From NCBI GenBank assembly GCA_031285625.1, contig JAITVV010000009.1:1-41230 (forward strand): 41,230 nucleotides of DNA. Direction: 5' to 3'. Below are positions 1 to 41,230 of this stretch, piece by piece. Both the position numbers and the translations under genes were made by a program. The notes beneath the pieces are model-generated. The model was not told the DNA's origin. It searched no databases and worked only from the letters and a program-made list of their open reading frames with translations. The stretch is from Prevotella sp. GTDB lineage: Bacteria > Bacteroidota > Bacteroidia > Bacteroidales > Dysgonomonadaceae. Every line of letters begins with the position of its first letter. Positions within the stretch are counted from its first letter, which is position 1.

Positions 1-261
1 AAAGGTACTTTCAATCTGACAGAGACCGGTGATACCTTTATCGATATGGAAGACTGGGGTAAAGGGATTATCTTTATCAATGGGAAGAATATCGGCCGCT
101 ACTGGCATGTAGGGCCACAGCAGACACTTTATATCCCGGGAGTGTGGCTAAAGAAAGGAGAGAATGAGATCGTTATTTTCGAACAACTGAATGATAAAAT
201 ACATTCTGAAGTCAAAACTGTAAAAGTACCTGTATTGACTAAGTTGAAAGTTTCCCAATAA
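1..261 (+). CDS. beta-galactosidase (GH35), C-terminal part; truncated by window start
   Basis: Frame open from base 1: [61 protein letters not shown], the typical GH35 C-terminal GRYW-GPQ-TLY motif. Confidence 0.85.
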
Positions 262-310
262 TATGTTACCAAATCGCAACCTGCTGTAGTATTTACATAC
301 AAAAGAAATA

Positions 311-330
311 AATAGGTCTACGACTTTAAA
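311..330 (+). repeat. copy of AATAGGTC-N3-GACCT mini-hairpin motif (AATAGGTC-TAC-GACTT)
   Basis: aataggtctacgactttaaa matches copies at 10858, 12001 and 12821. Confidence 0.6.
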
Positions 331-354
331 AAGGGTGAGTATCTCACCCTTTTA
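329..354. terminator. bidirectional intrinsic terminator
   Basis: aaaagggtgag-tat-ctcaccctttt inverted repeat between convergent GH35 and LysR genes, overlapping the LysR stop. Confidence 0.8.
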
Positions 355-1270
355 TTGTTTCCGTAACAGAAGCTGGTATCATGTGTCTAGAGAAAATACT
401 CTGTAGTGTTTCCAACTCTTCTTTATAAATGGTCTTTTTCCGTTGAGCGAAATATAAAGTGTTTTCCAGAGGAGTGTATCCTTCCCATACTAATTGGATA
501 TTTCCTTTATCCAGTTGTTTTTGACACAGGAAATCAGGTATAATGGCAAATCCTTCCTTGCCTGATATACAGCGGATAATAGAACTCATATTAGGTACTA
601 TATAATTTGGCTTAAAGTCAGGTCTTTTTTTGAAATTATGAATCCAGAAATTTCTCAGGTGTTCCATATCACCTGTTGTTCCGAACCATGTCTGTTTGTT
701 TAGCCAGCTTTCTGCTTCTGCAGGGATTTTATCTTGCATTATTACCTGTAGTTCTGATATATTACTTTTTGCTCCTGCTACCAAAACTATTCTCTCTTTA
801 GAAAATGGGATGTATTGTATATTAAGTGATTCATCCTTTTGTGGAGATATGACAAAGTCAAGCAAACCTTTATCCAGATCACTTAACATATCCTGATAAA
901 CTCCAAACTTGGAGATCAGGTTGAATGGTAATTCGCTAATATAAGGTTCCAGAACATACTGAAAGGTTTCGAAGCATAAACCTATACTGATACTTGACTT
1001 ACCACAATCTGCATTCCTGTAAAAATGTTTTTCAGCTTCCTCGAGCTTTTTCACTCCCTCCACAATGGAGTTGTAGAGCATATTGCCATATTCGGTAGGA
1101 AGCATCTTTCGGGTACCCCTGTCGAATAACTTGTTACCAATATGTGCTTCCAGAGAATTTAGGTGCAGGCTAACTCCCGGCTGTGAAATAAACAGCTGGT
1201 TGGCTGCAGAAGTTAGGGAGCCTGTTTCATAAATTGCTTTGAAGGTTCTGAACCATTCTAGGTTGACCAT
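344..1270 (-). CDS. LysR-family transcriptional regulator
   Basis: N-terminal LysR HTH (GSLTSAANQLFISQPGVSLHLNSLEAHIGNKLFDR); 308 aa; divergent from NAD(P)H oxidoreductase. Confidence 0.95.
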   Translation of the reverse strand: MVNLEWFRTFKAIYETGSLTSAANQLFISQPGVSLHLNSLEAHIGNKLFDRGTRKMLPTEYGNMLYNSIVEGVKKLEEAEKHFYRNADCGKSSISIGLCFETFQYVLEPYISELPFNLISKFGVYQDMLSDLDKGLLDFVISPQKDESLNIQYIPFSKERIVLVAGAKSNISELQVIMQDKIPAEAESWLNKQTWFGTTGDMEHLRNFWIHNFKKRPDFKPNYIVPNMSSIIRCISGKEGFAIIPDFLCQKQLDKGNIQLVWEGYTPLENTLYFAQRKKTIYKEELETLQSIFSRHMIPASVTETIKG

Positions 1271-1279
1271 TGTTTATTT

Positions 1280-1346
1280 ATTATAATTATGATGCAAATA
1301 TATAATTTATATTATTTTATTTATTAATATAAAGTGATTATTTTTG
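1280..1346. promoter_or_regulatory. divergent Bacteroidota sigma70 -7 elements plus possible LysR box
   Basis: TATATTTG on minus (1295-1302), TATTTTTG on plus (1339-1346); near-palindrome attataattatgat at 1280-1293. Confidence 0.55.
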
Positions 1347-1372
1347 TGCCATTAATAATTAATAAGATTTAT

Positions 1373-1966
1373 ATGAAAAAGATTTTTGTAATAAATGGGG
1401 CGCCTAAATTTGCTCATTCAGGTGGAGAGTTTAATAAGACATTGTCTGCTTGGACTATGACTTATTTTCAGAATAAAGGTTATGAAATAAAATATACTGA
1501 TATAAATAATGATTATGATCCGGCAGAAGAGGTCAAGAAATTTGTGTGGGCAGATATGATTATTTATCATACCCCGATCTGGTGGTTTCAGATACCGAAT
1601 GATTTCAAGAAATATATAGATGTTGTATTTACCGAAGGACATCAAAATGGTATTTATTTCAGTGATGGAAGACGTTCGGCAAACCCTACCCGTAATTATG
1701 GTACAGGTGGCCTATTACAAGGACGTAAATATATGTTGACTACTACATGGAATGCACCGATAGAGGCTTTTACCCTGGAGGATGAGTTTTTTAAACAACA
1801 TAGTGTGGATGATGGGGCTATGTTTGGTTTTCATCGGATGAATGCTTTTGTTGGGTTAGAACCTGTTGAAAGTTTCCATTTCTATGATGTGATGAAAAAT
1901 CCTAATATAGAACAATCGGAAGAACATTATCTGGGGCATTTGAATAAAATTACTCAATCTATATAG
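1373..1966 (+). CDS. NAD(P)H dehydrogenase (quinone), MdaB-like flavodoxin fold
   Basis: WADMIIYHTPIWWF, DGRR..NYGTGG, TTTWNAP motifs; ATG 1373 chosen because the upstream GTG overlaps the -7 promoter. Confidence 0.9.
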   Translation: MKKIFVINGAPKFAHSGGEFNKTLSAWTMTYFQNKGYEIKYTDINNDYDPAEEVKKFVWADMIIYHTPIWWFQIPNDFKKYIDVVFTEGHQNGIYFSDGRRSANPTRNYGTGGLLQGRKYMLTTTWNAPIEAFTLEDEFFKQHSVDDGAMFGFHRMNAFVGLEPVESFHFYDVMKNPNIEQSEEHYLGHLNKITQSI

Positions 1967-1980
1967 TATATGTAGGTGGT

Positions 1981-2020
1981 AATAAAAAGGGTTGGTACTT
2001 ATGCACCAACCCTTTTTATT
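1981..2020. terminator. bidirectional intrinsic terminator
   Basis: aataaaaagggttggt-acttatgc-accaaccctttttatt, perfect 16-bp inverted repeat between convergent genes. Confidence 0.9.
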
Positions 2021-2037
2021 ATTATATAGAATACTAA

Positions 2038-2358
2038 TTAATATTCGCGTCTTCTGAAACCACCGTTTCCACCTCTGTTGTTGTCAAAGTTTCTGCGAGG
2101 GCGGTCTCCACCTTCTGTACGAGGACGAGCTTCAGATACTGAAATAGTTCTTCCGTCATATTCAGCACCATTAAGTTCTTCAATGGCTTTTTGTCCGGCT
2201 GCATTGTCTTCTAGTTCAACAAAACCATAACCTTTTGAACGGCCAGTAGCTCTGTCCATAATAACTTTTGCTGAAGTGATTTCACCGTACTCGTTGAATA
2301 AATCCTTCAAATCATTGTCGTTGATGCTGTAGCTCAACCCTGCAATAAAAATGTTCAT
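2038..2358 (-). CDS. RRM (RNP-1) RNA-binding protein with Gly/Arg-rich tail
   Basis: RNP2 IFIAGL, RNP1 KGYGFVEL, tail NNRGGNGGFRRREY. Confidence 0.95.
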   Translation of the reverse strand: MNIFIAGLSYSINDNDLKDLFNEYGEITSAKVIMDRATGRSKGYGFVELEDNAAGQKAIEELNGAEYDGRTISVSEARPRTEGGDRPRRNFDNNRGGNGGFRRREY

Positions 2359-2512
2359 TGTAAAAAAATAAAATTGTAAAAAATTAAATACTTTGCAGAA
2401 GAAGTAAATAATAATAGAAAGCTAAAAGATACTAAACAAGAAAGGTTACCAAGAAGGGAAAATGACTTGAGAAGAAATTTAAACTATATATATAAGAACT
2501 CTAATGCGGTAA

Positions 2513-2520
2513 CAAATGTA
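2513..2520 (-). promoter_or_regulatory. sigma70 -7 element (TACATTTG) for RRM gene
   Basis: Matches TAnnTTTG; about 150 nt upstream of ATG. Confidence 0.55.
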
Positions 2521-2613
2521 AAAATAAAATTCAGTTATTTAATGTTTTAACTGATTATTTTTTAGTTATGTTCTATATTTTAAGGATTTGTTACAAAAAA
2601 TTGATATAAAAGG

Positions 2614-3555
2614 CTAAGGGTTGAGCTTTTTGTAATTAAGGATAACATTTATTACCGCATCTTTATCTTTCCCAATCTGCTCTTTCAGTGTATCAATATT
2701 TGAGAATTTTTCATCGGGACGCACAAAATCAATAAACTCGGTCGTTAAGCTTTTATTATAAAGGTCTCCGTCGAAATCGAATAGATTGACCTCTACGCTT
2801 ATATTGTCTCCATTATGTAGGGTAGGGCGTTTCCCTATGTAAAGCATACCGTCATATTTCTTATTATCTACATGTACATAAACAGCATATACACCGAAGG
2901 CTGGAATCACTTTATATGTTTCCCATACCTGAATATTGGCTGTCGGAAATCCGATTGTACGTCCGACTTTAAACCCTTCAACAATTTTTCCCGAAATAGT
3001 ATAATTATATGATAGAAGTTTAGCCGCTTTTCTAATGTGTCCTTCTGCGAGTAGTTTGCGTATACGCGATGAACTGACATGGTCTGCTCCTGGTAATGGA
3101 AGAGCTTCTATAACATTCATATCTATCTCACGTCCGTATTGTTCATAATCACGGAATCCGTCTTCCCTGTTGTGCCCAAACCGATGATCATATCCAATAA
3201 CTAAAGTATTGACCGATAACTTATCTTTTAAGATACGTTGCATAAATTGCCAGGCTGATAGTTCTGATATCTCTTTAGTGAAATCAAGAGATACACAATA
3301 GTCGATGCCTGTTGTGGCTAGTCTCTCAATTTTTTCATCATAGCCGCATAACAATGCGGGTTGATAATCTTTTTGCAGTACTTTTCTGGGGTGTACGGGA
3401 AATGTTATAACAGCAGAAGGTAATCCGGCTTTTTCGGCTTCTTGCTTTACCTGATCTATCAGGAAACGATGTCCTGTATGCACTCCATCAAAGAAACCTA
3501 TAGTAGCAACTAGGGACGGATGCTCTATTTTATGTTCTCTGTCTATTAACTGCAT
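2614..3555 (-). CDS. ribF: bifunctional riboflavin kinase/FAD synthetase
   Basis: GFFDGVHTGH, GYDHRFG, SSSRIR, GRTIGFPTAN motifs. Confidence 0.97.
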   Translation of the reverse strand: MQLIDREHKIEHPSLVATIGFFDGVHTGHRFLIDQVKQEAEKAGLPSAVITFPVHPRKVLQKDYQPALLCGYDEKIERLATTGIDYCVSLDFTKEISELSAWQFMQRILKDKLSVNTLVIGYDHRFGHNREDGFRDYEQYGREIDMNVIEALPLPGADHVSSSRIRKLLAEGHIRKAAKLLSYNYTISGKIVEGFKVGRTIGFPTANIQVWETYKVIPAFGVYAVYVHVDNKKYDGMLYIGKRPTLHNGDNISVEVNLFDFDGDLYNKSLTTEFIDFVRPDEKFSNIDTLKEQIGKDKDAVINVILNYKKLNP

Positions 3556-3567
3556 AATATTTTACTT

Positions 3568-4197
3568 TTATAGTAATCCTCTATCAGTAAACACTTTTCT
3601 TAGGTCTTCGGTTTGATTGGCCTGATATGTTTCAAAGCCTAGCTCGCTTCCGATTTCTATATTTGCTTTTCCATCATCCAGAAAAAGAGTTTCGGAAGGT
3701 ACCATACCTGAGTCGGCTATTATGAAATCAAATATCTCCCTGTCAGGCTTTGCACAACCTATTTCGAATGATAAATAGCATTTGTCGAAATATGCCTGAA
3801 TAGGCAGGCCTTCAGGGGAAAAATCTTTTGTAGAAGCCCATTTGAGTACAGATGGGTTTGTATTACTTAATAAGTATACATTATATTTTTTACGGAGTTC
3901 CTTCAATAATTCGAATTTATATGGAGGAATCCCTACCAGAAAACCTAACCATCCGTGATCTATGTCTTCAGCTGATATATTTTCATTTCCTGCCAATCTA
4001 CGGAATTCTTTATAGAAGTTTTCAGGATCTATTTTACCTTCTTCATATTCCAGGAATATTCCTTCCTGACGAAATTCTCCTAAATATTCTTCAATATTAG
4101 GGAATCCAATAGCTGTAAAACGGTCTAACGCTTCCTGTTTATTAAGGGTTACGATAACCCCTCCTAGATCAAAAAGGATGTTCTTTATCTGAGACAT
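3568..4197 (-). CDS. HAD-family phosphatase (YihX-like)
   Basis: FDLGGV motif I, LSNT motif II, KPD motif III, FLDD motif IV. Confidence 0.9.
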   Translation of the reverse strand: MSQIKNILFDLGGVIVTLNKQEALDRFTAIGFPNIEEYLGEFRQEGIFLEYEEGKIDPENFYKEFRRLAGNENISAEDIDHGWLGFLVGIPPYKFELLKELRKKYNVYLLSNTNPSVLKWASTKDFSPEGLPIQAYFDKCYLSFEIGCAKPDREIFDFIIADSGMVPSETLFLDDGKANIEIGSELGFETYQANQTEDLRKVFTDRGLL

Positions 4198-4230
4198 ACA
4201 ATATAATTTTACTTATCAATGCAACATATC

Positions 4231-4247
4231 GGTCAGAGACCTTATTT
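4231..4247 (-). repeat. variant mini-hairpin AAATAAGGTC-TCT-GACC in HAD/ribF leader
   Basis: Reverse complement of ggtcagagaccttattt; lies between a TAACTTCG -7-like element (4253-4260, minus) and ATG 4197. Confidence 0.5.
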
Positions 4248-4334
4248 ATGTGCGAAGTTAGCTAATTATTCTTTAAGAGCTACTGTTTTCAAATTTGTAT
4301 TCGTATTTTTGTTTGATTATAAATATATATCAGA

Positions 4335-5057
4335 GTGCTTTATAAAACCAGAGGCTTAGTCTTAAGTACGATTAACTATAATGATAAATACCTTCTTGCC
4401 CAGATTTTTACAGAATCATATGGGCGGGTAACTTATATGGTCTCCAAGGCTAAAGGTAGAGGTTCGAAAGTGCCTAAATCATTATTTTCGCCATTAGCTA
4501 TTCTGGATATGGAAGTAGAGCACCAGGCATCCAGAGATATTCAGCGTATTCGCGAAGCCCGGCCAGATATGTACTTATATGATATGGCAGGTAACCTGGG
4601 TAAAACATCAATGGCATTCTTTTTATCAGAGTTTCTTACCCGTGTATTAAGGGATGCGGACGATAGTAAATTACTTTTTGAATTTCTTTACCAGTCTGTG
4701 CAAATATTGGAAATGACAGATAACAGCATTTCTAATTACCATCTGGTTTTTATGCTTAAACTCAGCCATTTTATGGGATTTTATCCTAATCTTGAGGAGT
4801 ATAGAGAGGGTAACCTGTTTGATATGATAAATGGTGAATTTGTTACATACCAGCCATTACATAACCATTACCTCAATAGGTATGATAGCAAGGCATTGTC
4901 TATGCTGGCACGTATATCATACGAAAATATGCATCACTTTGTTTTTTCCAGACAGGACAGAATTAATATAATAAACAGGATTTTGGAGTATTACCGTTTG
5001 CATCTGCATGATTTCCCTGCATTGAAATCTCTGGATGTATTACATGAATTATTTTAA
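4335..5057 (+). CDS. recO: DNA repair protein RecO
   Basis: KTRGLVL..INYND..IFTESYGR N-terminal OB fold; FMLKLSHFMGFYP; YYRLHL..LKSLDVL C-terminus; GTG start after TATTTTTG (4304-4311). Confidence 0.93.
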   Translation: MLYKTRGLVLSTINYNDKYLLAQIFTESYGRVTYMVSKAKGRGSKVPKSLFSPLAILDMEVEHQASRDIQRIREARPDMYLYDMAGNLGKTSMAFFLSEFLTRVLRDADDSKLLFEFLYQSVQILEMTDNSISNYHLVFMLKLSHFMGFYPNLEEYREGNLFDMINGEFVTYQPLHNHYLNRYDSKALSMLARISYENMHHFVFSRQDRINIINRILEYYRLHLHDFPALKSLDVLHELF

Positions 5058-5062
5058 CAGAT

Positions 5063-6856
5063 ATGACATTAGAAACTGTAAAAGAATCGTATAAAAGTTT
5101 AATTGAAAAAGAGAAAATAAAACTGTCTAAGCTTAAGACGTCGATATTCCAAATCGGAACTTTGCGATTGGTTATTGTAATAGCTTGTTTTATTCTTTGC
5201 TGGATTATGTGGAGCCATACATTGGTTGTATTAGTTATAATTGGTATTTCTATTGTACTTTTTCTTTTCCTGATGAAATACCACAATAGATTATTTTTGA
5301 GAAAAAGATATTGTGAATTATTAATTCAGAATTCAGAAAATGAATTAAAGGGGATCGATTATGATTTTTCTTCCTTCGACGGAGCTCCTGAGTTAGCTGA
5401 CGCTAATCATAGTTATAGTGTAGACTTGGATATGTTTGGTAGTCATTCTTTATTCCAATCCATGAACCGGACTGTAACATCTTTTGGAAAAGACAGATTA
5501 GCTAATACTTTACTGGAACCTTTTGAAAAAAAGGCAGATATTCAGGCACAGCAGGAAGCTATAAAAGAATTAGCCGGGAAGCCCGAATTATTGCATCATT
5601 TCAGAGCCATTGGGCAGATGACCGAAACGGATGACCTGAATATTCATTTCTTCTCTCAGCAGTTTATGCAAACGAAACTCCTTTCCATTAGTTTTTGGCG
5701 ATATTTTATTTATATTGCACCGCTTGTATTTGTGTTGTGTATTGTTTTATCTATTATTAATATACTGCCTGTATCTGTTCTTGGTCTATGCTGGACACTT
5801 TTCTTTCTTTTGAGCCTGGCACCATTGAAAGATATACGTTCCAAGATGAATCTGTTTGAAAAGAAGATCGATGTACTGCAGACTTATTCCAAGTTATTTA
5901 AGATTATTGAGAATGAAGAGTTCGAATCGGTTTTATTGAAGAAGATGCAAGGTAAGGTGAAAGACGTACAATCAGCCTCTTTGGCTATACACCAGTTGAA
6001 ATCATATAGCGATAATCTCGATCAGTCATCAACTGTATTAGGACTACTTATTCTGAATCCAATTTTTTTCTGGAATGTTATATTTTCCATAAAAATTGAG
6101 AAATGGATAATGTCTCATAAAGATAATATTTCAAGCTGGCTCAAGGTCTTGGCAAAATTCGATAGTTTGGTTTCATTGAGTGTGTTCACGTACAATCATC
6201 CCGATTATACTTATCCAGAGGTTTCAGAATCATATATATTGGATGGTAAAGATTTAGGACATCCTATGCTGAACAGAAATGTATGTGTACGTAATGATGT
6301 AACTATCGGTAAACATCCTTTCTTCCTTGTAGTCACTGGTGCTAATATGGCGGGCAAAAGTACATATCTGCGGACAGTAGGTATAAATCTGGTGTTAGCA
6401 TGTGCCGGCGTACCCGTTTGTGCTACTTCACTAACGTTTTATCCGTTCCAGTTGGTAACGAACTTACGTACATCAGATTCTTTGGCGGATAATGAGTCTT
6501 ATTTCTTTGCTGAATTGAAGCGCCTGAAAATGATTATAGATCGCTTGCAATCAGGGGAACAGCTTTTCATTATCCTGGATGAAATACTGAAAGGGACTAA
6601 CTCTGAAGATAAACAAAAAGGTTCTATTGCATTGATGAAGCAACTGGTTTCGCTCGATGGTAACGGAATTATTGCTACACATGATCTTGTATTGGGTAAT
6701 CTGGAAAAAGAATTTCCTGATGCAATCAAAAACTATAGGTTTGAAGCGGATATCAAGGACGAGCATTTATCCTTTACTTACAAGATAAGGGAAGGTGTTG
6801 CACAAAATATGAATGCCAGTTTCCTGATGAAGAAAATGGGGATAACCGGATTGTAA
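5063..6856 (+). CDS. MutS-related ATPase (domain V) with transmembrane segments
   Basis: Walker A TGANMAGKST, SYFFAELKRL, Walker B ILDEILKGTNS, IATHD; hydrophobic segments near aa 35-70 and 215-255; no mismatch-binding domain I. Confidence 0.9.
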   Translation: MTLETVKESYKSLIEKEKIKLSKLKTSIFQIGTLRLVIVIACFILCWIMWSHTLVVLVIIGISIVLFLFLMKYHNRLFLRKRYCELLIQNSENELKGIDYDFSSFDGAPELADANHSYSVDLDMFGSHSLFQSMNRTVTSFGKDRLANTLLEPFEKKADIQAQQEAIKELAGKPELLHHFRAIGQMTETDDLNIHFFSQQFMQTKLLSISFWRYFIYIAPLVFVLCIVLSIINILPVSVLGLCWTLFFLLSLAPLKDIRSKMNLFEKKIDVLQTYSKLFKIIENEEFESVLLKKMQGKVKDVQSASLAIHQLKSYSDNLDQSSTVLGLLILNPIFFWNVIFSIKIEKWIMSHKDNISSWLKVLAKFDSLVSLSVFTYNHPDYTYPEVSESYILDGKDLGHPMLNRNVCVRNDVTIGKHPFFLVVTGANMAGKSTYLRTVGINLVLACAGVPVCATSLTFYPFQLVTNLRTSDSLADNESYFFAELKRLKMIIDRLQSGEQLFIILDEILKGTNSEDKQKGSIALMKQLVSLDGNGIIATHDLVLGNLEKEFPDAIKNYRFEADIKDEHLSFTYKIREGVAQNMNASFLMKKMGITGL

Positions 6857-6880
6857 ATACTAATGTGCCAATGGTGCTAA

Positions 6881-6996
6881 GCGAATAGTTTTTCTTTAAA
6901 TTTATCTTATATAAGAAGCGCTCTATCATGTAAAGAAGAAAAGGTAACAGATAAAAACAGTAGAAAAGCTGTCACTTTTGTCACCTTTTTTCACTT
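6881..6996 (-). repeat. dispersed ~115-bp intergenic element, copy A
   Basis: Reverse complement aligns with 36010-36124; identical 18-nt core AAAAAAGGTGACAAAAGT. Confidence 0.75.
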
Positions 6997-7063
6997 AGCA
7001 AGTTAGCATCTGCTTTGTTATATATGAACTAATTAATGTATTTTTGTAACCAAACATCAACTT

Positions 7064-8332
7064 ATGGAAGACCTTTTACACTATATATGGAAGTTCAGGC
7101 TTTTTCAGAAAGAATTAAAAACTACAGATGGGCAATCCATCGAAGTAATTGATGTAGGCTTACCGAATACAAATGAAGGTCCGGATTTCTTTAATGCTAA
7201 AATAAAAATAGGGGATAAAGTTTGGGCGGGAAATGTCGAGATACACAGCGCATCGGATGAATGGGTCAGGCATAAGCATCATACAAATAAAAATTATAAT
7301 TCGGTTATACTGCATGTGGTAGAAAAAGCTAATTGTGAGGTGTTTAACGAATTAGGACAATCTGTTTTACAGTGTGAGATCTCTTATCCTGAGCATATTA
7401 GAGACAATTATAGTTTTCTCATTCATTCCAATACGGATATTCCTTGTTGCAATTATATCAGTTCTATGCCTTCAATTCATCTGAATTCATGGATGAACAC
7501 ATTATTGATAGAACGGCTGGAAAGAAAGTCAAACCATATACAGACTTTGTTAGACCGTTTTAATAATTCATGGGAAGATGTGTTTTATATATTACTTTCC
7601 CGGAATTTCGGATTTGGTCTTAATTCTGATTCTTTCGAACGCTTGGCACTAAGTCTTCCTCTGAAATATATTCAAAAGCAGGGTGATAATCTGATACAGA
7701 TAGAAGCCCTGCTGTTTGGGCAATCCGGTATGTTGGATAATATAAAAGTTGAGGACGACTATTTTACTCTACTTAAGAAAGAATATGAGTTTCTTAAAAA
7801 TAAATACGAACTCAAACCGTTAGATTCATATATATTCAAAAGTTTGAGATCACGGCCTACAGCTTTTCCCCAGATACGGATAGCTCAATTGGCGGCACTA
7901 TTGCATAGTTCACATGGTTTATTCTCAAGAGTTACAGGTTGTGAGGATTTGGGACGTATCCGGCTCATGTTTCATGTAAATGCCTCCGAATACTGGCAAA
8001 CGCATTATGCTTTTGGGGTAACATCAGAGCGAAAATCAAAATATCTGGGTGATGCGTCACTTGATATTATACTGATCAATACGGTAGCTCCGATTTTGTT
8101 TATATATGGAAGAAGTATTGATAGCGAAATGCATTGCGAACGGGCTCTTAAATTTTTAGAAGTATTGAAACCCGAACAAAATAGTATTACTAAACGTTTT
8201 GCCAAGTTGAAAATGCCATTGAACAGTGCAGCTGATTCCCAGGCAATAATTCAATTGAAGCGTGAATATTGTGAACTACATAAGTGTTTGTTTTGTAGAA
8301 TTGGACACCAGTTACTTATAGAAAAATTTTAA
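7064..8332 (+). CDS. DUF2851-family protein
   Basis: LLHYIWK, GPDFFNA..WAGNVEIH, SYNSVILHVV-type NYNSVILHVV, RPTAFPQIR and C-terminal CELHKCLFCRIG, recalled as typical of this family; TATTTTTG at 7039-7046. Confidence 0.8.
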   Translation: MEDLLHYIWKFRLFQKELKTTDGQSIEVIDVGLPNTNEGPDFFNAKIKIGDKVWAGNVEIHSASDEWVRHKHHTNKNYNSVILHVVEKANCEVFNELGQSVLQCEISYPEHIRDNYSFLIHSNTDIPCCNYISSMPSIHLNSWMNTLLIERLERKSNHIQTLLDRFNNSWEDVFYILLSRNFGFGLNSDSFERLALSLPLKYIQKQGDNLIQIEALLFGQSGMLDNIKVEDDYFTLLKKEYEFLKNKYELKPLDSYIFKSLRSRPTAFPQIRIAQLAALLHSSHGLFSRVTGCEDLGRIRLMFHVNASEYWQTHYAFGVTSERKSKYLGDASLDIILINTVAPILFIYGRSIDSEMHCERALKFLEVLKPEQNSITKRFAKLKMPLNSAADSQAIIQLKREYCELHKCLFCRIGHQLLIEKF

Positions 8333-8336
8333 TGAA

Positions 8337-9551
8337 ATGAAGTATATAGATCTCTTTAATCATCTGAAAAAGATAGAAAATTATATGGACAGTGAGATTG
8401 AGATAAACGACAATCTTGTGATACGTAATTTTACATTTGAGTCTAACTATCGTTTTATTCTACCGGGTGGCTTGGGAAACAATGATGACTATGAGTTTAT
8501 TCCTAGTGTGCCGCAAGATTATGAGCCGGACGTAATTCAACAAATGCTGAATAAGAAAGACTCGGAGATAATGGAGAATATAAAATTCCGTTATCATGTG
8601 ATAATGCCAAAACGGGAAATGAAGGCAAAAGGCATTATTTTTATGTTCCACGGATTCAATGAGAAGTGTTGGCACAAATATTTTCCTTGGGCGGTACATG
8701 TTGCCGAAAAAACGGGAAAATCAATCGTGATGTTTCCTATAGCATTTCATATGAATCGTGCTCCGGCTATATGGAGTAGTACCAGGGAGATGTACCGTGT
8801 CAGCGAACAGCGTAAAGAACGCCACCCTGATGTTATTTGTTCCAGTTTATCAAATGTAGCTATAAGCACACGATTGCATAACAAGCCTCAACGGTTTATC
8901 TGGTCGGGACTGCAAACATATTATGATGTAATTGACTTTGTAGAACATTTTAAGGAGGGGTTACATCCTTTTATCGATAGGGATGCATCGATCGACTTTT
9001 TCTCTTACTCTATCGGTACATTTTTAGGGGAAATACTAATGATGAGTAATAAAGACGGCCATTTCGATAACTCAAAATATGCTACATTCTGTGGGGGAGC
9101 GGTATTTAACCGTCTATCTCCGGTTTCTAAATTTATATTAGACAGCGAGGCCAATGTTAGTTTATATTCATTTGTTGTAGAGCATCTCGAAAGTCATATG
9201 AAAAGAGATGAGGTACTCAGGCACTATATGCATACTCACCCCGAAGGCAACAACTTCAGAAGTATGTTAAACTATAGGTCATTAACGAAGGATAGAGAAA
9301 ACCGGTTCAAGGAAATGTGTAACCAGTTTTATGCTATTACCTTGGCTAAAGATGAAGTTGTTCCGACCTATGAGGTTATCAATACGTTACAAGGCTCATC
9401 CAGAGATATCCCTATTCGTATCGAAGAGCTTGATTATCCTTATAAATATATTCATGAAGATCCATTCCCGGCATTAGCAAAAATTGCAGATGAGGTCGAT
9501 GAACAATTCAGATTCACTTTTGATAAAATCAGTGATTTTCTTTCTTCCTGA
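8337..9551 (+). CDS. alpha/beta hydrolase-fold protein (DUF6051-like)
   Basis: MFHGFNE, FPIAFHMNRAP, elbow-like FSYSIG, C-terminal HEDPF. Confidence 0.65.
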   Translation: MKYIDLFNHLKKIENYMDSEIEINDNLVIRNFTFESNYRFILPGGLGNNDDYEFIPSVPQDYEPDVIQQMLNKKDSEIMENIKFRYHVIMPKREMKAKGIIFMFHGFNEKCWHKYFPWAVHVAEKTGKSIVMFPIAFHMNRAPAIWSSTREMYRVSEQRKERHPDVICSSLSNVAISTRLHNKPQRFIWSGLQTYYDVIDFVEHFKEGLHPFIDRDASIDFFSYSIGTFLGEILMMSNKDGHFDNSKYATFCGGAVFNRLSPVSKFILDSEANVSLYSFVVEHLESHMKRDEVLRHYMHTHPEGNNFRSMLNYRSLTKDRENRFKEMCNQFYAITLAKDEVVPTYEVINTLQGSSRDIPIRIEELDYPYKYIHEDPFPALAKIADEVDEQFRFTFDKISDFLSS

Positions 9552-9656
9552 TTTATATAGATAAAAAACGCTATAGCTGTAATTAAAATAAAATTATTTA
9601 TGCGTTTCATGACATTATTTTTTTATTTCATATTTTAAAGTCGTCTCAACTTTATA

Positions 9657-9793
9657 TTTTACCACAGAGTAATAAAAGGAGTCATAGGGAGTTTTTAATA
9701 TGTTATAATTGAAAGTCATATTTCAAGACATAAATGTCTATTTTTGAATTCATTATATATACTCCGTAGTACTCTGTAACTACATGGTTAAAA
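9657..9793. repeat. degenerate long inverted repeat (REP/MITE-like)
   Basis: ttttaccacagagt..gagtcatagggagt pairs imperfectly with actccgtagtactctgtaactacatggttaaaa; inner agacat-aa-atgtct hairpin. Confidence 0.5.
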
Positions 9794-9882
9794 GTCAAGA
9801 TAAGTTTTTTAGTTAATAGATAAGTAATTCCATAAACATCTATAGAAATTAGTTGTTTTATTGTACAAGAAAGTAAGCCGTA

Positions 9883-10362
9883 ATGAAGATTGACAAAACA
9901 AATGCAGTCCGTTTACTAGATAAAGAAAAAATTGAATATAAACTTATACCATATCAGGTTGACGAATCGGATCTTAGTGCAGTCCATGTGGCAGAGCAAT
10001 TGAATGAACCAGTCGAACAGGTATTCAAAACTTTGGTGCTAAAAGGTGATAAGTCTGGTTATTTTGTTTGTATTATACCCGGAGCAGAAGAACTAGACCT
10101 GAAAGCTGCTGCAAAAGTTTCGGGGAATAAAAGTTGCGATATGGTACCAATGAAAGACCTACTTAATATTACGGGCTATATAAGAGGAGCCTGTTCTCCT
10201 ATCGGTATGAAAAAGCAGTTTCCTACTTATATAGATGATTCATATAAGAATTTCGACTATATATATGTGAGTGCAGGAAAGAGAGGATTGCAGATTCAAC
10301 TTAATCCTAAAGATTTAATGGGGATTGTAAATATTGAGCCTGCAATATTAGTGAAATTGTAA
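9883..10362 (+). CDS. ybaK: Cys-tRNA(Pro) deacylase
   Basis: KTNAVRLLD, VFKTLV, TGYIRGACSPIG, SAGKRG motifs. Confidence 0.95.
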   Translation: MKIDKTNAVRLLDKEKIEYKLIPYQVDESDLSAVHVAEQLNEPVEQVFKTLVLKGDKSGYFVCIIPGAEELDLKAAAKVSGNKSCDMVPMKDLLNITGYIRGACSPIGMKKQFPTYIDDSYKNFDYIYVSAGKRGLQIQLNPKDLMGIVNIEPAILVKL

Positions 10363-10486
10363 TTTGTACATTCCATATTTGGGTATGTGCTTTTATTGGT
10401 AAAATAAAATGTCGAATAGCTATGTTTAATGACGTCTTTTTAACATCTTTATTAGTAAAAAAGGAAAATATAATAATAATAACACA

Positions 10487-10494
10487 TACCTTTG
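10487..10494 (+). promoter_or_regulatory. sigma70 -7 element TACCTTTG for oxidoreductase operon
   Basis: Exact TAnnTTTG 65 nt upstream of ATG 10560. Confidence 0.65.
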
Positions 10495-10559
10495 TATAGG
10501 GATCAACTAGAACACCCCATCAATTAAGAAAACAAGTCCTAAATAATTATTATACAGAA

Positions 10560-10790
10560 ATGGCCAAAATAAAAGGAACTGTAGTTGTAAACGAGGAGCG
10601 CTGCAAAGGCTGCAACCTCTGTGTAGTTTCATGTCCTTGTGACGTTTTGGAATTACAGCCCCGAAATGTTAATAACAGAGGCTATCACTATGTTTACATG
10701 AAAAATCCTGATTCTTGTATAGGTTGCGCTAATTGCGGATATGTATGTCCTGACGGATGCCTCACAATCTATAAGAAAAAATTTGAATAA
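10560..10790 (+). CDS. 2x[4Fe-4S] ferredoxin-like delta subunit of 2-oxoacid:ferredoxin oxidoreductase
   Basis: CKGCNLCVVSCP and CIGCANCGYVCP clusters; first gene of operon. Confidence 0.93.
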   Translation: MAKIKGTVVVNEERCKGCNLCVVSCPCDVLELQPRNVNNRGYHYVYMKNPDSCIGCANCGYVCPDGCLTIYKKKFE

Positions 10791-10857
10791 ACACTAACGA
10801 ATCATTATGGCATTTTGTCAAATAGGTTCGTTTTTAAATTAAATCAAAAAGTAATAA

Positions 10858-10876
10858 AATAGGTCTGCGACCTTAA
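10858..10876 (+). repeat. AATAGGTC-TGC-GACCT mini-hairpin before alpha subunit
   Basis: Stem ends at 10873, 13 nt before ATG 10887. Confidence 0.75.
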
Positions 10877-10886
10877 TCAAAAGCTT

Positions 10887-11969
10887 ATGTCAGAAGAAAT
10901 AGTTTTAATGAAAGGCAATGAGGCTATTGCCCATGCTGCTATAAGATATGGTGCAGATGGATACTTCGGCTATCCTATTACACCTCAATCGGAAATAATG
11001 GAAACATTAATGGTTGAGGCTCCCTGGAAAACAACAGGTATGGTTGTTCTTCAGGCTGAAAGTGAAATCGCATCAATAAATATGGTATATGGCGGAGCCG
11101 GATGTGGTAAAGCCGTGATGACATCTTCGTCGAGCCCCGGTATGAGCCTTATGCTTGAAGGAGTGTCTTATCTGGCAGGTGCAGAATTACCTTGCCTTAT
11201 GGTAAATGTAATGCGTGGTGGTCCCGGACTGGGAACAATACAGCCATCCCAGGCAGATTACTTTCAAACTGTAAAGGGTGGAGGACATGGTGACTATAAT
11301 TTAATAACATTAGCTCCTGCTTCAGTACAAGAGATGGTTGATTTTGTAGCACTAGGTTTCGACCTTGCTTTCAAATATCAAACTCCGGCAATGATACTTA
11401 CCGACGGCGTTATCGGGCAGATGATGGAGAAGGTAAAGCTACCTGCATTCAAACGCAGAAGAACCGAAAAAGAAATACGCGAACAATGTCCATGGGCTAC
11501 ATTAGGTAAGCCAGCTGATCGTAAACCGAATATAATCACGTCTCTCGAACTTGATCCTTACAAAATGGAGATAAACAATCTTCGTTTCCAGGCTAAATAT
11601 AAGTTGATTGAAAAAGAACTCTGTATGCATCAGGAAGTAAATTGCGAAGATGCAGACTATATTCTGGTCGCATTTGGATCTGCAGCACGTATTTGCCAAA
11701 AAGCTATGGAAATAGCACGTGCGCAAGGCATAAAAGTCGGTCTTATTCGTCCGATTACTTTGTGGCCTTTCCCATCCAAAGAAATTGATAAATATTCAAC
11801 TAAGGTTAAAGGAATACTTACAGTGGAAATGAATGCCGGACAAATGGTAGAAGATGTTCGTTTAGCTGTAAATGGAAAAGTAAAAGTGGAGCATTACGGA
11901 CGTTTGGGCGGAATAGTTCCAACCCCGAGTGAGGTAGTGGATGCTTTACAGAATAAATTCGATTGCTGA
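10887..11969 (+). CDS. vorB: 2-oxoacid:ferredoxin oxidoreductase alpha subunit (VorB-like)
   Basis: GNEAIA, GYPITPQSE, QAESE, MRGGPGLG, VEMNAGQM motifs; substrate specificity not provable from sequence. Confidence 0.9.
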   Translation: MSEEIVLMKGNEAIAHAAIRYGADGYFGYPITPQSEIMETLMVEAPWKTTGMVVLQAESEIASINMVYGGAGCGKAVMTSSSSPGMSLMLEGVSYLAGAELPCLMVNVMRGGPGLGTIQPSQADYFQTVKGGGHGDYNLITLAPASVQEMVDFVALGFDLAFKYQTPAMILTDGVIGQMMEKVKLPAFKRRRTEKEIREQCPWATLGKPADRKPNIITSLELDPYKMEINNLRFQAKYKLIEKELCMHQEVNCEDADYILVAFGSAARICQKAMEIARAQGIKVGLIRPITLWPFPSKEIDKYSTKVKGILTVEMNAGQMVEDVRLAVNGKVKVEHYGRLGGIVPTPSEVVDALQNKFDC

Positions 11970-12000
11970 AGGGCTGTCGATTGTTCAAAAAGAGTTTATT

Positions 12001-12020
12001 AATAGGTCTATGACCTTTAA
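12001..12020 (+). repeat. AATAGGTC-TAT-GACCT mini-hairpin before beta subunit
   Basis: Stem ends at 12016, 16 nt before ATG 12033. Confidence 0.75.
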
Positions 12021-12032
12021 AGTTTAAACATT

Positions 12033-12791
12033 ATGAGTACAAATATTATAGATCCGGCAAACTTAGTATATGCTAAGCCTGTATTGATGAATGATACAGA
12101 TATGCACTATTGTCCGGGCTGTTCACATGGAGTTGTCCATAAATTGATTGCCGAAGTAATTGAAGAAATGGGACTACGTGAAAGTACAATCGGTATAGCA
12201 CCGGTTGGTTGTGCTGTATTTGCTTACAGTTATTTAGATATAGATTGGCAGGAAGCTGCGCATGGACGTGCTCCAGCATTAGCTACAGCTGTTAAACGTC
12301 TTAACCCTGAGAAAATGGTATTTACCTATCAGGGAGACGGAGACTTGGCTGCTATCGGTACAGGAGAAACTATTCATGCAGCTAATAGAGGTGAAAATAT
12401 AGCCATTATCTTTATTAATAATGGTATTTATGGTATGACTGGAGGACAGATGGCTCCAACTACATTGAGTCAGATGAAAACTTCAACATCTCCTAACGGA
12501 CGTGATGTTCATGAGAGTGGTTATCCGCTAAAAATTCTTGATTTGCTTGCTCAACTGAATGGGGTATGTCTGGCTACACGCCAGAGTGTGCATACAGCAG
12601 CATCAGTTAAGAAGGCAAAGCGAATGATACGTAAGGCATTTGAGAACTCAATGGAAAATAAAGGAACATCGATAGTCGAAATCGTTTCTACATGTAATGC
12701 CGGTTGGAAAATGACTCCGGAGGCAGCCAATGAATGGATGGTAGAAAATATGTTCCCGGCATATCCACTGGGTGATTTGAAGAATCTTTAA
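12033..12791 (+). CDS. 2-oxoacid:ferredoxin oxidoreductase beta (TPP-binding) subunit
   Basis: YCPGCSHG, VGC, HGRA, GDGD..NN..YGMTGGQ TPP motif. Confidence 0.93.
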   Translation: MSTNIIDPANLVYAKPVLMNDTDMHYCPGCSHGVVHKLIAEVIEEMGLRESTIGIAPVGCAVFAYSYLDIDWQEAAHGRAPALATAVKRLNPEKMVFTYQGDGDLAAIGTGETIHAANRGENIAIIFINNGIYGMTGGQMAPTTLSQMKTSTSPNGRDVHESGYPLKILDLLAQLNGVCLATRQSVHTAASVKKAKRMIRKAFENSMENKGTSIVEIVSTCNAGWKMTPEAANEWMVENMFPAYPLGDLKNL

Positions 12792-12820
12792 AAATAGGTT
12801 TTAATACAAGAAAGTTATAA

Positions 12821-12840
12821 AATAGGTCTGCGACCTTAAA
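12821..12840 (+). repeat. AATAGGTC-TGC-GACCT mini-hairpin before gamma subunit
   Basis: Identical to 10858 copy over taaaataggtctgcgaccttaa; stem ends 13 nt before ATG 12850. Confidence 0.75.
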
Positions 12841-12849
12841 CCGAAGAGC

Positions 12850-13404
12850 ATGACACAGGAAATAATAATAGCAGGTTTTGGAGGACAAGGAGTATTGTCG
12901 ATGGGTAAGATATTAGCTTATTCCGGATTGATGGAAGATAAAGAAGTATCGTGGTTCCCTTCATATGGCCCAGAACAACGTGGAGGTACTGCAAATGTAA
13001 CTGTTATATTGAGCGATAATCCTATCAGTTCGCCGATAGTAAACGAATATGATATAGCCATTATACTTAATCAGCCTTCATTAGAAAAGTTTGAGTCATC
13101 TGTAAAACCTGGTGGTGTATTGATTTATGATCCCAGTGGCTTCCAGCATCCACCTACACGAAAAGATATCTATGTATACCAGATAGAAGCAGTGGATACT
13201 GCGGCTTTGATGAAGAATAATAAAGCCTTTAATATGATTGTTTTAGGAGGACTTCTTAAAGTGAGCCCTATGGTTAAACTTGAAAATGTTATGCTAGGAT
13301 TGAAAAAGTCCCTTCCTGAACGTCATCACGGATTATTGCCTATGAATGAGCAAGCTATATTGAAGGGTATGGAAGTTGTAAAAGAGATCCAGAAACCAAG
13401 CTGA
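12850..13404 (+). CDS. 2-oxoacid:ferredoxin oxidoreductase gamma subunit
   Basis: AGFGGQG, PSYGPEQRGG, NMIVLG motifs. Confidence 0.93.
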   Translation: MTQEIIIAGFGGQGVLSMGKILAYSGLMEDKEVSWFPSYGPEQRGGTANVTVILSDNPISSPIVNEYDIAIILNQPSLEKFESSVKPGGVLIYDPSGFQHPPTRKDIYVYQIEAVDTAALMKNNKAFNMIVLGGLLKVSPMVKLENVMLGLKKSLPERHHGLLPMNEQAILKGMEVVKEIQKPS

Positions 13405-13423
13405 CTTCGAAATCAAATATAAA

Positions 13424-13457
13424 TAAAAAAGGATAACCAATCGGTTATCCTTTTTTA
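13424..13457. terminator. bidirectional intrinsic terminator
   Basis: taaaaaaggataacc-aatc-ggttatcctttttta. Confidence 0.9.
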
Positions 13458-13479
13458 CGTTATATAATATTTAATTTTC

Positions 13480-14460
13480 TTAGTATGCCCATTTCAAATA
13501 TACGGCGCCCCAGGTGAACCCACCTCCAAACGCAGTTAAAATAAGATTATCGCCCTTTTTCAATTGCGACTCCCATTCGTATAAGCAAACAGGAATTGTA
13601 CCAGCACTGGTATTTCCATACTTCTGAATATTCACCATTACCTTATCCGGAGAAAGTCCCATGCGGTTACCTACCGCTTCGATAATGCGGATATTTGCCT
13701 GGTGAGGAACCAGCCAGTCAACAGTATCGTTTGTGAGGTGATTGCGTTCCATTATTTCTACGGATACATCAGCCATTTTAGAAACGGCATGTTTAAATAC
13801 AACTTGCCCCTCCTGATAAACATAATGCATATCTTTATCTACAGTTTCATGTGAAGCAGGATGAATAGAGCCTCCACCGTACATATGCAGGTGAGTTGTA
13901 AATGCTCCATCTACATGTAGTATCGAGTCCATCACTCCCTCTTCCTCTTCCGTTGGTTCCAACATTACAGCTCCTGCGGCATCGCCGAACAGAGGGCATG
14001 TTGTGCGGTCTTTATAGTTGGTAATTGAGGTCATTTTATCTCCTGCAGCAACTATTACTTTCTTGTATTTGCCCGATTTGATAAAATTTGACCCTATTTC
14101 CAGTGCATAAATAAAACCGGAACATGCAGCCTGTATATCAAATCCCAAAGCATTCTTGATTCCACACTTATCAGCGGTCAATGCAGCTGTGGATGGAAAT
14201 ATATAGTCAGGAGTTGTTGTTGCAAAAATAATTACTTCTACATCTTCGGGTTTTGTATTAGTTTTTTCTAACACTATTTTTACAGCCTCAGCTCCCATAT
14301 CAGATGTGCCTTTATCCTTAGCTAATACATGTCGCTCCTTGATACCTACGCGAGTCATAATCCACTCATCGGTAGTATCAACTATTTTGGCCATATCATC
14401 ATTTGTTAGAATGTCTTCTGGTATGTATGCACCAACACCGGTAATTGCAGCTCGAATCAT
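13480..14460 (-). CDS. fabH: 3-oxoacyl-ACP synthase III
   Basis: AACSGF catalytic Cys, [20 protein letters not shown]. Confidence 0.97.
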
Positions 14461-14487
14461 TATTTTTTTGGTTTTGTGAGTATTAAT

Positions 14488-14513
14488 AAAAAAAATGCCC
14501 TAATATTTAGGGC
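14488..14513 (-). terminator. terminator-like hairpin between rpmF and fabH
   Basis: Minus strand gccctaa-ata-ttagggc followed by an A then a U8 run. Confidence 0.6.
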
Positions 14514-14534
14514 TAAAGATTCAGTTCAAATATA

Positions 14535-14720
14535 TTAAACCGCAGCTCCTTTTTCTATTGCTAATTTTCCTCTGTAATATCCACATTCAGGACATACTGT
14601 ATGGAATACATGCCAAGAACCGCAGTTAGAGCATACAGCCAATGTTGGAGCTACTGCTTTATCGTGAGTTCTTCTTTTAGCTGTTCTAGACTTTGACTGT
14701 TTTCGTTTCGGATGTGCCAT
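14535..14720 (-). CDS. rpmF: 50S ribosomal protein L32
   Basis: MAHPKRKQSKSRTAKRRTH; CSNC..CPEC GYYRG zinc ribbon. Confidence 0.98.
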   Translation of the reverse strand: MAHPKRKQSKSRTAKRRTHDKAVAPTLAVCSNCGSWHVFHTVCPECGYYRGKLAIEKGAAV

Positions 14721-14790
14721 TTTACTGTTTTATTTAGTTATTTTTATTTATCTCAATTAGAAAAATCAAGTTTTCTATTTTATGTATTTA

Positions 14791-15369
14791 CTATTCTTCG
14801 TCTGGAGAGACATCTTTTAAAGCATCCCAGCGAGGGTCGGAAAAAGAAGATGAATCGTCATCTTCAAGTGCTATGTCATCTATGTCATCGTCAGAATCAT
14901 CATCTGAACTTTTTACCTTATGTTTATTTAACTTAGAAGACATTGCTTTATTGCATGTGCCCGGAGGATGTATTTTTTTTGTTGGTAGGCTAAGAACTAT
15001 AAATTCATATAGAAACCAAGCAATATTGATCTCTCCGTCTTCTTCAGGGATGATGACTATTTCGTCACTCTCTTCAGAGTATTCAGCTCCAAATTTTACT
15101 ATAAGCTTGTTCTTTGTGTCCACTTCCATCGCAATATCATCCAGACACCTGTCACATGGAACATGTACAGTACCGTTAATATCGAAATTAAGTTCGAAAG
15201 TAACACTTGTCTTTTTCAGTGATACTACTGCTTTCAGACTACCCTTTTTTACGTCGGCCGTACCGTCATCAATAAGGGCAAAATACTTATTGTCCAAGTC
15301 GTACTTGAACTCATGTTTTCCTTCTGATAAACTTCTCAAAGGAATATTGTATAAGCTAAACTTTCCCAC
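14791..15369 (-). CDS. yceD: DUF177/YceD-family protein
   Basis: CDRCL, DPRWDALK motifs, upstream of rpmF; GTG start; TACCTTTG at 15400-15407 (minus). Confidence 0.9.
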   Translation of the reverse strand: MGKFSLYNIPLRSLSEGKHEFKYDLDNKYFALIDDGTADVKKGSLKAVVSLKKTSVTFELNFDINGTVHVPCDRCLDDIAMEVDTKNKLIVKFGAEYSEESDEIVIIPEEDGEINIAWFLYEFIVLSLPTKKIHPPGTCNKAMSSKLNKHKVKSSDDDSDDDIDDIALEDDDSSSFSDPRWDALKDVSPDEE

Positions 15370-15555
15370 GTACTGTATTTATAACTCAAAAGAACGGCGC
15401 AAAGGTATAAAGTTTTTTTTGAATAAATAAATATTTTAAGTTTTATCTTGAAACAAAGTAATATGCTAAACTTTTTTGTGAAAAAATATTTAACAGTATT
15501 TTTATGTACCTTTAAGTCACTGTTCTGAAGTCAATCTTTATATAATATTTTCGGT

Positions 15556-17562
15556 ATGGCAAGTTCTAATAATAGAAATTTAAGTGCTTTTGATATAGAA
15601 TTAACTATACAGAAAAGAAATTCTATCTTTTCAATGTTATTTTGTGTTCCACTCGTTTTCATAGCTTTATTTCTAAGAGATATGCCTTATTCTAACTATA
15701 TGATGTGGGCTTTGGCTACTCCGGTCGTTATGGTATTTGGAAAACAATTTTTTATTATAGCTTTTAGAAAAATCAGATATTTTACAGTGAATATGGATAC
15801 TTTAGTTGCATTGAGTACAGGTACAGCCTATGTTGTGAGTGTATTTAATACTATATATCCTTCATTTTGGACAAACCGGGGAATGGATGCTTATGTATAT
15901 TTTGAAGTATCGGCTATTGTAGTTGCATTTGTTTTGTTAGGAAGGTATCTTGAAGAAAAAGCTAAAAGTAATACTATGTTGGCTATAAAGAAACTGATCG
16001 GATTACAGCCGCGTGTAGCCAGAGTTGTAAGAAATAGTGAGGTTATAGAAATTCCCATAAGAGATATCGAAATTGGCGATGAGGTGATTGTAAGGCCAGG
16101 AGAGCATATTCCGTTTGATGGTAAAATATCTAAAGGCAGCACCTTTATTAATGAAAGCATGATAAGTGGAGAGCCACTTCCGGTAGAGAAGGGGGAAGGA
16201 AAAAGGGTATATGCCGGAACGATAAATGAAGTTAATAGCTTCCACTTTATTGTCAGAAAGATTGGGCGGGATAGTTTATTGGGGCAGGTTGTTAAAATGA
16301 TACAGGAGGCTCAGTCTGATAAGAGGCAGGTTCAAAAGACAGTCGATAAAATATCGAAAGTATTTATTCCTGTTATAGGTATTGTAGCTGTTATAACTTT
16401 TTTTGTATGGTATACTCTTGCTGAAAATGATGGTTTTATACATGGAGCTATGTCTTCTGTAGCTGTTCTTATTATGGCCTGTCCTTGTGCATTAGGGTTA
16501 GCTACTCCAACTGCGATAATGGCTGGAATAGATAAGGGGGCCGGAAAAGGTGTATTGATAAAAGGTTCTGAGGCGCTCATAAATGCAGCAGAATTATCGT
16601 CGGTAGTATTAGATAAAACCGGAACTATAACAGAAGGAGTCTCAAAAGTGACACACATGCAGTGGATTGCTCGTGAGACTCCGGAGCTCAAAGGAATATT
16701 GTATGGAATCGAATCTTACTCAGAACACCCACTGGCAGAGGCTGTAAAGGTATATTTAAGGGATGAGATGCGGGTTAAGCCAGACATGAAAGTATCATCT
16801 TTATCAGGAAGTGGATTGATGGGAGAAACTCATTTTGAAAGATACTATGTGGGAACCACAAAATTATTGGAAGAGCAGAATATCATGTTAACAGAAGAGC
16901 AAAAAAAATGGATCGAGAGGGAAACTGATAATTCAAATACAATTGTTCTTTTTGCCAGCCAGTCATCCTTACTGGCTATTATATCTATTGCAGACAAAGT
17001 TAAGCATACATCTCTGAAAGCTATTGATGAAATGATATCTTCAAATTTAGATTTGTATATGCTTACCGGTGATAGTAAACGTTCTGGCGATCTGATCGCA
17101 AAGCAAGTTGGAATAGCTATGGAAAGGGTCGAGGCTGGGGCTTCTCCTGTGGATAAAGCTCTATTTGTAAAAAAGTTGCAAGCCAATGGCGAGGTCGTTG
17201 CTATGACCGGAGATGGGATAAATGATGCCGGAGCACTAGCGGCCGCAGATGTAAGTATTGCGATGGGGCAGGGGAGCGATATAGCTATGGAAGTTGCACA
17301 GGTGACTATTGCTTCTTCCGATCTGAATAAATTACTCGAATTGATTGATTTATCTAAGCAGGCGGTGAGGACTATCAAACAAAATCTATTCTGGGCATTT
17401 ATCTTCAATATAATAGGTATCCTTGTAGTAGCTGGTATTATATTTCCATTTAGTGGTATTCAACTAAGTCCTGTTGTTGCTGAACTTGTGATTGTTCTCA
17501 GTACTACAAGTGTCGTTATCAATAGTTTTATATTGAGATATAAAAAGAAAAACGCTGTATGA
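15556..17562 (+). CDS. heavy-metal P1B-type ATPase, CopA-like but atypical
   Basis: CPCALGLATP, DKTGT, SEHP, TGD, GDGINDA; no N-terminal CxxC domain. Confidence 0.9.
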   Translation: MASSNNRNLSAFDIELTIQKRNSIFSMLFCVPLVFIALFLRDMPYSNYMMWALATPVVMVFGKQFFIIAFRKIRYFTVNMDTLVALSTGTAYVVSVFNTIYPSFWTNRGMDAYVYFEVSAIVVAFVLLGRYLEEKAKSNTMLAIKKLIGLQPRVARVVRNSEVIEIPIRDIEIGDEVIVRPGEHIPFDGKISKGSTFINESMISGEPLPVEKGEGKRVYAGTINEVNSFHFIVRKIGRDSLLGQVVKMIQEAQSDKRQVQKTVDKISKVFIPVIGIVAVITFFVWYTLAENDGFIHGAMSSVAVLIMACPCALGLATPTAIMAGIDKGAGKGVLIKGSEALINAAELSSVVLDKTGTITEGVSKVTHMQWIARETPELKGILYGIESYSEHPLAEAVKVYLRDEMRVKPDMKVSSLSGSGLMGETHFERYYVGTTKLLEEQNIMLTEEQKKWIERETDNSNTIVLFASQSSLLAIISIADKVKHTSLKAIDEMISSNLDLYMLTGDSKRSGDLIAKQVGIAMERVEAGASPVDKALFVKKLQANGEVVAMTGDGINDAGALAAADVSIAMGQGSDIAMEVAQVTIASSDLNKLLELIDLSKQAVRTIKQNLFWAFIFNIIGILVVAGIIFPFSGIQLSPVVAELVIVLSTTSVVINSFILRYKKKNAV

Positions 17563-17580
17563 ATTTCATACAGCGTTTTT
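17548..17580. terminator. bidirectional intrinsic terminator
   Basis: aaaaacgctgtatgaa-t-ttcatacagcgttttt overlapping ATPase stop. Confidence 0.88.
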
Positions 17581-17601
17581 TATAATCATTTTCGACTAAA
17601 G

Positions 17602-18048
17602 TTAGCCAATAGTAACCAGCGCAACCCCTTCTAATACAGAGTCTCCTTTAGCTACATGTATTCCTGTAACTTTTCCGTCCTGAGTTGCCTGTATAGCATT
17701 TTCCATTTTCATCGCTTCAAGCATAACTACAGTCTGTCCTTTCTTCACTTCGTCGCCTTCGTTAACCAATACGTCGATGATAATACCAGGAAGAGGAGAT
17801 TTTACACTGCCTGCACCGCCACCACCTGCTGGTTTTGTAGGAGCAGAAGCTGTTACCTTTGGTGCCGAGGCTGCAGCCGCAGGAGCTTTTGCTGCCGGAC
17901 GTGTAACCAGAGTAACCTCTTCTTCGTTGTTTACCAGTTCTACTTTGTAATTGGTTCCGTTTACTGCTACTTCAGCAAGATCGTTATCCATCTTATTTAC
18001 GGCAACTATATATTCCTGACCGTTTATTCTATATATGAACTGTTTCAT
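17602..18048 (-). CDS. biotin carboxyl carrier subunit (MmdC-like)
   Basis: EAMKM biotinylation motif, Ala/Pro linker, SPLPG. Confidence 0.95.
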   Translation of the reverse strand: MKQFIYRINGQEYIVAVNKMDNDLAEVAVNGTNYKVELVNNEEEVTLVTRPAAKAPAAAASAPKVTASAPTKPAGGGGAGSVKSPLPGIIIDVLVNEGDEVKKGQTVVMLEAMKMENAIQATQDGKVTGIHVAKGDSVLEGVALVTIG

Positions 18049-18063
18049 AATAATTATTCAAAT

Positions 18064-18240
18064 TTATTTTCTTGTTGGCATTTGAAGCATCGCATTTCCT
18101 TTGTCAGCCCAAGGCAAATAATCTTTTGAGACATGTTTGATCGTCAAAACATTGCTCTCAACATCATGTTGGTGTTGGGTATCATATATAGCCATGGCTA
18201 TAGCTGCTAATACTTCTGTCGGTATATGTTGATCACTCAT
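18064..18240 (-). CDS. 58-aa small subunit (OadG/MmdD C-terminal-like or acyl-CoA carboxylase epsilon-like); not in ORF track
   Basis: Hand translation MSDQHIPTEVLAAIAMAIYDTQHQHDVESNVLTIKHVSKDYLPWADKGNAMLQMPTRK*; fills the gap between carboxyltransferase and biotin carrier. Confidence 0.8.
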   Translation of the reverse strand: MSDQHIPTEVLAAIAMAIYDTQHQHDVESNVLTIKHVSKDYLPWADKGNAMLQMPTRK

Positions 18241-18260
18241 ATTATTTAATTTTAGAGAGA

Positions 18261-19811
18261 TTATAGAGGCAGGTTATCGTGTTTTTTAGCAGGATTAACT
18301 TGCTTTTTAGTTCTTAGCTGTTCCAAAGCACGGATAACACGGAAACGAGTGTTACGTGGTTCGATAACATCATCAATATAACCATAACGAGCAGCATTGA
18401 AAGGATTGCAGAATAGTTTGTTATATTCTTCTTTCTTAGCAGCAAGAGCTTCAGCCGGATTGGCAGAATCTTTGATTTCTTTAGCATAAAGCACTTCAGC
18501 AGCACCATCAGCACCCATTACTGCAATTTCAGCAGTTGGCCATGCATAGTTGATGTCTCCACGAAGTTGTTTGCAACTCATTACAATGTGAGAACCTCCG
18601 TAAGATTTACGCAGAGTTACAGTTACTTTAGGTACTGTAGCTTCACCATAAGCATAAAGAAGTTTTGCTCCATGAGTAATAACACCACCATATTCCTGTC
18701 CCGTTCCAGGTAGGAATCCAGGTACATCTACCAGTGTTACTAATGGAATATTGAACGCATCGCAGAAACGTACAAAACGGGCAGCTTTGCGTGACGCATT
18801 GATGTCTAGTACACCAGCAAGATATTTAGGCTGGTTTGCAACAACACCTACAGATTGTCCGTTCATGCGGGCAAAACCGATAATGATGTTTTTCGCATAA
18901 TTTCCATGTACTTCAAGGAACTCTCCATTATCTACCACTGCTCCGATAACATCAAACATATCATATGGTTTGTTTGGATTATCAGGGATGATTTCATTTA
19001 GGGAATCTTCCATTCTCGCAATTGGGTCAGTACACTCTTTGCGAGGCGCTTCTTCCATATTATTCTGAGGAAGGAAGCTATATAAATGGCGGATAAGAGC
19101 CAGACCATCATCTTCATTTGCTACAGAGAAGTGGGCAACACCTGATTTGGTAGTGTGTACACTTGCACCTCCCAACTCTTCCTGGGTTACATCTTCACCT
19201 GTTACTGTTTTTACCACTTTAGGACCAGTAAGGAACATATAAGATGTACCTTCAGTCATAAGGGTAAAGTCAGTCAATGCCGGAGAATAAACTGCACCAC
19301 CGGCACAAGGTCCGAAGATACCGGATATTTGAGGTATTACCCCTGATGCAAGGATATTACGTTGGAATATCTCAGCATATCCTGCTAAAGCATTTACACC
19401 TTCCTGGATACGTGCACCACCTGAATCGTTGATGCCGATTACCGGAGCGCCTACTTTCATAGCCATATCCATTACTTTGCATATCTTCAATGCCATAGTT
19501 TCGGAAAGTGATCCGCCGATAACTGTAAAGTCTTGTGCGAAAATATAGACTAAGCGTCCATCGATAGTACCACAACCTGTAACAACACCATCACCAAGGA
19601 ACTTTTGTTTGTCCATTCCAAAGTTTGTACTACGATGTTCAACGAACATGTCGAATTCTTCGAAACTACCTTCATCAACTAAGATAGCGATGCGTTCGCG
19701 TGCTGTGTATTTGCCTTTTGCATGCTGAGCTTCAATTCTTTTCTCCCCTCCACCAAGGCGAGCTTTTGCACGAAGTTCTATCAGCTCTTTTACTTTTTCA
19801 AGTTGGCCCAT
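18261..19811 (-). CDS. acyl-CoA carboxyltransferase (methylmalonyl-CoA decarboxylase alpha / propionyl-CoA carboxylase beta)
   Basis: [38 protein letters not shown]. Confidence 0.95.
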
Positions 19812-19854
19812 GTTTTAATATTTTAGATTCTAATAAATTTTTGATCTATAATGC

Positions 19855-19895
19855 AAAAATGACTCTACTTCATTTGATTTAATGAGTAAAGTCAT
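19855..19895 (-). terminator. internal hairpin with U-run between mce and carboxyltransferase
   Basis: Minus strand atgactttactcatt-aaatca-aatgaagtagagtcat then tttt. Confidence 0.5.
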
Positions 19896-19907
19896 GTGCT
19901 TGCTATT

Positions 19908-20321
19908 TTATTTTTTTGGTACTTCACAAAGTTCTGTAAGGACGCTGCCTGTAGATTTTGGGTGAAGGAATGCGATATCTAATCCTTCTGCTCCTCGGCG
20001 TGGTGCTTTATCGATAAGTTGAACACCTTTAGCTTCTACTTCGGCAAGAGCATTAGCTACACCATCCTGAACACACCATGCAATATGATGGATTCCTTCT
20101 CCTCTTTTCTCGATAAATTTAGCGATTGTGCTGTCTGGGCTTGTTGGCTCAAGTAGCTCAATTTTTGTTTGTCCAACCTTAAAGAATGCTGTTTTTACTT
20201 TTTGGTCTTCAACAACTTCTACACTATAGCATTTTAGACCTAAAACGCCTTCATAATAAGGTAGTTGTTCTTCTATGCTTTTTACAGCAATACCTAAATG
20301 TTCAATGTGTGAAATATCCAT
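19908..20321 (-). CDS. mce: methylmalonyl-CoA epimerase
   Basis: IEHLGIAV, KIELLEP, GEGIHHIA, FLHPKS..VLTELCE; TACCTTTG at 20359-20366 (minus). Confidence 0.96.
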   Translation of the reverse strand: MDISHIEHLGIAVKSIEEQLPYYEGVLGLKCYSVEVVEDQKVKTAFFKVGQTKIELLEPTSPDSTIAKFIEKRGEGIHHIAWCVQDGVANALAEVEAKGVQLIDKAPRRGAEGLDIAFLHPKSTGSVLTELCEVPKK

Positions 20322-20601
20322 GATTTATCTGAATAAAAAGTTATTATTTAGTTCGGCGCAAAGGTACTATTAAATTATAAGACAAAGAAATTAAAATAAT
20401 AAAAAAACTTATTTTGTGCACAAAACTTTTGAAAGTGTGCAGTATTGGAAATATGCTATCAGAATGATCTATATTTCAGAAATGAAGTATATGATGTTTG
20501 TATTAATAACCAATTTTAATGATTGTTAGTAAAATATTTATACTCCATCTTTAAATACATGTATTTTTATATTTTTATTATGTTAAAATGAAGAATTAGG
20601 A

Positions 20602-20626
20602 GAACAAAGTGCTTTTTAGGCGCGTT
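20602..20626 (+). promoter_or_regulatory. candidate ECF promoter GAAC-N17-CGTT
   Basis: gaacaaagtgctttttaggcgcgtt upstream of ORF 20672; same GAACAAA..CGTT spacing as 38062-38086. Confidence 0.45.
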
Positions 20627-20671
20627 ATAAATAATGTCCATTGAAGTCTCATCTTTTAAAGTAGTAGTCCT

Positions 20672-20932
20672 ATGAAGTTAAAAGTCACTTTAAAAGTCGG
20701 GGATATTTTATATAGAGTAGACCCCAGAAAATTGTCAATAAAGGTATTTCGAATCACTCCCGATGAAGAGGTAAATTATACTACGACTACGTATGAGAAT
20801 TTCTCTTTACCATGTGAGAAAAGAAGGTTTCAGTTGCCATTTGACAAATTCCCATTTGAGTTTAAAGGTCTTTTATATTTTCTAAAAGAAGAAGAGGCTA
20901 ATGATTATATTAAAACTCAAATAGGGATGTAA
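20672..20932 (+). CDS. hypothetical protein (86 aa)
   Basis: ATG-initiated ORF in an otherwise empty gap, with candidate promoter before and hairpin after; no family recognised. Confidence 0.6.
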   Translation: MKLKVTLKVGDILYRVDPRKLSIKVFRITPDEEVNYTTTTYENFSLPCEKRRFQLPFDKFPFEFKGLLYFLKEEEANDYIKTQIGM

Positions 20933-21044
20933 ATGTTTGCGTTGCGGTTACAATTGTTACTAACAATTTTATTTTTGGAATAATAAAGGCTATCATAAAT
21001 TGAAGTGAACCCTAAAAGTTAGACAAACTTTTAGGGTTTATTTT

Positions 21045-21578
21045 ATGTATAAAAAGAAACGTAACAAATTTAGTATTGCAGATCGCGAACGAGCGGTTCT
21101 GCTGGTTTTAAATGAAGGTCATAGCTATAGCTCTGTAGCCCGGATGCTGTCTACAAGCGATCGTTTAATTAGCCGTTAGGTATCCAGTTACAAACGACAT
21201 GGAGTATCGGGGTTATCTTTAAGAAATCATATTCATTATAATAGCGATTTTAAACTATCTCTGGTTAAAGATATGTTAGCAAATCATTTATCTTTGCATC
21301 AAATATCAACAAAATATCGCATAACAGATACTCTCATCTTAAAGTGGAAAAAAGAGTATGAAAGGTTTGGAGTATCAGCATTGTATGAAGAAAAGCCACG
21401 AGGCAGACCTGTTAAGATGAAAAAGCAAAAGAAGCCTACCCAAAAACAAAAAATCTCATCAGATCCTTATCAGGAACTACTCGATGAAAATCTTCGTCTT
21501 CGCATAGAAAACGAGTACCTAAAAAAGTTGCAAGCCTTAACACAGAAAGACAAAGGGCGCAAGCCATCCAGGAGTTAA
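21045..21578 (+). pseudogene. IS3 OrfA (double HTH) with in-frame TAG
   Basis: MYKKKRNKFS... interrupted by TAG at 21177-21179 (RLISR*VSSY, likely TGG Trp); continues to LRIENEYLKKL; A-AAA-AAG slippery site at 21521-21527. Confidence 0.85.
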
Positions 21579-22397
21579 GGCATACTTTTCCTCTTTCAAC
21601 AATATTGGAAGTGGCAGGGATGGCTAGAAGTACATTTTATTATCACAAAAAACGATTTAATAGAGCAGATAAATATTCTCAAGAAAAGAAAATCCTTTCA
21701 GCTATTTTCCATAAGAATAAAGGGAGGTATGGTTACAGAAGGATTACCGCTGCAATACGTAATCAGGGATATACAATAAATCATAAGACGGTTTATAAGC
21801 TCATGGCAGAACTGGAACTTAAATCTTTAGTCAGGAAGAAAAGATACCGTTCTTATAAAGGGGAAGTTGGAAGAATTGTTCCTAATATATTGGAACGTAA
21901 CTTTAAAACAGACAGACCCAATAAAAAATGGGCTACCGATGTAACTGAATTTTCATTATTTGGAGTAAAACTATATTTATCTCCTATAATTGACTTATAT
22001 AATGGAGATTGTCAGTTTCAATATCGCTGATCATCCAACCTTAGAACAAACCATCGATATGATCGAAAAAGCATTTATGAAAATACCTGATAATAGCAAT
22101 CTGGTTTTACATTCTGATCAAGGATGGCAGTATCAGCACCAAAATTATCAATATCGCCTTAGAAAGAAAGGTGTTATACAAAGTATGCCCAGAAAAGGGA
22201 ATTGTTTAGATAATGCTGTTATTGAAAATTTCTTTGGACATTTGAAATCTGAACTGTTATATTTGCAGAAGTTTGATTCAATTGAACACTTCAAAAAAGA
22301 GCTTCAAGAATATATCTATTATTATAACAATGACAGAATCAAACTGTCGTTAAATGGAATGAGCCCGGTTAAATACCGAACTCATTCTAAATATTAA
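21527..22397 (+). pseudogene. IS3 OrfB DDE transposase with frameshift
   Basis: -1 frame open from slippery site; YGYRRIT, WATDVTEF, then frameshift near 22005-22010 (LYNG/EIVSF); HSDQG, GNCLDNAVIENFFGHLKSE. Confidence 0.85.
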
Positions 22398-22519
22398 ATA
22401 TTTAATCTGTCCAACTTTTAGGGGCTAGTTCACGACGAGATAGCCTTTTTATTTTACAAATTTTATTCATAAGAATAATTATTTCATTTATTTTATTGGA
22501 TAATCCAAAATAATCTATT

Positions 22520-22538
22520 TACTTTGTATTTCAAAGTA
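22520..22538. promoter_or_regulatory. palindromic operator candidate ACTTTG-TATTT-CAAAGT
   Basis: Palindrome directly before ATG 22543; near-identical copy at 23470. Confidence 0.6.
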
Positions 22539-22542
22539 GAAT

Positions 22543-23151
22543 ATGATGGATGCAAATTTGGATGATATAAAACACATACGTTCCATGATGGAGCGTTCAA
22601 GTAAATTCTTATCAATAAGTGGGATGTCGGGTGTCCTTGCCGGAACTTTTGCCATTATTGGTGCTATATTAGCCCATTTTGTTTTAGAGGGAAAACTCTC
22701 TTTCACACATTCATTGCTATACGATCTTATTTTGATAGCGGTAGTTGTTTTAGTTAGTGCAATCTCTGTGGGTTTGGCTTTCTCTGTTCGTAAAGCCAGG
22801 AAGAGTAATTCGAAGCTATGGATGCCGGTGACATTACAGATCGCTAAAGATTTCAGTGTGCCATTGGTTGTGGGCGGGCTATTATGTATTATTCTTATTA
22901 CTAAGAATATATCTTTTATGGTTGCTCCTTGTATGTTAATATTCTATGGTTTGGGGCTTATTGCTGCAGGTTCACGTACTTTTCGCGATGTAAAGATATT
23001 AGGTGCATGTGAAATCGTGTTAGGGCTTGCTGCTGCAGTAGTCGTTGGTTATGATCTTATATTCTGGGGAGTTGGTTTTGGTGTTTTACATGTTGTGTAT
23101 GGCATTCTGATCTATTACAAATATGACATGAAGTCGGAAAATAACGGTTGA
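22543..23151 (+). CDS. multi-pass membrane protein
   Basis: IRSMMERSSKFLSISGMSG then about 6 hydrophobic helices; coupled to wHTH gene. Confidence 0.85.
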   Translation: MMDANLDDIKHIRSMMERSSKFLSISGMSGVLAGTFAIIGAILAHFVLEGKLSFTHSLLYDLILIAVVVLVSAISVGLAFSVRKARKSNSKLWMPVTLQIAKDFSVPLVVGGLLCIILITKNISFMVAPCMLIFYGLGLIAAGSRTFRDVKILGACEIVLGLAAAVVVGYDLIFWGVGFGVLHVVYGILIYYKYDMKSENNG

Positions 23152-23453
23152 TTATGAAGGATATTATATCAGGATTGAATAAGATCTTCGACAGCCGTGT
23201 ACGTTTGGGAATAATGTCGGTGCTGATCGTAAATGATAGTGTAGATTTCAATACCATGAAAGAATTGCTTGATGTCACCGATGGTAATCTGGCCAGTCAT
23301 CTTAAGGCATTGGAGAAAGAGTCTGTCATAGAAGTGAAGAAGCAATTTTTGGGCCGTAAACCGAATACTTCATATAAGGTGACACTTCTGGGTGAAAAAC
23401 TCTTTAAAGAACATATTGATGCACTTGAAAAACTACTTAATCCCTTGTCTTAA
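23148..23453 (+). CDS. winged-helix transcriptional regulator (ArsR/MarR-like)
   Basis: RVRLGIMSVL..DFNTMKELLDVTDGNLASHLKALE..GRKPNTSY; start may be ATG 23154. Confidence 0.88.
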   Translation: MIMKDIISGLNKIFDSRVRLGIMSVLIVNDSVDFNTMKELLDVTDGNLASHLKALEKESVIEVKKQFLGRKPNTSYKVTLLGEKLFKEHIDALEKLLNPLS

Positions 23454-23469
23454 ATTTTTTTATTTATAC

Positions 23470-23485
23470 ACTTTGAATTTCAAAG
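23470..23485. promoter_or_regulatory. palindromic operator candidate ACTTTGAATTTCAAAG
   Basis: 15/16 identical to 22521-22536; upstream of creD. Confidence 0.6.
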
Positions 23486-23518
23486 AACTTTTATTTAATA
23501 TATTTAATTCAAACATTT

Positions 23519-24901
23519 ATGAAAACAAACTTTGGTACCGGTGTAGATATGATTTTTGTGAAAGTCATAGTGGTTGCGGTTTTGGTCGTTGTTATGCTAT
23601 TACCTATAAATCTTATAAAGTCGTTGGTTGAAGAACGTGAGGGTAACGAGAAAGCCGTGCAGGACGAGATAAGTCAGAAATGGGGTGGAAGACAAAAAGT
23701 ATCGGGACCCGTATTGGTGTTACCGTATCAGACAGGAATGGATAAGAATCAGAATCCTATTATTAGTTATGCATATTTTTTTCCGGATGAATTTAAGGTA
23801 GATGGTGATGTAAATACAGAAGAGCGCTCACGTACACTTTTTAAGACATTAGTTTATCAGTCGAGTCTCCATGTAAGCGGAAAGTTTTCCTTACCTGATT
23901 ATGCTAAATTGAATATCAGACAGGAACAGGTACATTGGGATGATGCTTTTGTGCTGATTGGAGTTTCATACTTGCAGGGAATAAAAAATAAAGTTGTATT
24001 CAATGTCAATGGTAAGCCGCAATCTGTGCAGCCCGGAGTAAAAAATAACAGTTTTATCGAATCTGGTCTTACTGTGAATATGCCGGTTGATCCAACGACT
24101 CTTAGTTATGATTTCAATTTTGATCTGGCGTTGAATGGAAGTGAGGGGCTTTACTTTACACCTGTAGGTAAGGAGAGTAATATTCATCTTAAATCTGCGT
24201 GGAAGACAGTATCATTTGATGGCAATTTCTTACCATCGGATCGCACTATTGGCAATGAAGGTTTTGATGCCAAATGGGATGTTTTCGATTATAACCGAAA
24301 CTATGTGCAAATGTGGGTGGGTGATAACGAAGTGATAAAATCATCAACTTTAGGTGTAGATATGAAATTCCCGGTTGAGAAATACCAGATGACAATGAGA
24401 TCTGTAAAATATGCTATCATGTTTATTGTACTAACATTTGTTGTATTCTTTTTAGTCGAACTCTTGAGCCGCAAACGTATCCATCCTGTACAATATTTAC
24501 TGGTAAGTTGTGCTTTAGTTATTTTCTATACATTACTATTAGCCTTATCAGAACAACTTGATTTTCATCTTTCATATCTGATATCGGCATTTGCTACAAC
24601 GGCTCTCATTACAGCCTATTCCACTACTATGTTTAAGAATATAAAGCAAACAGCCATGATGGGAGTATTTCTTTCCGGTTTGTACATCTATTTATATATC
24701 ATTCTTCAGCAAGAAAGCTTATCCTTGTTATTTGGTGCAATAGGATTGTTTGTTGCTCTGGCTACCGTAATGTTTGTTTTACGTAAGGTAAACTGGTACA
24801 AAGATGAAGAAGATGTCGATAAGCCCGAAATGATAGAAATAAATCAAGACGACAATGATATTCCACCTGTATATATACCAAAAGATGATAATGTAAATTA
24901 A
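23519..24901 (+). CDS. creD: inner membrane protein CreD
   Basis: WGGRQKVSGPVLVLPY, SFDGNFLP, RSVKYAIMFIVLTF, IHPVQYLLV..LLLALSE. Confidence 0.9.
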   Translation: MKTNFGTGVDMIFVKVIVVAVLVVVMLLPINLIKSLVEEREGNEKAVQDEISQKWGGRQKVSGPVLVLPYQTGMDKNQNPIISYAYFFPDEFKVDGDVNTEERSRTLFKTLVYQSSLHVSGKFSLPDYAKLNIRQEQVHWDDAFVLIGVSYLQGIKNKVVFNVNGKPQSVQPGVKNNSFIESGLTVNMPVDPTTLSYDFNFDLALNGSEGLYFTPVGKESNIHLKSAWKTVSFDGNFLPSDRTIGNEGFDAKWDVFDYNRNYVQMWVGDNEVIKSSTLGVDMKFPVEKYQMTMRSVKYAIMFIVLTFVVFFLVELLSRKRIHPVQYLLVSCALVIFYTLLLALSEQLDFHLSYLISAFATTALITAYSTTMFKNIKQTAMMGVFLSGLYIYLYIILQQESLSLLFGAIGLFVALATVMFVLRKVNWYKDEEDVDKPEMIEINQDDNDIPPVYIPKDDNVN

Positions 24902-24920
24902 GTTTAGTTTTTATTTCATT

Positions 24921-24958
24921 AAAGCGTGAATAACATATCTTGCGTTATTCACGCTTTT
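24921..24958 (+). terminator. intrinsic terminator after creD
   Basis: aaagcgtgaataac-N9-gttattcacgcttt, 14-bp stem. Confidence 0.8.
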
Positions 24959-25018
24959 ACTTTTTATATAATTTATTATCTTTGCTAAATTGAATGTAAT
25001 TGATCTAATACCATAAAA

Positions 25019-26257
25019 ATGCAATCAAAACAGTTTGTGCTTATTTCTTTCCTCCTGATACTTGCAACAGCTTGTGTGAATAAAAATACTGAAAAAGAAA
25101 ACTTTATAAATGAGAATATAGAATTTGCTTCTACGCAGACAGATAAAATGTTGCAGGCAGTGGGAGAACCAACAGGGAAGAACTATCCGCGTACGATGAA
25201 AGACAACGGAGAACTAGTGGTTACAAATATGTATGACTGGACTCCCGGCTTTTTCCCCGGATCGTTATGGTATTTGTATGAACTTACAGGGGATACCAAG
25301 TGGAGGGATGTTGCTGAAAAGTGGACCCTTTCTTTAGAGCCTCTCAAAACATTTACTGATCACCATGATCTGGGTTTTATGATGTATTGTAGTTATGGTA
25401 ATGCCGAACGTTTGGCTTCAAAACCTGAATATAAAGATATTTTGATTGAGAGCGCAAACTCTTTATCCACTCGTTTTAGTGATAAGACAGATGCTATTAA
25501 GTCGTGGAATAACTTTTCTACATGGGATGATAGTTTCAAATCTTCATATCCGGTAATTATAGATAATATGATGAATCTGGAGATGTTATTTTATGCATCT
25601 AAAGTAACGGGTAATAAGAAATATTATGATATTGCAGTAAAACACTCTGATACAACTATGAAAAATCAATTCAGGGATGATTATACAACATATCATGTCG
25701 TTTCGTATGATACGATTTCAGGTAAAGCTGTAAATAAGGCTACGGCTCAGGGATTTAGCGATAATTCTACATGGGCCAGGGGGCAAGCTTGGGCTATTTA
25801 TGGATTTACGATGGTGTATCGTGAGACTAAAGATCGAAAATATCTGGATGTTGCCACAAAAGCAGCAGATATATACTTGAAGAATTTAGCGGAAGACCTG
25901 GTTCCTGTATGGGACTTTAATGTTGGGGAGGAAGGTTATCTTCCGGGTAGCAGATCATATGCTGTAGGGTTTCAGGAAAAATTGAAGGATACCTCTGCAG
26001 CTGCAATTGTTTGCTCGGCTTTGTTTGAACTGGGTGAACTCTCGGGTAATAAATCTTATACCGATAATGCTATAAAAATGCTTCAGAGCCTTGCTTCTCC
26101 TGCATATAGGGCTGCATTAGGTACGAATGCAAATTTTATTTTGATGCATTGTGTGGGCAGTATACCTCATAAGTTTGAGATAGATAAGCCTTTGGTATAT
26201 GCCGATTATTACTTTCTGGAGGCCCTGACCAGATATAAGAAATTGATTTCAGAATAA
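25019..26257 (+). CDS. GH88 unsaturated glucuronyl hydrolase, lipoprotein
   Basis: Lipobox ATAC; WTPGFFPG, HDLGFM, IIDNMMNL, WARGQAW, DTSAAAI, YADYYFLEAL; TATCTTTG at 24977-24984. Confidence 0.93.
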   Translation: MQSKQFVLISFLLILATACVNKNTEKENFINENIEFASTQTDKMLQAVGEPTGKNYPRTMKDNGELVVTNMYDWTPGFFPGSLWYLYELTGDTKWRDVAEKWTLSLEPLKTFTDHHDLGFMMYCSYGNAERLASKPEYKDILIESANSLSTRFSDKTDAIKSWNNFSTWDDSFKSSYPVIIDNMMNLEMLFYASKVTGNKKYYDIAVKHSDTTMKNQFRDDYTTYHVVSYDTISGKAVNKATAQGFSDNSTWARGQAWAIYGFTMVYRETKDRKYLDVATKAADIYLKNLAEDLVPVWDFNVGEEGYLPGSRSYAVGFQEKLKDTSAAAIVCSALFELGELSGNKSYTDNAIKMLQSLASPAYRAALGTNANFILMHCVGSIPHKFEIDKPLVYADYYFLEALTRYKKLISE

Positions 26258-26269
26258 TATTTTGCAAAC

Positions 26270-26303
26270 AAAAAAGCCTATCTTATCAGATAGTCAGATA
26301 GGC
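26270..26303 (-). terminator. intrinsic terminator
   Basis: gcctatct..agataggc stem with U-run on minus strand. Confidence 0.6.
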
Positions 26304-26327
26304 CTATATATAGTCACTAATTACGAT

Positions 26328-26807
26328 TTAGTATGAAGGCTGTAAGCCTCTTTCGAAAGACTCCGTTATAGTCGCTTCTACAATCTTATCTTTATCAATG
26401 TTCAACTCCTGAGCAATCTCGCTTCGTAGATCGTATTGAACATAAATTAAAGAATCTTCAGTAATAAGTCTCTTTAATCCACGGGAGTCATCTAATGTAG
26501 CATAATTCTTGTCCAGCATTTTAAACTTACCTTTCAATGGATCCGAGTGATCTGTATAATAATAGTAAGTTTTGTCATTTTTAAATTCATAGCTGGTATG
26601 TGATGGTACAACATGTTTTTGTATATATTCGTCCACTTTTTTCTTTAGTACCGGATCTGGAACCGAAACATCTATTTTTGTCTCCATATATATCCAATGC
26701 CCTTCAACATTTCTCGTAGAGAGACTATCATCACCATCGCATGATAGCATCAAGAATCCCAATGAGAGGATTGAGACAAATATATATGTTAAAAATTTCG
26801 CTTTCAC
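26328..26807 (-). CDS. putative lipoprotein (lipocalin-like N-terminal GxW)
   Basis: Signal ending LMLSC, DGDD, VEGHW; GTG 26807 preferred because TACATTTG -7 element overlaps 26832-26839. Confidence 0.7.
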   Translation of the reverse strand: MKAKFLTYIFVSILSLGFLMLSCDGDDSLSTRNVEGHWIYMETKIDVSVPDPVLKKKVDEYIQKHVVPSHTSYEFKNDKTYYYYTDHSDPLKGKFKMLDKNYATLDDSRGLKRLITEDSLIYVQYDLRSEIAQELNIDKDKIVEATITESFERGLQPSY

Positions 26808-26885
26808 AGCTTTAATATTAATATTATTTTGCAAATGTACATATATTAAACGTAAAATTAGCTAAAATGTTATGTCATTTTTAAG

Positions 26886-26920
26886 AAAAAATCGGATAAA
26901 AAAGTTTTTTTCATCCGATT
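26886..26920 (-). terminator. terminator after long PspC gene
   Basis: Minus strand aatcggatgaaaaa..tttttatccgatt then U-run. Confidence 0.7.
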
Positions 26921-26990
26921 CATCCACAATCAATGTAAAATCCAATCTTTTATCTAAAAAACAACCTAAAAAAGATATTCTATTATGACC

Positions 26991-28490
26991 TCAATCAAAA
27001 TAAAAATAGTTATGATAACTATGATAATCATGTCCGTTTATTGTTATGGAGTTAATATCATATGACTTATTTAAAGGATCCTCAATTATAACCTTTTTGT
27101 TACGAGGATATCGGACAACTATCTCAAACATTTCCATGCTCCATGGATCTGAATTACTATACCACCGGGGATTAACTGTAAGTAATGAGTCGGTCAGCAT
27201 ATAGTTTAATTTTAAAGATTCTGCCTTTCTTTTAGCGGCAATATCATTATCCGCAAAATGCTTCTTATGAATATCTACCATATAATTTGTCAAAGTAGTA
27301 TCTTCCTGCATTCTTACTATAGGCAGTAGACTTATCTCCCTCCCTTTTTCGCTCTTTCCCTTATAGATAAGGGCCGGATTATTAGGTTGATGTTCTGCAT
27401 CTAAATAGTCTTTTCCTATTCTTACAAATAAAGAATCTGAAGTATTATTTATTGAAAAAGATTCAACAACTTCTGCATGAGCCCTATGCGATCTTCCTGT
27501 TTTTACACCAATATTTCCAATATAGATTACTGAACCTAACCAAAATACTAAGCCAATAATAAGGCTGACCATAGTCTGGGTTGTGAAAGGAGAACGCCTT
27601 AATATTTTTATCATTAAAGCCAGTAATCCGATAAAAGGTAATAGAGATGCTATTACAATAGCTATTTTGAAATTAATGGAATTAAATCCGGTCAATATAA
27701 GATAATTATTCAGACCAAAAAGTTCTGTATCGAAGTGTAGCCATAAAAATGAAGCAATAATTCCTACTATAGCCATAAATAAGCCGATAGCAATAAGACC
27801 AACAATTACATTAATAAATACTGTAACTAAAGTACTTAATGCACTGCCTCTATATTTTTTAGAAGTCTGCATACGATCTTCAATATTCATTATTGAGGGA
27901 TCTGAACCTGTCATCGATATTTTTTGAGTAAATGTTTTGGCCGCAGGCATTACAATCCATAAAATGGTATATATCAACACGACAAACATGCAAGAAGGGG
28001 CTTTATAACCAACAGTGAACAGTAAAAGAAATATACCGGCAAATAGTAAACGAATGACTGTCGGATCAATTCTGAAATAATGGCTTAATCCGCTACAAAC
28101 TCCTCCAATAACTTTATTCTCAGTATCCCGATACAATCTTTTCTTAAAATAGCCTTGAGAATCATTCTCCATATTTGCACTATATCTTTTATCAGCTCTT
28201 CCATCCCCATTTATACCAGGTTCTATGGAATCATCAAAATCTTTGGGATTACCCATAACTTTTATTATCTCCTGAGCTTCAATTTCGGATACAACTCCAT
28301 CAGTAGAAGGAACTCTTACCTGCAGTAATTCACTCAATCGAGACTCAATATCTGATATGATTTCGTCCCCTTCCGGATTTGTAGCAAAATGCTTTCTTAA
28401 AGCCTGCAAATAGTTATTCAGTATGCGATAGGCATCCTCATCGAGATTAAATGCTAATCCCCCTATACTTACTCTAACAGTTGGTTTCAT
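26991..28490 (-). CDS. PspC-domain membrane protein (long form)
   Basis: DEDAYRILNNYL..EIISDIESRLSEL..MGNPKDF N-domain; RLYRDTENKVIGGVCSGLSHYF PspC motif; several TMs plus exported C-domain. Confidence 0.9.
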   Translation of the reverse strand: MKPTVRVSIGGLAFNLDEDAYRILNNYLQALRKHFATNPEGDEIISDIESRLSELLQVRVPSTDGVVSEIEAQEIIKVMGNPKDFDDSIEPGINGDGRADKRYSANMENDSQGYFKKRLYRDTENKVIGGVCSGLSHYFRIDPTVIRLLFAGIFLLLFTVGYKAPSCMFVVLIYTILWIVMPAAKTFTQKISMTGSDPSIMNIEDRMQTSKKYRGSALSTLVTVFINVIVGLIAIGLFMAIVGIIASFLWLHFDTELFGLNNYLILTGFNSINFKIAIVIASLLPFIGLLALMIKILRRSPFTTQTMVSLIIGLVFWLGSVIYIGNIGVKTGRSHRAHAEVVESFSINNTSDSLFVRIGKDYLDAEHQPNNPALIYKGKSEKGREISLLPIVRMQEDTTLTNYMVDIHKKHFADNDIAAKRKAESLKLNYMLTDSLLTVNPRWYSNSDPWSMEMFEIVVRYPRNKKVIIEDPLNKSYDINSITINGHDYHSYHNYFYFD

Positions 28491-28502
28491 CGCATTAGTA
28501 TT

Positions 28503-28844
28503 TTATTTGTTTCTTATATTATCTATTACCCTAACCAAATCTGACCATACCGCATCCAGTTCTTCCAATACGGCCTTTCCTTTTTCTGTGATAGCATAAT
28601 ACTTACGTGGAGGTCCTTGTGTTGACTCCTCCCAGCGATAACTCAGTAATCCCTGATTCTTCTGACGGGTTAATAGAGGATATAAAGTACCTTCTACTAC
28701 AATCATTTCCGAATCTTTCAATTCATTGATTATATTAGAGACATAAGCATCTTCCTTTGACAAAATGCTGAGGATACAATATTCTAGTATTCCTTTGCGC
28801 ATTTGGGCTTTTATATTGTCTACATTTATAGTTTCCATATTCAA
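28503..28844 (-). CDS. PadR-family transcriptional regulator
   Basis: QMRKGILEYCIL, EGTLYPLLTR, WEESTQGPPRKYY. Confidence 0.95.
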   Translation of the reverse strand: MNMETINVDNIKAQMRKGILEYCILSILSKEDAYVSNIINELKDSEMIVVEGTLYPLLTRQKNQGLLSYRWEESTQGPPRKYYAITEKGKAVLEELDAVWSDLVRVIDNIRNK

Positions 28845-28847
28845 TCT

Positions 28848-29420
28848 TTATTTGTGACGTGATGTAAATTTTCTAATATTCTCGGCTGTAGGAGCATAAC
28901 CTCTGACTTCTAATTTTTGAGCCACAGTCAATGCTCTAGGCATTACCAGCCAAAGAACAATATATACCAACAGAGCTGTTCCATACAGGAAAGTCATTAC
29001 TGCAAAAAGGATCCTGACAATGGTTACATCTATACCAAGATACAGAGCCAGTCCACTACAAACTCCTGCTACCATTTTTTCGTCCACATCTCTATACATT
29101 CTTTTATCGCCCTTTGTATAATCTTTATCATAATTATAATCAGATCCGGATTCCTGAGAAGAAGTGTTTACTTCTACCTCACCCAAATGATCAATTACTG
29201 TTTGTACCTGTTTCATATCTACTACTTGATTTGAGTATTTAAGTTCTTTTTGTAATATCTCTGCCACACGGGCCTCTACATCCTCCATCACTTCCCGAGC
29301 CTCTTGTTTGTCAGGAATAGTTTCTTCAAAACGTCTCAGATATTCTTTCAGTCTGAAATATGCATCATCTTCCACTGTGAAATTGATACCTCCTATACTT
29401 ACTTCTATAACCTTTTTCAT
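28848..29420 (-). CDS. PspC-domain protein (short form)
   Basis: MKKVIEVSIGGINFTVEDDAY; RMYRDVDEKMVAGVCSGLA; ATG 29420 chosen by homology to paralog start and promoter position. Confidence 0.9.
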   Translation of the reverse strand: MKKVIEVSIGGINFTVEDDAYFRLKEYLRRFEETIPDKQEAREVMEDVEARVAEILQKELKYSNQVVDMKQVQTVIDHLGEVEVNTSSQESGSDYNYDKDYTKGDKRMYRDVDEKMVAGVCSGLALYLGIDVTIVRILFAVMTFLYGTALLVYIVLWLVMPRALTVAQKLEVRGYAPTAENIRKFTSRHK

Positions 29421-29482
29421 ATTTTCGATTTCTTTAAACAATTCATAACCTATTATTATCCTATACCATGTTGTTTGTATTG

Positions 29483-29525
29483 CAAATATATAAATAAATA
29501 TTAGTACTGTGCAATACATAGTACT
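29483..29525 (-). promoter_or_regulatory. -7 element plus candidate PadR operator
   Basis: TATATTTG (29483-29490, minus); inverted repeat agtactgtg-caata-catagtact (29503-29525). Confidence 0.6.
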
Positions 29526-29769
29526 GTATTGTAAAGCGAGTTTTTTATTTAAGTAATTGTTTATTAGATAGTTGATACTTATTTTTATTTCTATATTTAA
29601 CTTTAATTAACCATTTTGATTGAAGATACTTAATAATTATGTGCGAAAAATGTGATGGAGATAAGACGATAATCTTTATAAATTGAAAAAAATAAAAAGT
29701 AATTTCGCAAGATTAGACAAAAAGAAAATGAGGAAACAATCATATATTTGTTTACTAATATCTTCTAAT

Positions 29770-30915
29770 ATGAAACCGGAGAATACTATAATAGATAAAA
29801 TAGTTTGTCAAAGTTGCGGTATGCCTATGATGGCTGTTGAACATTTTGGTACTAATAATGATAAGAGCCAAAATAAGGAATATTGTTGCTTTTGTTTTCA
29901 GAATGGTGAGTATACGGACAATTTCAATTTTGAGGAATTTCTTGATGATTCTTTGAAATTCTATGAGGAAGATAAGGCTGGTGAATATACTCTCTCTAAA
30001 GATGAGGTTAATCTTAAGGCTAGAATCAAATTGTCTGAATTGAGACGTTGGCATTCTCATCAGAAAACACACTTAGAGTATTATAAATCAATAAACAAGG
30101 TTATCGATTATATAAACAATAATTTATCTACAAATCTAAATTTATCAGACTTAGCAAATGTGGCTAACATTTCAGACTTTCACTTCCACAGAATATTCAA
30201 AGCTGTACTGAATGAGAGCCCCGGCGATTATATACAACGTTTACGATTAGAAAAAGCAGCCTTTAAGCTGCAAACAACAAAACTATCATTAGAAACTATT
30301 GCTGAATACATTGGGTATCAAAGTTCTCAGGCATTATCTAAAGCTTTTAAGAAACGATATAATATCACTCCGTCTATGTACCGTAAGCGCCCTGATGACC
30401 TGACGGCGCCTATTGAGCAACCAATAGAAGACCTTTATCTCAAACCTGAAATAAGAGAGATAGGAGCAAGGGATGTTCTATATCTGCAGATTACAGATCC
30501 ATATACAACTGCTGATGCATTTCTCAATACATGGGATAAACTGGCTAATCTTATTGGTATAGATATTAATCCAAATGATGAATATGAGTTCTATTGCATG
30601 AGCAGAGATATCTCAACAATCACACATCCTGAAAATTATCGTGTGTATGCTTGTGTAGGTACAAATAAAGATATCAAACCACAGGGTAAGCTTGGAAAAC
30701 AAACAATAGAAGGTGGGCTGTACGCTGTTTTTATTCATAAAGGACCATATAAAGAACTGAGAACAACATATTGTAACATCTACCGTTATTGGATACCTAA
30801 GAGTGACTATGAACTAAGAGATAATATTTCATTTGAAAAATATCTGAATAGCCCGCTTGTAGTTGGTAACGATGAATTGTTGACCGAAGTCTATATACCT
30901 GTCAGAAAGATTTGA
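29770..30915 (+). CDS. AraC-family regulator with N-terminal zinc ribbon and C-terminal GyrI-like domain
   Basis: CQSCGMP..YCCFC; SDFHFHRIFK..RLRLEKA..IGY..AFKKRYNITP; GGLYAVFIHKGPY..FEKY..TEVYIPV; start uncertain (ORF open from 29683). Confidence 0.88.
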   Translation: MKPENTIIDKIVCQSCGMPMMAVEHFGTNNDKSQNKEYCCFCFQNGEYTDNFNFEEFLDDSLKFYEEDKAGEYTLSKDEVNLKARIKLSELRRWHSHQKTHLEYYKSINKVIDYINNNLSTNLNLSDLANVANISDFHFHRIFKAVLNESPGDYIQRLRLEKAAFKLQTTKLSLETIAEYIGYQSSQALSKAFKKRYNITPSMYRKRPDDLTAPIEQPIEDLYLKPEIREIGARDVLYLQITDPYTTADAFLNTWDKLANLIGIDINPNDEYEFYCMSRDISTITHPENYRVYACVGTNKDIKPQGKLGKQTIEGGLYAVFIHKGPYKELRTTYCNIYRYWIPKSDYELRDNISFEKYLNSPLVVGNDELLTEVYIPVRKI

Positions 30916-30921
30916 AATGTC

Positions 30922-32226
30922 CTATGTATATTTTCTGGGATACCTGAATATAATGGAAGCTATAGCTGCAAACCCTATCAGGAACGGATAGTACAAAAAT
31001 GGAACTATCCCCATAGGATTTACCTTTGCCAGGCCTGCTGCGATAAGTAATTGAGCTCCATAAGGTATAAGTCCCTGTACAAAACAGGAAAATGTATCCA
31101 GTAAACTAGCCACCCTACGGCCGTCAAGATTAAATTTATCACTAATATTCTTAGCTATAGGGCCGCTTATAATCAAGGCAATCGTATTATTGGCAGTGCA
31201 TAGATTTGTGAAAGATACCAAGCCGGCAATTGAAAATTCAGCTGAACGTTTTGACCTTATATTGCGGGTCATCTTTTCTATCAACCAATCGATACCACCA
31301 TTGAAACGGATCAATTCGAACATGCCGCCAGCCATCAATGAGACGATAATAAGTTCTCCCATATCAACAACAATCCCATTGCTCATAGCTTTGGTCCAGT
31401 CCCATATACCAAAACCACCTGTGAAAAGACCTATTATACCTGATAAAATAATTCCAAGAGCTAAGACGGCCATCACATTCACTCCGGCTAAAGCAACAAC
31501 CAATACAGCCATGTATGGAACAACTTTGAGCCATTCTACCTGATCTGCTGTAATATGAGTTCCTCCAGTCAATTCCAATCCCTGATAAATATAAATACCT
31601 AACACTATAAGCACTACTGGGAAAACAATACGTATATTCACCTTAAACTTGTCCTGCATTTTGCATCCTTGTGTACGCGTGGCTACAATAGTTGTATCTG
31701 ATATGAAGGAAAGATTATCACCAAACATTGCACCTCCCACTACAATACCTAGCATCAGGGGAAGGTCAATTCCCGCTTGCGACGATACTCCTACCGCGAT
31801 GGGGGCAAGGGCGGCAATGGTTCCGGTGGAAGTACCCATCGACATGGATATAAAGCATGCAGCGATAAATATACTCGCAAGAATTGTCTTTTGTGGCAAT
31901 AAGAATAACATCATATTTACTGTGGCATCAACAGCTCCCATTGCTTTGGCCGTTCCAGCAAAAGCACCTGCCAGGATAAATATAACTACCATCAGCATGA
32001 TAGTCTCATTGGCAGCGCCCCGGCAAAATTGTGTAACCCTATTCGAGAATTTACCTCCTTTTGAATATAGAATAGCAACAAATGACGCTGTCATAAATGC
32101 TACGGAAATAGGCATCTGGTACAGATCTCCTGTAAATATAAACGTTAGAAAATAAAGCAGGAAGAAAACCGCTAAAGGCATTAATGCCCAGCCTTTAGAA
32201 TGATACCATTTTTTATACCGACTCAT
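30922..32226 (-). CDS. Na+/H+ antiporter NhaC-family transporter
   Basis: SMGTSTGTI, GGAMFGDNLSFISDTTIVATRTQG, TANNTIA, QGLIPYGAQ; ATG 32226 follows TACCTTTG (32254-32261, minus). Confidence 0.88.
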   Translation of the reverse strand: MSRYKKWYHSKGWALMPLAVFFLLYFLTFIFTGDLYQMPISVAFMTASFVAILYSKGGKFSNRVTQFCRGAANETIMLMVVIFILAGAFAGTAKAMGAVDATVNMMLFLLPQKTILASIFIAACFISMSMGTSTGTIAALAPIAVGVSSQAGIDLPLMLGIVVGGAMFGDNLSFISDTTIVATRTQGCKMQDKFKVNIRIVFPVVLIVLGIYIYQGLELTGGTHITADQVEWLKVVPYMAVLVVALAGVNVMAVLALGIILSGIIGLFTGGFGIWDWTKAMSNGIVVDMGELIIVSLMAGGMFELIRFNGGIDWLIEKMTRNIRSKRSAEFSIAGLVSFTNLCTANNTIALIISGPIAKNISDKFNLDGRRVASLLDTFSCFVQGLIPYGAQLLIAAGLAKVNPMGIVPFLYYPFLIGFAAIASIIFRYPRKYT

Positions 32227-32329
32227 TATTGACCATAAATTGATAACCGCGTACAAAGGTAAAAATAATCTATAGAATGTCATCACGGGGATCTTTCAGA
32301 ATTAGATAGATATTTTATTTATAAAAATG

Positions 32330-32465
32330 TAACATCACTATTCTTTTTTCGTTATTAAATTATATATGGTATGAAATTGTTTTTTAATAAATAATTACAG
32401 TATCACTTTTTATATAAACACTACAGAAGAACACTCGTCTGAGACAGATGGGTGTTCTTGTTTTT
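32330..32465 (+). ncRNA. candidate small RNA with ECF-type promoter and terminator
   Basis: TAAC-N16-CGTT (32330-32353), about 105 nt without a substantial ORF, 15-bp hairpin with two G-U pairs plus U-run (32427-32465). Confidence 0.45.
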
Positions 32466-32545
32466 ATATACTAAATCTATCAAGTCGGTACTCATGATTA
32501 ATTTTTTTATATCTTTGCTGCATCTATTCATAAAGGATAAATACA

Positions 32546-33487
32546 ATGACACAACAACCCTTGCTCAGGACGCAATATGTAGTTTGCATATTCATCCTCT
32601 CGTTTTTATTTGTTTCATGTGGGTTATTTGATAAAGAACTTAGACAAGATCAACATATTGCTGCTTTTAGGCATCAGATAGGTCGTGTGGCTGATAGTCT
32701 GGATACTCCTGCCGAAAGAATAAAAGCGCTGAAAACAATTATAAAGAACATCGGGGAAGATAATGATCTTATTACTTTACGAAAAAAAAATAAGTTGTTG
32801 ATAGAAGGAAATTATTCTCTTAGCAATGAGTATTTTAATGTGGGTAATTATGCAAAAGCTATAGAATATACTAATGTTGCTATAAAGCTAGACTCCACAG
32901 ATGCCAGTGGATATTTTAATCGGGGAAGTTTATACCAGTCTATGGCAGAAGATAGTCTTGCATTAGTTGATTATACCCAAGCTATTAGCTTGAATAATAA
33001 TTATGCCGATGCATATTATAATCGAGGCATAATATATGAAAAGTCATGTGACTATAAGCAGGCCTTATCTGACTATAACAAAGCAATTAAAGAACAACCG
33101 GCAAATATAGCCGATATTTATAATAACAGAGGAAATATATATTTAGCCTTGAAAGATACAAGTAAAGCACTGAATGATTACTCCAGGGTTTTGGATATAG
33201 ATACTACAAATATCAATGCTTATACTAACAGGATCAGTTTATATATAAAACAAAAGGAACTAAATAAGGCTTTGATAGACTGTAATAAAGCATTGGATAT
33301 TGATTCTACATATGTAAGGCTATATCATCAAAGAGCAACTATATACGAACAAAAGAAAATGTATGATCTGGCTATCGATGATTATGAAAAGGTGCTGGAG
33401 TTAGACTCACATGATTATTACAAGACTAAAAGGAAGACATCTGAAACCATAAAAAAATTACGGACATTGGTAAAGAAAGCCCGGTAA
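32546..33487 (+). CDS. TPR-repeat lipoprotein
   Basis: Lipobox FVSC; repeats GYFNRG, AYYNRG, IYNNRG, AYTNR, LYHQRA; TATCTTTG at 32510-32517. Confidence 0.9.
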   Translation: MTQQPLLRTQYVVCIFILSFLFVSCGLFDKELRQDQHIAAFRHQIGRVADSLDTPAERIKALKTIIKNIGEDNDLITLRKKNKLLIEGNYSLSNEYFNVGNYAKAIEYTNVAIKLDSTDASGYFNRGSLYQSMAEDSLALVDYTQAISLNNNYADAYYNRGIIYEKSCDYKQALSDYNKAIKEQPANIADIYNNRGNIYLALKDTSKALNDYSRVLDIDTTNINAYTNRISLYIKQKELNKALIDCNKALDIDSTYVRLYHQRATIYEQKKMYDLAIDDYEKVLELDSHDYYKTKRKTSETIKKLRTLVKKAR

Positions 33488-33495
33488 TTCCTTAA

Positions 33496-34077
33496 TTATT
33501 TATAACAATAATGCCCTGTTATGGTGTAGCTGAACAGGCAGTCCTGCAATACTTGCCCCTGGCCTATATTGTGTACAATTAAAGGTCTTTTTTTGTCAGA
33601 AGACATGAGGCCGGTCACTATTCCAACATGAGTGATTCCACCACCCAGATCCCATGTGACGATATCGCCGGGAAGGTATTCTTCCCCTTTGTTTGAGATC
33701 TTCTTTACTGTTCCAAAACGCGAAAAGAAAGTAGCCTGATTAGGTACCCTGCGATGATCTATATTCTTATCGGTGGATTTCATTCCCCATTTTTTCGGGT
33801 ATTTGCTGAAGTTGGCTCTCATGTCTTCGTGTATTTTCTTCTGCAAATCTATTCCCAATTTTCTGTAAGCTCTGATAATTACATCTGTACATACGCCCTT
33901 GTCAGCAGGTACATCTCCGTTAGGATATGATATGGAATAATACCGGGGATCATAAGTTACTTTATCTTTAGTCAATTCAATTGCTGCTGCAGATAGCCTT
34001 TTATAAAAGTCTGCTTCCTGTGCCAGGATTGTAATAGTTGGGAAAAGGAGTAAAAATATAGTTAGGGCTTTCTTCAT
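33496..34077 (-). CDS. DUF1287 (YijF-like) secreted protein
   Basis: YDPRY..YPNGDVP..GVCTDVIIRAYR, DKNIDHRRVPN, PGDIVTW..HVGIV, HNIG. Confidence 0.88.
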   Translation of the reverse strand: MKKALTIFLLLFPTITILAQEADFYKRLSAAAIELTKDKVTYDPRYYSISYPNGDVPADKGVCTDVIIRAYRKLGIDLQKKIHEDMRANFSKYPKKWGMKSTDKNIDHRRVPNQATFFSRFGTVKKISNKGEEYLPGDIVTWDLGGGITHVGIVTGLMSSDKKRPLIVHNIGQGQVLQDCLFSYTITGHYCYK

Positions 34078-34104
34078 TTTTATATATTCTAGTGTAGTTT
34101 AAAT

Positions 34105-35091
34105 TCAGTTATTGTATACATCCATGTTTTCTAATCCTGCTAAAAAAGTATGAACTGCTGTGACCCATTTTTTCTTGTCTTTATTTAAATATGACTCATG
34201 ATCCGAATTAGGGAGTAATACCAGTTGCTTGTCTTCACTGGCTAATTGGTCAAATATTAGTTGAGTTTCATCTGGCGGAATGTATTTGTCGTTTTGTCCA
34301 CACATAAGTAATACCGGCACATGTATCTTTTGGGCATATTCCTGAGGGTTGCAATCAAAACCATTGAATCCATTGATAGCTCCTATCCAAAATGTGAATA
34401 ATGAGGATGCCGGCCAATGGGGTATGTTCAGCATGTCGAGTCGCTTATTTATAGTCCCTTGAAATGTGCCATAAGAGGCTTCCACAATCAGACCCTTTAA
34501 TACCATATTATAATCGTGCTGCGCTTTTAATATTGCCGCGCCTCCCATCGAAAATCCTAGTAATATTATTTTATCTTCTTTCAGCTCATTTATTGCATAA
34601 TCGTATGCTGATTTTACATTCTCCGATTCCAATGAACCTATTGTTGTCTGAACACCGTACGAACTACCGGCACCCATAAAGTCGACAAGTAAAACATCAT
34701 AGCCCATTTTAAGTAATAGTGCCGCCTCCCTTCGCATTGAAGATTTTTCTTCCATGTATCCGTGGAAAGCGATGACCAGTCCTTGCTTAATAGTATCTGT
34801 ATGCAAAAGCCAGGCTCCTAACTGCTCATCATTACCAGCTGGAATAAAGTGATTTTCATATGGTGTTTGGGGGTATCCTTTTACTTTAGGCCTACTTATT
34901 TTTGCTCCGAATACAGCTATTTCAACCGATTCAACAAAGTTTGGCTCATAACCAAGTCTTAAGGGATTCTTCGTTTCGGCAAAATGAGTAAGGCTATAAG
35001 CTTGTATAATAATTACAATGTTTATCAGGATAAATATTGTAATTATTGTACCAAGAGTTATTTTTAATAACTTCTTTCGTTTTTTTGTCAT
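34105..35091 (-). CDS. membrane-anchored alpha/beta hydrolase
   Basis: N-terminal TM; FHGY, GFSMG nucleophile elbow, D and H near C-terminus. Confidence 0.88.
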   Translation of the reverse strand: MTKKRKKLLKITLGTIITIFILINIVIIIQAYSLTHFAETKNPLRLGYEPNFVESVEIAVFGAKISRPKVKGYPQTPYENHFIPAGNDEQLGAWLLHTDTIKQGLVIAFHGYMEEKSSMRREAALLLKMGYDVLLVDFMGAGSSYGVQTTIGSLESENVKSAYDYAINELKEDKIILLGFSMGGAAILKAQHDYNMVLKGLIVEASYGTFQGTINKRLDMLNIPHWPASSLFTFWIGAINGFNGFDCNPQEYAQKIHVPVLLMCGQNDKYIPPDETQLIFDQLASEDKQLVLLPNSDHESYLNKDKKKWVTAVHTFLAGLENMDVYNN

Positions 35092-35127
35092 TTATCAGTA
35101 GGTCGTAGTTTTGTTGAATATAAAATT

Positions 35128-35886
35128 CTATTTGTAGAATACCGGAGCAAAATATGGTCTGTTTTCCCATTTTCCATTAAATGGATTAATTTCGCGCATA
35201 ATTCCTCCTTCGATACCGAACTTCTCAGTGATCTTTAGCTCTAATGTGCCTCCATAATATGTTTGGGGATACATGCCAGACATATATGAGCCTATATCAC
35301 GATGTTTGCTATGTGGAGAATATTGTCCGTATGCATTGATGCGTATACGGTCATTCAATATAAATTTGGCAGAACCGCCTACACCTGCGTCATTATATTG
35401 ATTTCCATAGAGTGCATATTTTGCAGCATAAGGACCACCTGATATAATAAGCCAGTCGGCAGGCTGGTAATTAAACTGCATGTTTACTGTTCTGGCTGCT
35501 CCAACTATTGGATAAGTAGCCTGACTGGACGAAGACGAAATCCAGGCTCTTTCTGAAATGGCCATTCCTGAATAATATCTGTAATCGTTGGCAAACGGGT
35601 ATTTTGTAGCTGTATTGCTTTCAACCGGAGGACCGAGATATACGTTTAAAGGAGGCATGTTTAGATCAACTGATTTTGCGTCCTCTTTTTGAAGAGGTTG
35701 GTAGAGATCATATTTACTAGAAGCAGTTTTGTTATTTGAAACATCAATGTTCAAATAATTTTCCAGCTTCTCATCTAACTTTAGCGTACCTTTTTTTAGG
35801 GCAGGGAGGCTATCTTTTGGCGTTTCAGTTTGGCTATAGGCCATCGTTGAAACTGCAAACAGTAATATAAAGACTAGATTTTTCAT
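35128..35886 (-). CDS. secreted hypothetical protein, possibly outer-membrane beta-rich
   Basis: Signal peptide (MKNLVFILLFAVSTMAYS-Q); alternating aromatic/Gly beta-strand pattern in C-terminal half. Confidence 0.7.
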   Translation of the reverse strand: MKNLVFILLFAVSTMAYSQTETPKDSLPALKKGTLKLDEKLENYLNIDVSNNKTASSKYDLYQPLQKEDAKSVDLNMPPLNVYLGPPVESNTATKYPFANDYRYYSGMAISERAWISSSSSQATYPIVGAARTVNMQFNYQPADWLIISGGPYAAKYALYGNQYNDAGVGGSAKFILNDRIRINAYGQYSPHSKHRDIGSYMSGMYPQTYYGGTLELKITEKFGIEGGIMREINPFNGKWENRPYFAPVFYK

Positions 35887-36009
35887 GATTTCCCGTTTTT
35901 AATTACTACAACTGTAAAGCTACTAAAATATTATTAAAAAAGGTATTTATTCAGCAGAAAAATAAACCATATTTTAAGTTTTATATCAGAAAATATTAGT
36001 GTTGCCAGA

Positions 36010-36124
36010 AAGTAAAAAAGGTGACAAAAGTAACAGTTTTTACAACTTTTTTAATTGTAACTTTTTCATGCCTGAAATTATTAAGCTCTTTATATATAGA
36101 TAAATCTGAATTAAAATTATTCTC
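36010..36124 (+). repeat. dispersed ~115-bp intergenic element, copy B
   Basis: Aligns with reverse complement of 6881-6996. Confidence 0.75.
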
Positions 36125-36303
36125 TGTGATCTTATGGTTTTATTTATGTAATATCTATTAATATATTTATAGATTTGTATGATTTTTCTTATTTTGTAAA
36201 TATATATGTATCCGCTATCTTTGTATTGTAAAAAGAAAACAAATAAGCAGTATTAACTGTTAAACAAGAACTATTACAAAATATAGAGGAAAGGATATTT
36301 TTT

Positions 36304-37026
36304 ATGAAAACAACATTAATTCGTGCATCATCAAGAGGACATGCATACCATGGATGGTTGGATACTCATCATACATTTAGTTTTGCAAACTATTACGATC
36401 CGAATCGTATACATTTTGGAGCATTAAGGGTAATAAATGATGATATAGTACTTGGAGGTGAAGGCTTTGGCACTCACCCACATGATAATATGGAGATTAT
36501 TTCCATACCATTGTATGGAGATCTGGAACATAAAGACAGTATGGGACATACTGAAGTTATCAGAGCCGGTGAGGTTCAGGTAATGAGTGCCGGTACAGGA
36601 ATAACTCATAGTGAGTACAATTCTAACGAGGATAAGCCTGTCAATTTCTTCCAGATATGGGTCTTTCCTGATCAGAAAGATGTTGAGCCACGTTACGACC
36701 AACGGGGATTTGATTTCTTACACAACAAGAACCAACTTATTCAGATTGTTGGACCTAAGGATGATCCTTCGAATACTGCATTATGGATACATCAGGATGC
36801 ATGGTTTAGTGCCGGTACCTTTGATAAAGGGCAGGAAATCACTTATCAGATAAAAAAGAAAGGAAATGGTGTATTTGCTATGGTTGTTGAAGGAGGATTT
36901 ACAATTGAAGGTCAAAAATTACATCATAGAGACGGATTGGGTATATGGGATGCAGATAGTATAAAAATAACTGCTGATTCTGAAAATGCTCGTATCTTAT
37001 TGATGGATGTACCAATGGAATTTTAA
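36304..37026 (+). CDS. pirin-family protein
   Basis: HTFSFANYYDP, FGALRVINDD, GFGTHPHDNMEI, HKDSMG, MSAGTGITHSE; TATCTTTG at 36216-36223. Confidence 0.95.
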   Translation: MKTTLIRASSRGHAYHGWLDTHHTFSFANYYDPNRIHFGALRVINDDIVLGGEGFGTHPHDNMEIISIPLYGDLEHKDSMGHTEVIRAGEVQVMSAGTGITHSEYNSNEDKPVNFFQIWVFPDQKDVEPRYDQRGFDFLHNKNQLIQIVGPKDDPSNTALWIHQDAWFSAGTFDKGQEITYQIKKKGNGVFAMVVEGGFTIEGQKLHHRDGLGIWDADSIKITADSENARILLMDVPMEF

Positions 37027-37053
37027 ATAACAAATAGATAAGAGTCAGGAGAG

Positions 37054-37083
37054 AATCCGGAGCATACTGCTTCGGATTTTTTT
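37054..37083 (+). terminator. intrinsic terminator after pirin
   Basis: aatccggagca-tac-tgcttcggatt then U-run. Confidence 0.8.
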
Positions 37084-37900
37084 ATATACTTTTAGCTCTA
37101 AAGTTATCGTTTAGTTTTTTTATCTTACTCATCTGTATTTTTGCATCATGACAATATATTAGAATGTACTTATTTGTTTCTGCTTCAGCGAGAAACCGTT
37201 CCTTTTCATGCAGTGATGTAAGCGCGCATACGTCATATGCAGAGATCCATTCCAAAGGTACATGAGCACTTGTAGGGATAAGGTCTCCCGGAAAAGTATA
37301 TGTTGCAGTATCATTTTTTATATATGATACCAGTTGACCTACACTATGCCCATCAAAGAGGCGAAGTTCAAAGCCTTCATATAGTTGTATATCATTCTCT
37401 ACAAAATGGAGAAGCCCCGCATCATAAACGGGCTGTATGTTTTCCGTAAATAATGAGTCTTTTTCCAATTGGTTGGGATTTAAGTGATTATCCCATTGTT
37501 CCCGGCTGAGCCAGTAGCGCGCATTTGGAAATGTCGGAACTGTTTCATTATCTATATTTTTGTATGTGGCATATCCGCAATGGTCGAAATGCAGGTGGGT
37601 TAATACAACATCTGTAATATCAGTGGCTTTATAACCTGATTTTTCTATTTCATCAATGATATTAATTAGCCCATGAGGCTGGTAATAACTCACTTTATCC
37701 GGATGTTTGTTACCTATACCTGTGTCGACCAATATTTTCCTGTCTTCAGAAATGGCCAGAATGCACCGCATAACTAATGGACATAAGTTTTGCTCATTAC
37801 TCGGGTATTTTCTTTGCCAGGCGCGCTTAGGTATGGCACCAAACATGGCGCCGCCATCAGCCATAATATATCCGGTTTCTATAATCTTTATTTCAAACAT
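37082..37900 (-). CDS. MBL-fold metallo-hydrolase (YtnP-like)
   Basis: DGGAMFGAIP, VDTGIG, THLHFDH, GHSVG, GDL, CHD. Confidence 0.92.
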   Translation of the reverse strand: MFEIKIIETGYIMADGGAMFGAIPKRAWQRKYPSNEQNLCPLVMRCILAISEDRKILVDTGIGNKHPDKVSYYQPHGLINIIDEIEKSGYKATDITDVVLTHLHFDHCGYATYKNIDNETVPTFPNARYWLSREQWDNHLNPNQLEKDSLFTENIQPVYDAGLLHFVENDIQLYEGFELRLFDGHSVGQLVSYIKNDTATYTFPGDLIPTSAHVPLEWISAYDVCALTSLHEKERFLAEAETNKYILIYCHDAKIQMSKIKKLNDNFRAKSI

Positions 37901-37913
37901 GACGCTAATATAC

Positions 37914-38086
37914 AAAAAAGAAGAGACGATTTCCCAATCATCTCTTCCTCCTTAACACTAATATAAAACTAACATATACTATGATAAAACAGGTAAAAAA
38001 TCAACTAAACAATCTATCTAACACACTATGAAAAAAGTAAATCATACCTGTTTTAAATTTAAACGTTAAACACATTGCGTTTGTTC
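37914..38086 (-). ncRNA. candidate sRNA or attenuating leader upstream of MBL gene
   Basis: GAAC-N17-CGTT (38086-38062), 11-bp internal stem, three AGT..GTTA repeats, terminator gaagagatgatt-ggga-aatcgtctcttc then U6. Confidence 0.5.
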
Positions 38087-38331
38087 ATAATATTTTGAAT
38101 ATATTTTTTTGATATAGGCATAAATCATATTTATTCATTTAAAACAGATACTTTTTTAACTATTATCTTTTAAAATATTACTTTTGTATTCGTCATTATT
38201 GTATTAAACGGTAATGCATTTTTTACATTTTGTCATATTATAAATAATCTTTTCCTGTTGGGAAACAAAATATTATTTACTTAAACATCGCTTGATATAA
38301 TAATGTTTATTGTATAATTACTGAAAAAACT

Positions 38332-38874
38332 ATGTTAATAGCAAAAAAACTGAAAGAAGATAATATTGCAGAATACCTGTTGTATATGTGGCAGGTGGAA
38401 GACCTTATCAGAGCAAATGGACTGGATATAGATAAGATCGAAGAGCAGATAATTTCCCGTTTTGATCAACCCGATAATATAAAAAAAGATATAAAGGAGT
38501 GGTATGAGAACCTGATTGATATGATGAGGCGTGAAAATATTATCACTCAAGGGCATTTGATTATCAACGGGAATGTAATATCAGAGTTGACAGAATTACA
38601 CAACCGGTTGTTGAAATCGCCAAAGGAAGCTGATTATTCTGAAATATATTATAAGACATTACCTTTTATTGTAGAGCTACGCTCCAAATCTCCTGACAAA
38701 AATATACCGGAACTGGAAACTTGTTTTGGTGCACTTTATGGCTATTTGCTGATGCGCCTGCAAATGAGAGAGATTTCAGGAGAAACACAAGCTGCTTTGT
38801 CGCAGATAAGTTCATTTCTGCGTGTACTTTCTCAGAAATATAAAGAAGATAGGGAGGGAAAATTAGATCTTTAG
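38332..38874 (+). CDS. DUF4924-family protein
   Basis: NIAEYLLYMWQVEDLIRA, GHL, ELETCFGALYGYL recalled as this Bacteroidales family. Confidence 0.75.
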   Translation: MLIAKKLKEDNIAEYLLYMWQVEDLIRANGLDIDKIEEQIISRFDQPDNIKKDIKEWYENLIDMMRRENIITQGHLIINGNVISELTELHNRLLKSPKEADYSEIYYKTLPFIVELRSKSPDKNIPELETCFGALYGYLLMRLQMREISGETQAALSQISSFLRVLSQKYKEDREGKLDL

Positions 38875-40085
38875 TCTGGCTTCTTTTCTTTGTTCAAAGC
38901 CATCAGGGGCTTTATAAAGAAGCAAACCATACCTACTGATATGATTGCTGCTCCGGCAATGAGAAAAATATTACTGATGCCTATCCTGTCTGTTATTGTA
39001 CCTACAAATATTAGCCCGAAAGGCACAGGTAATAAAGCGATTGTATCTACTAGTGAAAATACACGCCCAAGCATGTTAGGGTCAATATTTGTTTGCAGCA
39101 AGGACATAATCGGACTGTTGAATATAGGTACGGAGATTCCCATAATAAATACAAGAACTGCAAAGAAATAGAATTGGTGCATCGTTAATATTCCAGCTAG
39201 GAAATAGCAGAATCCCATCACGATAAGCCCTCCATTGATCAGGTTTACCCGTCCCTTGTTTTTTCCCCAGATACCCATAATTCCACCACCGAGGAGCATT
39301 CCTATTCCAAATGAAACTTCTACAATACCTAGTTCGAATGCTGATCTGCCGAAATAACCGGAAGTCATGAGCGGAAATAAAGCATCGACAGGTACAAAGA
39401 AGAAAACAGCTATCAGCCAGGCTATCACCAAAGAAAATAATCCTTTATTGGAGTATATTGCATTGAAAGCCTCCTTTAGGTCCCGTATAATATTTTTATC
39501 ATCTGATTTAGGTTTCACTTTGGGGATTTTGACAAAAGCAAGGGTAGAGCATGCCCATATGGCTCCTGCAACATCTATTAGTACTATTACATCCATTTCC
39601 AGTAATTCGCAACATAGTGCGCCCAATGCTGGTCCGGCTATGCTTGATATGGAATATAATACCTGATTGATTCCTGCAATGCGTGTCAATTGGCTCTCGG
39701 GAGCAAGCAAAGGTATGGATGCCTGCATGGAGGGGAAGTGAAATGCCGAACCTATAGAACGAATAGCCAGTAGAAAATAGATATGCCATATTTCAACCAG
39801 ATCGAAATAGAATAATGCACCCATTAACAAGGTAAAAAATGCAATTCCTAAGTCTGAAAAGATCATGATCTTTTTTCTGTCCCATCGGTCTACCCATACA
39901 CCAATAAAGGCTCCCAGTACAATTTGTGGCAAAATGCCCGCAATACTGGCCATAGCTAAAGTGCTGGCAGAGCCAGTCTGTATGGTGATCCACCAGATGA
40001 TTGCAAATTGCACAATAGCGCTGGACAATAGAGATAATGCTTGTCCTGTCCAGATAATAAAGAGAGTCTTTTTCCACATTTTCAT
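38871..40085 (-). CDS. MFS efflux transporter, Mef(A)-like
   Basis: IWTGQALSLL..TGSA..ILP..IGVWVDRWDRKKIMI; about 12 TMs; GRVFS. Confidence 0.85.
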   Translation of the reverse strand: MKMWKKTLFIIWTGQALSLLSSAIVQFAIIWWITIQTGSASTLAMASIAGILPQIVLGAFIGVWVDRWDRKKIMIFSDLGIAFFTLLMGALFYFDLVEIWHIYFLLAIRSIGSAFHFPSMQASIPLLAPESQLTRIAGINQVLYSISSIAGPALGALCCELLEMDVIVLIDVAGAIWACSTLAFVKIPKVKPKSDDKNIIRDLKEAFNAIYSNKGLFSLVIAWLIAVFFFVPVDALFPLMTSGYFGRSAFELGIVEVSFGIGMLLGGGIMGIWGKNKGRVNLINGGLIVMGFCYFLAGILTMHQFYFFAVLVFIMGISVPIFNSPIMSLLQTNIDPNMLGRVFSLVDTIALLPVPFGLIFVGTITDRIGISNIFLIAGAAIISVGMVCFFIKPLMALNKEKKPD

Positions 40086-40144
40086 CGCCTGCAAAGGTAG
40101 ATTTTTGTTTGCAGGTGAACAATATAAGAAGGCTTATGTATTTG

Positions 40145-40525
40145 TTAATCTTTGTGCTTCTTTTCCCAGATGCGCCTGCGAATAAGGGTGTCGCTAATGA
40201 GTAGAAGAAGGGCAACACATGCTATGGATACGATAAACGGATCGAAGTGCATAGAGGGTATCTCAAAGGTGAGGCTCGTCTCTATCGGTTTTACTTCAGG
40301 CTTTAACGGAATACCCATATACCAGTATATAAGGGCAGGGATACCCAGCATACCGGCAATGGCACCAATAATACTAATTGCTGATATTATTTTGTGCTTG
40401 CGTTCTTTCTTTGCAGCTACTATATGTACTTGTTGCATCAATCGGCTCTCAAAAGCAGTTGATGGCTCATCGAATTTCATTTCCTGAAATAAACTCCGGA
40501 GTTTGTCTTTTTCTTCCATATTCAT
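40145..40525 (-). CDS. putative membrane anti-sigma factor
   Basis: ATGA overlap with ECF sigma stop; EPSTAFESRLMQQV then two TM helices. Confidence 0.7.
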   Translation of the reverse strand: MNMEEKDKLRSLFQEMKFDEPSTAFESRLMQQVHIVAAKKERKHKIISAISIIGAIAGMLGIPALIYWYMGIPLKPEVKPIETSLTFEIPSMHFDPFIVSIACVALLLLISDTLIRRRIWEKKHKD

Positions 40526-41076
40526 TGTTGTATGAGTTTATTTATTTCAAAGTTCATAAATTTTCTTATTCTGTGCAACTTTACTTTCACATTAGCTATG
40601 GAGTTCCCTGTTATCTGACTGATATCCTGCACACTGTGATTATTCATATAGAACATGGTAATAAGCAGGGCATCATCAGGTGGCATCTTTTTCAGAACTG
40701 AGTCCAGATGCTTTAGTTTATCTTCCGTACTCACCTCATCTATTGTATCGGATATGTCATTGTCCGCAATATTTGAAAAATGATCTTCTATGGCAGTAAA
40801 TTCATGCTTGCGTTTGCGCAGTTCCGATATTGTTGTATTATATGTTATACGATACAGCCAGGTGGCAAATCCCGACTCTTCACGGAACTTATCCAAAGCC
40901 TGAAATGCTTTTATAAATACCTCCTGCACAATATCTTCGGCATCGGCATGAGAGAAAACAATCTTACGGACAATGGTAAATACCATTCTCTCGTATCGGC
41001 GGACAATGTGCACAAAGGCATCGGTATGACCGTTTTTGATCTGCTTTATATAATAGATATCGTCAAAATCTGCCAT
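40522..41076 (-). CDS. ECF RNA polymerase sigma factor
   Basis: DAEDIVQEVFIKAF, FATWLYRITYN, SVQDISQITG..NVKVKLHRIRK; ATG 41076. Confidence 0.95.
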   Translation of the reverse strand: MADFDDIYYIKQIKNGHTDAFVHIVRRYERMVFTIVRKIVFSHADAEDIVQEVFIKAFQALDKFREESGFATWLYRITYNTTISELRKRKHEFTAIEDHFSNIADNDISDTIDEVSTEDKLKHLDSVLKKMPPDDALLITMFYMNNHSVQDISQITGNSIANVKVKLHRIRKFMNFEINKLIQQ

Positions 41077-41083
41077 ACTCGTA

Positions 41084-41110
41084 TGACGCAACAGGGTTGG
41101 ATAGGTTACA
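41084..41110 (-). promoter_or_regulatory. ECF promoter TGTAACC..CGTC driving sigma gene
   Basis: tgtaacctatccaaccctgttgcgtca (TAAC-N16-CGTC). Confidence 0.75.
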
Positions 41111-41154
41111 AAAATAGATGTAAATTATTTCAGTAAAAATTTTTATAGCTAATT

Positions 41155-41181
41155 TGTAACCTTTGCAAAAGCACTGCGTCA
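41155..41181 (+). promoter_or_regulatory. ECF promoter TGTAACC..CGTC for a divergent transcript running beyond the window
   Basis: tgtaacctttgcaaaagcactgcgtca (TAAC-N16-CGTC). Confidence 0.75.
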
Positions 41182-41230
41182 AAATGAGCAAAGAGACAAA
41201 AAACGAAATGTATAACTAAAAAATTAAAGA

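Follow-up and report, generated by a model that had tools for sequence, protein, structure and literature searches.

Hairpins in the spacers of a 2-oxoacid:ferredoxin oxidoreductase operon as probable remnants of a dispersed, MITE-like repeat of Dysgonomonas

The hairpins of the kor operon

Why should three successive genes of one operon each be preceded by the same small hairpin, and does that hairpin serve the operon? The locus lies within a 41,230-base stretch of DNA, here called the window, and comprises the four genes of a 2-oxoacid:ferredoxin oxidoreductase operon (kor; 10560..13404, + strand). This assignment, made in an earlier note on the same DNA, stands because the open reading frames carry the Pfam domains Fer4 (delta, 10560-10790), POR_N and PFOR_II (alpha, 10887-11969), TPP_enzyme_C (beta, 12033-12791) and POR (gamma, 12850-13404), all on the + strand. 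A pattern search for AGGTC-N3-GACCT returns exactly three matches in the window, at 10861-10873 (loop TGC), 12004-12016 (TAT) and 12824-12836 (TGC), and none of 100 dinucleotide-preserving shuffles of the window contains any match. As read from the sequence and the ORF list, these hairpins stop short of the ATGs of alpha (10887), beta (12033) and gamma (12850) by 13, 16 and 13 nt, and all three (3/3) share one orientation and the letters AATAGGTC...GACCTT, as had been described.

Other parts of that description require revision. The remainder of each spacer had been considered unrelated, but about 12 nt immediately 5′ of each hairpin are also related among the three copies. The loop, thought to be the only part that varies, is itself constrained, reading T-G-N on the sense strand in 37 of 46 copies genome-wide. 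An argument from C(GNA)G triloops likewise fits only the TGC-loop copies (9/46) and not the others. The sequence AAATAGGT is indeed present at 10820 and 12792, where extra half-sites had been proposed: the first belongs, as 3′ arm, to a distinct terminator-like stem-loop with a T-run, recognized by eye and unscored (10797..10835, + strand), which lies in the delta-alpha gap outside the repeat described below and whose stem arms and T-run recur in the delta-alpha spacers of most congeners; the second consists of the first bases of a 45-nt insert. A strong terminator-like palindrome with a 16-pair stem, found by a consensus scan and assigned to neither strand, marks the end of the operon (13423..13458). 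Under a loose intrinsic-terminator consensus, the kor hairpins at 10861 and 12824 pass only when read on the minus strand, where each has 5 pairs followed by a T-rich tail, and no T-run follows the kor hairpins 3′ on the operon's own strand.

A dispersed repeat and its occurrence in Dysgonomonas

The genome to which the window belongs (G000; 4.84 Mb, 94% complete) contains 46 exact copies of AGGTC-N3-GACCT, against about 2 expected from base composition. None of the 46 lies within an ORF, although a crude ORF call covers 88.6% of the genome; the intergenic enrichment that the note had proposed to look for is thus present. Most of these hairpins form the strongly conserved right end of a gene-less dispersed repeat of 86-98 nt. 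An nhmmer profile built from 20 copies finds 60 matches in G000 (E<0.01), including 38 full-length ones, and these matches and the exact hairpins together make 71 copies. A full copy has AG at one tip and CT at the other, sits between two TA dinucleotides, and closes at its right end with an A-rich stretch followed by a hairpin of 5 bp and 3 nt, AGGTC-TGN-GACCT. Its terminal inverted repeat is weak, consisting of the AG/CT tips and, by eye, a TATTTA block lying about 13-18 nt in from either tip; a column-pair scan yields TAAG/CTTA.

The hairpin is the best-preserved portion of the element, with a stem identity of 96% over the 71 copies versus 68-81% for the rest, and its stem displays four compensatory pair changes and ten G.U versus five A.C mismatches. 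RNAalifold, applied to the 38 full copies on both strands, predicts the terminal hairpin only, and a column-pair structure scan otherwise gives mostly A/T-rich noise. Folds of single copies have a mean z of -1.15. A putative internal stem, CATAAC...GTTATG, seems by eye to covary.

The three kor hairpins belong to this family. Copy 1, in the delta-alpha spacer, spans about 31 nt (10842..10873, + strand; profile positions 64-97 by nhmmer), has TA(A) on either side of a right-end module that includes the hairpin, and appears as a clean additional block when set against the delta-alpha spacers of congeners. Copy 2, in the alpha-beta spacer (11990..12018, + strand), is recognized by its exact hairpin and is about 19-32 nt long, its left boundary being ambiguous; at the same place congeners read TTCAAAGTTTAAA...ATG, with no hairpin. 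Copy 3, delimited by comparison with congener spacers (12791..12836, + strand; about 45 nt), is the insert mentioned above in the beta-gamma spacer, sitting directly at the TAA stop codon of beta and retaining a left-end piece as well as the right-end hairpin. Among the 46 modules its closest relative is copy 1 (4/34 differences), and the two are mutual nearest relatives. A fourth, longer copy lies elsewhere in the window, at 257..330 on the + strand (nhmmer E 1.4e-6, profile positions 22-97). All three kor copies, though shrunken, keep an intact hairpin (3/3), and so do strains of the same species from three further samples. In an RNA-library run, X6, all relatives were below 95% identity.

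Of 35 Dysgonomonas species genomes, whose matches to a covariance model number between 0 and 104 (0-104), 27 contain the element, and the model detects it in none of 139 other Bacteroidales genera. The count of a strict 17-mer is 0-38 in each genome, versus 0-1 for a reversed control. Orthologous filled and empty sites are found among these relatives. At one, G003 is filled while G042 and G005 are empty; at another, G005 is filled while G017, G042 and G003 are empty. Both read ...T-TA-[AG...CT]-TA-T... when filled versus ...T-TA-T... when empty, a pattern in which TA on both sides, taken alone, fits a duplication and an element with its own terminal TA equally well. In six full copies the right flank is TA followed by G, C or T and the left is TAAG, which fits a 2-bp repeat over a 3-bp one. 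A duplicated TAA target was considered and rejected, since these six non-A third bases and the two empty sites point to TA.

The kor operon itself varies in the same manner. In 20 of 23 congener operons the spacers are short and all three lack the hairpin, the beta-gamma spacer measuring 6-30 nt and beginning TAA-A. This result, from the comparison with orthologous spacers whose outcome had been put forward as a possible refutation, leaves unsupported the reading that the earlier note preferred, in which an RNA-binding-protein or processing site at each cistron sets subunit stoichiometry, or in which the hairpin is a transcription-factor site. G003 has a full copy in its delta-alpha spacer, at a TAA where G017 has no insertion, and G019 and G022 have in common a hairpin in the alpha-beta spacer at a position other than that in G000, so that the kor spacers have been struck independently in at least three lineages. 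G019 and G022 carry only 1-2 copies genome-wide. Short forms arise by deletion: upstream of an rlmB-like gene, both of them have a full-length copy, which in G000 lacks 58 internal nt. As judged from sequence comparison, the kor hairpins are shortened copies (about 20-45 nt) of a mobile repeat rather than a conserved element controlling the operon.

Rfam 15 contains no relevant match, either in the window at 9500-14000 or in 20 full copies, where the best E is 0.92, to an unrelated Enterococcus sRNA; no relevant covariance model comes near its gathering score, as it would in a known cis-regulatory or small RNA family. Searches of plasmids, phages and viral contigs with a 26-mer gave no match, and we found no published description of the repeat. 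It is a new, so far unnamed MITE-like family, and an ordinary kind of element. With a probability of roughly 0.85, the three kor hairpins come from a mobile, MITE-like element without genes, of which they are the conserved right-end module and which, in the genomes searched, occurs only in Dysgonomonas.

Placement of the copies and rival explanations

The copies are placed far from randomly. Of 35 sense hairpins in G000, 25 lie 6-29 nt from an ATG, and the short forms, with few exceptions, are sense copies near an ATG, a count biased toward copies that retain the hairpin through which short forms are detected. All ten divergent intergenic regions with a full copy have one element end 5-23 nt from a start codon, and by our own count the full-length copies near a start codon present the hairpin side in about 18 cases versus the other side in 12. 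Along leading-strand tandem genes, 24 copies are sense and 3 antisense; in relatives, the same pattern of orientation and distance comprises 20 sense, 9 antisense and 1 unassigned copy (n=30). Copies also cluster, with 10 neighbor pairs less than 2.5 kb apart in G000 versus 2.1 expected (0/2000 permutations reached 10) and 3 triples versus 0.09 expected, and inside each of three clusters all copies share one orientation. The common orientation, ATG proximity and local clustering of the kor copies are thus habits of the whole family and not specific to the operon. The departure from randomness that had been suggested as a check is therefore real, but it says nothing particular about kor. Nor do the downstream genes share a function: identified by eye from their N-termini, they include der-, aroK-, hisB- and rlmB-like genes, an epimerase and cell-wall genes.

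Conceivably, an element that arrived by transposition has been put to use, its A-rich-plus-hairpin end being kept by selection 5′ of starts and tuning each kor cistron; it may act as a leader insulator or translation-initiation context, as a stabilizer against exonucleases, or as a protein-binding site. Such exaptation would accommodate the proximity of sense hairpins and of divergent copies to starts, the excess of sense copies along leading-strand genes, the intact kor hairpins in this and other strains, and the superior conservation of the stem with its compensatory changes and its G.U over A.C mismatches. One insertion falls 5 nt before an ATG, and therefore the element itself provides the leader at that site. 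We nevertheless regard this explanation as quite unlikely. The same operon does without the hairpin in most congeners, full copies near starts scarcely prefer their hairpin side, and in G005, as in G019 and G022, orthologous sense copies near an ATG have a decayed hairpin. As RNA, the hairpin alone contributes -4.6 kcal/mol and the leaders fold like shuffles (z -0.3 to -1.6); three antisense copies stand within a cell-division/cell-wall gene cluster, and the detection of short forms through the hairpin favors copies that bear it. No less doubtful is the stronger version, in which the right end is a portable, self-contained leader, 5-25 nt before the ATG, that replaces the native leader and allows or tunes translation, with the hairpin selected while the rest erodes. 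Observations that sit uneasily with a wholly neutral passenger are the 96% versus 68-81% conservation, the compensatory changes, the sense and ATG-near short forms, and the repeated hits on kor. An operator for a dimeric transcription factor whose regulon includes kor, also raised earlier, would explain the perfect 5+5 dyad, its fixed 3-bp spacing and the conservation of the sequence itself beyond pairing. It is very improbable, given sites that lie inside an operon downstream of promoters, that precede functionally unrelated genes, that are absent from 20 of 23 orthologous operons, that number from 0 to over 100 among congeners, and that are gained or lost as 86-nt block insertions.

A further alternative concerns how the repeat moves. 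IS200/IS605-derived elements have subterminal hairpins at both ends, insert strand-specifically by a fixed 4-5-nt word and use a Y1 transposase. By analogy with these or with REP/RAYT systems, the repeat could have been moved as single-stranded DNA by a hairpin-recognizing enzyme, and not by a cut-and-paste DDE transposase, with the right-end hairpin as recognition site and TA as a target or cleavage word, with which the flanks are compatible, and not a duplication. The presence of just one strongly conserved hairpin, at only one of the two ends, is consistent with this idea, as are the uniform orientation within each of the three clusters, the tendency of orientation to follow local GC skew (48/70 copies; Fisher p 0.006; a signal confounded with gene direction and clustering), the GTAG that precedes the stem in a few copies, and the preponderance of right-end-only over left-end-only fragments in four congeners (about 14 versus 3, the three being ordinary copies). 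This last excess was the reason for considering a retrotransposition-like 5′ truncation, which was rejected: the locus upstream of the rlmB-like gene has an internal deletion, and the 45-nt kor copy retains a left-end piece. Single-strand mobility is nonetheless unlikely. The stem has only 5 bp, and its consensus context is ATAG-GTC, not the GTAG or CGTC by which REPs are defined (PMC3733652). G000, 94% complete, has 0 matches to the Y1 transposase (PF01797), and Y1 is present in 15 of 35 Dysgonomonas genomes without relation to copy number, being absent from G042 with its 95 copies.

Candidates for a mobilizing enzyme of other kinds were also sought. Neither of the two DDE_3 genes in G000, nor any of six in congeners, has ends similar to the repeat, and across the 35 genomes neither Y1_Tnp nor DDE_3 tracks copy number. 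DUF559 was negative as a partner in G000, where no orphan left ends were found, and the flanks of 14 transposase loci show no similarity to the repeat. No cognate autonomous element with matching ends was found in G000 or in four high-copy congeners, although draft assemblies may hide one.

Relation to known elements and proposed history

In its short size (86-98 nt, versus the limit of about 500 bp for MITEs), lack of coding capacity, high copy number (71 copies, and up to 104 in congeners), and orthologous presence and absence with a short target repeat (the two TA sites and the G003 kor spacer), the repeat resembles a MITE. The Correia elements (CREE/NEMIS) of Neisseria are bacterial MITEs of about 100-150 bp, gene-less and present in many copies between TA dinucleotides, which lie near gene starts and inside operons and are co-transcribed with their neighbors; to our knowledge they have no obvious master copy. 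The Dysgonomonas repeat shares with them its size, absence of genes, high copy number, TA flanks, position, predicted co-transcription and lack of a recognized master. Correia elements, however, have good terminal inverted repeats of about 26 bp and fold end-to-end, whereas the present repeat has almost none and forms just one small hairpin, confined to one end; the two show no sequence similarity and belong to different phyla. RUP of Streptococcus pneumoniae is likewise a non-autonomous, intergenic repeat of about 100 bp with a TA target, but its ends resemble a resident IS630-family element, unlike the pairing of our repeat with the DDE_3 genes examined above.

REP, BIME and REPIN sequences are short extragenic hairpin repeats, very uneven in abundance among related species, found within operons and in mRNA and associated with RAYT transposases (PMC3733652). 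The Dysgonomonas repeat is similar in its extragenic hairpin, uneven abundance and presence inside operons, and the "dispersed mini-REP" that the earlier note had listed among its options is essentially right in this loose sense. The repeat differs in lacking the tag and a RAYT/Y1 gene in G000, in its 5-bp, A/T-flanked stem versus a G+C-rich palindrome of 20-40 bp, and in a hairpin that ends a longer unit of 86-98 nt. MITE families are also described for Porphyromonas gingivalis, of another Bacteroidales genus (PMC4596501, PMC2575886), a likeness by description; the 139 negative genera may or may not include Porphyromonas.

Under the mobile-repeat reading, the element would land at TA in A/T-rich DNA just 5′ of start codons, or on TAA stops, and would therefore build up in 5′ leaders and operon gaps, often several nearby. 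Copies would later shrink by internal deletion, the hairpin end being the part most often still recognizable. The kor operon of this species probably gained its three copies, of which two were probably copied one from the other, once its lineage had separated from the closest congeners sampled, and all three would now be short remnants transcribed with the operon. The repeat would be mobilized in trans by a DNA transposase, of the IS630/Tc1-mariner type to judge by the TA flanks. It seems likely that the hairpin is conserved mainly because mobility requires it, and that the kor operon tolerates its copies as passengers, which affect the mRNA modestly at most; a secondary role of the hairpin in mRNA is putative.

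The same hairpin before every cistron is, on this account, a footprint of mobile DNA and not an operon-specific control device, and a false lead is thereby removed. Dysgonomonas is common in insect guts, and the repeat family, now defined though unnamed, will recur in annotations of its genomes, where it can mislead searches for motifs and small RNAs; its insertion polymorphisms are usable as markers of strain and species. Were the right end a portable leader after all, the kor copies would be domesticated per-cistron leaders. Translation initiation in Bacteroidota proceeds largely without Shine-Dalgarno pairing. The repeat provides a natural experiment, since insertions of 20-95 nt a few bases before their starts are tolerated by essential operons, namely kor and the cell-division/cell-wall cluster. 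Such tolerance bears on start-site choice in Bacteroidota where no Shine-Dalgarno sequence guides it.

Hairpins in the kor operon and its orthologs

Within the window, AGGTC-N3-GACCT has just three matches, at positions 10861, 12004 and 12824, and the pattern was not yielded by any of 100 shuffles of the window. These matches lie 13, 16 and 13 nt, respectively, before the ATGs of the alpha (Pfam POR_N and PFOR_II), beta (TPP_enzyme_C) and gamma (POR) subunit ORFs of the 2-oxoacid:ferredoxin oxidoreductase (kor) operon, in which the delta subunit ORF (Fer4) comes first. The three-hairpin pattern described in an earlier note is thus confirmed, with some corrections of detail. Of the two additional half-sites reported there, the word at 12792 is indeed associated with the repeat, being the start of a 45-nt insert, but the word at 10820 is part of a separate structure that is also present in most congeners. 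This structure, a stem-loop followed by a T-run (10797-10835), separates the ferredoxin-like delta gene from the alpha gene and occurs in most of 23 congeners, with loops that differ in sequence. One possible interpretation is a conserved attenuator or terminator that adjusts the level of delta relative to alpha-beta-gamma, which would be nearer to the regulatory element that the note had sought.

The same note favored a per-cistron regulator, a reading that is not supported by the 23 congeners with a colinear operon, 20 of which have no hairpin in any kor spacer. Two of the others, G019 and G022, have a common hairpin in the alpha-beta spacer, approximately 10 nt farther from the ATG than that of the source genome (G000), and G003 carries a full repeat copy in the delta-alpha spacer. 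The delta-alpha, alpha-beta and beta-gamma spacers of G000 measure 96, 63 and 58 nt, compared with typically 43-73 nt (extremes 23 and 92), 13-42 nt and 6-30 nt in congeners. Alignment to congener spacers delimits inserts of ~31 nt (delta-alpha), 19-32 nt (alpha-beta, where the boundary is ambiguous) and 45 nt (beta-gamma), the last starting immediately 3′ of the beta stop codon. The kor copies cover just the last third of the repeat profile described below, with the delta-alpha copy corresponding to profile positions 64-97. The delta-alpha and beta-gamma copies are mutual nearest relatives among 46 modules, a likeness that suggests local copying. Contigs of the same species (≥99% alike) from three other samples bridge the spacers and keep the hairpins intact, and the insertions are therefore fixed in the species.

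Two other alpha-beta spacers display distinct features. That of L009 (genome G016) contains a 13-nt match to the pre-hairpin stretch of the repeat directly before the korB ATG, with no hairpin, which represents either what is left of another independent insertion or a fortuitous resemblance to native A-rich leaders. That of L025, from another family, is 218 nt long and holds an open frame of ~55 codons that starts with ATG and encodes many hydrophobic residues, conceivably an insertion into the operon that specifies a small membrane protein.

A repeat family confined to Dysgonomonas among the genomes searched

The G000 assembly (4.84 Mb, 96 contigs, 37% G+C; the window is contig C5) contains 46 exact hairpins, as against ~2 expected by arithmetic from base composition. 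None overlaps an ORF, even though a crude ORF call spans 88.6% of the genome. Most oriented hairpins form the final 13 nt of a longer, gene-less repeat of 86-98 nt. A profile built from 20 copies yields 60 matches in G000 at E<0.01, of which 38 are full length and 58 lie between ORFs; together with hairpins lacking a profile match, the total is 71 copies. A fourth, longer copy in the window was located by profile match at 257-330.

Among 35 Dysgonomonas species genomes, a strict 17-mer from the hairpin end occurs 0-38 times per genome (zero in 15), versus 0-1 for the reversed 17-mer. A covariance model detects the element in 27 of the 35, with 0 to at least 104 matches each, and in none of the 139 other genera of the order that were searched. 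The repeat has no match in Rfam or in plasmids, phages and viral contigs, and full-text searches on Dysgonomonas or Bacteroidales repeats and on Bacteroidetes MITEs yielded no description of it.

Insertion, decay and placement of copies

Two orthologous loci cleanly capture the element in filled and empty states. At one locus, G005 lacks the element, G042 carries a short copy only, and G003 carries that short copy plus a full one; at the other, the element is present in G005 and absent from G017, G042 and G003. At both, an 86-nt block (AG...CT) lies between two TA dinucleotides, where empty genomes have a single TA. In six full G000 copies the TA of the right flank precedes a G, C or T, whereas the left flank reads TAAG; the repeated word is therefore TA rather than TAA. 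In L137 of G003 (~1501-1640), a full antisense and a short sense copy have left ends ~7 nt apart and hairpin ends facing outward, an arrangement which shows that one site was hit again, by a nested or an adjacent insertion.

Some copies are old and shared. One occurs in four species, in one of which the hairpin has decayed, and another, upstream of an rlmB-like gene, is common to G000, G019 and G022. G019 and G022 have the latter copy in full, and the G000 version lacks 58 internal nt; because of this deletion, and because the 45-nt kor copy retains a piece of the left end, the short forms are regarded as deletion derivatives rather than a separate kind of element. At this locus (contig C4 of G000, ~61.86 kb; also L158 and L159), the ORF upstream of the rlmB-like gene runs into the repeat, which supplies its last residues and stop codon. 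In G000 the stop is a TAG that overlaps the hairpin, and in G019 it is a TAA inside the element.

Family-wide habits of position, orientation and clustering explain the kor pattern. Sense hairpins lie 6-29 nt from a downstream ATG in 25 of 35 cases, and 6 of 10 antisense hairpins adjoin the stop codon of a convergent gene (≤1 nt, mostly with one base in common); in every one of the 10 divergent intergenic regions that hold a full copy, one element end lies 5-23 nt from a start codon. Sense copies outnumber antisense among exact hairpins (35 versus 10), profile matches (40 versus 19) and copies in relatives (20 versus 9). Neighbors less than 2.5 kb apart form 10 pairs in G000 (2.1 expected) and three triples (0.09 expected). 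Besides the kor operon, one copy per successive gene gap, all antisense, is seen in a cell-division/cell-wall cluster on contig C13 (~75.2-79.6 kb; ftsI-murE, murE-mraY and murD-ftsW, named by eye from N-termini) and in a small gene array on C49 (~2.2-3.9 kb). Orientation tracks local GC skew in 48 of 70 G000 copies. Leading-strand genes have 24 sense and 3 antisense copies, and lagging-strand genes 5 of each. These patterns hint at strand-specific insertion or selection, and are treated as a lead only, given that the copies occur in clusters and that skew goes with the direction of the genes.

The hairpin end and the nature of the element

The hairpin is of modest stability (-4.6 kcal/mol for RNA, about -3 for DNA), and the folding of the leaders is no better than that of shuffled sequences. 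A loose terminator scan of the opposite strand accepts two of the three kor hairpins, those at 10861 and 12824, together with their T-rich tails. The proposed C(GNA)G triloop fits 9 of the 46 copies and not the others; the loop reads T-G-N in 37. Across the 71 copies the stem is 96% conserved, versus 68-81% elsewhere in the element, and its pair changes comprise 4 compensatory, 10 G.U, 5 A.C and 5 others. Such conservation is consistent with a cis-acting site on which mobility depends, and just as compatible with a secondary role in mRNA. That certain orthologous copies have a decayed hairpin speaks against a general requirement for it, and domestication of the hairpin end is considered improbable.

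As for a mobilizing enzyme, neither Y1 transposase nor DUF559 genes were found in G000, its two IS630-type DDE_3 genes have ends unlike those of the element, and copy number across the genus follows neither the Y1 nor the DDE_3 family. Searches for a longer version of the element in G000, in four high-copy congeners and beside 14 transposase genes were negative. Overall, the three kor hairpins belong to a new, genus-restricted small intergenic mobile repeat of the MITE/REP-like class. What is new is this repeat family; its class, the small intergenic mobile repeats, is already familiar.
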